A stretch of DNA of 63,163 nt, filler included, from Reticulomyxa filosa (GCA_000512085.1; 25 parts of 25 records of this genome joined end to end with filler, not necessarily neighbours in it), one strand, 5' to 3'; numbered from the whole stretch's first letter, positions 1-63,163 are shown. Notes: generated by a model from the sequence alone, not told the origin. Made by a program: numbers and translations.

Positions 1-117
1 CCCCCCCCCCCCCCCCCCCCCCCTTTTTCATATGCATGATCCTATTATTTGTTTGTTCAAAATACGTTTTTTTGGTACATATATTACAAAAAAAAAAAAA
101 AAAAAAAAAAAAATAAC

Positions 118-1051
118 CCAAAAAATTTTATCAAGCGGACACTACGTTGTAGTCGCAATACTTTGTAAACATGTAATGTGGTTGATTGCTCTAAGGCATA
201 TTCCAAAGGCAGTGATATCAATAAATCCGGCAAAAACCACGACCGAATATATCTTTTTGTTGTTGTCGAAATTGGTCCAATTGAGTCGTATATGGTTCAT
301 CATGATAATGTACGTATACATATATAAATATGTGTACATGTATATGTATATGTGAAAACTTTTTAGCGATTTTGGAAGGGTCAGTCACAATTTCACTTCG
401 AAAACCTCGGTCAAAGTAATCGAAATACGCTGTTCGAAAGTTAAGTGCTACGTCGACAGTCAAGGTGATGTCAATGAACATGTTCAGTATTCCATACCAT
501 GTGTTCAAGTTGTTAATTGGAATCTCAAATGCCAGTGTGAATGGCATTTCAATCAATGTGTACAACAACATAATCCAGACAAATAAACTCCAAGCAATAT
601 GGAACGTTCCCATGGGATGAATTGCGTGAGTGTAGATATAATGCCATTCCCATGCTGGCTGCTTTGCTCTTGCCATGATCACATTCAACTGCGGCTTGTC
701 ACTACATCTCACAAATGACGGGAATGGATTTCCTCTTGACTCTCGCATTGCTATCAATTCCGTTGCAGCCGTTGAAAAATCAAGTGCGACGTCACTGAAA
801 ATATCATCAATAGTATTATCATTCGTATTGACTGGGCCTGGCGTTGATTCTATATCACGGGCAATCGTCAACTCTTCGTCTGGGATTGGTTCAAGTCTGC
901 TTGTGTCTGGAAAATTTCCCATGGGCTCCACACTTGGAGCTGGAACAGGTGATGAACCTCTCAAGTCATTTAGCTCCACACTCGTATCCATTTGGAAAAT
1001 AAATGCGTCTTGTGAGACGTCCTGCTGGTTTTTCCTGTTTCTGTTTTTCAA
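118..1051 (-). CDS. Voltage-gated cation channel of the cyclic-nucleotide-binding-domain (KCNH/HCN/CNG-like) family, N-terminal part S1-S4, 3' partial
   Basis: Exon ~1051-360 encodes IHPMGTFHIAWSLFVWIMLLYTLIEMPFTLAF (S1) and DITLTVDVALNFRTAYFD...IVTDPSKIAK (S2). A GT-AG intron at 359-253 joins exon 252-118: YIRSWFLPDLLISLPLEY (S3) and KVLRLQRSVRLIKFF (basic S4). Start codon is uncertain. Confidence 0.85.
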
Positions 1052-1500
1052 TCAAAAAATTAAACCTCAGTGACAATTGTAAAAAAATGTACATAATTTT
1101 TTCATATAATCTTTATTTGTTTCAAGATTTAAAGATTGAGAACCAACTAGAATATAATATCACACAAAAGTAGTAAGTAATAAAAAAGCATTTTCAATTT
1201 TATTTAGACGCAATATTATGTAATTATAATGACAGTCGTTTTTGATACCCAATAATAAGATAAATCGAAAAACATATTCAGTGATAATAACAAAGATTAG
1301 ACACTACATAAAAAAAAATTTTTAACATAATCATATTCAAAAATATAAATGAAAATTTAGTAATAATCAAAATAATTTAGAACATAAAAAATGTATATTA
1401 TATGTTAATTTATTTGATGTAATAATTGTTATCATTTGACAATTATATCAACATAATTATAAACAATATTATTGAATGAAAACAATTCATAATTTTTTTA

Positions 1501-1578
1501 ATTGATATCACTATCACTAAGGTCTCGATAGGCTTAGCCCAGTAGGCCTATTTTGGTCTTAGTGATGGCGATATTGAT
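1501..1578 (+). other. Long imperfect hairpin, 36-bp stem and 6-nt loop
   Basis: Arms 1501-1536 and 1543-1578 give 26 Watson-Crick pairs, 7 G-T pairs and 3 mismatches around loop GCCCAG. The region is GC-richer than its flank. Confidence 0.8.
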
Positions 1579-1585
1579 CACTAGG

Positions 1586-1685
1586 NNNNNNNNNNNNNNN
1601 NNNNNNNNNNNNNNNNNNNNNNNNNNNNNTTAATTAATTAANNNNNNNNNNNNNNNNNNNNNNNNNNNNNNNNNNNNNNNNNNNN
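1586..1685. other. Artificial contig-joining linker (first of 24): N44 + TTAATTAATTAA + N44
   Basis: The same 100-bp linker, with stops in all six frames, occurs at 1586-1685, 5118-5217, 7116-7215, 8921-9020, 10207-10306, 11671-11770, 13307-13406, 16057-16156, 17475-17574, 18784-18883, 21137-21236, 22834-22933, 23964-24063, 26750-26849, 32317-32416, 34673-34772, 36921-37020, 44228-44327, 50072-50171, 51373-51472, 53133-53232, 57820-57919, 59079-59178 and 61511-61610. Confidence 0.98.
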
Positions 1686-1686
1686 T

Positions 1687-2232
1687 AACAATGATAATGA
1701 TAACAATGACAATGATAACAATGATAATGGTGACGATGATAATGATAATGATAAGAAAGAGGATATAGAAGATTCCAAAGACGATATTGGCGATACAAAA
1801 CTTTGGAGCCAGTACCAACAATGGATTAACGACAATGATTTGGATATTGTTTGGCTTGTGTATTCAGTTACTGATTTTGAATCGTTTACGTGGATCGTAA
1901 ATTTTTACAAGTTTATTCGAAACCAATCGCAACAACAGCAACAGCCTCCAAATCGAAGTTTTATGCTAGTTGCAAATGGTTTGGATTGGCACATGCGGAA
2001 GTGTTCGAGCATGAAACAATATGAAGACCTTCACGGAGAATTTAATTATTGTCGTGTTGAGGTTACCACTATCGAAGGTGTAGATACTGCTTTCGATCTG
2101 GTTTTGCCATGGCTTGAAGTGTCCGCTAGAACTGGAGCTAATATCAAACGCTTGGTAGAAGAGTCTATCAATGATTATTGCTTCGTCGTTTCAAAAAAAG
2201 GGCAGAACATTACAAATGTCGAAAGCAATTAG
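1687..2232 (+). CDS. Divergent Ras-superfamily small GTPase, C-terminal half, 5' partial
   Basis: Frame is open from the contig start. An N/D-rich tract is followed by LVYSVTDFESF (Ras beta4/alpha3 motif), MLVANGLD (G4 position) and EVSARTGANI (G5). Confidence 0.7.
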   Translation, partial: NNDNDNNDNDNNDNGDDDNDNDKKEDIEDSKDDIGDTKLWSQYQQWINDNDLDIVWLVYSVTDFESFTWIVNFYKFIRNQSQQQQQPPNRSFMLVANGLDWHMRKCSSMKQYEDLHGEFNYCRVEVTTIEGVDTAFDLVLPWLEVSARTGANIKRLVEESINDYCFVVSKKGQNITNVESN

Positions 2233-2902
2233 CGACAAAAGCATTCGCTTTTTTTGTTTTTGTAGTATTTTTCTTTTTTTAAATCAAATTTGGTTCAACG
2301 CAAAGCACTTCCAACTCGAATACTTTGTCATAGTCATATTGTTACCAAAGAGTTATCACATTTACAAGAAGCTATTTAACAGCATAACGTTCCAAAAAGT
2401 TTTCAAGTGTATGTCAACATTGGCAATAATTTGAACCAAAATGTGTATTCTTTTTTTATTGGTGGTATTGTGATGAAAATGGTTCCATGTTGAACCTTGA
2501 TTGACGCTCAATTGCGCACCAACACACACCAGAAACTGAGCAATTGGAAGAGAAAAAAGATCACATGACATAAAAGCATCAAAAGCACAGAAAAAAAACA
2601 AACAAAACACCAAAAAAAAAAACATAAAAAAAAAAACGGCAACAATATTTTTCAAGTATAAAAAACACAGAAAAAAAGTGAAAACCCCATTCAAAAAGAA
2701 AACACGCAAGCGACTGTTCCAAAGAAGCCAAAGAGATGGGAGAGGAAGAGAAGCGTGTGTGTATGTATGTGTGCGACACGCACAGTAAAGGGTCTCTTTC
2801 AGATTAGAAGAATAATGGGAAAGAGGGGAGCAAAAGCCATGAGTAATACACAAATAGGGCAAATTGTTTTTTTTTTTATAAATGAAAATTATAAAACAAA
2901 CA

Positions 2903-4078
2903 TTATTTTCCACGGAGGTTGACTTTGTTGTACTTAAAAAGTAAGGCCTGATCCGAATTGAGTCCGGACAACATAAGCTTGCCAAACTCTTCAAAGTCGA
3001 TATCGCCATCGCCGTTTTGATCGACTTCGGCAATCATCTTTTTGATATCTTCCGTTTCCAAGTTTTCCCCCAACGCCTTCAATCCATATGCCAACTCTTG
3101 CGGTTGAATTTTGCCGTCTCCGTCCTTGTCCAGCACGTCGAACGCGTCTCTGAGCTCGTCCACATATGACTTGCGATTTTTAGGATCCGCGTAATTGTAC
3201 CCTTTCATCAGTAATATAAACTCTTGCAAGTCGATCTCGCCATTTCCATCCAGATCCACCAACGCTACCATTTTTGCCAGCTGTGGTAATTGAAAGTGAT
3301 AGTTTAATCCTTCAAACACTTCTTGCAATTCTCTCACCGTTATGTGTCCTAATGCCATCAAAAAAAAAAAAGGATAACATGTACGATCAATCTTTTTTTA
3401 ATTATTACAAAAAAAAAATGTAAAATTTTTTTTTAGCATGTCCCCCCTTCATTCCCCCCTCCCCCTTTCCTCTGAAAAAATTCTACTAAGGTGTGTAACA
3501 GGAAAAATGTATACGTAAAAAAAAGGGGGGGGGAAAAGTTTGAGATATAAATTACCGTCGTCATCTTTGTCAAATAATCGAAAAGCGTCTCGAAATTCTC
3601 GACGTTCTTGTGTGGTCATGCTGGACAATATCGCTTCGGCTGTCTTCTTTGGAGGGACCAATGGGGACACGTTTGTATCTCGTTTTTGCTCTCCAGATGC
3701 GCCTGTCTCGTCTTCGTTTTCGTTTTCGTTTTCTTCGTCCTCTTCCTCTTCTTCTTCCTCCTCTTCCTCTTCCGCCTCTTCGGCTTCTGGCTTTTCTTCT
3801 GCTTTCTTGTCGATGATCGTTTCAGCCTTTTCTTTTACTGGCGTCTTTACTGTTACCTTTTCTGGTTGTGTTGGGGTTTTCACTTGTACTGGCTGCGTTG
3901 GGGTTTTTGCTTGCGTTGGGGTTTTTGCTTGCGTTGGCGTTTTCGTTTGGGTTGGCGTTTTTGCTTGCTTGGCTTTTCTTTTTTCATCATCACTTTCTGG
4001 TGCCGATTTATCTCCTCCATTCTCTTTTCTTCGTATATCTCGCGATGGTTGGCGTGGTCGACTTTCTTCTCCAGACAT
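2903..4078 (-). CDS. Calmodulin-like protein with 4 EF-hands and a long charged, repetitive N-terminal extension
   Basis: Exon 4078-3556, intron 3555-3349 (GT..AG, phase 1), exon 3348-2903. Splicing restores EF loop DKDDDGHITVRE. Other loops are DLDGNGEIDLQE, DKDGDGKIQPQE and DQNGDGDIDFEE. Confidence 0.9.
3864..3968 (-). repeat. Coding 18-bp tandem repeat, (A/T/V)KTPTQ x5
   Basis: TTGCGTTGGGGTTTTTGC-like units on + translate to QAKTPTQTKTPTQAKTPTQAKTPTQPVQVKTPTQ. Confidence 0.85.
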
Positions 4079-4689
4079 GATAGATTCTTTTTGTTTTTTT
4101 TGTTAACGGGTCAGTGCTATACTAGACACCCTTTCTTGTAAAGCTGTTGTAAGCACAAAACTTAAATTGAATTGTATTAAACACGCTAAGCTTCAAAATA
4201 AGCTAAAACTGATAAATTTACTCAAAAACGCTTACATACCATAAGATACGTAAAATATTTCACAAATTTAAAATAGTAATCAAAATCCAGAAACTAGAAG
4301 ACTGTCAAAGTCTCGTAAGTAAAGCGAATGCATCATCAGACAGTAATACAATTGTCAAATTGTTTTAAAGAAACAATAAAATTTGGATGTAAGAAACATT
4401 TACATAAATGAAAGGAAGATATTTTTTTATGTAAAAGAGGCAAAGAGCGAGTAAACGTAATAATTCAAGGCATTTTTTTTGTATTGTACTTTTAAAATAT
4501 TAAAAATTGGTGTATAAACAGAAAAAAAAAAGCTATTGAAGCAAGGATTTTCGAACACAAAGCATTGTAATGGATCAAAATCAGTACTGATTCAATAAAG
4601 CAAAACACAAGAATACAAAACTATGTTCAGTGAGATTTCTTCTCTAAATGTCTTTGTCATCAAACGCAAATGACTTGCTTGTTAAACAG

Positions 4690-5095
4690 TTAGAAAAACG
4701 ATCAAAATTAATAATCCAAAATTGGAATCGAATTTTGAACACTAAATTTGGATGTATAAACGATTTTGGAATTATCATCAAATATGATAAGCTATTTGTC
4801 TTTTCTACTTCAAATAAAATGTTAGTAGTCAATATCTAACGCATAGATGAAATATTTCAAATTGATGGAAACTCTAGAAAGAAATGAAAAAGACATCAAG
4901 ATCGTAAAATTTTCACCGGACGGTGATAAGGTCGTTTCATATACACAAATACTGTATTGTATATTAAATCTAGAAAACAACTTAACGCTGCGTGGAGCAT
5001 TTAAGTCTACTTAATTTTGCAGAATTTTCACTGGATGGATATAAGTTGCGTATTGTTCACAATATGAAACGTTTTATCTGATGGTAAAACAATTA
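4690..5095 (+). pseudogene. Decayed WD40-repeat family member
   Basis: IIQNWNRILNTKFGCINDFGIIIKY matches the leader of the WD40 gene at 40650-40760 (KCWLRISNIKLGWIRDFDKIVANY). It is followed by broken WD fragments VKFSPDGDKVVS and FAEFSLDGYK with stops and frameshifts. Confidence 0.7.
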
Positions 5096-5217
5096 ACACG
5101 TATTTTTTTTTTTTTTTNNNNNNNNNNNNNNNNNNNNNNNNNNNNNNNNNNNNNNNNNNNNTTAATTAATTAANNNNNNNNNNNNNNNNNNNNNNNNNNN
5201 NNNNNNNNNNNNNNNNN

Positions 5218-5780
5218 ATTTCAGGTCGAAAGTGAATTACCAAACCGATATTGTGACTCATAATGTATTTCTTTTAATACTGAGATACTTATTTGTGGTA
5301 GTTATGATATTAAAGATTGTTATTCGTACTATACTATCAAAAGACAATACAAATATATTTGCTCTTATACTAATGCTATTAAATTAGAATGCATTGTGTT
5401 GTACAATTGGTTCATTTACAAACATGATCAAATGAAATTCATTTATTATTTTTTGGTGGACAAGTCAGTAATAAAATGAAGCAAACATTCTCAATGAAAT
5501 ATAAAAGTGTATTTGATGAAAGTGAAAATAAAATGAATCAAGAATCCAATATTTGGATTAAAAATAACAATATTATTGGTGATTATAAAGAAGATTTAAA
5601 AGTAGTTAAAGAATTAATGGGTGAATTAAATATGATTTACTATTTATTTCATATGCACAAAATATTAAAATACTAAATTTAAATTTAATGACTAATATCA
5701 AAAATAGTAAAATAGATATTGCTGACAACGAATATAATTTTAGTTATCATTGTTTTGTCCCTTTCACAGTATTCAATGAA
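5218..5780 (+). pseudogene. Decayed Kelch-like repeat family member
   Basis: FQVESELP...EILICGSYDIKDCYSYYTIKRQYKYICSY...HLLFFGGQ...KQTFSMKYKSVF, interrupted by stops and frameshifts. It resembles an amplified Reticulomyxa Kelch-like family (from memory). Confidence 0.6.
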
Positions 5781-7215
5781 AGACTCAATAATGAAGATAA
5801 TTGAAACTACCAACTGAATTAATTTCATCATCTGCAGTTGTTAGCAATTACTCTACAACTTGAATATTATTTGTTGATATAACTAAAACATACATTTGAG
5901 TTTGAATATAGATAAACTATTTAGTTTAGAATAATTACCGAAAATGACATAGTATTGTGAAAATATCAATTAAAAATTAATCAAGAAGTTTACAAGAAAT
6001 ATCTAAAAGCAAGTGAACTTTACAAAAAAAATTGACCAAATAAATTATCAAAAAATAAAATTAAAAATTACATCATCAGATCTTTTCAATATATTGATTG
6101 TACCTTACAATATACAAGTTTTATATATTAAAAATAATGTTGTAGATGAAGAAATAAAATAAAAGAAAACTTTAAAAAAATCAAGAAAACATTGACTAAA
6201 TTGGATGTTGTTGGATGATTTTAATAATTTCAACTTTAAATTAAAAGTACTATTTGAAAAAGATAAACAATTGACGAAAAATAGCATTGCAAGATCTACA
6301 TCATACAAACTTTTTTCAATGTCATATTAATAAAAGCCTAATAAACAAATTGACGCAGTTTATATAATAGTCATTACAGTCTTAATAATCAGAACAACTA
6401 CATCATCAATAAGTATAAATAAATCAAAATTATATATCAATCAAAACTCATCGATTTAACAGATTACACAATGAATGACACATTTGGCAAACTTCAAAAA
6501 TCTGAACATATTACTCTTAAAAAAAGCATTATATTAATAATGAATTTTTGTATATTATTTCAATTTTCATTTTTTTACTTAAAATTTATGTATTCTCAAT
6601 TTTGCTTTTTTCTATTTCTCAAATTATATAAAAAATTGATTTTAAGTATTCGACAAATCAGTTTTATCTGGATCCTGAGTTTTATTTTCTCACATAAATT
6701 TTTTTTAAAAAAAAGTGGTTTTAAGGATCTGTCTGACTATAACTAGTATAATCTTAATTGATTTATATTTAAAAAAAATGAAAAAAAAACTAAACTATAG
6801 TTTTTAATAAGATTTTGCATATTCTAAAAAGAAATTTAACAAATAAACATCATTTTATACATATTATCAATTTTATTTATTAAGAAACAATGTCAAAGAT
6901 AAGTTTTTTTATTTAAAAAAGATACAAATTTCGTAGTTTTTAATGTAATTTTAGTTTTTTATTAAATCTTTACTAATTGTTTAAAAAATTTAAATATTTT
7001 ATATTTTTGAAAATTTTTGATAAAAAACTTGATAACAAAAGTAATCTTTTTAAAATAAACAACATGCATTTGTTGAATTTTATTTTCATTAGTAATTATT
7101 TTTTTAGTACCATTCNNNNNNNNNNNNNNNNNNNNNNNNNNNNNNNNNNNNNNNNNNNNTTAATTAATTAANNNNNNNNNNNNNNNNNNNNNNNNNNNNN
7201 NNNNNNNNNNNNNNN

Positions 7216-7410
7216 AATAATTATTTGGATCTCTTCTTCTTTTGCCTATTTGAATTACATGTAATACCGCTAAATAAAAGAAATAATAAACTTAAAGAGA
7301 CTTAACTTTGATTGATAAATTTAAGTTCATTATTGAGCTTTTTTTAGTTTTTTCTTGAGATGTTTTTTGATGATGCAAGATGAAAAAAATGTTTGAACTT
7401 TTGTTTAAGA
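7216..7410 (-). repeat. Dispersed repeat / paralogous gene fragment, same orientation as 37045-37230
   Basis: DNA similarity is visible by eye (ttcttgagatgttttttgatgatgcaagatg vs ccttgagatgatctttgataatgcaaagatg). Minus-strand peptides are QIGKRRRDPNNY vs ETVKRRKRDPNHY. Confidence 0.65.
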
Positions 7411-8799
7411 AAGGAAAAACTGAACTAATGTGTACACAAGAAACATTTTGAAATGAAAGATAAATGTTACATTTTGTAACATATCTTTGCAACAATTTTA
7501 CAATGTAAAAATTTTAAAATTAAAAAATAGAATGTTACTTATTTTTGAATTTTGTATTAAATCTGTGTAAGCAGAAATGCTTTTCAGAATAAACTGTAAG
7601 ATATTTGAATAAGTGTTCATATTTATAATTATTCCTTTAATGTGAACAATTTCAATTCAATTTTCATATTTCATTAAAAATGGCAAAGATATTTACAAAT
7701 ATTTCTTCATAGTTCAACAATTTCAATATATTTTCAAAACAAATTACTGTTTTCATTAGCCAACTGATTTGCTCTTTATTTGATGTACGACAAAAGCTAA
7801 GTTCATATTATGTAAAAAAAAAAAAAAACACTTTCGGACCATTCAATGAATGATTTTGACAACTATGAAATTTCAATAGATAAAAATTTATTGAAAAATA
7901 TTTTTTATTTATCATTGTATTCTTTGAAAAGATTCAATGAAAATGGCAATATTTCAAAAACTGCGTAAATCATCAAGTGCTATGTAATTGTATAAATTAT
8001 ATGTCTTCATCAATTAATTTGAAATAGTTTTTTTATTTTTAAAATAAATTATCTGTACTCAAAAGAGTCAATTTTAATCCAATTTTTCATCTAGTTTTTT
8101 AAAATTGGAGTAGATCTACTTGCAAACAATTTCTAAATTGAACTTCTGTTTTTGATTTGAAAAACTTGGAAGAAAAAAAAGGTTGATTAAATCAGCATAT
8201 AATAAAAGGTAACTTGATTGCATTAAGTAATAATCCATTGACTTTCCAAATAGTTGAACACTCAAATACGTATCAATAATAAACAGATGAGATATACAAA
8301 AAAACAAGGAATATTTGAATATGTACGATAAAATATATCATTCCTTTTTCAGAATCTACAGCAAATTGAAAATTCTCTTCAAAAAACCTACATGCGAAGA
8401 TAATGTGATGTTGGATCAAATACAGTTTTTTTGAAAAATTGAAAATGTTTAAATCTATTAAGATTATGCAAATTGAGAGATTTGATAATCTATTTGTCTG
8501 TAAACATGAAATTATGTCATATTTATCATTTTATCTACATGTTACACCCAAAAACGGTCATGTAGAATTTTCTTTTAGGAAAAACATATTGGAAAGATTT
8601 TAAAAAATTAAATTCAATTATTCAGTCTGGAAATGACTCGTAAACTATTGATAGAAATTGTTTGGAATGAGTTTTAAAAAAAAATAATTCAATTATACGT
8701 TCTTGTGCATTCAAATTATATAATTTTGAGTAAACTAGAAATTAAAACAAAACAAATTCTTGTTGATTCCAAGAAAAGTTTTTTTTTAAGGAGAAAAAA

Positions 8800-8917
8800 A
8801 ACCTTGTTTGCTAGTAAAGAAGCAAAAATAATAAGAAATTAGAAATTATTTCAGTCCTTCATCAACTATACTCATATCCTCTTTGTATAGTTTAGAAGTT
8901 TGTCAATTATTTGCAAT
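8800..8917 (-). repeat. Dispersed repeat, inverted copy of 37357-37480
   Basis: The reverse complement attgcaaataattgacaaacttctaaactatacaaagaggatatgagtat...cttctttactagcaaacaaggt aligns with attgcaaataattgacaaatctctaaattatacaaagagaatatgagtat...cttctttgctagcagacaaggt. Confidence 0.8.
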
Positions 8918-10306
8918 GGCNNNNNNNNNNNNNNNNNNNNNNNNNNNNNNNNNNNNNNNNNNNNTTAATTAATTAANNNNNNNNNNNNNNNNNNNNNNNN
9001 NNNNNNNNNNNNNNNNNNNNAAAAAAAAAATTTTAAAATGTGTTATGCATGTGTTCATTTTTAGTACAGTGTATTTATTTAAATGCACTTTACGTCATTA
9101 AAGCAAGTTATTGTAATTGTAAACAACGTATTGAAAGACATATTTAATTAAAATTTTGCATTTATTAAAAATATTTTTTCTATTTTGATATATCAAAGAG
9201 AAGTGAAAAATAGAATTTTTGATTTTGGCAAAGAGAAATAACATATATCATAATTATTTTATATGCGATACACTTTTTGTTTTAAGAAAATTTCTAACAA
9301 AAAAAAGTGTTAAATTATTATATATTATTTACTTTTTGATTTGGAGGCTGGTTAGTTCGGTTCTCTTTAGCGAATATGTAATTTATTCACTTGACACTGA
9401 AATTAATTATAAAATGTTCTTTTTTTGTTAATGTTTCTTCTCCCAGTGATATAGTTTGATAAAATTTACTGAATTTGTTATTAGCATCAAAATCTTCGTC
9501 AATATTGTTTTTTTATACATAAAAATAATTTCAATTATTTTTCGGACAATTAAAAAGTTATTATAAAACTATTTCAACTACAATAAAACAAAAAAAAAAT
9601 GACTAAAAAGGACAGCACTTTAAAAAAAACTATCAAAGTTTTTTTTATATTCAAAAACTCTTTTTTTTTTGTGATTTTGTTCGTTTGCTCTTCTCGAAAT
9701 GCCAGTGTTTCGCATTATAATGTTCCTGTCGATGGCAATAAAAATCCTCCATTTATTTATTATTATCATTTTGACAAACTTGGGGAAGTAATTACATTTT
9801 TTGTGATTATATCATTTGTCATGGTACTGAATTATCTTATGTCTTTCATACCAATTTGGCACATATCAATTCTCCTTTTTCTCCGGCTGAACAATAACTA
9901 GCTTTATGTATTACTTCGATTTTAATTTCCGTTTTTTACATAATTTTTTTTCTTTCCTTTATATTAATAGATGCAAAGGAGTGGAGTATTTTTGCTGCAC
10001 TAGGACAGCCTAAAAATAATGAAGATCGGCTGAATACTTATTGGATTCCTTTTGCGCTTGGACTGGTAATTTTTTGGGACACTACTAATTACAATAGTCT
10101 GTTTTATTGTTTATCTCTTACTTCACATTGTACAATAATGGATTTCTTTTTTTTTTTTGACTTGATCTTGAATTAATAAAAAAATATTTTCACTCATAAA
10201 CAAATCNNNNNNNNNNNNNNNNNNNNNNNNNNNNNNNNNNNNNNNNNNNNTTAATTAATTAANNNNNNNNNNNNNNNNNNNNNNNNNNNNNNNNNNNNNN
10301 NNNNNN

Positions 10307-10353
10307 CGGGTTTTTAAAAACCCGGAATTCAAACCATTTCGGTTCCAACACTA
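10307..10353 (-). mobile_element. Possible terminus of a hAT/MITE-like element at a contig edge
   Basis: Perfect 18-bp palindrome CGGGTTTTTAAAAACCCG (10307-10324), then a small AACC-N5-GGTT stem. The minus strand starts TAGTGTTGGAACCG, which resembles hAT-type termini. Only one end is visible. Confidence 0.35.
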
Positions 10354-11374
10354 AAGTATTTTATGAATTATCTTGGTCTGATATGACCATGTGCTATCTT
10401 CAGTTATTGTATTTTCATAATTCCACAAATGCCATCCTTTTAATTAGTCCATTATTTGCTTATTCTATAATACAAATGCTTGATCAAATTTAATGACCCG
10501 ATCGCAAAGCCGTTTGGATTTTACGAAGAATATACTTTATATCCAATACTTTTTTGAACATATATTTAAACATTGTCAGATCCGTTATCACTCCAGGCAA
10601 ATAATCAAAGCTTTTTATCTTCACATGGAAAAATATACAGATTTTTTTCTTAGACAAATAATGATTTTATACAGTTCATTTTAGGGGATCTTTTTTTGTG
10701 GTCGACTGGTATTATCTTCATTTGTTTTGTGAACCCTACTTTTTAAAACATTATTTCAATTGTACTTAATTGTGTTTCTTTGTTTGTTTCATTATTTATT
10801 TTCGTTTTTGCTGAAATTTACTCGAAATAATTATTACTTAGTGATATTTCATCTATAGTTCACTAGCATTTATCAGTGTAAATTTTGTCATTAAACATTC
10901 CAAAAACACATTAATGCATTTGCAATAACTTTCAATTGTAATACAATATTTTTTAAAATGTTTATTTTTCATTGAGAAAATCGACGTCTTCGTAAGTATC
11001 ATGTGATATTTGCCATTTTTTGCAGTTACTGCGCGTTGTTTTATTGCAAGTGTGTACAAAAAATGTGACAGTCTTTGACCCCTTCACAAATAAGTAAAAT
11101 AAAATTTGTCTGGAGAATAGCGAGTCGAATGTATGAAAAATATTAAATAATGTTCATTTTCAAACTAGCAAGGTGACGAAAGTCTCTTTTTTTTTTTTCC
11201 CAATAAAAATAATGATTTTGATTTCTTAACGTGAAAATTTGCTCGATAGAATTGCGTTTCTATTTTTAATATTATGATTGAAGAGATAGAAGAGTGTATA
11301 TACACTTATACAAATGTATATACGTACATATATACATATATGTGTACTTACGTGAAGCGACAAAGATGAAAGCC

Positions 11375-11598
11375 TTAAGGATCAAGAGTTTTGTCTGAGG
11401 ATAACACAAGATCATTTTTAGAATTGTTATTGGCCTCATTGTCTTCTTGATGCTTACTATTTTCATACCAAACAAACTGCAATCTCCCCAATAGCTGCGG
11501 CAATGATGCAATAATGCTACCATACCGATGGTCATTATCATACAATTCAAATAAGGGAACTGCCAGCAATCGTACATTTTTTGGAACGCACAATTCGC
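11375..11598 (-). CDS. NUDT21: Cleavage factor Im 25-kDa subunit (CFIm25/CPSF5), last exon
   Basis: After the AG acceptor at 11600-11599 comes ELCVPKNVRLLAVPLFELYDNDHRYGSIIASLPQLLGRLQF, matching the NUDT21 C-terminal signature VPKN..L.A.PLFELYDN...YG.II.SLPQLL.R. Confidence 0.9.
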
Positions 11599-11638
11599 CT
11601 GAGTCATGATTTTGTATTTTGCAATTATTGTATATGTA

Positions 11639-11670
<32 letters not shown>

Positions 11671-11770
11671 NNNNNNNNNNNNNNNNNNNNNNNNNNNNNN
11701 NNNNNNNNNNNNNNTTAATTAATTAANNNNNNNNNNNNNNNNNNNNNNNNNNNNNNNNNNNNNNNNNNNN

Positions 11771-11805
<35 letters not shown>

Positions 11806-13224
11806 GTTGTTTTTGTTATTACGACCATTGTCAACAGACTCAAGATTAGACGGTACAGCGCACGTATTTGCTGGATCGGGGAGATTGTGTATTGTCGGTT
11901 GACAGTATGTTTCGATATGACCGTTCGGAATCGTGTCTTTTTCATCGATGAGTATAGCTTCGGCCGTGCCTTGAGATTGAGGGGGTCGTATTTGTCCATT
12001 GTGTTGTGTTTCTGCCGACCCGTTGAGGTGACCATTACCGATCATATTATTACTGCTGTTGCTATTGCTATTGCTATTGCTATTGCTAATGGTCATACTG
12101 ACACCTCCACTACCACTGTTGCTGGCTACGTTTTCACTCGGCTTGTCTATTTCCATTTTTGCATTGGTCTTCATTTTCAACTGTTCCATCGCGCTCTTCT
12201 TCAATGACTGCCGCTGGATTTTGCGCTTCTTGCGTGGGTGACTGGACAGCTGTGGCGCCAACGTCTCTGTTCGGCTCGGTGCTTCCACTGCCATTGCTTT
12301 GTCCTCGTTATTTGTCTTTTCCCCTTTGCTTTTGTTTCCAACGTCGATTGTCTCCTCTAATTTCTTTTCGGAGACAATGTCTTGTTCCGGACCTGTTCTT
12401 TGTTCCGTTCTTGTTCCCGTTCCTGTTCCTGTTCCTATTCTTATTCCTATGTTTGTTTCTGCTTCAATTCCTGTTTCTTCTTCTTCTTCTTCTCCTCGAA
12501 CTTTTATTTCCGGCCCTGTTCTGGGTCCAAGTCCGAGTCCATGCCCGAGTTCAAGTTCAAGCTCAGGTCCCCCGGATCTCGTCGCTTCGACACCAGCCGA
12601 TATTTCCATTATCTTGATTTCATTTTCAACTTCTTTTTTACTTGTATTGTTTTCATTGTTATTATTATTATTATTATTATTATTGCTGTTATTTGTTGGG
12701 GGATGATTCACATTATCTGCCAAAAACTCTCTCAATTTGCGCTTTTTCGGATTATTCTTCACTACCGCAGATTCACTCGGGACAACTGTCTTGTCCTCTT
12801 TTTTTTCCATCCCTGCGACGGCACCAGCAACGACAACGACGACGACACTCGAGGCTGGTATACTCATCGCTGGCACTGTTGTGACTGCTGCGTCTTTGTT
12901 GTCCGGCGCGCTTGGCTCTTTGCTGCTGTTATTACTATCGTTACTATTGTTGCTATTGTTAGTGCTAGTGTCGCTCTTGTCTGGTACGCGTGCATCTTGG
13001 CCCATCACGTCTTGTACTGCTTCCTTTCTCGTCTCTTGCTCTTTTGCTGGCGTTGGGTTCAAACATTCCTCGTTCGAATTACTCGCTTTCGTTGCCGTTC
13101 GATTGTCCACAGTTTTCAACGAACGAGATAAGGTAATATTACACCGCCGGCAAGAAAGCCACTGACGTGGAGGCAATGGCAAAGAGTAACAACTAATGAA
13201 TTTTCGGGCTTGCGAAGTAGACAT
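11771..13224 (-). CDS. Hypothetical low-complexity protein, probably nuclear, 3' partial
   Basis: Open frame of about 485 codons from an ATG into an (AAT)n contig end, GC-richer than intergenic DNA. It has basic clusters PKKRKLR and PRKKRKIQR, poly-N, and dipeptide repeats (EL, GT, SN). Confidence 0.6.
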
Positions 13225-14211
13225 TGTTTATCATAGATGATGGAGTTTTTTTTAATGTGATAGTCGCATCCCCTTTCTTTGTCTTACTTACAAATCCATT
13301 TTTTTTNNNNNNNNNNNNNNNNNNNNNNNNNNNNNNNNNNNNNNNNNNNNTTAATTAATTAANNNNNNNNNNNNNNNNNNNNNNNNNNNNNNNNNNNNNN
13401 NNNNNNATTTCGGCAACAAAATAATCAAAATGACAAAAATCAATATCGGACGCCTAAAAAAAAAAAGGTAAATCTTAAAAATTGTTTAAAAAAAGATTGG
13501 CAAATTTCATGACTACGAGAAAAACACTATTGTCAACTTTTTTAAAGAAATTTTACCAAATCAAATGAAAGATTAAAATTTTTGAAAAAATTAGAAAGAA
13601 TTAATAAAAAACCAACATTATATTTAAAAACTACACGATTTGTATATCTTTTTTTAAAAAAATTTTGATTAAATGTTGTTTTTTCTTATTGTAAATTTCG
13701 AAGTTCATTTTTGTCGACGGAAACGTAAAGGGAACGCTATTAAAAAAATTTTTCCGTTTATAACTTATTTAAGTTTTATAATTTAACTTGGCACAGCAAT
13801 TACCAATGTCAGATGAAAAAATAAAACAATAATATGCTTGAAAGATAATAATCAAGATTGAAACAAATAAATTATCATATTTTAGTGATGCTACTATAGT
13901 CGGATTGCATAAATCTTAGTAATTGTCCTGGAACCCAAACAAAGTTTTTTACTCGAGTTTAATTCGTATTTACATTGATAAATTTATTTCACTATGTTTT
14001 TTTTACATTTTTTTAAGACAGTTAAATCGTTTTGTTAACAGCATCAAATCGTTGTTTGAAATTCATAATAAGTAATTTTATTATTTTTAAAATATATGGA
14101 GAATTTATCAGCATTTTACACTGTACCATTCAAATCTGAGTTTAATGAAAAATCTCAACGATGAAATAAAATTAAACAGAAGCTCAAGTCAAATTGAACA
14201 AGTGAATTAAG

Positions 14212-14895
14212 TCACAATTTTGATTTGGAAGAAATAAATGCAGTAGCTGCAATTTTTGTCAAGTCCCTGATCTCTGCATTTTGAATAGGTGTGAGAAAGC
14301 GATGTTTATGAGGTTCAATATCGGAAAACCAAGTCTGTGCAATTTGGCAAGTATCACCATGACTGACAAGCACAAACGTAGTCTTTTTCTCAACGTGTTT
14401 TTTTTCTAGCGTTTCTATCAATGTCAATACTCTTTCCAAAACACTTTGAACTGATTCACAATTGTACATACTATGATGCTTTCCAAAGGCAATATCACTC
14501 TCCCAAATTTTATTATAATTTTTGGAATTTGTTTGTTCGACGTCTCCAAACCATCGCTCTCTTAATAATTCTTCTTCTTGCAAATGAATCTGTACAGTTA
14601 TGTCCTTGGCTGTTAGCGCATTGTAAATATGTTGGGCTGTTTGTTTGGTCCGCAAAAATGGGCTAAAGAGTATAGTCACAATTTCGCTCGATTTTTTATC
14701 ATCAGAGTTCAATTTTTTGTTGATGATGTTCGACAGTTGCTGACCACATTGAGCTGCTTGCCGGTTTCCTGTTTCTGTTAGCCCATAGCTCTCACGTCCG
14801 AGTTTCAGATCACTGACAATGAGATGTTGAATATTTGCTGTAGATTCTGCATGTCGAACTAAATAATAATCATGTTTCAGGAACCAAGGTTTCAT
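14212..14895 (-). CDS. Histidine phosphatase (phosphoglycerate mutase superfamily, branch 1) with C-terminal PTS1
   Basis: Motifs YLVRHAES (RHG-type), FSPFLRTKQTA, LRERWFG and VLVSHGD. It ends in SKL*, is intronless, and has an in-frame stop upstream of the ATG. Confidence 0.9.
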   Translation of the reverse strand: MKPWFLKHDYYLVRHAESTANIQHLIVSDLKLGRESYGLTETGNRQAAQCGQQLSNIINKKLNSDDKKSSEIVTILFSPFLRTKQTAQHIYNALTAKDITVQIHLQEEELLRERWFGDVEQTNSKNYNKIWESDIAFGKHHSMYNCESVQSVLERVLTLIETLEKKHVEKKTTFVLVSHGDTCQIAQTWFSDIEPHKHRFLTPIQNAEIRDLTKIAATAFISSKSKL

Positions 14896-15303
14896 TTCGT
14901 CCGCTGAAACTTCTTGGGACGGGTTTGTTGTTTTCGACCTCTTTGAATAACGACCTTGCCATTAAACTGTCTTCTGTAGTAACTACAAGCTTTAAAATTT
15001 TCAAGATACTTTCATTATGTAGCAAGATAAAATATCAAAGATATTTTTTAAAAAAAGTGAGTGCTTCGAAATTTCAAAAGTTATTTTGAAGTGGATAGCA
15101 CGATGATGATTAAGGGATAAAAGACATATTCAAAAGAGTTGCAATATTAATCACAACAAGTAAATATAGTTAACAAAAAGAGTTTATTTATTTCAGCTGA
15201 GCTTTTACTTTTAATAGATGAAAATTTACAATAAGGAAAAATTAACCGTTTATAACATAATCAGAAAAAAAAGTTCAAAAGAATAACAGCGTGCTATTGA
15301 CTT

Positions 15304-15994
15304 TTAGAAATCAAACACTTCAGTGTGAACAGCAAACCCAAGTCGAGTTCCAAAATTTCGCACTTCTTCCACCAATGGAGGTGGTCCACAGCAAAGAACC
15401 GCAATTCCATACACCGACGCTTGAATAATTTTTTTTTAAAAAAAACATTAAGGGCTCTCTTAAGCATCTTACTTACTTAAGGATTTATTTTCTCGCAGAA
15501 ACAATATATGCAAATAATAAATACAAACATAAAAAAAAAGGTTATTAACAAGCAATTTTACTGCCAGCACCATCGGTTTGAAGGAATACATCTTTGGCCT
15601 CTTCCAAGATCTTTTGGACGTCAGGACGACCAAACTTTAAAAAGGGATATTGTCGCAGTAAATCTTTTTTTTTATCTTCTTTGACTTGCGTGAGATAGAA
15701 ATGGGTGACGATATTGCACTTACTTTCTTCAAGTATTGCTTTCTGTTGCATCGGCTGCACAATGAAAAAATCAGGGCTAAAGAAGGCAGGCAGACGCGAG
15801 CTGGCATGTGTCATCGCACGTTCTCTGTACTGTTGACTGCTGACTTTTTCGGAAGGGTCCTTGAACGGAATCGCGCTCCAATGTTGAGCCGCAAATTGAT
15901 CCACCATATCCATGTCACGAATCACCCAAATGAAGTGAATTCTCGTCATTTGCCGTCCATCTCTTATTTCATGAATTATCTCATTAAACATGGA
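15304..15994 (-). CDS. Ferric reductase / NADPH oxidase family, C-terminal NAD(P)H-binding domain, 5' partial
   Basis: Exon 15994-15562 has IHFIWVIRD, HFYLT and FGRPD. Intron 15561-15420 is phase 1. Exon 15419-15304 has IAVLCCGPPPL...GFAVHTEVFDF*, the family-typical CGP and HxExF end. Confidence 0.85.
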
Positions 15995-16937
15995 CTAATG
16001 AGATTTCCGTCCGCCCCATTGGAATAAAAAAAAACATGCAAAAAAAAAAAAAAAAANNNNNNNNNNNNNNNNNNNNNNNNNNNNNNNNNNNNNNNNNNNN
16101 TTAATTAATTAANNNNNNNNNNNNNNNNNNNNNNNNNNNNNNNNNNNNNNNNNNNNGGGATATTGCTTATTATTGCATTCAAAAGGAAGCATATATTAAT
16201 TGAAAATAACTTTAATCAAGACAATAAACTGCATCATTTTGAATAGAATAAATGTTTGCTTTTGCAACAAGAGCTTATTCCATTATACATTTCATTATAT
16301 TTAAAATTTTTTATAAATGTGTTTCCATCTTTCATTTTGTTTACATTCATTACATCTAAATACTCTTTAGTATTATTATTTTCTTTGTGTTTCATAATCA
16401 ACTCTTAGAATAAAAGAATTGAAAGCACACTCTCTTCATTTTTGTCAATTTCAATGTTATTTTAATGCAAATATGTTCTATTGTGAAGTAATTCATTCAC
16501 TTCCTTTTTGTTAAAATTAGTTTCTTTTTTATGTTAACTTGTTCAAATTATGTAATCACATTTTTCAAAATGTTTTTTGTAGTATATTGAGACAATATAT
16601 TTTATTTATTCTTGTAAATGATATGACCAAGCAATACGTTATGAAATTAATTAGATGAAAGATGAAGAAATTGTAAGTGGTAGCATCTTTGCATGACTGG
16701 CGGCTCTGAACATCTTGAAACACTTAATATTCCCGCTTTTTCCATTAAACTTTTTTTTTTTTTTAATCAATTTAGTCTTTTTAAGTGAAAACTTTTTCTG
16801 CATTGAATTATAACGAGTGTACATAAAACAACAAATTACATTTTCTAATAAACTTGGCATTTCTATAAATCGCTTGTAATCCATTTACATTTTACAAATA
16901 TATTCGCTTGCAACAAACTTTTTTATTTTTATCTAAA

Positions 16938-17429
16938 ATGGCTTTATTGCTCGTTTGATTAGGTGGGAGGGGGCAAACAAATGAGAAAATATTGAGTGGT
17001 TATTCGAACAGCAGCACAAAAGCGTTGTTATTGTTGGTGGCAATGCATGAATTAAATGCATTTGTGGTGGTGTTAAGCGCAAATGATATGAACACAAGAA
17101 ATTGCAGCAAGACAAACGGACAAGTACATCTCAATCAGCACATCAATATAAATATATTGATAATGTCATGTGACACGTTGCTCAACGTGTGGAAATGTGA
17201 TCAATGTCTACAATTCTACAATGACATGGCATACGAATCGACATTGCAAATTTGCACCAATGGATTGGTGCTATTAAAAATCGAAATTATACGTATTCTC
17301 CAAAGTACTATTGCTACAAATTCAAATCAATCCAAGAAGATCCTGCAAACCAAAACATCTCCAATGAATATGCTCCTATTCACGTCGTGTATATCATTGA
17401 CGTTCTGCAAAGCTGCAACACTTAGGTAA
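16938..17429 (+). pseudogene. Degraded coding-like sequence of unknown family
   Basis: GC-richer island with protein-like stretches broken by several stops in the most plausible frame. No recognisable domain. Confidence 0.3.
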
Positions 17430-17607
17430 ATAACAGTGATAGAAAAAAGGGTGGTTTACGTATCGCAATAGATANNNNNNNNNNNNNNNNNNNNNNNNNN
17501 NNNNNNNNNNNNNNNNNNTTAATTAATTAANNNNNNNNNNNNNNNNNNNNNNNNNNNNNNNNNNNNNNNNNNNNTTATTTCATTTTAAACTTTGACAATA
17601 GCAGATT

Positions 17608-18783
17608 CTACATCAGCTTTTTTTTTTTGGATCGAAGGACGTCACTGTGATTTTTGGCTTCGTCGTTGTCAAGGTCATTTTCGCATTCGTCTTCCTCGTC
17701 GTCCTCGTCATCCTCATCATTGTCTCCACTACTTTCACTGTCACTCTCATTGCAGCCATCAGACTCTGGGAAATTATGGAAGAATGAAGGTTTTTGTTTC
17801 AAGGGAACTTGAATTATCACAATGACATTATCCTGTTTTTCTTGTTTCGTCATTTCACCACTCACCGCCACTCCGCGTTTCTTGCGATTGTCACTCAATC
17901 GTTCCGCCACAAAGTCTGCCTTCTTGCCTTTTTTTTTTTTAACCATTTTTACAAAACAGTATTATTTGCTCCTATCATTGGCACTCTAACAAACAAACAA
18001 TGCACATCATTACCTCCGTTATTGAACATCAGAGCCTGCGTCGACCCTATCCCAAAAAAAAAAAAAAAGTGTATGTATACGTACAATTAATATAATATAT
18101 ATATATATATTTATATATATATATATATATTTGTTAGATGGTAAAAAAACCTTCAATGATTTGTGCGGAAGAGCCTTTACTGGTGGACACAATAACGAGA
18201 ATGGCAGGGTTTTCAGACCGGGATTGATAGTTGTATAGCGCCACATTGAACTTGGTTTCGGCGCTGGCTTCAACTGGCAAGAAGCAAGCTTGACTTGACA
18301 TAATCACATGTGTGTCCTTATCTTCTTTATTATCGCCTTTGCGTAATAAATTCAATTTTGTATTCGCTGGAGGCTTGCTCATGTATTGATCGAATGACTC
18401 CAAATACTCTTTCAATGGAATGCTCTTCAATGATTGATCTTTCTTTTCATTTCCCACTACAATCACCATCTTATCCATACTCATATCCCATGTCTTATCA
18501 CTATAATTAGGCTCACGTATCACTGGCATCAACTCTTTATTCACTTGCAATGTCATATCACTAATGCAAGGACTTTTTATTTATTTATTTATTCTATTTT
18601 TTTTTTTTTACACAGATTGTCACAATTTTTTCCTCCTTCTTTTTTTTTTTAAAAAAAATACATACCCAGATGCAGAGTCCTTGTTGCGTGCATTGTCCTC
18701 CCATGTCACATTCATTACGTCCAGTTTATGCTTTGCCGTTAGCTTCTTTGCTTCCGAATTGTCTTTTTGTAGTTTTTTTTTTT
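17608..18783 (-). CDS. Uncharacterised conserved protein of a 'TWED...GPxISDMT' family, 4 exons, 5' partial
   Basis: Exons 18783-18666, 18572-18151, 18046-18014 and 17927-~17608 splice in frame via GT-AG introns. Product: VMNVTWEDNARNKDSASGPCISDMTLQV...MPVIREPNYSDKT...HVIMSSQACFLPV...FNVALYNYQS...NPAILVIVSTSKGSSAQIIEGSTQALMFNNGGKKADFVAERLSD...VIIQVPLKQK, then an acidic tract. Confidence 0.8.
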
Positions 18784-18893
18784 NNNNNNNNNNNNNNNNN
18801 NNNNNNNNNNNNNNNNNNNNNNNNNNNTTAATTAATTAANNNNNNNNNNNNNNNNNNNNNNNNNNNNNNNNNNNNNNNNNNNNAAAAGGGGGG

Positions 18894-18924
<31 letters not shown>

Positions 18925-18928
18925 AAGG

Positions 18929-20058
18929 GAACACCGTGGACATATAATCGTGGAAGAGTTATTGAAATACCCACATTTGACAAAGTTTATGTTTCGTTAC
19001 TACTTGTCGAACCTGATCGACTGCGAGTTGGCGTTTGACGACAAGGCGCTGCAGTACCAACGGAACAACATTGAGATAGTGGCGAGAAGCAAGAACGAAG
19101 CAGTGCAAAAGCGCAAGTTGGAAGAGATAGAGCTGTGCCTGAAGGAGGCAAAGTACGTATCGCAAGTGATGGCAAGGATCCGACAGGCACGTCCAAAAGA
19201 GTGGGACGGAGAGCGTCGAACGCTGGTGAAGCTGCATATCAACCTGTTTCCTTTTTCTGGACGTCTGTCGACGATTCATCCGGATTGGGGGATCACAGAA
19301 GAGTTGTACCGCATGTCAGTGGAAAGTTCAAACGCCAACGTGCTGTCGCTGGACACGCATCTCGACTCGTTTTACACGCAGGAGCAAAGTCAGGTGAACG
19401 CGTCGCAGGCGACACTGGAGACGAGAATGCGTCACAATATCCTGGACGCACAGAAGCAATATATGCAAGCGAACAGCGTGCCAGAAGACTTTAATACGCT
19501 GAGATCGGCGGCGTTGTATCAGTTGCAAGCCAATCATTTGGTGCAACTGAACAGATACTTGGAGCCACTGCAATCATTGAACGGACAGCAGATGCGTGAG
19601 CTGTACGCCAAATCGAGAAACGAACAACATCATCGCGGAGAGGCCGTGCTTGCCATTCGCAACTCTGCCTTGCAGCAAGCGTATCGTGAATGGATCAATC
19701 GCATTCCACCGTATGGACACGACACTGGCACGGCGGCCATATCTCCACAGCGCAAATTCTTGGATAAGGCGGGTCAATATGCAGCGTACTACAACGCCAC
19801 CATTTTGGCAGAGACGCAGCCACATTACTTTGAAAGAGGTGCCCAGGGCCAGAACAGAGCCATTCAAGAGCTGGACACGAGGAAGCATGACCAACTGAAG
19901 CGAAGATTCCCCGTCCAAAAGATCAAAAGCACGCAGGTTACGCAGAACGTGCAGCGAAGACAGCGCAACAAAGAGTTGTTTGATCGAATGAGAGACATAC
20001 ACACGTTGCATGCACAAGTCATGTATCCGGACGTGGCTGCCATTCACGATGCTTCTTT

Positions 20059-20094
<36 letters not shown>

Positions 20095-21037
20095 TATGAT
20101 GTCAGCAGTCTCACCAACTGCTATCGATGCAGGTGCATTTCATCCTGGCTTCAATGGACTATTGAATCAAAGCACGGAAATGCCACCACCTCAAGCGCTG
20201 CTTGCTGATGCCAGTGTTCCCGTCAAGTTCCCTATCGAAGTGTCGCAGCTGCTAAAGGAACTGACGGCCTTGGAAGAACAAGGTCCCAAGGACGTGGACG
20301 GAGACGGGGTGCTGGGCGATGATGACGACGACGCAGTGAGTCGCCTGGAAACCACGGGCGAACATCCCAAACATCGCTTGGGCAATGACGGCGACAGCCA
20401 AGACATGGGAATGAACTTCAACACTCCGGAACAACTGATGGACCACTTTCAGCAACGCGGATTCACTGACGTGGACAATCCCAACTTTGTCGACTTTCAA
20501 TGCGTGTCTCCTGCGGCCCATTCGAAAGAGAAGGAAGAGGGACTCATCGACACGTGGAAAGATTTCACCGACAGCTTCGATTTGAAAACGCAGAAGGAGT
20601 GGAATCGGTTGGGCTCGAGACAACTCGAGGCACATGCGCGTGTCGAGTTCGAAGACGAACGAGATCGCATCGAAGGCGCGCTAAAGGCCAAGGAAGGACA
20701 GCTGGCGCAGCAAATGCGAACACGCGAAGACGATGAAATCACAAACGAACATCGCTTGCAAATGATGAAAGAGGTTATTCACGAGTTTGAACGGTCCAGA
20801 GACCAGCGCATCGCCGAGTACAAAGAGTACTTGGAAGATATTGACTTGCAAGGCCCGGGTCAAGTTGCCGATCTCGGCGAATTGCTGGAGTCGGAGTTGG
20901 AAAGATTGTTGTTGGATGTTAATCTACGCTTGCGACGTTTTAAAAAGGCGACGCCTGAAGAGGTTATTAAAGTTCGAAAAGAGTTATTGCAAGAATTGAA
21001 TGCAAATAATAATAATAACAATAATAATAATAATAAC

Positions 21038-21102
<65 letters not shown>

Positions 21103-21136
21103 TAATAATAACAATAATAATAACAATAATAATAAT
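18929..21136 (+). CDS. Hypothetical protein; one large internal exon, helical/coiled-coil with poly-Q and poly-N, partial at both ends
   Basis: About 2.2 kb stop-free, GC-rich frame starting after an A-rich AG and ending in (AAT)n at the contig end. No motif recognised. Confidence 0.8.
21005..21136 (+). repeat. (AAT/AAC)n microsatellite encoding poly-Asn
   Basis: About 44 Asn codons read directly up to the contig end. Confidence 0.95.
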
Positions 21137-21237
21137 NNNNNNNNNNNNNNNNNNNNNNNNNNNNNNNNNNNNNNNNNNNNTTAATTAATTAANNNNNNNN
21201 NNNNNNNNNNNNNNNNNNNNNNNNNNNNNNNNNNNNT

Positions 21238-21278
<41 letters not shown>

Positions 21279-21314
21279 GTTTCATATTTAAATAAACAAA
21301 CAAAAAAAAAATAG

Positions 21315-21511
21315 CTTGACAGATATTTCTGGACTTAGTCACACAGGTTTGTATTTAAAAAAAAGGGTGTGTTTGTTCTTCTCTTTGCAATGAATGTCTG
21401 GATGTCGGCATATATATGTATATGTATATATAAAAGACAATAGTTTTGAGGATGATATATTCAATTTCAGTGGCTCGTATTTCGGTTATGGGGTTAACAC
21501 TCGCAAAATGA
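21315..21511 (+). CDS. Probable last two exons of an unidentified gene
   Basis: A 32-nt AG/GT-bounded microexon (21315-21346) plus exon 21444-21511 gives LTDISGLSHTVLRMIYSISVARISVMGLTLAK*. Confidence 0.35.
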
Positions 21512-22072
21512 GTGGTCAATGGTAATGTTAATTTCAGATGCGGTTGGACCTAAACTCATTTTTGCAATGTCAACAAACATTGCCAATTTGATTGAAATTT
21601 AGTTTTCTTTTTTTATTTTATTTTATTTCCTATTTTTTTTTAATCTTTCTTTTTATTTTTTTTTTTTCATTTTTTTCTTTGTTGATTTTTTTGTTGCACA
21701 AATTGAAAAGGGAGGGAAGGATTAAAAAAAAAAAAAAAGCGCCATAATGTGTCAACCTTTGCTTTTGTGTTCTTGTTTTTGTTTGACTTTTTTCTCAATC
21801 AAGTTTTTAATCACTCCAAACTTGTTTGCGTTCAAGCATGCTATTTTTTTACTAATTATTAAATGTAGTTAAACTTTGATTGATAAGACACGGGTCAATC
21901 TCGGTGCTTGTCACACATTTGAAAAACGATGCTTTTCTTTTATGAGTTTCGCTATTTTTTTGTCAATGTTTAATGAGGACCTGCTGTTTCTACTTCTGAT
22001 GATAATACTTTGTACGTTAATAAAAAAAAAACAGTTTTTTTTTAAATAAAAAAAAAGGAACCTTGGGTTTCA

Positions 22073-22797
22073 ATGGAATCATCGGGTTTAGACAAAAGTG
22101 GCTATGTTCTCAAAAAAGCCCAAGTTATGCCAACTTGGAATTCCCGGTATTTGGTTGCCGACCCCATGAATTTGCGGTTGATTTATTACCGAGTTATTTC
22201 CAACATTGTTGTCTTGGGTAGTGTTTTGTCCAGTGGAGCAGTACTGGGAACTTTTGAATATCAAACAGCAAGAAAACAAAATAAATAAAAATAAAAAAAC
22301 AAAAGGAAAGACCAAAGCCTCCTGAAAAGGAACGTGGTGAATTGCCTTTGACGGACTCAACAGTGAGCGTAGATGCATCTTGCAATGACGATCAATATCG
22401 ATTTCTTATCACCACTGCTGATCACAAAGATGTTTGCACTCACAAAACAAACAAGCTACCACATGCACACATATATATATATATATATATAATACATATA
22501 TACATATGTACACATACATATACACAAACTAAATCAAATCAAATCAAATCAAAACAAAACAAAGACCTTCCATTTGGAAGTAGAAGACGATTGGGAACGC
22601 CAGGAATGGATCCGAGTAGTTCGGTTGATCAGCGACTTGGGCGTGACAAAAAAGCAAGTGATAAGTGACGAGAAGTTGCCTGAGACTCAGGCCTTCCGAA
22701 GAGCCACAGAGGTGCTTTTACAAAAATTGGAGAACCAGGCCATGGATGCCCGAAAGTCTTTGGATCGAATTGCCAAACAAAAATGGACTTCAAAAGG
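22073..22797 (+). CDS. PH-domain protein, N-terminal part, 3' partial
   Basis: Exons 22073-22192, 22306-22431 and 22565-22797 splice in frame: KSGYVLKKAQVMPTWNSRYLVAD...LIYYR|ERPK...GELPLTDSTV...YRFLITTADHKD|TFHLEVEDDWERQEWIRVV. This is a complete PH pattern including the C-terminal Trp helix. Confidence 0.85.
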
Positions 22798-22799
22798 GT

Positions 22800-22833
<34 letters not shown>

Positions 22834-22980
22834 NNNNNNNNNNNNNNNNNNNNNNNNNNNNNNNNNNNNNNNNNNNNTTAATTAATTAANNNNNNNNNNN
22901 NNNNNNNNNNNNNNNNNNNNNNNNNNNNNNNNNTATATATATATATATGTATATATTGTTATATATCTATTAATTAATAG

Positions 22981-23480
22981 ATATGTAACGTTATATGTGT
23001 GTCAAAGGTGCGGTATGCCAATTATTTACAATATATGGTATTAATCCTAAGGATGCCAAAAAAATGACTGGAAATTTACATCGCGATAACGAATTTGCGA
23101 AATTGTGTGGACACTTACCCAATCGATTACACGGTATTTGGATGAATCCTGCCATGAAGCAATATAAACTAGCAGGATTGGACAAGGAACATATCCATTT
23201 AAGAGTTAGAAGCAATATTCCAGTTCGCATTGACAACAGTGATGTACAAGATTGTGTGATGGTACATAAAGAGTCGTGGACTTTATGTAAGACACATGAC
23301 TATCATAATAAAGGTAAAATTGGTGGTGTTTTTGAAGGTACCATTAAAGTACAACAATGGATGACTGACAAAACTGGACATTTCTTGTTAATTCCTAATG
23401 CACCCCATCATGTGGAAATTGAAACAAAATGTCAACTTGCCATGGTTCAAGAAACAAATCCGCAAAATTTTATTGATTAA
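22981..23480 (+). CDS. Hypothetical protein, terminal exon
   Basis: About 165 open codons with globular-protein composition, following a (TA)n intron tail and TAG acceptor. No motif recognised. Confidence 0.6.
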
Positions 23481-23607
23481 ATGTTTCAAATTACTTTAAT
23501 TGTCATTTATGGGGAAAATAAAAAAAAAAGATAAACATTTTCTATTATTAAATTTGAATTCGTAATATGTTTCAATTTTATTTTAATCTTTTTCGTGAAT
23601 GATTTTG

Positions 23608-23648
23608 TGATTGAATTGATTGAATTGATTGAATTGATTGAATTGATT
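23608..23648 (+). repeat. 9-bp tandem repeat (TGATTGAAT) x~4.5 in a 3' flank
   Basis: Read directly. Confidence 0.85.
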
Positions 23649-24101
23649 TATGTGGTTTATCCACCTGTTTGCATTGGATCAGAATACTTAAATTGTTTGC
23701 TATTCTCACAAGAAAAACAAAAAAATGTAGACCTATTTTCATCTTTAGAGTCACTTCTAAAAATGTATTATTTATTTTTAATTTCTGGAATAAAAGAAAT
23801 ATTTAATCAAACAAAGCAATCCAGTGTATCATTTCAAAATTAATTTGAAATATGTTCGAAGCAAGGCCCTTTTACAAAGCCATTGTTATAGCACGCATAA
23901 AGTTAAAAATAAAACCACCAAAAAAAACAATGGAAAAAAAGAGACCAAACAAAGAAGAAAAAANNNNNNNNNNNNNNNNNNNNNNNNNNNNNNNNNNNNN
24001 NNNNNNNTTAATTAATTAANNNNNNNNNNNNNNNNNNNNNNNNNNNNNNNNNNNNNNNNNNNNATATATATATATATGTATATATGTATATATGTATATA
24101 T

Positions 24102-25687
24102 TCAATTTTCTTGTTCGATGAAACTCAACTTAAAGTGGTATAAATAGCCATTAAGGACGCAAAACCAATGCTTGGACCAACCGAGTTTGGCCCAACCCAA
24201 ATATTTCACATGTTCGGAATGAAGTTCATCTGCACTCACTTCTAACGACGCTTGTTCTGTTTCCACTTGGAACAACACATCAAACACGCGATAAAACGAG
24301 CTCGCCATGCGAATACGAGTGACCCATTTGTTAAACTCGTGGAAGTCGTGCAAACGACAGGATAGTAGAGGTTCATCTGTGTTATATATACATCATACCC
24401 CACCACACACACACAGAGAGAGAGAGAGAGAGAATGTCGTATATATATGTATATATGTATACATATATTTGTATATAGTATATAACATATACGTATATAA
24501 AGTAAGCACATTTTACTACCATTCAAAAAAAAAAAAAAATAACGCAGTCGAAACTCTCTTGCATCATTTCACGCTCCATTTTCAACCTCTTTTGCAAATT
24601 TCGGCACTGGTCAGTGCACTTCGGACAAGCGAATTGTCCAAGGATTTCTTGTTGGTGTTCTTCTGTTCGTTGTTGGTTTGAGCGTGATTCAAAGCCGAGG
24701 AGGACTTGCCGTCGTTGGTTTCTTCAAATGACAGCAAGCCGTTGCTGTTCAACCCGACTCCAGAGTAAGCATTCCTCAAGCCTTCTGGAGAACGATCTTC
24801 GTACAGTAGAAACACATAGCCCGCCGATGGGTCGTTGGTCTGCTGTTCCTCAACGATCAGTCGGCAGGTCGAGATGTCAATCACACGAAATTTCGTCTCT
24901 GTTTTCTTTATTCCTGCATAGCGAGAAAACCATCTTATTTTTTTTTTTATATTCATATAAAAAAAAATCAATGAATGTGTATATATCGATTCCAAAAAAA
25001 AAAAAAAAAAATGGATACTACGAGGAGTAGAAAAATTTGAATGAGTAGATTGTAAAAATTAATAAATAAATAAATATATACATATATATTATATATATAT
25101 GTATATATTTATTTATTTATTTATTTATTTATTTTATATATGTGCATATATAAAATAAATAAATATATACATATACATATATACATGTATACATAAAACC
25201 TTGAGTGAAGAACAGCCCATTGCGTTGTCCATTTTTTAGAATCAGACGACTTGCAGTCAATGTAACCTTGGATAACCTCGACAGGCATTCTGCGCACACA
25301 TGGGTTGATTTTGGTTGGGTCCGGCGGCAAAAACATTCGTCGCTCATATTTCATTCGGATAAAATGCTCACGTATTGCTTCACATTTGTCCCATTTTGGG
25401 TTCATCCAATAACTTGGCAATAATGCTTCCCATACGTAGGTATTGACTTTTTCATTCCCACCCACTTTTTCAAATGTACGCATAATTTCGTCCGTCCACG
25501 CGTTTGTATCCAGTCGGAACGAACGAATTTTCGTTATGTGTGTGCCCATCGCGCGGTGGACCCCTGCACATTTTATACATAGCACCACTCCTAAATTTAG
25601 TGATGCCCAACCTACATCCTTCGTTAGCTTCTCTCCACAATCACTGCAATATGAGTTCCCAGGCAGACTCAAAATTCGTTCAATGTT
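24102..25687 (-). CDS. ArfGAP with PH domains (ADAP/centaurin-alpha-like architecture), partial
   Basis: Exon 25687-25200 has GNSYCSDCG...WASLNLGVVLCIKCAGVHRAMGTHITKIRS (ArfGAP Zn finger with catalytic Arg) and IREHFIRMKYERR, then a PH start. Exons 24933-24587 and 24376-~24125 complete PH1 (EFNKWVTRI) and begin PH2 (WSKHWFCVLNGYLYHFK). Confidence 0.9.
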
Positions 25688-26118
25688 CTTTTTTTATTTG
25701 TTTGTGTTTTTTTTTTTTTTTTTTTTGAAAGAGAGTATGTTAAGAGCGACTCTTTCAAAACACAAAAAAACTTTTTTTCAGTGCTGATCGCTTCTAAGTG
25801 ATTTATACGTTTTATTTTTATGGTTTTGTTTGTGGTGTGTAGATTTGTGTTTGATTATTTTTGCTTCACTTTTGAGGTCATATGAATATACAAAAGGGGA
25901 TGATCACTGGCGATTATGGAGCTTTTCAACGGATGACTCCCTGAAGAGACGTTTTTTCTTCTCAGATGCCCCTTAACGAAAGAATATCCACAATATTACG
26001 GAGTGTTCGCGTGCATTAGTTTTAACGAGTTGATTTTTTTTTTTGTGACGGTTTGGCCTTCGTCACTGTACGACAAGAGAAAAAAAAGTGAGTTTTTGTA
26101 ACAGCCAGGGGGAAAAAA

Positions 26119-26665
26119 ATGTCGAAGCGTAATTTTTCTGGGTTTGCGTCAGGAGGTCTTTTGAAAGATAGTAGCATGCTTTCGACAGGTTCTTACACAT
26201 TTTCTAGTGATTTGCCCCAAAAAAGGCCAAAAATAATGAGCACAGGCGAAAACGAAGCAGAGAAAGAGCACACAAATGAAGAGATTTTGAAGCTGCTTGA
26301 AGAAGCTCCAGAAGTTAATGTCGACAGTACATTTACCCAACAAACAATGATGAAGGAACAAGAAAGCGAGAAGATGGACCTCCAGAGTAACCTCAAAATA
26401 AAAGACCACACAAAAAAAAAAAAAAAATGACAGACAAAAGCATTGGACGAAAAGGAATTGCAGCGTTTGATAACGAACTTACAGCGTGCAATGAAGGAAA
26501 ACAAGCAAATGCGTGCGAAATACAGTGACAACCCAAGCAAGTTTATGGATAGCGAATTGTTATTAGATAACTGTATCCAAGCGTTGTATGTGCTTCCTCC
26601 ATGCCCTCATTTTTATCCATTGTTTGTGCAATTAAATGGAATGTCCTCGTTATTGGAATTGTTAG
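26119..26665 (+). CDS. CTNNBL1: Beta-catenin-like protein 1 (spliceosomal Prp19 complex), 5' part
   Basis: Exons 26119-26313 and 26434-26665. LDEKELQRLI...ENKQMRAKYSDNPSKFMDSELLLD...P.FYPLFVQLNGMSSLLELL matches the CTNNBL1 N-terminal signature R.K..D.P.KFM.SE..L. Confidence 0.9.
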
Positions 26666-26705
26666 GTAATTGTGTCTGTGTCATTTGTGTAATTAATATG
26701 CATAT

Positions 26706-26745
<40 letters not shown>

Positions 26746-26849
26746 ATATNNNNNNNNNNNNNNNNNNNNNNNNNNNNNNNNNNNNNNNNNNNNTTAATTA
26801 ATTAANNNNNNNNNNNNNNNNNNNNNNNNNNNNNNNNNNNNNNNNNNNN

Positions 26850-27350
26850 CAACAACAACAACAACAGCGCTCCTTCGCAAAAGGCTCTTCCCACTCTCTT
26901 GCTCAAGCCATCACTGGCAACAGTGTGCATAGCGCAATTGCGACGCCAAAGTCAGCATTGGAGCAACATGTAAGTCGTCACAAAGGAGCAAACCCTTCCT
27001 TTCTCAGACGCGACCTGTTTGAAGAGCAGCCACAAGACGACCATGAACACGAAGAAGAAGAAGATAAGGAGGAAGAGGAGGAGGACGAGGAGGAGGAGGA
27101 AGAGGAGGAGGAATTTGCGTTTGATTCATTGAAACGAACACTATCCAACACGTCGTTGATGTTCGCGGCACAGGTGTCCGCAACAAACCTGTTTTCGGGA
27201 ATGAGAGACCACTTTTACAATTTGTATCAGCGCAGTTTGCATCGTTCTTGTAGCGACCCTTGGAGTTTTAATTCCTCCTCTTCCGTCGTCACACTATCTA
27301 ATGAAAAGCTACCATTGGCCACTTCTTCTTCTTCTTATAAACTAAATGAC

Positions 27351-27385
<35 letters not shown>

Positions 27386-28817
27386 CGATGATGATAGCGA
27401 TATTAGTATTGATGAAGATGAAGTGCAAGAAAAAACGGCAGAAGTGAATAAAGGAAAAGACAAGAGCCATGACCGACGTAACAAGAATGAGGATCTTGCA
27501 CAGCGCCATAGTCACGTGTTGATCATTCAAATGGAAATGTGCGAGCAAGGGACACTGAAAGAGTGGTTGCAACAAAGACGTGAAGTCGACCCTTTGCAAT
27601 CATGGCACATACTATTTCAGATCGCTCAAGGTTTGCATCATATACACACTTGCCACGTGTTGCATCGCGATGTCAAACCCGATAACGTTTTCATGTGCGA
27701 AAATCATATCGTGAAACTGGGCGATTTTGGCCTCAGCGTACATCCACCCAGCGAAAAAGTCACTCTTCGTCATCGAAGAGACGAAAAGGTTTTCCGTACC
27801 AATCTTTCACAATGTTATTCACACATTTTTTTTTTTTTTTATTTATTCATTAAAAAAAAAAGGGGAGGGAGGAGAGAGAATACGTATACATATTTATTTT
27901 TATTTTTTTTTAAAAAAAAAAAAAAAAAAAATGTGTGAAATGTCGAAAAAGTGAGCTTAACCGGGGGATTGGGAACTCCGACGTATGCGGCACCGGAACA
28001 AATTTGCGAAGTTGAAAACGAAAACTCGCACGTGGTTCATGGGTATTCGAAGTCAGTCGACATCTATCCTTTAGGCCTAATTGCGTACGAGCTGTTTTGC
28101 GACTTTAACACGACGATGGAGAGACTGATGGCATTTGAAGAATTGAAAAAGACAGGTTGTGTGGACGCGCGATTCAAAAGCAAGTATCCTGCCAAACTGG
28201 CCTTGTTGATCGAAAAGATGATCCATCGAGACCCACATCAACGACTTTTGACCGACGATATTTTACCTGGTTTAAATGATTTATATTCGGACTTATGCTC
28301 TTGTGTCAATCATTGCTCCAAGTTTCACAACGCACGTCCCTGCTCCTCTCATCCTTTTTGCTCTTGTCAACCTGTGTCTGACATTGACATCCACACCGAC
28401 CCTAATCCCAACTCCAACTCCTTTTTTACGCGCAAGTGTTGTCATGTCCTGTCATCCCAAACCCAACCTGTTGTGAAGGACGAACATCAGGATCAATCAT
28501 CACTTCCAATCGAAGAGGAGGAAAAAGACCACCGCTTCTTAGCCGGATCCAACAAACGCCTCAAAACTCCTCCTTGTCTGCGCACTGATCAGTCCGTCTT
28601 AAAAATGAAAAACCTGCAAATCGATTTGCTCAAAGATCGCATCTCCAAGTTAGAAGCTTTGCTGCTATCGCATGGGACTACTAATATGTCGCCACTTCAT
28701 TTTGATGATAACACAATGACATCAGGTCTCCCTTCATTTGTTTTTTGTTTTTGTTTTTTTTTTTCCCCCCCCCTCCCTCCATACATGTACGATTTTTTTG
28801 TTGTGTTCATAGTTTGA
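26850..28817 (+). CDS. eIF2-alpha kinase (HRI/PERK/GCN2-like catalytic domain with a large acidic insert), 5' partial
   Basis: A long acidic/Asn insert is followed by LIIQMEMCEQGTLKEWL, HRDVKPDN and VKLGDFGLS. After an intron ending at 27951 come TGGLGTPTYAAPEQI and YSKSVDIYPLGLIAYELF..FNTTMER, which are eIF2AK-typical. The exact donor is uncertain. Confidence 0.88.
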
Positions 28818-31800
28818 CCATTTTCGTGCAGTGACGTATACGGAATTCTTAAATTAAATCATCTTACGTATTGGTCAAAAAAAAAAAAAAGAAAATAGAA
28901 AATGAATTGTTTTTGTCGTTTTTGTTTTTTGACTTGTGTTTGTTTTATAAATTTTTTTTTTTTGCTTGTTTGCTTTGTTTTTTTCTCTTTTGTTAGTTTA
29001 GTGTCTTGTCCCATTTGTAGGTCTTTTTTGTTTTGTGTTTTTTTTTTATGTTATTCTGCTGAATGGGTATGTGGAAATCCAGTGCGCCTGCTAATTGAAA
29101 AGGATTTTTTCTGCTCCTCTCTTAAAAGTGTTAATGGATGATTCTGAGTATTTTTATTTTTTGAATGGAAGCAATGTAAAAGTTATGCGATATTTGGCTG
29201 AATTGCAAAACGATTGATTTTTGTTTGTTGGCTTTATTGTTTTGCGAAATTGTAAGTGTATATTTTTTTATTTTTTTTTCCGTCTTGGTTTACTTGCATT
29301 TTACTTCCCACAATGTATCGCCCTGTTTTTATTTTTTTCTTTCCCCTTTCACTTTACAACCGAATTTGGTTTTTTAACATTAATGCCAAACCTATAAATT
29401 GTGATGCTTACCTTCACCTAAACTATTTTCGATTATGGGATCATTCATTCAGTACCGTGTTGTTTTTTTTAATAGGTCGAGATCTGACCAGTGTTGTGTG
29501 ATTTTATTTTATTAAATTTGTGTGATGTTACTTGTTTCCTTTAATGCTTTGGCAATTTCGTTAATTCCCTTCCACAAACACATTCTTATTAATTATTTTT
29601 GCTTATTATTGTGACAACCTATCCAATCGTGTTAACACAAGACTAAAAAGAGTCTTTTTTATACTTTGATTTTTCTATTTTTTCAAAAATTATTAAGCTT
29701 ATCAAATGTTGTAGATATGCTTGAATTGTGACGCTAGTCTACAATTTATCTCATTTCAATCTTTTGAACAACTACACAGAATATTTCATTTTTTTATCAT
29801 TATTTAAAAAGAAAGTTGGAAAACTTTGTGCAGTTGACTAAATCCACAAACCAGTAAGTCAGTTTGGCAAAATATTACACGTTTGTTATTGTGGTTCATT
29901 TTTTTTTATTGTGGGTCATTTTCTTTTCATTATGATTCTTTTTTTGTTTTTTTGAATCTTTTTTTTAAAACAAAACAGATTTTATACAAAAAATATAATT
30001 GATGTTGTGATAGTTTCATTTTTTAAATAGTTATTTTCTTCTGAAACTCTACCACGTGCAAAGGCAATGCAAACATCGAAAGGAATTGAGTTTTAGAAAA
30101 TTTTATCTTCATTTTTTTCAAAAGAAATTGCAAAAAAAATTTTGATAGAAAATTGACACGAAAATTACTTGATTTAGTTTGTTCTGTGCAAACAAAATGT
30201 ACTCAAACAAAAATACAGTTGCTTTTCACAGTGTTTGAAAGAACATAAAATTGTGAGCTGAAGAGAAAAACACTTCAGTTGCATGTATATTTACTGTTTG
30301 ACTGTATTGCCAATAGCTTGGATGGTGTCAACATATATTTGGATGTAATCCATTATTCAAACCAAGACTGTTTGTTGAACAAAGATTAGTGCAAGTCTTG
30401 ACAGTAGATTTTCCTCAATATCCCTTATATGATCATCACCATTTCAACTACTTGGAGAGCTTACTAAGATATCAAAATCACATTGAATCAAATATATAAC
30501 TTGTGTAACTTTTTTAAAAAAAGTACTACATTATGTTGTCTTGATGAGTTTGTGTTGTCGAAAGTATAATTGTTTCTTTTTTATGTCAAAAAGATTTAAA
30601 GAAATATTCAATTTGTTTATGATTTGCAAGTGTCAAGATACATGCTTCAGTAATTTGAATATCATATATTTCTAGCTATTGCTTTACTTAATTTAATGAA
30701 GTTTTTTCTTGTGTTATTGATTGGTCGAATGAGATTGATCAATATGCGATTCTTTTTTGAATATTTTAAGTTATAAGTTCGTCAATTACTTCAATTGCTT
30801 TTGTTAATTTCGCTGCTGAAATGAAGTATGTTGTCGCTGCCAAATGTCTTTTAACATTTCAATTTTATTTAAGTGTGTTTATTGCTAAACTACAGAATAG
30901 CAAGTCAAATAATTATATATTATATTTCAATATAATTGTCTTTCTATTTAAGGAGTGTACAATAGCAATCTTGAACGAATGCAAGTACATCAATAAACGT
31001 ACATTAATTGTCTTATACAATACCATAACTGAATTTAGACTAACACTGTCACGATAAGAACATTAGAATATCAATTTTCATATTTACAAGCGAAATTCTT
31101 GATTGACGTAAAATCGCTCCAACATGCTGTTTAATTTTTTTTCAATGATAAAAATATCAAATTTTATTTCCAAATCTTCACAACAATTGTACTCCATTTT
31201 AATACACAAGTAAATTAATCACAAGTTCATGTATTTGAGTTATTATTCATTGAACGAATATATAACGATCAATGTTTTTCCAAAGTTTTCATACAGTATC
31301 AAAAACACGAAACTTCAATAGTATCCATGAAGAATCATTTTATGTCTTTCCTATCAAGAGCAGGCAGTGCTAAGAACTTTGTAGTTTGTTTTCAACAAAC
31401 AAACATTACATCTTCAAAAAAAAAAAAAAATAGAACTAACCACCCTCTTGTAACTCTACGTTTTGGTTGATTAATTTTAGTTTAATACGACAAAATAATA
31501 TTTATTTTGTGTTGTTCAACAAATTGATTGCACCAAAATCTTTTTTTTTTGTAACTTTTATTTTTTTGAAGGGCCGTTTTTTTAAACAAAAAATAGCACA
31601 AAAAGAAAATTCTCAAAGAGGAATATATCAAAAAAAAGTTAGTTCTGTTTTTTTTTTTTTGATCTTTCATCTTTTTTCTTTTTTTGAACAAGCAACTTTT
31701 TCATTTGTTGAGGACGTGATATCACATAGCAGCAAAAGTACTTGTAAAACAAGTTATTCTTTACTTTAAAAAACTAGAATAAAGTGAAATGTTCGATAAA

Positions 31801-32651
31801 AAAAATATATTCATTTAAACAATAATACTGTTTATATATTGTTTTCTTGGTTGTCACTTTCTCGTTGTCTACAATGACTGAATAGCAGACATAAACGTTT
31901 TGACAATAAAATGTTGAAACAACAAATATATATGATTTGATAACATTACACAATGTCCGATAATTAATACATTTTTTAATAACATTACAGACTAAAATAA
32001 CAATAATCAACAACATATGATATATTTTTTATTTATAAAGTTATGATCAAACAACAAGAAATAAATAATAAAGTTTTCTCCACATTATGGTATCACTTTA
32101 AATGTTTAGATTAGTTTGTTCATTGAATTGGATATACGATCAAGCAATTGTTTCCAACTTGAACGTATAATGTAATGTATATTTTTAAATGAATTATTTT
32201 TTTTTATTTAATGTATTCAACTGTGAAAATTTTTAATGTTTTACAAACAACATTCATCTTCCTCAAAACAGCACATTGTATACTTTATTCAAGCTCTGTT
32301 TATTTTTTTTTTTTTTNNNNNNNNNNNNNNNNNNNNNNNNNNNNNNNNNNNNNNNNNNNNTTAATTAATTAANNNNNNNNNNNNNNNNNNNNNNNNNNNN
32401 NNNNNNNNNNNNNNNNAAAAAAAAAAAAAAAAAAAAAAAAATTATATGAGAATGAATGGCATATGCACTTCTCTCCTCTTTTGTAGGGGAAAAAAAAATA
32501 AAAACAACATCATTGTGAAATGAAAACAGCAGAAGTGAAAAGGTTGGGTGAAGAGTTTTCAACGAATATTCGGTACGCGGCGGTGCACCGAATGCGCACG
32601 CAAACGTCGGTAAGAGATACGAACGAAAGTATGAATGACTTGTGGCAAAAG

Positions 32652-33148
32652 ATAAAATCATAAAAGACAAGGCATTGCAATCAGAGCGAATGGTGGACGA
32701 AATATGTCGGGATATCCGCGAATTGGATAATTGCAAGAGCAACTTGTCGTTGGGGATAACGACGTTGCAAAAGCTGCACATGTTGGTGAGTGGAGTGTCG
32801 CAGTTGAAAGACGATGCGTCGAAGCAGTCGTACGATCGGGCGTCACATTTGTTGTCCGCCTTGGACGATCTGTGGCACTACTTCCAAACCCAACTCCATG
32901 TCAACATCAACAACACACCGCAGCTGAAAAAGCTCAAACAAGAAATGGACACCGCCAGAAAAACTTTGCTCGATGCCATCGATCGCGACTTCCGTCTGTT
33001 CGATCCCAAAGTCGTCATTGATATGAGAGAAATGAACCATCGCTTAAAATACGGCTGTCAAGTCATTGACGTCATTGGAAAAGAGGAAAGAACTAAATTC
33101 ATTGAACGCTTTTGTCAAACACAAGTTATATATGCATATATACATACA

Positions 33149-33189
<41 letters not shown>

Positions 33190-34585
33190 TATTTATGTAT
33201 ATGTATAATTATTTTTCAATCTCGTTGTCAATAGCTTCAAACCTACGGCGCTTTATTCGCTTCGGGCAGCGAAAAAGCTGGGCTGAATCATCTGGACTCT
33301 CGCTTTGATTGGCTGCGGAACCAACTGCTTCGATACAACGACTACTATGGACACATCTTTCCTCATCATTGGAACATGCCCGGACACTTGTGTCAGCGCT
33401 TTTGCGAGCAAACATGCAAACACTTGGAGGAGATCCTGCGGATCGAATCGCAGTCAGGAAACGTGGACGTGAGCGTACTGGTGAAAGCCTTGGAACAGTG
33501 TGTCCTGTTCGAAAAAGAGCTGCAAAGGTTGTACAGTCGCCCATTTCATGCTGATGTCTTACGAGAAAAGACCGAATTGGATCAAGTTTTTTTTTTTTTT
33601 TTTTTTTTTTTCAATATACATATATGTACATATACATATATGTACATATATACATACATGTACATATATGTATACATTTGTATGTTTATATGTTTGTATA
33701 CATATACGTGGGTCTCATTGCCAATGGTAATCAAAAAAAAAAAAAAAAAACAAAGCTGTTGGGCGGAAGAGATGAACACGAAGTGGAAAACAAAAATCCA
33801 GGGGAAATGACAGCGGAGGATATTAAAAGAAAGTATAAGGTAATCCAAGCGAAACAACGGATTGCAGACTTGGAAAGCAAATACGAGATAAAAGAGGAGA
33901 AAGAGGCGCATCACAAAGCGGCGGATCAATTGGAAAGAGAGGCCATTCAGCCCATCCAACTAGATGGCGCCCTCTCTACTTCTTTTGACAAGTACATGCA
34001 CTACTACGTGCAATTGGAGACTATTAATATTCAAAAGACTTTGGATGACATTGAAAAATCGGAGGTTTATTATTATTATTATTTTTAATTATTAAAAAAA
34101 AAAACAGAGTTTCTGCATCCTTTCGGAGAATGTGTATGTGTTGTATATTGGGGGGGGGGATAAAGGCATGGAACATGTCTCGTGAAAAAATCCCCGCGGA
34201 AGTACGCTTTAGTGGTGTCGATGAACTTTTGGGATATATCAAAAAGTCGATTACTCGTTGTTCTAAAATTGGAACGGACGACATTTTTTATCAAATTTAT
34301 CGAGTTTTGGATTTGTATTTTTTTTTGGTTTCTTTTCTCTTGGATCAGAAATCGGACTGCGTACACAACATGTTGAAACACCAAAAGGAGTACTGCAATG
34401 GGTTAAACAAGTACGCACAAATGCTAGTGCGACACTTGCCAGATCCAATGACGCAAGCTGCATCGTCTTACAATATCAAAGAAAAGTTCATCACGGAATC
34501 GGAACTCATCACCATATGCTTAGTCATCAATACAAGCGACTATGTTTCTGAAGTCTTGTCGAGTTTGGAGACGAAACTTAAATCA
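32652..34585 (+). CDS. VPS53: Vacuolar protein sorting 53 (GARP/EARP subunit), internal part
   Basis: Exons ~32652-33124, 33235-33585, 33756-34064 and 34166-34585. Motifs SERMVDEICRDIRELDNCKSNLSLGITTLQKLHMLV, LDSRFDWL...IFPHHWNM...FCEQT, LVKALEQCVLFEKEL and ICLVINTSDY. Confidence 0.92.
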
Positions 34586-34634
34586 GTTTTTTTTATTTTT
34601 TTATTTGTGTGTAAGAACGTAGTTGATTCTTTCA

Positions 34635-34667
<33 letters not shown>

Positions 34668-35929
34668 TTTTTNNNNNNNNNNNNNNNNNNNNNNNNNNNN
34701 NNNNNNNNNNNNNNNNTTAATTAATTAANNNNNNNNNNNNNNNNNNNNNNNNNNNNNNNNNNNNNNNNNNNNTGTCCAGTGAATGTATTGATTAACTTGG
34801 ATGATGAACGAAATGTCTCAAACATGAAAACAGTATATATCTGTGTTAAATAAACATTTAAATATTTTGATTGATATTTTTAAAAAAAAGAAAGAACAAA
34901 TGAACTAACATAATCGACAACGAGTTTATCAAACTCATTAATCCACCCAAATTTGATTTGCAATATTCGAATCCAATGTTGTATGATTACTTTAGTCCTT
35001 TCTTCTTCAGCCTGTTTGAATCACAAATTAATACGATAAACAAAACATTAAAAAAGCAATAGATTTTCTGAAGTTTGCAATAAAGTTTACCAAAGCTAGT
35101 TGTGTTGAAATTCGCTTCTTATTGCTAAGAGTTGTCATTTTATTTTTTTCTTAAAATGGAAGATATTGAACTTTTTTCCTTTTGAGGACAATGAAAGGAG
35201 TTTTCAAAAATATTTTTGTCGACATGAAAAACGGATTTTAACAATATATGTGAGTGAAGATAGAAATTTTTTTAAAGAACTTGTCCAAAACTGAGCATGC
35301 ACATATATTACAAGTTTTTTTTTTTCAAACTGTTTTGTAGCTGTGAAAACAAAAAAGGGACTTTGATGTCGAAATAAGAGGTTCAATTTAACACAACTTT
35401 TATTACTTTGAATGCGTTTGTTTCTTATTTTTAAATTGGCTATTGCTTTGCTAAACTCGAAGAGTGAAAATTTGAATATTTGACTTTGATTTTTATTCGA
35501 TTCATTATATAAATAAATAACTGTTGATTTTTTTACAATCAGGAGAACTAAAAGATGTCTTATCTGAATGAATCACATATTGATAATTTGACCTTTAATG
35601 CTAATTTCACTTGTTGGATGTCATTTGTTAATTCAATTGTTTTTTGCATCCTTTTTCACAGATTCATGTTGTAAAATATTGATTTTTTTTTATTTTATTC
35701 GACAATTCAAGCATTAAATCAAATAAATATTTAAATAACACTTTGCACATTAAGTTGTTGAATTTCTGTGATATTTTTCAAATTTATCTCTTTTAATTCA
35801 TCCTTTTTTTTTATATTTTTGTGCTATCTTCACTTTGTTTATAAATAACAAATATTACAAAAACACAAAAATAATGATAAAACTGTTTTCACTTTTTCAG
35901 TTTGCAATTGCGATTGCAACTCTATAACG

Positions 35930-36430
35930 AAGCCTTCTGGGAAAATGACTTGTTATGAGTGACTATTGAGAATCCTAAAACATACAAATCATTTGAACAG
36001 CTTATCTCTTACTATTTCCAAAATATCTTTAAAAAAAGTTGGGTGTTAAATTATGGTGATGAAGATATTGCATATCCTTGTTCAAATAATAAGATTTTTT
36101 TTAATATTTAAATGATAAAAATTCATACAAGAGTTATTATACTGTTCTTCACATTGCATTTGGCCATCAATAACAAACATTGGTATGGATTGATGTCAGA
36201 GAGGGCGCTGTCAATACTTCCATTTAAGAACTCCTTTTGAAAATATCGTGAAATTGATTATAATTACCAAGAGGTACAATATTTGAACAAGTATATGAAA
36301 AAGAAATGAAAGAATTGAAAGTGCAATTGACAACTTGTTGGAATTATGTTATCACTGACGAATTTAAATATAAATGTCCAGATTTGATTGAAGATTCGTT
36401 TGCTGAATATAAAAACAATTTTATTAAATA
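35930..36430 (+). pseudogene. Decayed member of an amplified lineage-specific family
   Basis: Protein-like frame with several stops, ending FEQVYEKEMKELKVQLTTCWNYVITDEFKYKCPDLIEDSFAEYKNNFIK*. Confidence 0.4.
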
Positions 36431-38250
36431 AATGTAAGGAAATAAGTTTGGTGGTTGGCCATAAAGATCATTGTATTTACTTAAGTTTGTGTAAAACATC
36501 AAATTCTATTTTGGTGATATTGGACAGTCGACGAATAAAAATCATTTGATAGTATGAATTCATTTCAATCGATTTTCTAAATTGATAATCAATCTTATCT
36601 TTCTGTCAAAATCAAAAAATGACAAACTTTTAGAACGCTCGTCCACATTTATTTGAGTATATTCTCTTTCTTTATCAAAAATTTAGGCTAGTATTCGTGA
36701 ATAACATTAACTTGGTCGATATACAAAAAAAGATATTTGCAAATAATTGCTTTTTTCAATCCATTTGAGACATCAAGTAACTTATTGATAAATTCATAAA
36801 TGAATTGTTCTTCTTTTTCATTAGTGAAAAAAAAAATTAAACAACTCCAAATTTTAAAATAAATAATTTTAAAAATTGAAACTAAAACAAACTTTGATAA
36901 TGTCTTTTCAATTTAAAAAANNNNNNNNNNNNNNNNNNNNNNNNNNNNNNNNNNNNNNNNNNNNTTAATTAATTAANNNNNNNNNNNNNNNNNNNNNNNN
37001 NNNNNNNNNNNNNNNNNNNNGTTTAATGTTCGAATCCAATGATGGATAATGATTTGGGTCTCTTTTTCTTCTTTTGACTGTTTCAGTCGTAAAGCAAAAT
37101 AAAAAAATAATAATAACAAAATATAAAAACAAGTTAAACGAAACTTTCATTACTAAGCTAGCGTACCTTTTTTTTTCCTTGAGATGATCTTTGATAATGC
37201 AAAGATGATGAAAAAGATGCTTTTCAACTTTTTTTTTTAAGACTAAGGGTCAATAAAAATTCTTTGTATGTTATTTTTTTGTATAGTATTAACATCCATT
37301 ATTTATACATTCACGCCAATGTAATTTTTTTCTGTAGGAAAGAGTACTTTTTTTATTATTGCAAATAATTGACAAATCTCTAAATTATACAAAGAGAATA
37401 TGAGTATTATTGATGAAAGAAAATGACTAAAATAATTTTAATTTCTTATTATCCTTGCTTCTTTGCTAGCAGACAAGGTTTTGTTTTCCTTGAATTATTG
37501 AATTTTAATACATGGAACTTTTTTCTAAAGAATGCATCAACCGACTATGATTTTTTTCCTAAAAGAAAATTCTATATTACTGTCTTTGGGTGTAACATGT
37601 TACATGTGCATACTGACTAAATGATGAAATATTTTTACGTACTAATATATTGATTTTGTTCAATTTGTCTTTCACGAAGTTTATGTATTTTAGTTCGACT
37701 AGACATGTTGTTAATGTTGCTAAATTTTTTAAGTAGTTAACTTTTTAAAAAAGTGAGATTTGACATGATCCTTTTAAAAAAAGGTATTCTACATTACAAT
37801 AAAATAATATAACAAAAGGCAAAATGTAGAAATGTAAAACGACTGTTTTTTTTACATTTTTAAACATATTCAGTTGCTGAAATGCTACTTTCATTCCTCA
37901 ATTTCATTATATTGAGATAAAAAATTTCAAACAGTTTTTCGCTTATGTCATTATCCAGCTTTTTTTATTAAAATGAGTTCAAGGGATAAATAATTGTTTA
38001 TATCCCTTTTGCAGAAACGAGGGGGAAGAGAAAAATATTGAGAAAAAGAAATTGTTAAATGCTTGGAGATTATGTTTGCATTGTAGCACTTCAAAAAAAA
38101 TATTGATTTTTCACTAGTAAAACTGCAGCTGTTTGTAGAAGTTCGTTCTAGGGAGAACTTTTTCTTTTTTGCGGTCGATGGTGTCAAATCTCTCTATTGC
38201 TTGTAGTAATTGTTTTTTTTTTTAAGTGTGGCTTGTTCTGGAATACTAGC

Positions 38251-39699
38251 ATGTCAAAAGATATTGTGATTTCAAGGAACTATACATGGGAGGACGGTCT
38301 CTCTGATCTCCTTAGTTTTGGCCTCAAACAAGAGCAAATAAATTGGAACAAGCTTCGTTTTGCGTCAGAAGGATGTAAGTTGTTGTCTATATCTTCCTTT
38401 ATTTAGCTGTTTCAAGTAATGAGCAAAACAAAAAAGTTAGACAATGGTGCAACAGAGCCAATTTTACGAAAGTATGGGATAAATGGTTTGACAATGAGTT
38501 TACAGCGCTTTTGTTGCAGAATGAAGTGTGGTATGATCAGAAGTTGATGGAAGAGTGGTGTAGCATAATGGATATTTCGTTGGAAAAGATAGGATCCAAA
38601 TTAGAAGAAAAAATTCAAAGAGTTTCATATTTATATACATGTTTGATTATTTGGCTCTACTTTTTCTCGACTCACTCTATTTTTTTTTTTTTTTATAAAT
38701 GGAATGAAATGAGCCTTAAATGGTTTGCAGAAAATGTTTCAACCATTGATCATGGTGTTCACTCATTACAATTTTGTTCGCGATGGACACAGAAAGCTTC
38801 TTGATGTCATTGGTTGGAAGCAAAGAAAACATATATATATTGATTTCAAGAATGAAGACAGAATAGCATTGTTCGATGACATGACATCGGCATTTGATGT
38901 TGTGACAAATAGCGAAAATGGACTGTTCAAGAATTGCAATGTAAAATTGTGGGGTGGCCCAATAAGTATGCCCACTTTTATCCGAGTCAAATATCCTTGC
39001 ACAGATAATGGCTATTCTTATTGTTTGGAAGAGATGTTGACAAAAACAATATGCTCTAATAATTTGAATGATGTGACAGAAACAACTACAAAAGTAAGTG
39101 GCTCCAGCGCATGTTCAAGAGAAAATATCATGGATTGCAGAGTTATATTTCGTTATCACGAGAAATTACCAATGCGATATCATTTATTGCAACTTATTGT
39201 GAAAGATCCAAAACCCGTTATGAAAAAATTGGAACATTTGAACATGCCTGCATATATATTACCGATATTTTATCTAAAGGAGGTGTTATCGAAAGTAGTC
39301 GAACATTGGCTACGTACATGCACTGCATTTATTGACAACAACAGCAAATGTTCTATTGCAACATCTGCTATTTGTTTGGATCTAATTCTTGGTTATTATG
39401 GATTTGTTAAAAAAAAAATGGAGATTCCTGATCATAGCAATCTAATGGATGATTATAATTCTTTAAAACGACCTACCTTACGTTTTATTTGCGAATATTA
39501 TCATTTCACGCAAGACGTTCCAGAATATTTCTTTGAAATGTTAAAGTTTACATCAAAACCAAAGAAATTTTGCAAAAAACAAAAGCGAGAAAAATATATT
39601 GAAAAACCCTATCAAATTCGTACTTTTCATGGAAAATCAAACCACATAAAATTGAGATCAAATTATCAAACATACAGGCGAATGAGACTACGCATTTGA
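38251..39699 (+). CDS. Hypothetical protein of a lineage-specific family, 3 exons, apparent 1-nt frameshift in exon 1
   Basis: Exons 38251-38374, 38441-38621 and 38731-39699. Exon 1 and 2 phases agree only if one base is added near the T-run at 38358-38361. Exon 3 has about 322 open codons. Confidence 0.6.
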
Positions 39700-40531
39700 A
39701 ATTAGATACAACCATTTGAATATCATATTTCTGTGTAGTTAATTCATGTGGCTCTAAAAAATAGCCACTCAAGTCGTTTAAAATTTTTTCTAATACTGTC
39801 ATTCACATGAATTCTATAACAAATTAATATCAATTTTATGTCGAAAATATCTGAAACTGTTACTAAATGGCAAACAAGTGTCGAAATTATTTTCCTAAAG
39901 GGCAAATGTACATTAAAAAATTTCTCCATCTGTAAATTATGGCGCTGTTCTCATATTGGAAGCCGTTCAAAAAAAAAACTAATGTGTGGATGTTATTTAT
40001 GAAATATTTGTATCCATTGCATATTTTGGTATTGCTACAAGTTTAATGACGTGATGAATTTCAATAGAAGTCTGTAAACCAAATTGTTTTGCACGAGTAA
40101 AAAATTAGAGGATAAAAGTTCAAGAATTAAAAAGGGATCATTTGACACGCATTTAAATATTGCTTGTTGTAAAATCTATTTTTTATGGTATTTAATCAAA
40201 TTTTCAAGATTTCTATCACGTTTGAGGAATTTTGATGTGTTCCTTTGTTATCTTTCTCAGGATCTTATTCGAAATTGAGGATAGTTTCGTATTTTATATT
40301 CAAAATTTTTTTGACTGATCTCTTCTTTTGAATCAAAATTGAAATAATCTTCAAATGATTTTTCATTAAATCTTTGCAAGAAGTTTTTGAAAGATTGCTG
40401 TTATTAAAAAAGACTAAAATGAATTGTTTTCGTAATTCTTTAGGCTCTTCACGGAGAGAAAAAGTTCAAATTTTTTAATCTTATATCATCATCTACAAGA
40501 AACTCAAGAGAAAAACAACAGAAGTTGCAAA

Positions 40532-41921
40532 ATGGGCAATTCTCTTGAAAAAAAAGTATCTTCAACGCAACAACTAGTGGTAAGTTCACATCATCACGTC
40601 CTTTAGCAAAGCTAGTTGTTATTTAAGATTTGATTGAATGTGATTTCAGATAAGTCTATCAGAAGAAGAAGAAATTAAAATAATTGTTAAATGTTGGCTT
40701 CGAATATCAAATATTAAATTAGGATGGATCCGTGATTTTGATAAAATTGTTGCCAATTATGTTACGTATGCTTGGTTTTTTATTTTTTATTCAATAGCAA
40801 TTAAATATTTATATTTAACACACAGGCAACTGCATTCTTGATGCTTAATACATTTTATTCATCATCTAAATTACTCAAAACATTTAAAGGACATATTAAT
40901 TGGGTGTTAAGTATTGATTGCTCAGTATTTGATTGTGACCAGTTCATTTGTTCTGGATCAAATGATAAAACAGTTCGTGTATATGATGTAGAGACAGACA
41001 GGACAAATAAAATTATTCAATGGACATTCAAATGTTGTGCGTTGTGTGAAATTTTCATTATATCATTATCATAAATATCGTAGTAAAGTCATTTGTTCTT
41101 CATCTGATGACAAAACTATTCGTTTTTGGGATATCAAAGGTAATGAACAATTGCAATTGCTTAATGGACACAAAGATCGAATTTATGGTATTGAATTTTC
41201 ATCATTTAGTATTGGTCGATATTTGTGTTCTGGATCTGATGATCATACTATTCGTTTATGGGACGTTGAAACATCCAAATTATTGCATATTTTTGATGGA
41301 CATACACATGGCATTTGGTGTGTTGATATTTCACCACTACAAAGCAACAATAGTAATGATAATAAAAGTAATAGTATTGGTGTGATTGGTGGAAATGGAT
41401 ATACTATCTGTTCTGGATCATGTGATAAAACAATTCGTATATGGGATATTGAAACAGCCAAACAATTAATTTTATTTAAAGGACATGAAGGTACAGTTAG
41501 AAGTGTAAAATATGGGTCAAATAAATTAGGAATAAATGGTGGTTCAAATACAATATTATCTGGATCAAATGATAAAAGCATTCGTTTGTGGGACATTCGA
41601 TCAAGTCAACAAATTCAAGTATTCAATGGACATAAAAATGTTGTAACATGTGTTGAATATTCACCATTTGTAGTAAATAATATCGAACATTGTGGTAATT
41701 CAAATGTTATATGCTCTGGATCAAGTGATGGAACAATTCAATTTTGGGATATTCGATCAAATAAGGAAAAATTATATGTGATTAATGGAGATATAGAAAA
41801 TTTTGGAGTATATTGTCTTAAATTTGTACAATTTAAAAAGAAAGGGAAAATAATCAACAATAACGATAATATCAATATGTGTTATGGTTTATATAATGGC
41901 TCTATATGTACTTGGGGGTAG
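40532..41921 (+). pseudogene. WD40-repeat gene of the amplified family with one frameshift (~41000); young pseudogene or sequencing error
   Basis: Exons 40532-40579 (MGNSLEKKVSSTQQLV), 40650-40760 and 40826-41921 splice in phase 0. Repeats follow GH...ICSGSxDKTIRxWD. The frame switches between YDVETDR and QIKLFNGHSNVVRCVKFS. Confidence 0.85.
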
Positions 41922-42419
41922 TGTCATTTTTTAAGCAGTAGCGAAAAAACTATTCTTTTTCTGTGAAATAATAAAATAAAAGAAGAAGTGATCAAATTAC
42001 TACTTATTCAACAGATAATATTTTTTTTCAGATCATTGCACATAAAAAGCAGCTGTTATTCTTATCATTACTCAAAAGCTTACTTTTGAGATTAAATATG
42101 TTAATGTTTGATCATTGACACATTAGAGTTTTTATCTTTCAAACTAAAAATGATTAGTCACTTCATAATTTTACACTGAGCTCTAAAAGAATCTTTTTTG
42201 ACCTGCCAGATCAAGCGTTTCTCTTTACAGTTCCATTGCGTTTATACTACTGTAATTACAACAATTGACAGCCATTACGACGACTAGAAGTTGATGTCTG
42301 CAACGTCGACACAGCAGTTAAACCCGGATCCAAATAACAAACTAGATGCCAAAAGCCAAACTGTTTATTGACTAGCCGTGGTCCATCGTCGAAACAACAA
42401 CGCAAAAACAAAAAAGAAA

Positions 42420-42590
42420 TGTCAATACAACTATCATTGATAAAAAAATCTTTTCCATCTTTCCAAAGCTGGTCATCTATTGTATTTGATTTGTGTTTGT
42501 GATTGAACTAATCAGACGAAGAAGATATTCAAAAAATTATCTAACATTGACTTCGAAAATCAAACATTAAATTAGAATTGATTTGTATGT
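42420..42590 (+). pseudogene. Remnant of a second WD40-family leader
   Basis: DEEDIQKII*H*LRKSNIKLELI is homologous to exon 40650-40760. A further WD remnant (gatcgatatttgtgttctg...attgaaacatccaaa) lies near 43650-43720. Confidence 0.6.
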
Positions 42591-45500
42591 ACTTATAATT
42601 CTTTTTCTTTTTTTATATCCAATGCCAAACAAGTCAAGCTAATTCAAAAGCATAAGAACTAAATTTTTTTTGTAGTAAAATTGTTTTTAATGAAAATTAC
42701 AATTTGGTTAAATCACTTTTTGCCTTGTGTAATGCTTGTGTTCTATCTGACATTGACTTTGTTAAGTTTGTGTATGTCTCTTTGTCAATTTTTTAAAATT
42801 CTAATTCAAATTGTTTCTAAAGTTCTTCTTTTGATATGAATGGTCTATTTTTGAATATTTTTGTTTTCACTATCCACTACAGATTTTAGATTTAGTTCAA
42901 ACCCGAAGAATTTAGATTTAAATTCAATACATTGATAGCATTTTATTCAAAATATTCTTTTGCTGTAATTGCTATGTCAGAAAATCAATCATCTATATAA
43001 GTTACAGTTTTATGTCAACTTTACTTTGCATTCTACTGTAGTACATTGATATGGCAATATTGACTGAATCAAACACTATCATCAATACAATAAACAATCA
43101 ACAAAAGATACTTAATCACTTGTTTATTATCTATATTTTAAAATGTTGGAAACTTGTAAAATAGTAATGATACCAACTATATAAGTAAAAATATAGCGTA
43201 GTAATAACGACAATGACAACGCAATACTAAATAAAAATGTAAATATAAAGGATATACATCTACATAATAACGAAATACTACATTTAGTTCGATTACCTAT
43301 GTTGTAAATGTTTTGAAGTCTTTTACTTTAATTTTTTTAAAAAAAAATTGTGGTGACCCTTTTGAAAAAACAAAAAGTGTTTATGTTATTGACATTTTTT
43401 TGATTAATAAAATAAAAAAAATTACACCTAATTGAATAAAAGAATAATTAATCAATGACAAAATATTCAAATATCGATTAAAATTAAAAGCAACGAACTT
43501 AGTACACACAGATTGGAGACTAAAACAGTTTTTTCAAAACTTTTGTAAATCTCCACAAATGATTGAAAGAAGTTAAAAAGGTAATTGTTAGAAGTTAGTG
43601 CAGTTGATCCTCAAGCTTCAATTTTTTTTTTTACGTACTTATTATGTCCAGCAGCATTGAATTTTTATCATTTATAATGATCGATATTTGTGTTCTGAAT
43701 ATTGAAACATCCAAATCATTTATTACATGCAGTAGTATTTTTCGTTGCTATTAGTGAACATTCTTTCTTTTTTTCTTGTTGTTTTGTACTGGTCATTTAC
43801 TTTACTTTTGCATTGCTTTGAAAAAGAAATTACATGTTTCTTTCTTACTGTAAGTAGATTTTAGTTCTTTAAAAATATCCATAGAATTAAAATAAATTAC
43901 TGTACTCATACAAAGAAGGCGCTCTAACGATATCTTCACAATATTGTGGAACCTTTTTTTTTTATAAATAAAAAAGAATTCTTAACATTTAATTTCAAGG
44001 TAGACCATTGGATTGTATATATATGTTTGGACATTGTAATTTTTGCCATTACAGTACAAATGTGAGTATTTAAAGAAAAGGGGTTATTTTTTTTTTTTTG
44101 CAAAGTATAGATATGCTTTTTAATATAAAATGCAGCGAGTGACTGCGAAGGTGTTTTCAAGTCTTTCATCCTTCCCAGAGGATCCAAAGAAAACGACATT
44201 TCTCAGCTCTCATGATGCGCCGAAGAGNNNNNNNNNNNNNNNNNNNNNNNNNNNNNNNNNNNNNNNNNNNNTTAATTAATTAANNNNNNNNNNNNNNNNN
44301 NNNNNNNNNNNNNNNNNNNNNNNNNNNCATTCTCTTTCCAAGGTGAAAAGGATATTTACCATCCAACTTTTTTTTAAGGTGTTAAAAAAAAAAAAAGAAG
44401 ACAAAAGCAAAAAGAAATAGTTTATTTCAGGCGGCGCCAATGGCGCAGTCTAAATCAAACTTTTTCTTTTTCGCTTTTCCCTTCTTTTTTTATTTTTTAA
44501 TATTGAAGCTGTAGTGTTTAACAAACTATAATTTATAATTTGATATTTGGTTTGTTTTTTTGCAAATTATTTTAAATTCAATGTTTACTTTTCGAAGAAA
44601 TGCTTATTATTGTGATGTTAGAAGAAACATTGGTCATTATTGTAATTTTTTTGTTGCTTTTTAAATATTGCTAGTTATTGAAATTGAGTTGAACAATTTT
44701 AATGATTTGTATTGTCTTCATTTGTAATTTATCTTTCAATTTACATAACTTTATCATTATCAACGCAAAGAATTTTTTTTTTATCGGAATTGTTTTTTGT
44801 GTTGTCCAAGATTTTACTCATTTTGAATTTTTTTTTTGTCAGATATTATGGAAAAAATTTTATGTTGTGAATAGACATTTTGTTATTTATGTGTTTACTT
44901 ATTATTTTTTACAAGTTTTGCTATACGGTACCCGTTTAGTTTAATATACTTTGAATTCAAAGTAACTTTATTTTTATTTTGATTGGATTGGAGTTAATAA
45001 AGAATTTTGCAGTTTCCTGTACTATCAGGACAAGTTTTTTTAATTATCAAATGGAAAAGATATAGAATTATTCACACAACCAATTTTGTAGAACATCTTC
45101 ATTCATTCATATATATCAAAAAAGATCCAAGATTTAGAAAATGGATTATATGGTTCGTCTCGATAATGCCATTTGACTTGCCTTATGAACATGTCAGACT
45201 TGACAAGCCGACAAAAGTATTTGTTTGTTGATTTGTAAATGAAATACTTAAAAAGTTGAACAAGAGATTTCGAATTTGTTCAAAGAAAAAAATATCAGGA
45301 ATTTGACTAAATTAAAAAATTTGTTTTGATGATGGAGGAACTTCGAATCATGAAAGAGTAAAAGAAAGAACATTAAATCAATATTATCAAACTATTAAAA
45401 AAATAAATGCTTGTAGGTGAAGTCCAAAAAGACATGACACAAAACTTGGCTCCTCAATAGACAAAATATATCAACTGATTACTTCGATTGTATGATTGTG

Positions 45501-46005
45501 TCCTTTGTTTGAGTCAGTCAAAGTGGATTGACAAACGCCAAGAAGACATCAACAGTAGTTTGATAGATATCATAAACAAAACTATTTGATGCATTTTTTA
45601 TAAATGAAAAAATTGATTCCGCACAAAGTATCTTGTAAGGTTTATAATAAAAAAAAGTTAAAAAGTAAATCAAAGCTGTTTATCCTACATTTTGGAACCT
45701 TTCCAAAAATTTCGTTAAACAATTTTTTTTGCAACTTTTTGAATATGTTCATTGTTTTAATCTGTTGTGTTTGTTAAACTTGAAGGGTACAATTTGTAAT
45801 AGTGATTTTCAAAGACATATTATGCATCTAGTAGTCTTTTTGAAAATATACACTCAATAACAATGTATTATATTTCTGAATGAGCTTTAATTGATTTGTC
45901 TGAAGCTTGACGTTTGCAAATTAGATCTTCGCAACGTGGGGCTTGCAAATTGATAAAAAAATCATTTAAAAGGCTTGTGATATTGGTGACAGAATTTGCA
46001 TAAAA

Positions 46006-49000
46006 ATGACTTTTCGAGAATTGTTGACTGTTTATGCATATGCTTGTATGTATATTGTAGATTTTTTGCATATTTAGATTTTCTGGCCTGGTTAAACAAA
46101 GAAACAAAAACAACTTGGCACGGACGACATACAGGGCTTATGGTAATAACCAGGAGCCAAAGCACAACAATAAAATTTAATCCACAGTTTGAAGGGTCTC
46201 TAGAGTATTCAACGGGATGTCCAGTTTCTGGATGTAGTGTGTTTGTCACACTTAATTTTACGAGCAAATGCACTAATCCTTTGTTGTCATTGAACTATAT
46301 CTTGACAGGTCTGACTGATGGCATTATTTAAAAAAAAAAAAATAGTGTACACCAGCGCATGCAAAAAAAAAAAAAAAAAAAAAAATAGACTTCAATGAGT
46401 CATCCAAATATATGACCGTGGATATTAACGGAGTTCGTTTAGGTTTGTGTGGTGGACCTCTGGAAAATTACAAGAGCGGTGACAAGTACTCTTGTTTTAA
46501 CGATCTTAGTTTGTACGAAGTGACCGGGTCCAATCCCTCATTATTGACAATACAATTGGGAATTAGTGATCAAGTGTCAACAAGGCCAAGTGAAGGGATG
46601 CTCTTAAATGCGACACTTTTTTTGAAATGCACTAGTTTTGCAATATACAAAATATGCAAGTGATCTTTTCTACGAAGCACAATAACGAGATTTGATTGCA
46701 GCTGTATATATGTATACGTATACATTACACATATACACATATAAAGATTCAGCACCTCCACCGTTTGATATCGTTGATCTGACACAACAATCTGTAAGTG
46801 TTTTATCACAATGTCTGCTTCCAGGATGCCAACGCAAAATAAACTTTTATTTGATCGAGCCTACTTTATGTAAATATCCTTTGTTGACAGTTGAATTTTG
46901 GCCGACAGGTTGTTTTATTTTGTTTGTAACAAATGAAATACGACATAATTCATTTGGACGATTACTTTGTGTTATTACATATACATATGTACATATGTAT
47001 ATATGTACATATATACATATATGTGTATATGTATATAAATTGAATAGACTTTGATCAAGAAGATGAATACTTGAGTGTATATATCGAAGATATCACTGAC
47101 AGTTGGAATGATAAACTCATTGGAATATGTGAGTGCAATTTGGCCCGCGATTCAACTGAGTTGTATCGATGCTTTGACAGACTCGACATTAGCGATTGGA
47201 CAGGAATGAACTGGTCGTCGATATCTCTGTTTGTGGATATCTCCCCCGCGGTCGACCTCAAGTGGTTGGATGGTGGCAACAGTCCATTTCGATTGGATGC
47301 CAACATTACATTGGAATGTACGTCGTCATCATCATCATCATCATCGCAAATGAACCAGTTTGATTCCTTGGTCATTCCATCGTCGAATCCAAGCAACGTA
47401 TCCTTTCAATTGACGTGTCATAAAACCAACTGTCAACACCAATTGCAAGTTGCAATTGAAGATGTTATTCAATGTCCCTACGTGATCACCTCATTGCAAT
47501 ATTATACCAACAGTTGTTGTTTTTTTTTTCTTTTTCTTTTTCTTTTTCATTGGATTGAGACCAACTGTGATAAATGCGTCGATATGTGGAATAGACTTTG
47601 CGCAGAATGTTCTAAGCATCGAAATAGACAACCACTTGCTTGGCCGTTGTCAAGTCACAAATGACCAAGATGCTGCCAACCAAGGTTGGTATCGTGCTTC
47701 CACTCCCTCGAATTGAACGCTTTGATGCGCAATCAAACGTCGTTCCAATGGTCCATGCATTTGGCCCACGGATTGCAATTGGACCACATTTCCCACGGCG
47801 TTGTCATGCTATTGCAAGCCAACTTTTCTTGTGCCAACCAATCCAGTTCTTTTTCCAATCACTTATAAAAAACACACAAACAAGTCTCATATCAATTATG
47901 TGTGTGTGTGTGTGTATATTTCTTTTTTTGTTAAGTGCAAGTGCTGAATTCATCCACTGCTTTAACCACTTATTCTCAAAGTCAATACAAATGTGTGTCC
48001 GCAGGGTGCACCGCATCTTCGCATACTCAATTACCTTCATCTTCATCTTTATCTTGTTCGGCCTTGTTACTCTCGCTTGACTTCTGGCTGACAGGTTCTT
48101 TTTTATTATTTTATTTTGTGTATTTATTTATCTGCTTGTTTGTCCATATATGCCATTGTTTTTTTTTTTTTTTTGTGAACAAGACTATCTCACTTCTTCG
48201 CAATATTTAATGATATGGCTAAATGGAATGTACTTTGGCCGCTGTGGAGGAAACATGAACGCGACTCGCGGGAGCTTGTGCAATTGTGTGACGTCGGCAG
48301 ACATCTCCGAATGGACCCAGACATTGCCGTCGCTCGACATCACGCTGTCGACCACGAACGATGTCTGTGGGCTGACCCAGGCGGTACAACAACACTTGTT
48401 GAATGCGCGGACCTCATTGCATTGCATCTCAAATCCACATCAAACGCCACAAGCTACCATCGATCTCTCCACTCCCGTCGCCGCAAAGACCAATCAATCC
48501 CTACCCCTTCGTTGCACCGGGGTCGGATGCAATGCCACCGCCACTTTCTATATTGTCAACACAAAACTCTGTCCGGATTCCATTCTTTCTGTTCAATTCT
48601 GGTCCACCGGTTCGTCTACTACTACTACTACTACTATTTACTATTACTTAATCCATATATATATATATATTTTTTTTTATCAGTTCTTCCTAAAGATATA
48701 CGTATACGTATTGCTTGTTTATCCTTTAATGAACAAGGCTTTGACACGGTGAATAATTACGTGGACGTATATGTGAATGGAGAAGCCATTCAACGATGCT
48801 TTGGTAGCCAACACCAATCCGAACTGTTTCATTGCATTCAAAACCGCAATGTCCGTCAGTACTTGGCGCCTTCTGCAAGCACGACGACGATCGACAATGG
48901 CAGCTTGTCCATTCGCTTGCAACTGTCCCACAACTCCGATTGGTTGAATCATGCAAAAAATATCACAATGTTGGATTCCATTGTCACGCTTACTTGCGCT

Positions 49001-50004
49001 CTTTCCTTAAGTTGGCATTTCCCACTTCTTCCTGCTCGCCATATTATTGTACATACAAATCTGCAAGCAAACCAAACAAACAAATACACATATATATATA
49101 TATATATATATGTATATTTGTTTGTTTGCTTTGCTTGTTTTTGACAAAAAAAAAATATATATATACAATGAATGAAACCAGATGCCAACGACTCTGAAAC
49201 AAATTCCACAAACACGGTGATAAGTTTGCAAATAAGTATCAAAAAAATGGACTCTTTGCAAATTGATAAAAATACAGGGATTTTATTGAGACAGTTTCGG
49301 TTTGCATTGGACAACTGCATTCGATACATTGGCAAAACGAGCAGCTATTCGTACACGCTAGACAAAGGCCCGTTGACGACTATTCACACCACTTATGAGA
49401 GTAAATTAAGCATGTGGATCGTTGCCTCGACGTACACTGAAGCAATCGAAATTATCGACATCGTAGCGGAGCAATTCTTTTTATTTGTTTTTCAAGAGTC
49501 TCTCAGGGGCACCCCTTTTCAAAATGCAATCATTGATAGTATTTCTGAAATACAAATGATCGCTGCCATCCCTCCAAGTTAAGCATTCTTTGCAAATTAT
49601 ATTTTGAAGAGATTATTATAAATTTACATGTCCATACACAATACGTATCATAACGTGGTGGGGGGGATTTGTTTGTACGTTGTGAACCTCTTTGAAAGCA
49701 CCAAGACCGACTGCATATCCGACACATATTTTAACCACTGAAGTAAATGTCGAAACGACAACAGTAACGTCGAATGAAACGCATGTACGCTCAGAGGTCT
49801 CCTCTCCTCCTCCTCGACGCTGGAATTGGCTAGAGATTTTGGGCGTCGTTGGATTGGTGGTTGTCACTATTTTGGTTGTTTTGTTTTGCTATTTTGGCTT
49901 TACCAACATATCTCACTTTCAGAATTGGCTGCGTTACGGAAAACCTGTTCCAACAGAAGGCATCGAGCACTCAGGGACTGACAGTCTCAAACGTAACAGA
50001 AAAC
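46006..50004 (+). CDS. Type I membrane protein: signal peptide, 5 tandem six-Cys modules, juxtamembrane domain, Thr/Pro stalk, TM helix and cytoplasmic tail; 3' partial
   Basis: Exons 46006-46045, 46135-46308, 46389-46634, 46747-46908, 47048-47512, 47595-47845, 47936-48094, 48184-48609, 48738-49010, 49182-49577 and 49699-50004, all GT-AG and phase 1. Signal-like start MTFRELLTVYAYAWLMVITRS; TM ILGVVGLVVVTILVVLFCYFGF. One frameshift near 47695. Confidence 0.8.
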
Positions 50005-50025
50005 GTATGTTGATCTCACCTCAAA

Positions 50026-50056
<31 letters not shown>

Positions 50057-50174
50057 TCCTCCCCTTTTTTTNNNNNNNNNNNNNNNNNNNNNNNNNNNNN
50101 NNNNNNNNNNNNNNNTTAATTAATTAANNNNNNNNNNNNNNNNNNNNNNNNNNNNNNNNNNNNNNNNNNNNTTT

Positions 50175-50215
<41 letters not shown>

Positions 50216-50271
50216 AATACTCGACATTGTTTACAAAAACCTGAAAAAAAAAAAAAAAAAAAAAAAAAAAG

Positions 50272-51372
50272 ATATCTGGTATGTATTCCAGTCCTGACCC
50301 GTCGATAAATAATAAAGTGAACTATGCACCACTAAGTACAACCTTTAGCGGCTTGAATGGAGCTGACGGAGTAAAGTTAAATGAGATGGCTTTAAGTTTT
50401 CTCGCCAATGATATGATAACTCTTGATTTTTCAAAGTATTTTCCATCAAGCACGTATCAAGAGGTATACATATATTTTTTGGCAAACGATTACGAGGCAT
50501 CGCCGCTGATAAGCTTGAATAACTCCAATGCAATAAAGAATAAAAATGGCAAGTATACCACAAAAATTGCAGGATTATCGTCACTGAAATCGTGTGGTGA
50601 AATGACATTTATCGTAACGAATCAGTACATAAACAATAGAGCTATCACAAAAAACCAGCCGAAGAATAAGAAATTAGGAACATATTGTCGTGCGAAATGC
50701 CAATATGGAACAGCTAACGCAATTAGGACTTGTATAGGAGGCAATTATCGAAATAGTTATAACAGTTATATAGCCAATTATCAAAAAGCAGCAAACGATT
50801 GGGCAACGTACGTAATCAATAATGAGGCCACGTTACAATATTATAATATCGATTCCGCAGTAGCTATTGCTGGAATGGGCAATTGTGTGTATGGTTGCTA
50901 TATCAGTCTAGCGCTTAAGAGCACAAGTTTGGCGCAAAAAAATATTTGATGCTCAAGCACAATGTTTAATCCAGGAATCGTCACAAGAAAATGAAGGGAC
51001 TTTCACACTGAACTTTCTAAATGCATTGACTGGCATTGACGCGTCAAAAAGCTTGACTCTTGATATCAATAAGTGCATTTCGACATGCGTTACATTGGCC
51101 GAAAATAATAAATTAGTATTCGCTACATCTAGTCCCACTCTTATGCCGACCAAACCACCAACCACTAAACAGCCAACTACTAGCCAGCCAACCACTAAAC
51201 AGCCAACTACGAAACAGCCAACCACTAACCAGCCAACCACTAAACAGCCAACCACTAAACAGCCAACCACTAACCAGCCAACCACTAACCAGCCAACCAC
51301 TAAACAGCCAACCACCAAACAGCCAACTACTAACCAGCCAACCACTAACCAGCCAACCACTAAACAGCCAAC
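50272..51372 (+). CDS. Secreted/surface protein with a Cys-containing domain and mucin-like PTT(K/N)Q stalk, partial
   Basis: ORFs 50281-50949 and 51026-51372 join (LAQKIFDAQAQCLIQ) if the A7 run at 50936-50942 is A6. Confidence 0.7.
51146..51372 (+). repeat. 15-bp coding tandem repeat CCAACCACTAA(A/C)CAG, about 15 copies
   Basis: Read directly; the array runs into the contig end. Confidence 0.95.
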
Positions 51373-51472
51373 NNNNNNNNNNNNNNNNNNNNNNNNNNNN
51401 NNNNNNNNNNNNNNNNTTAATTAATTAANNNNNNNNNNNNNNNNNNNNNNNNNNNNNNNNNNNNNNNNNNNN

Positions 51473-51907
51473 ACTACTACTACTACTACAGCGACGACAC
51501 GTCACAAAAAACGAAAAAATGGAACGAATTATGAACCCCCTCCAGAAAGCATTCTTCTTAATCATACAAATGGTCAACAGTATGTGGCTGAGAATAACAC
51601 GTTGCGGAGTCATACGCATGCGCGACAAGGACGTCCTACCAACTATGGTGGATACGCTCTGCAAGCACGTGAGCCGATGAGGTCCTCTCGTCTTCGTGGA
51701 CACATTTCGGAAGAGATCGAAGACCATCCCTCAGCCTCTGATCGTCCTTATCCAAAGAACAATCAACTCTCGTCTGTCATGCTACGGCAGTCCAAAACAG
51801 TCCCGTACGAGGAAAATACTACGTATCATCCCTCCGCCAATCGCATGCGAAGCGCCGGCGAAATGCAGTCGAGTTACTTTGATCAAAAGCATGGGGATGT
51901 ATTTTGA
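51473..51907 (+). CDS. Hypothetical protein, disordered C-terminal end
   Basis: GC-richer open frame ending DQKHGDVF*, followed by a T-rich 3'-UTR-like region. The 5' boundary is uncertain. Confidence 0.45.
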   Translation, partial: TTTTTTATTRHKKRKNGTNYEPPPESILLNHTNGQQYVAENNTLRSHTHARQGRPTNYGGYALQAREPMRSSRLRGHISEEIEDHPSASDRPYPKNNQLSSVMLRQSKTVPYEENTTYHPSANRMRSAGEMQSSYFDQKHGDVF

Positions 51908-53233
51908 TTTCAAACAAATTTAAAACGAAAGATTGCAAAACAGTAAATGAGAGAAAGAGAGAGAGAGAGGAAAAAAGAGAAAGGAAAGTATAACAAAAAA
52001 AAAAAAAAAAAGTTAAATGATTGGACATGCCTCATTTTTGTACATATCTCTCATAGTCACTTCTTAACACAATTGGTGAAAATATAGTGTTATTTTTTCA
52101 TTTGTGTGATTCATGGTTATTTTATTTTCTTTTCTTTTTTTTTTGTAAAATTTAATTCAGTTTGATCTAACGTGACAGTTGGCATCTTTTTTTTTCAATC
52201 GATTTTTTTAATTTATTTATTTGTGGTTTTACTGTGTTCGCTGCTACATTTTTTCGTGTTGGTCTCCATACTTCGCTCGTGTGCTCGTGATTGGGCCGAG
52301 TTTGATTAATGACTGCAATGAAGTGTCTTGCTTTGTTTGTTTTTTTTTTGCTTGTTTTTTAAAACCCTAAGTATGAATGCATTTAGTTTTGTTGGCTTTG
52401 GTCTTATTTGAGTATTGGGATATATACACAATATATGTGTAAACATTGCGTTCATTACACTTGTTTACACTGCCACAAAGCGAACACTTTCCTTCCACCA
52501 CATCCCTCTCTCTTATTTTGTTTTTTAATTTGTCGCTTTGCATTTTTTTATTATTTTGTGTTGTTTTTTTTCTCAGTGTTTATTATTTTGGTCAAAGATG
52601 TTTGTTGGATCATGTTTGATTTTTCAAACGCTCATATATTTGTGTTGGTTTTGTTTCGAATTTTTATTTCTTAGCTTTTGAGCACAATGTAACCCTCATG
52701 TCCATCCAGAGACAGTCATCCTTCTCTCATTATTTTTCGGAGGATGCCTAGAGCTTTTTTTTCTCGTATAAAAATGGTTAGTCGCTCTTTTTCTCTTGTA
52801 CTTTAAATAGAAAATTGTTATTTGTTTTTACTCCTGTTCTTCAGTTGTTTCTAAAAATTTGCCACTCAGGCCTTAAAAACAAGACTATACACAAACCAGA
52901 CAATTTTGTCTCATCGAAGAGCAAATGTAAGACACAGCAGATCACAATTTTTTTCAAACGGAGGATGGTATATCAGTCAACCTCAAAGCACCAAATAATG
53001 AAGTTTGAGAATTTTTTTTTGAGTGGTGCCAAATTTTGAATAATTGTAAAATTTGTTTTTCTTTTCTTCTTCTGTTGCCTCATTCAATGGTTCTTGCTGT
53101 TGCAATATTTGTGCCTTTTTCCCAAAAAAGGGNNNNNNNNNNNNNNNNNNNNNNNNNNNNNNNNNNNNNNNNNNNNTTAATTAATTAANNNNNNNNNNNN
53201 NNNNNNNNNNNNNNNNNNNNNNNNNNNNNNNNT

Positions 53234-54142
53234 TGGTTCACTTCACAACATGAAAATTCCACTCAACTTGGAGAAAAGGGACCCTCGAAAGAAGATATCG
53301 GGCCTTGGAGAGGACAAGCAATTATACCAAGTTATGGAAATCGTGCCGGAAACTTGTACCTTGACATTTTCAACGAAAATCCACCTCAAGGATTGCTAAT
53401 GTATAGCACTGATTTACCCTACGAAGTCTTTTTACTTAATCTCATTTCGTGTACTGTCATTAACAATCAGAGTCAATCAGATGCGCAAGAAAATGATAAT
53501 CGTTCCTGCTCTATAAGCTATCCCGGCAGCGTCTTTATCATTATTCAAGACACGGATCAAAGAAACAGCAAGAGCAACCTTGTTACAAAGAACAATAGTT
53601 ATCAGAGCTGGCTGTGGTACGTCCTGGGTGGCATTGGTATGTTTATCATTTGTAAATTTTTTTTTTTTTTTTTTTTGAAAATTAAGAATTGAAATAACAT
53701 CATTAAATGTTTTTTTACTTTGCTTTTGTTTTGTTTAGGTTGTGTATTGGCAGTGGCAGGATTCATGGCTTATCGATGGTGGGTCAATCATAAGATGAAA
53801 GAAGCCGAAGTGAAACAAGCCGATGAAGATATCGATGCTGTCATTGCAGAGCAAGAACAAGGGTTTGGTAACGATTTGGACCAAGTTGCTGTCAATCCAT
53901 TGGCACAACCTTTCACACATTTACAAGGACCCAAGACCAATGATTTCGATACAGATGATGCCAATGGCGATGATGGCGGTATGGCAGAAAAAGCAGAAGT
54001 GAGAACGGAAAAAATCAAATTCAAACAAGAATTCGGACCAACCCAGGCCAACAAAAAAATTAATATTTTTTTTTCTCTTTCTCATACCTTCTTCGAGTTT
54101 TTTTTCTGTAAGCAAGTGGTACAATCGTTGCTGGTGAGTTGA
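53234..54142 (+). CDS. Single-pass membrane protein, C-terminal part
   Basis: Exon 53234-53651, phase-1 intron 53652-53738, exon from 53739. TM WLWYVLGGIGMFIICCVLAVAGFMAYRWW, then an acidic tail with VNPLA. The true 3' end may need another intron. Confidence 0.75.
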
Positions 54143-54650
54143 GAGAGGTACCCTTGTTGCTCTTTTTGTGTGTACTCCACCAAGCTACAATGGTTGGATT
54201 TTTTTTTTTCCGATTTTAATCGAATTGTCGTGTACTTTGGATGTTAAATTCGCTGATGATTGCACATGTGGCTTCAAATGTGAATATTGTTATTTCAAAT
54301 GTTGCCTCAAAATATTTTTGAAAATTAAATTCGAATTTGTTTATCTTCATGCATTGAGTTCATCACACAACTTCGGGTTTAGTAATATACAAAACAATTG
54401 TAGTTTTTCAGATATGATGTCTCAGCTCTTTTTTTCTCAAATTTTTTGTGCACTTCAATCGATTTGTAATCAAATTTATCCCACAATATTGAAAATTACA
54501 GAATAAGTTTAGTCATTCTGAATCAAAATTGTTCAGTTCTGCTTTTTTTTTATTTACTTTTGTTGCATTTGAATATCAAAGTTTACAAGATCAATTTTAA
54601 AATAAGTAGTTAGCAATGTATAAGTAAAGAGATGAGAATACTTTAAAAAA

Positions 54651-55937
54651 TTAATGTGGATTTGAAAACCAAGCATTAACAACATGTGCAAGTTCATCCA
54701 ATGCAATTTGTGCTTCAGGGAAAACTCCAACAAAATTAACCCACGTGTGTGGCATGAATTTTTTTTCGACAACCCATAACTCATTTGTTGTGTTTTTGGA
54801 TTTGTGAACGTCAAAATGCTCTTGAAATCGCCAATCTTTGCCAACAGATTGTAACTTATTAATTAAAGTTCGAATTTCACTATGCAAGCATTCATTAGTA
54901 CTTACCAAGATATAAATGTGTGTTGGTAATTTCTCCAATGTCCCAAATAATGGACTAAACGCCGAATTTTTCTGCGACTTGGGGTCAGAGGTATTGGTGA
55001 CCATTCGTGCACATCTTTTTGCAAACAGCTCTTTGATGAGGATATCATTCTTTCTTTGGGTTTGCCATGTTGGGCCACTCACAGACAAGTCCAGCCAAGG
55101 ACTAGTTATCACCAAGCCTTTTGGAGGCGAAATGACCATTGTTTTGTCCTTCCATTCGGACAACAATTGCACAAAAAGTAGAGCCAGTCCCCCACCAGCG
55201 CTATCACCCATGATCACAATATTTTCAGAAGGGATATTCCAATGAAAAAGTGCGTACAGATATGCTGTCAACACTTCGTACGCTTGAAATGGTAATTGTT
55301 TTTGTGGTGCCTTCGTGTAGTCAACCAACAAAATATCAGTTCCATTCAATGCTTTGGAAACGTGACACAAGTACCCTGCATGACTTGCACCTCCAAAAAC
55401 GTATCCACCTCCATGAACAAATAATACAACTTTTTTTTGGGTTTTTTCTTGATTCAAGTTCCCATCACTTATTTTTATTATGTTTACAGATCCTGGTAAC
55501 AGCTCTATGGTTTGAGCGTTCAGACCAATTTGAGATGTGTTTATCACTGATCGCTCAATTCGACAACTTGTGGATGGTGGTACAAGACATCCTTGAAAAT
55601 TAAAGTACCGTTTAAAATACCATAAAAAATCTTCATCGCTTGCACGCTCCAACCACTCATCCGTGAAAAATGACCACATAAAGTTTGAATAATCTTTAAA
55701 CGCTCTCAACTCGGGACTGATCGTGTTCCACTCCTCATTTGTTGCATCGGTCAAAAATGAATTTGCAACATGTGACATACCTATGATCGGGTAGTACAGT
55801 GCCTCGGCTAATACACAACGCTCTGGTGGAATTTCGAAAATTGTGTGAGTACGAATACGATATGTTATTGATATTCCCAATAATATAGGTACTATCAAGA
55901 ACACAGTCCATCTCCTGCAGGCTGTTAGGAAAGGCAT
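54651..55937 (-). CDS. Hormone-sensitive-lipase-family alpha/beta hydrolase (Abhydrolase_3) with an N-terminal signal anchor
   Basis: Motifs LFVHGGGYVFG, VDYTKAPQ, IMGDSAGGGLAL, SPWLDL and MPHTW. Hydrophobic N-terminus; intronless, 428 aa. Confidence 0.92.
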   Translation of the reverse strand: MPFLTACRRWTVFLIVPILLGISITYRIRTHTIFEIPPERCVLAEALYYPIIGMSHVANSFLTDATNEEWNTISPELRAFKDYSNFMWSFFTDEWLERASDEDFLWYFKRYFNFQGCLVPPSTSCRIERSVINTSQIGLNAQTIELLPGSVNIIKISDGNLNQEKTQKKVVLFVHGGGYVFGGASHAGYLCHVSKALNGTDILLVDYTKAPQKQLPFQAYEVLTAYLYALFHWNIPSENIVIMGDSAGGGLALLFVQLLSEWKDKTMVISPPKGLVITSPWLDLSVSGPTWQTQRKNDILIKELFAKRCARMVTNTSDPKSQKNSAFSPLFGTLEKLPTHIYILVSTNECLHSEIRTLINKLQSVGKDWRFQEHFDVHKSKNTTNELWVVEKKFMPHTWVNFVGVFPEAQIALDELAHVVNAWFSNPH

Positions 55938-56225
55938 TAAGCTTTCCGATCTGAGTTTTTATTGTTGCACAGCCCTTTTTATTAAAAAAAAGGGGCATAA
56001 CAAAGAAAAGCACAAACTTAAGTCTGGAATCATCTTGACAGTTGCGATATAAATTTTGAATTGATAGGAACACCAGATAGGGTAATGATGCACTTGGAGG
56101 AAAGAAATTTTTTTGGGCAAATTGAAAGTTTTTGTACAGCGAGCAAAAAAAAAAACCAGCAAAAGTCCGAATTTATGATTCCTTGGCACAAACAGGAAAA
56201 AATTAAAAAAAAAAAAGCAGAGGTT

Positions 56226-57121
56226 TTATTTGTTCTGAGACTTCCATATCTCAAAAGCCTCCGAATAACTCAAGCCATTAATGGTCAGTTTATATTGATA
56301 TTCGTTTCCAATCAGCTCAATGGTAACAAGAAGGACATCTCTGTCTATTTCGATGCGGAATGAAGAAGCGCTTGACTTGTTGTTATATTTTTCGCTACCG
56401 TCGACCCATAACATGCGACGAGTCTTGGCCTTGCTGTCTTGCGTATGCTGCAATACAATGGTATGGGGTGTATCTAAAGCAAAGTAGTGAGACAAGCAAC
56501 CAATATCGTTTTTTTTTTTTTTTGATAATGACCAAAAAACCGTCGAAATAGCAATATAAGTTAAATACATAAACTATGTATGTGCACATAAAAAAAAAAA
56601 AAATAAGCAAAACCGTCGGATGTGACAAAATGCCATTCTACAAGCATTCTTTTCTTGGATCCCTTTTGGCTGATGTTTTTGGTTTTTCTGCCCCAAATTT
56701 CTTGCATTGGTTGCGGATTGAGCGGATCACCGTAATCTCTTTTCAACGGGTGGTTATCTTCGCTGTTCTCTTCTAAAGGCATTTCATTATCCATTCCGTT
56801 TTCACTTGACGATTTCCTCTTCAAATCGGATTGTTTTTTCGGTATTTCTTGAGGCTGCAAGTTTCGTTTTTTTTTAAATATGTCGATATACGTGTTTGTA
56901 TTTCGTACATTTTTATAACATTATATAAATTTCTTCCTTTTGTTAGGTATGCATAATGCATGCATTGAAAAAAAAAAAGGATGCACGTACGTATACAAAT
57001 AAAAATACATTTCACAGATTATTATGTTGAGTGCATAACAATAGGTTTGGAGAAATTTTCCTTTATTGAAGACTGTGCATTGTTGCTATAATTATTGTTG
57101 TTATTTTTATTGTTATTATTA

Positions 57122-57155
<34 letters not shown>

Positions 57156-57771
57156 CAGAAATGGAACTATTTTTGAGATTGCTATTGCTGTTATTATTTC
57201 CGTTATTATTGCTATTATTGTTACTTTTGTTATTTTTGTTATTGTTATTGTTGTTATTGTTGTTATTGTTATTTTTGTTATTATTATTGTTGTTATTGTT
57301 GTTATTGTTATTGCTATTGTTATTACTATTGTTATTACTATTGTTATTACTATTGTTATTACTATTGCTATTACTATTGTTATTGCTATTGTTGTTGAAT
57401 GAAGATAGCGAATTGGCATCAGCCTTTTGGCCTTTGAGAGCTTCTTGTTGCGCAAGGAATTGTGCATTCATTCGAGACAAGGCGGTCATGTTGGTAAAGG
57501 TCGTCATTGCGGGCACGGCATTCATTCCATGCATGGCCATCATGGGCATTGCAGACATTCCATTCATCATTCCCATGCTGTTCATCATTGACTGTTTCAA
57601 CTGCTGTTGCAGCTTTGTGATCATCTGTCGAAATTCGTTGTTTTGTTTTTTCAGCGCCTCGTTCACGCGAACGTATTCGTTGTGTTGTAATTCCAGCGTT
57701 TTGATGTGTTGTTTTACGGACTCGTACTTTGCTCTGAACTTGTCTGCCAATTCTTGGTTGTCTTTTACCCG
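56226..57771 (-). CDS. Coiled-coil / poly-Asn protein with a C-terminal FAIM1-like beta domain, 5' partial
   Basis: Exons 57771-57040, 56854-56614 and 56473-56226 splice to VEWHFVTSDDTPHTIVLQHTQDSKAKTRRMLWVDGSEKY...YQYKLTINGLSYSEAF. This resembles the FAIM1 pattern W.V.LSD..H.I...H....GKR...VDG...YEY.L.ING.S. Confidence 0.7.
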
Positions 57772-57919
57772 CTTTTTTTTTTTTTTTTTTAAAAATTTAT
57801 TTTTTTTTTTTTTTTTTTTNNNNNNNNNNNNNNNNNNNNNNNNNNNNNNNNNNNNNNNNNNNNTTAATTAATTAANNNNNNNNNNNNNNNNNNNNNNNNN
57901 NNNNNNNNNNNNNNNNNNN

Positions 57920-58875
<956 letters not shown>

Positions 58876-60259
58876 TAGGAGTGATTGCATTTACGTTATT
58901 TTCTAATATCTTTTACAGTAGTTCTTTTGAATTAAGTTTTAAAATTCATTTCACGCTGCAAAAATATTTTGTTTAGATAAAATAAATTAGTTTGATATTT
59001 CGAGTTATAATATTAAATTTAAGTAAATGAAAGAAAAAAATATTTAATTATATACGTTATATCACAAATGCTATTGCTNNNNNNNNNNNNNNNNNNNNNN
59101 NNNNNNNNNNNNNNNNNNNNNNTTAATTAATTAANNNNNNNNNNNNNNNNNNNNNNNNNNNNNNNNNNNNNNNNNNNNAATTCTCAGCTTGTTGATTGTG
59201 ATCGTTAAAATAAATGACAAAGTGGTTCAATTTTTTTTGTTATCAATTTTATAGTTTTTTTTCCAGAATAGTTTGTTGTAACTTAAACAAAAAAAAATGA
59301 TAATATAAATTTCTTCTTAAGAAATTTGGAAATAAACTTTAAAGACTGATTGTATCAATTCATTATATTCAAATATGCAACATTTTTTATTGGCAAGATA
59401 GAAGTTAGCATTAACATCCTTAAAATAATTTGTTGTATTGAAACTGATGAAAATGTTATTCGAATTTAAGAACATGAATAATTCGAATATGAAACCACTC
59501 ACATTATGAAATATTTCTTTACATGGCCAACTATATTTGTTTTTGCTGAAGGCAAGACCAAATTGATTATATTTCCCTACTACGAATTAAATTCAATTTG
59601 TTGTTATTAATTATTTTTATATGTTGTTTGATTTGGAAAGAGAAGAAATGCTTTCTCTTTCTGATTGCCATTATCAAAAATGTTTTTTTGACAAATAAAA
59701 TTCAATCATAAGTCTACTTCTTTTGATACGTTTTAACAAAATGTTTACAAAAGATTTATTCTCAAAAGTGTAAGATGAATAATGAATGAATGTATTTTCA
59801 ATTGATCCGTAATCGTATATGATTTGTTTTTTGATCAAATCTTATTTCTTGTTGATAATCTATTTTCAAAAATAGGTTATTATTCTCTTCAAATAAAAAC
59901 GTATTCATTAGTCATTTGGAAACGTTTTCTTTTATATGTAAAAACGAAAATATTTGAAAAACATAGTATTGTTTTCAACCAAAGTAAAAATCCGAATATG
60001 TTATCAAATATTTGCATATTATACATGTTATTTTACTGCAAACGAAATTGGATATTTAAAATCAAAGCAATTATTTATTGATTCAAACAAATCGTTCACT
60101 AATTCACTGGAAATTTAGGCATTGGAGAAGTCTCTAAGAGTTGACAAAATAGATTCAATACATTTGTATTTTTTTTTTCTCCCAAGAATAAATAAAATTA
60201 CTTGATTCATATGTAAATGTTTTTTTTCTGATTATTGCTCAGGAAGGAGAAGAAAAAAA

Positions 60260-60600
60260 GATGGAACACACAGCAAGAACTCTTTTCTGTTTCTAGTGTT
60301 ACAAGAAAGATTGGATTTCCTTGACAACAGAACCACAAAAACTCGATACATTTTAGTCTGTTATCTTTGTAATCAAATTGAAAATAACGCAGTGGAATTA
60401 CAACGCGACGAACACGAAAATTCTGAGCAAGCATATTTGGTTGGAGAAGAGTGTTTGCAAACATATTTGAAACAAAATCATGGAAAATATCCAATTCAAC
60501 AACATTAGAATTATTGGTAATTACAATTTGAATGTACGTTTACAAATGACATGAAAATCAATCCAATCCGAGTTGTAATTTTAAACAAAATAAAAAAATT
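60260..60600 (+). pseudogene. Decayed TRAF-like/RING-variant zinc-finger family member
   Basis: SCYKKDWISLTTEPQKLDT frameshifts into CYLCNQIENNAVELQRDEH...LVGEECLQTYLKQNHGKYPIQQH*. Expected Cys residues are replaced (QRDEH, GKYP). Confidence 0.65.
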
Positions 60601-61193
60601 GAAAGACAATCGCAAACAGTTTTGTTATTATCATTTTATTTTACTTTTTATTGATAATCGAAGATCAATGGCGCAAACATAAAAAAAGGAACAATTCAAA
60701 AAAAAATATTTGGAAAGTAAGAAAAAAGTAACAATAAAAAAAGCAGACAAATTGAATAACTCAATGTAAACAACCATATTTTTAAATATTGTAATTTTAT
60801 TTCTGTAATTAATCATGGCTCGATTCAATACAATGGATTGAAGAGAGGAAGCGAAGGATCGATAGTATATCATCCCCAATCACGATCAAATATCTTTGAA
60901 CAAATTTTTGGATATCAATCCAAAGCCTTTCAATCGAATGCAAAGATAACACGAACAAATTTTGATTTTTTTTTTTTCTCATGAAATTAAAACATAATTT
61001 GATCTGCATTCAATGGATATTTGAATTTTGGAATGCTTTACATTTGAATGCGCAAACTTAAGGTTGAAAAGAGAAAAAGTTTTTATTTAAATGTTCATTC
61101 TTGTTTACTTAATTATCCAACAACACAAACAATCAAAACGACTTTACAACACATTTCAAATTAAATCTAATTCATATTTTGAATTAAACAAAC

Positions 61194-61508
61194 TTACAAC
61201 TTTTCCAATTTTGATATCACTTCTTTTGTATGTTGATGACTTTCACTCAATTTTTGAGTAAAAATCGGCAACGCATTTTCATAACGCTTCTTTGCATCCA
61301 TTTTGTCTCCTTTTTTACAATAGATATCTCCTAAAATCTTATATGAAACACCAACATCTGGATGATCAGAATCCAATTTATTCAATATCAAGTTCAATGA
61401 TACAGCCGCAACGTTAGGACGACTAGATCCTAGTACACTCAATCCAATTTTTAGCGATTTATTGTAATAATCAATTGCTTTATTATATTCTCCTTTGTTA
61501 TCATATGT
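61194..61508 (-). CDS. Kinesin-light-chain-type TPR repeat protein, C-terminus, possibly pseudogenic
   Basis: YDNKGEYNKAIDYYNKSLKI...HPDVGVSYKILGDIYCKKGD...YENALPIFTQKL..SHQHT. One repeat is internally deleted (VAAVSLNLILNKL). Confidence 0.75.
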   Translation of the reverse strand, partial: TYDNKGEYNKAIDYYNKSLKIGLSVLGSSRPNVAAVSLNLILNKLDSDHPDVGVSYKILGDIYCKKGDKMDAKKRYENALPIFTQKLSESHQHTKEVISKLEKL

Positions 61509-61612
61509 ACNNNNNNNNNNNNNNNNNNNNNNNNNNNNNNNNNNNNNNNNNNNNTTAATTAATTAANNNNNNNNNNNNNNNNNNNNNNNNNNNNNNNNNN
61601 NNNNNNNNNNAT

Positions 61613-61735
61613 ACACAAAAATTGTTAGGAGAGCTAGCGTCTCATGAAGAAGCTGTCAGTACAGTTCTACTAACACATAACGATAACATCTTAGTGTCAG
61701 CTGGAGCAGATTGCACATTAAGAATTTGGAGCTAG
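61613..61735 (+). CDS. Last WD40 repeat of an unidentified WD protein
   Basis: LASHEEAVSTVLLTHNDNILVSAGADCTLRIWS*; too short for the ORF track. Confidence 0.7.
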   Translation, partial: TQKLLGELASHEEAVSTVLLTHNDNILVSAGADCTLRIWS

Positions 61736-62551
61736 TAATAAAAATATTTAATAAAAATCTTAATTTTCAAAGCAACTAAATTTTTTTAAAAAAGTAAAGT
61801 TAAAGAAGTATTTTTTTTAGAGATTCAAGGCGCCAAAGACGCTAATCTTGGAACAAGTTGCACAAACAGTAGAGAATCAAATTGCTCAAAGCTTTATCAT
61901 ATGTACAAACAATATATTGAAGCAATGAAATAAACTTTGAGAATTAAAAAAAAGACAAAACATCATTATTAGAAGATGAAAATGCATTGCTAACTAATTA
62001 TATCTCTTAGTGTCACATTATATGTTATGTACTATGTAATAAACCTCTTAATCTATGTAGCATAACATTTGCACGTGGTCATTTATTTAAATAGCGAAAA
62101 TGAACTTATTAAATAAAAAAAGCAACAATTAAATTTTTTAAATGATCAAACATACAAATTAATTCGTTAATCATCGTATGATGCTTTGGATTAATTGAAT
62201 CAATTTTTGATTGTTTTTCAATTGCACTTCGTGAACATCTGGACATTCGTTAGTGTCTTTGGGTTTACATTATTTTTCTTGCGTTTCAAATAAAAATACT
62301 TTTGTCGTAATGTTTCAGCATCATATTTCTTTCGTTTTCGTTTTTACTGTGTTGTCCATTTTCAAATATTTTTCATATATCTTGTAAATATTTGCAAGTA
62401 TTGCTTATCTTAATTGCGCTAAAAAAAACCAGCAGTTTCCTAAAATTTCATTCAAAAAAGACCAAAGACTGTAATTGCAAAATATTAATGTTACAAGTTT
62501 TCTTCCTTTTTTTTTTTTTGAACAATGTTCAAATAATCCATAATCTGTAGC

Positions 62552-63035
62552 ATGCCTTCAAAAACTGTTTTTTCTGACAAAAAAATAAATGTAAGCGTTT
62601 TTATTTCTGTGTTTTCTGACTAAGCTCTTTAACTTGATAACCTGATAACAAATCAGGAACTTGGGTTGCCAGAATGGTTAGTAGAAAATTGTAAAAGCAT
62701 GGGAATAGAACAAGCAACAGAAATCCAAGCACGAGCAATTCCACAAATCTTGAAAGGAGAAGATGTAATAGCGCGAGCAAAAACGGGTTCGGGTAAGACA
62801 GCAGCGTTTGCACTGCCAATATTGCATCACTTATCGCAAGACCCTTACGGAATATTCGCGTTGGTATTGACACCCACCCGTGAGTTAGCCTGTCAAATCG
62901 GGGACCAAATCTTGGCATTCAGTGTAAACACCGGATTTCGTTGCGCGATTGTTTACGGAGGATCGGGCTTTATCACCAACACAGGGCAAGTCGAGGACAG
63001 GCCGCACATTGTCATAGCAACCCCTGGACGTCTAG
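62552..63035 (+). CDS. DDX49: DEAD-box RNA helicase DDX49/Dbp8, 5' part
   Basis: Exon 62657-63035 has ELGLPEWLV, a Q motif (ATEIQ), AKTGSGKTAAFALPIL, LSQDPYGIFALVLTPTRELA (Dbp8 signature) and RPHIVIATPGRL. Putative exon 1 is 62552-62590. Confidence 0.9.
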
Positions 63036-63163
63036 GTAACAAGTTAAACAAAAAAAAAGGGGGAAGACAATTTTTTTTTTTTTTTTTTTTTTTAAAAAAA
63101 AAGGGGAGTTTGATCCGGTCCATTGACATAAAATACTAAAATATAAATATTGAACATAAAAAC

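Follow-up and report, generated by a model that had tools for sequence, protein, structure and literature searches.

A Reticulomyxa filosa gene for a probable surface glycoprotein with five tandem six-cysteine modules of predicted jelly-roll fold

The window is a stretch of 63,163 nucleotides, filler included, from Reticulomyxa filosa (GCA_000512085.1), and our analysis covered positions 44328-50071 of it. We built a gene model on the + strand by three-frame translation and splice-site inspection. It has the following features:

45745..46045, + strand: candidate leader (signal-peptide) exon region, from ATG 45745 (MFIVLICC..) or ATG 46006 (MTFRELLTVYAYA..)
46140..46308, + strand: exon for the N-half of repeat 1, CPVSGC ... 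LLSLNYILT, with phase-1 donor ACAG|gt
46389..46634, + strand: exon for the C-half of repeat 1, DFNESSKYMTVDING ... LNATLFLKC
46747..46908, + strand: exon for the N-half of repeat 2, CLLPGC ... LLTVEFWPT
47048..47512, + strand: exon for the C-half of repeat 2, a Ser-rich linker and the N-half of repeat 3, CHKTNC ... LQYYTN
47595..47683, + strand: first part of the C-half of repeat 3, containing FAQNVLSIEIDNHLLGRC
47684..47688, + strand: one-base frameshift within repeat 3, read as X
47689..47845, + strand: remainder of the C-half of repeat 3, VSCFHSLELN ... LLQANFSC
47936..48094, + strand: exon for the N-half of repeat 4, CVSAGC ... LLSLDFWLT
48184..48609, + strand: exon for the C-half of repeat 4 and the N-half of repeat 5, CTGVGC ... 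ILSVQFWST
48738..49010, + strand: exon for the C-half of repeat 5, GFDTVNNYVDVYVNG ... LDSIVTLTC
49182..49577, + strand: exon for a Cys-poor membrane-adjacent domain, predicted beta-alpha-beta-beta-alpha-beta fold, SEA/MAD-like
49699..50030, + strand: exon for a Thr/Pro stalk, transmembrane helix (~49827-49901) and basic tail, with the stop at 50028-50030

By splice-site inspection, all nine introns have GT..AG borders, lie in phase 1 and measure 80-171 nt. They are AT-rich (21-33% G+C) and contain many microsatellites. Within every repeat, one phase-1 intron falls at the identical site (..T|D-F..). Phase-1 introns also lie at the junctions of repeats 1/2 and 3/4, and junctions 2/3 and 4/5 carry none. 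The conceptual product is ~958 aa long. Rfam and tRNA scans of the gene region returned no matches. Taken on its sequence, the locus is a real, intron-split R. filosa gene for a predicted membrane-anchored surface glycoprotein. For repeat statistics, the local HMM and comparison with homologues, we used the joined exon translation, with X at the frameshift. Single exons, or the sequences of homologues, served as queries in database, family and structure searches.

A preliminary description of this DNA reported five tandem copies of a six-cysteine module, and our analysis bears this out. The repeats occupy 46140-49010 on the + strand. Local alignments of half-repeats, compared with 300 shuffles, gave z-scores of up to 14.8 (C1-C4), with 12.0 for C1-C2 and 12.7 for N2-N5. 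In these alignments repeat 3 had the weakest internal similarity and is the most diverged. The opening motifs (CPVSGC, CLLPGC, CHKTNC, CVSAGC and CTGVGC) and the closing motifs (..NATLFLKC, ..DANITLEC, ..QANFSC, ..NARTSLHC and ..DSIVTLTC) were all found, one of each kind per repeat. Six cysteines align in every repeat, and none of the 30 core cysteines is lost. Repeat 2 carries one additional cysteine, and repeat 4 carries two. From one opening cysteine to the next there are 134-155 residues, and the module itself measures ~115-125 aa.

We searched 1.84 billion protein cluster representatives with a profile of the exon pieces, which gave 60 matches at E<1e-3; 20 of these also passed E<1e-10, and 3 passed E<1e-30. 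The best match, P0001, is a protein of 1230 aa encoded by one uninterrupted, intron-free ORF on a 3.9-kb JGI contig (L001). It aligns collinearly with residues 23-915 of the R. filosa model at 27% identity (E 5e-99) and is laid out as a leader followed by five modules and a Cys-poor domain, after which come a Pro/Thr stalk, a transmembrane helix and a long tail. Because the R. filosa exons are collinear with this intron-free protein, they belong to one protein. The preliminary description had assigned the exons to one gene rather than to separate transcripts, and P0001, which carries them collinearly, supports that assignment.

P0001 and two marine metagenome genes, L002 and L003, have their parts in the same order as the R. 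filosa protein and are orthologous to it module by module. They are only ~27% identical to it, and their cytoplasmic tails are long and of low complexity, whereas that of the R. filosa protein is short or cut at the edge. Module 2 of L002 and module 3 of L003 have the intra-module phase-1 intron at the identical position. Several ORF fragments from other species stop just past FW(L/Q)(T/S)G. In a word-index protein search the largest exon had no match, the 30-repeat alignment matched one fragment, and the sole match of the Cys-poor domain was the ORF of the locus itself. This 136-aa ORF stands, identical, on the 573-bp contig ASPP01048809.1 of assembly GCA_000512085.1, and the contig is 99.6% identical to positions 49155-49666 of the window. 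The sole result of a feature search of the ESM Atlas was an unnamed cluster with many PT repeats, at scores of 0.83-0.85.

We then placed 30 repeats in a maximum-likelihood tree. Repeats R1, R3, R4 and R5 of the four genes each form one clade, with support of 92/62, 99/98, 98/96 and 100/99, respectively (the first figure is the ultrafast bootstrap). R2 divides into two groups. Because the modules are positional orthologues across species, the five-module layout predates the divergence of these foraminifera. These data indicate that the five-module array is an old and fixed architecture and not a recent expansion.

Repeat 3 requires a one-base frame change at ~47684-47688, on which the preliminary description was silent. 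No intron explains the change, because the loop at this point matches the length of the loop in the other repeats. The frameshift is an error of the assembly or else a genuine mutation that disables the gene. If real, it would favor a locus that is a pseudogene, a decaying copy of a conserved five-module receptor. The long branch of repeat 3, which is the longest in the tree, and its odd composition also fit a pseudogene, but in the homologues, too, module 3 has diverged further than the other modules. Both flanks of the frameshift match repeat-3 orthologues (clade support 99/98), so the sequence past the shift still resembles them. The search for a leader exon yielded candidates but none that is verifiable, which also fits a pseudogene. 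Against this, the frameshift is the single disruption across ~2.9 kb of coding sequence, every splice site is intact, every intron is in phase 1, and 30 of 30 core cysteines are kept. The draft assembly also relies in part on 454 sequencing, in which indel errors are frequent. A pseudogene is thus unlikely, although it deserves serious weight.

A local HMM built from the five R. filosa repeats found 151 copies of the module, mostly full-length, in the 62 proteins fetched by then. The foraminiferal relatives include proteins of Nonionella stella (2687 aa, ten copies) and Bolivina argentea. Outside the foraminifera, relatives are attributed to Symbiodinium sp. (a dinoflagellate) and Chrysocystis fragilis (a pelagophyte), with a single record each. 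By these attributions, the module family would be spread over Stramenopiles, Alveolates and Rhizaria (SAR) and is not confined to the R. filosa gene. In the relatives, the module is partnered with subtilase, PAN, PT linkers and an ion channel.

The six cysteines of the R. filosa module lie at HMM positions 4, 9, 23, 56, 70 and 117. Across 83 near-complete copies, the cysteines at positions 56 and 117 are each conserved in 93%, that at position 70 in 82%, and the 23/26 pair in 55%/37%. The other conserved residues in these copies are D36 (93%), V97 (87%), N49 (71%), D98 (70%), E42 (66%) and D38 (64%). In 72% of copies there is a C-x4-C pair at the N-terminus, which two subfamilies lack as a pair. 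The family signature reads C-x4-C, C-x2-P-x-L, T-D-F-D, E-Y-x2-(I/V)-x2-N-G, G-x-C, C, (I/V/L), S-x2-V-D, L-L-x-A and a closing C, with four core cysteines taken as invariant. All five R. filosa repeats fit the family and align over the whole length of the alignment from which the HMM was made.

Does the module belong to a named domain? When the exons were scanned singly against Pfam and NCBIfam, none had a match above noise. The same libraries gave no match in full-length homologues or in 30 intact repeats (E up to 10). A profile search of PDB sequences returned a sole, weak match, to Ig domains of FCRL5, with a summed E of 2.7e-5 for the first profile. The module had been described as unrecognised, and with exons and intact homologous repeats as queries, Pfam, NCBIfam and PDB sequence searches indeed yield no named domain. 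These results indicate that the domain family is missing from current libraries and that, judged by its sequence, it is a new family within a common fold.

The fold itself was approached through a homologue. We gave AlphaFold2 the intact module 2 of P0001, a homologue ~27-37% identical to the R. filosa repeats, together with the 30-sequence alignment. The homologous module was predicted with eight strands at a pLDDT of 85.6 and a pTM of 0.80, and the C-x4-C pair closes the first hairpin of the model. A beta-sandwich had been proposed for the repeat, and this confident eight-strand beta-sandwich agrees with that proposal. In fold searches, its neighbors were jelly-roll sandwiches only, with no clear winner. 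These data show a module whose predicted structure is a six-cysteine jelly-roll beta-sandwich, a common fold.

CUB domains are among the equally weak fold neighbors, and a very distant kinship with CUB or with carbohydrate-binding modules (CBMs) is therefore possible. If the module belonged to the CUB superfamily and had diverged very far from it, it would bind proteins in a Ca2+-dependent manner, as in complement proteases and cubilin. The top Foldseek match was CUB1 of MAp19 (E 5.6e-4, TM 0.41), and other CUB chains were listed, but TM-scores for CUB reached just 0.38-0.42, and structural similarity to CUB is no greater than to unrelated jelly-rolls. Both CUB (PF00431) and the module are extracellular jelly-rolls of ~110-120 aa, stabilised by disulfides and found in tandem arrays. 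Their conserved blocks are similarly ordered: L.F..TDFD, EYL.V.(N/D)G, G.C and L.I.L..S..VD in the module resemble F..FDLE, YDYLEI.DG, G.FCG and L.I.F.SD.S in the CUB consensus, and acidic residues lie where, by this comparison, CUB would bind Ca2+. A subset of CUB domains has a Ca2+ site of Glu/Asp/Asp with Tyr. The residues of the putative CUB-type Ca2+ cluster in the module, D36, D38, E42 and D98, were read from sequence; all four occur together in module 2 alone, and the cluster is degenerate in the other four of five modules. The conserved Asp is missing from module 3 across all species compared. The cysteine pattern is unlike that of CUB. The third CUB cysteine precedes the Y-L-x-V strand, whereas the module has none ahead of this strand and lacks the canonical four-cysteine arrangement with its C1-C2 and C3-C4 disulfides; its six cysteines lie at other positions, including the N-terminal C-x4-C hairpin staple. 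CUB profiles had zero matches in the 30 intact repeats (E up to 10), in full-length homologues (E up to 1) and in the exons. On balance we regard membership of the CUB superfamily as doubtful, but still a reading to be reckoned with.

The module could also be a lectin or CBM resembling the galactose-binding domain, one that captures glycans of prey, substrate or matrix. Its best structural neighbors are jelly-rolls that bind sugars, namely CBM6, CBM35, CBM36, GH2 N-terminal domains and malectin, and its predicted model is a jelly-roll sandwich resembling solved CBMs. However, all of these fold scores fall within the range of a merely shared arrangement, the 30 intact repeats had no sequence match to a CBM family in Pfam, and the known sugar-binding residues could not be mapped onto the module. 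The BcsB CBD, CBM6/35/36 and galactose-binding-domain-like proteins are mostly bacterial, are without the six-cysteine pattern of the module and have no detectable sequence kinship with it. Such a lectin or CBM identity strikes us as improbable. An Ig-like domain in a shifted register can be set aside almost entirely, since the FCRL5 match had a per-domain E of 3-4 and weakened to E 0.018 (per-domain >=100) with the 30-sequence profile, the model is an eight-strand jelly-roll, and the only Ig chain among the listed fold matches was in an antibody Fab complex at rank 42 (TM 0.32). The CUB, lectin/CBM and pseudogene readings overlap with that of a five-module surface glycoprotein and are not mutually exclusive with it.

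Downstream of the repeats, the order that had been described, a Cys-poor domain (49182-49577), a Thr/Pro stalk and a transmembrane helix (~49827-49901), was found in full. The Cys-poor domain is predicted as beta-alpha-beta-beta-alpha-beta with a pLDDT of 88.3 and is conserved in P0001, P0002, P0003 and P0005. Its fold resembles SEA and MAD domains, with generic ferredoxin-like proteins scoring among the matches. It shares the ferredoxin-like beta-alpha-beta-beta-alpha-beta fold with SEA and with the MAD domains of protocadherin-15, cadherin-23 and CELSR, and likewise stands directly before a stalk and transmembrane helix in what would be a type I surface protein that carries sandwich domains in tandem. 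For SEA (PF01390), there was no Pfam match at E up to 10, and no G|S[VI]VV autoproteolysis motif occurs in the domain. Common descent with SEA/MAD is not established, because MoaC, Cas6 and RNase P subunits score similarly.

Near the C-terminus, the hydropathy profile has a single strong helix, with a Kyte-Doolittle maximum of 2.95 across ILGVVGLVVVTILVVLFCY. No intracellular signalling domain was seen within the analysed region. The last exon contains two phase-1 GT donors, 49992|49993 and 50004|50005. Behind them comes an (AAT)10 run that resembles those of the other introns, and the cytoplasmic tail may therefore extend past the analysed region. The N-terminus is where the preliminary description went further than the DNA allows, as it placed a signal peptide ahead of the repeats. 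The sole in-frame ATG before repeat 1, at 46140, begins MVITRSQ.. and has no hydrophobic leader. From ATG 45745, several in-frame donor/acceptor pairs could join a leader to repeat 1, and the ATG 46006 option, read by eye, needs a 32-nt intron; these two candidates are indistinguishable by sequence alone. Homologues P0001, P0004, P0006, P0016 and P0045 have hydrophobic leaders.

The 19 N-x-S/T N-glycosylation sequons of the conceptual product, the stalk, the transmembrane helix and the leaders of the homologues point to an extracellular setting. We conclude that the locus probably encodes a type I surface glycoprotein with a putative leader, five jelly-roll modules, a SEA/MAD-like domain, a stalk, a transmembrane helix and a tail, with a likely part in adhesion or ligand capture. 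Five rigid, glycosylated sandwiches, each stapled by disulfides, would form an extended rod that holds binding surfaces off the membrane. A metal ion or a ligand could be bound at the conserved acidic cluster (TDFD, E-Y, V-D), much as CUB and carbohydrate-binding modules do. Through the SEA/MAD-like domain and the stalk, the rod would be linked to the membrane in the manner of animal adhesion receptors. For the R. filosa protein we infer an adhesive or ligand-binding function, and its most likely place of action would be the surface of the cell and pseudopods.

Foraminifera rely on sticky, motile pseudopod networks for prey capture and, in shelled species, for shaping the test. To our knowledge, no foraminiferal surface adhesion or receptor molecule has been characterised, and a full-text literature search returned nothing relevant on the R. 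filosa protein or its domain. The locus provides a concrete, conserved candidate for a foraminiferal surface receptor; its ectodomain of five modules is fixed, and its membrane-adjacent domain is built like that of animal adhesion receptors. A bolder proposal is that the module is an ancient extracellular binding domain of SAR, possibly a deep sister of animal CUB, and that the five-module protein is the foraminiferal adhesion receptor, linking particles and substrate at the surface of the pseudopods to the cytoskeleton. If true, this would explain adhesion and surface transport on reticulopodia; we hold it to be very doubtful. The finding is useful but not startling, because the fold is common and unnamed protist domains are frequent. 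The family occurs in proteins attributed to all three SAR groups, some of them fused to channels or proteases, and a curated family model would annotate many protist and metagenome proteins now called hypothetical.

All nine introns of the R. filosa gene are in phase 1. Their positions on the + strand of the window are as follows:

46309-46388, +, intron, phase 1
46635-46746, +, intron, phase 1
46909-47047, +, intron, phase 1
47513-47594, +, intron, phase 1
47846-47935, +, intron, phase 1
48095-48183, +, intron, phase 1
48610-48737, +, intron, phase 1
49011-49181, +, intron, phase 1
49578-49698, +, intron, phase 1

Because every intron shares this phase, all internal exons are phase-symmetric, the pattern expected of shuffled extracellular modules. 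Microsatellites (poly-A, ATAC/ATGT, TG, AT and CTA) are dense in each of the nine introns.

Each of the five R. filosa modules is interrupted by a phase-1 intron. In two marine metagenome genes, module 2 of one (L002:664-728) and module 3 of the other (L003:1669-1768) hold a phase-1 intron at the same position, after T/N and before D/N-F. This shared position in L002, L003 and all R. filosa modules suggests that the intra-module intron is ancestral and was later lost in places.

The exon for the Cys-poor domain and its flanks (window 49155-49666) recur with only two mismatches (99.6% identity) on another short contig from this assembly, ASPP01048809.1 (573 bp). Either the assembly is redundant here or the contig represents a second allele. 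The 1.4 kb upstream of the gene (44328-45700; 20-31% G+C) contains no convincing ORF, no tRNA and no Rfam match, and looks intergenic.

In other foraminiferal proteins, namely P0021, P0035 and the 2687-aa P0010 of Nonionella stella, five to ten module copies stand in tandem. These copies lack the N-terminal C-x4-C pair and constitute a second, larger subfamily of the module.

Module copies are also joined to other domains. The partner in P0040 (1365 aa) is a subtilase domain (PF00082, E = 2.7e-27), and in P0043 (1216 aa) it is a PAN domain plus PT linkers; both contexts are of secreted-protein type. In P0060, a 434-aa protein attributed to Symbiodinium sp. Y106, a single copy (residues 24-146) precedes a pore domain of the potassium-channel type (Ion_trans_2, E = 1.9e-16), and the protein is possibly a ligand-sensing channel. 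The ORF called next downstream of P0017 on its TARA contig (L006:2357-3262) continues with module-like sequence, followed by a Cys-poor region with abundant Asp and Tyr.
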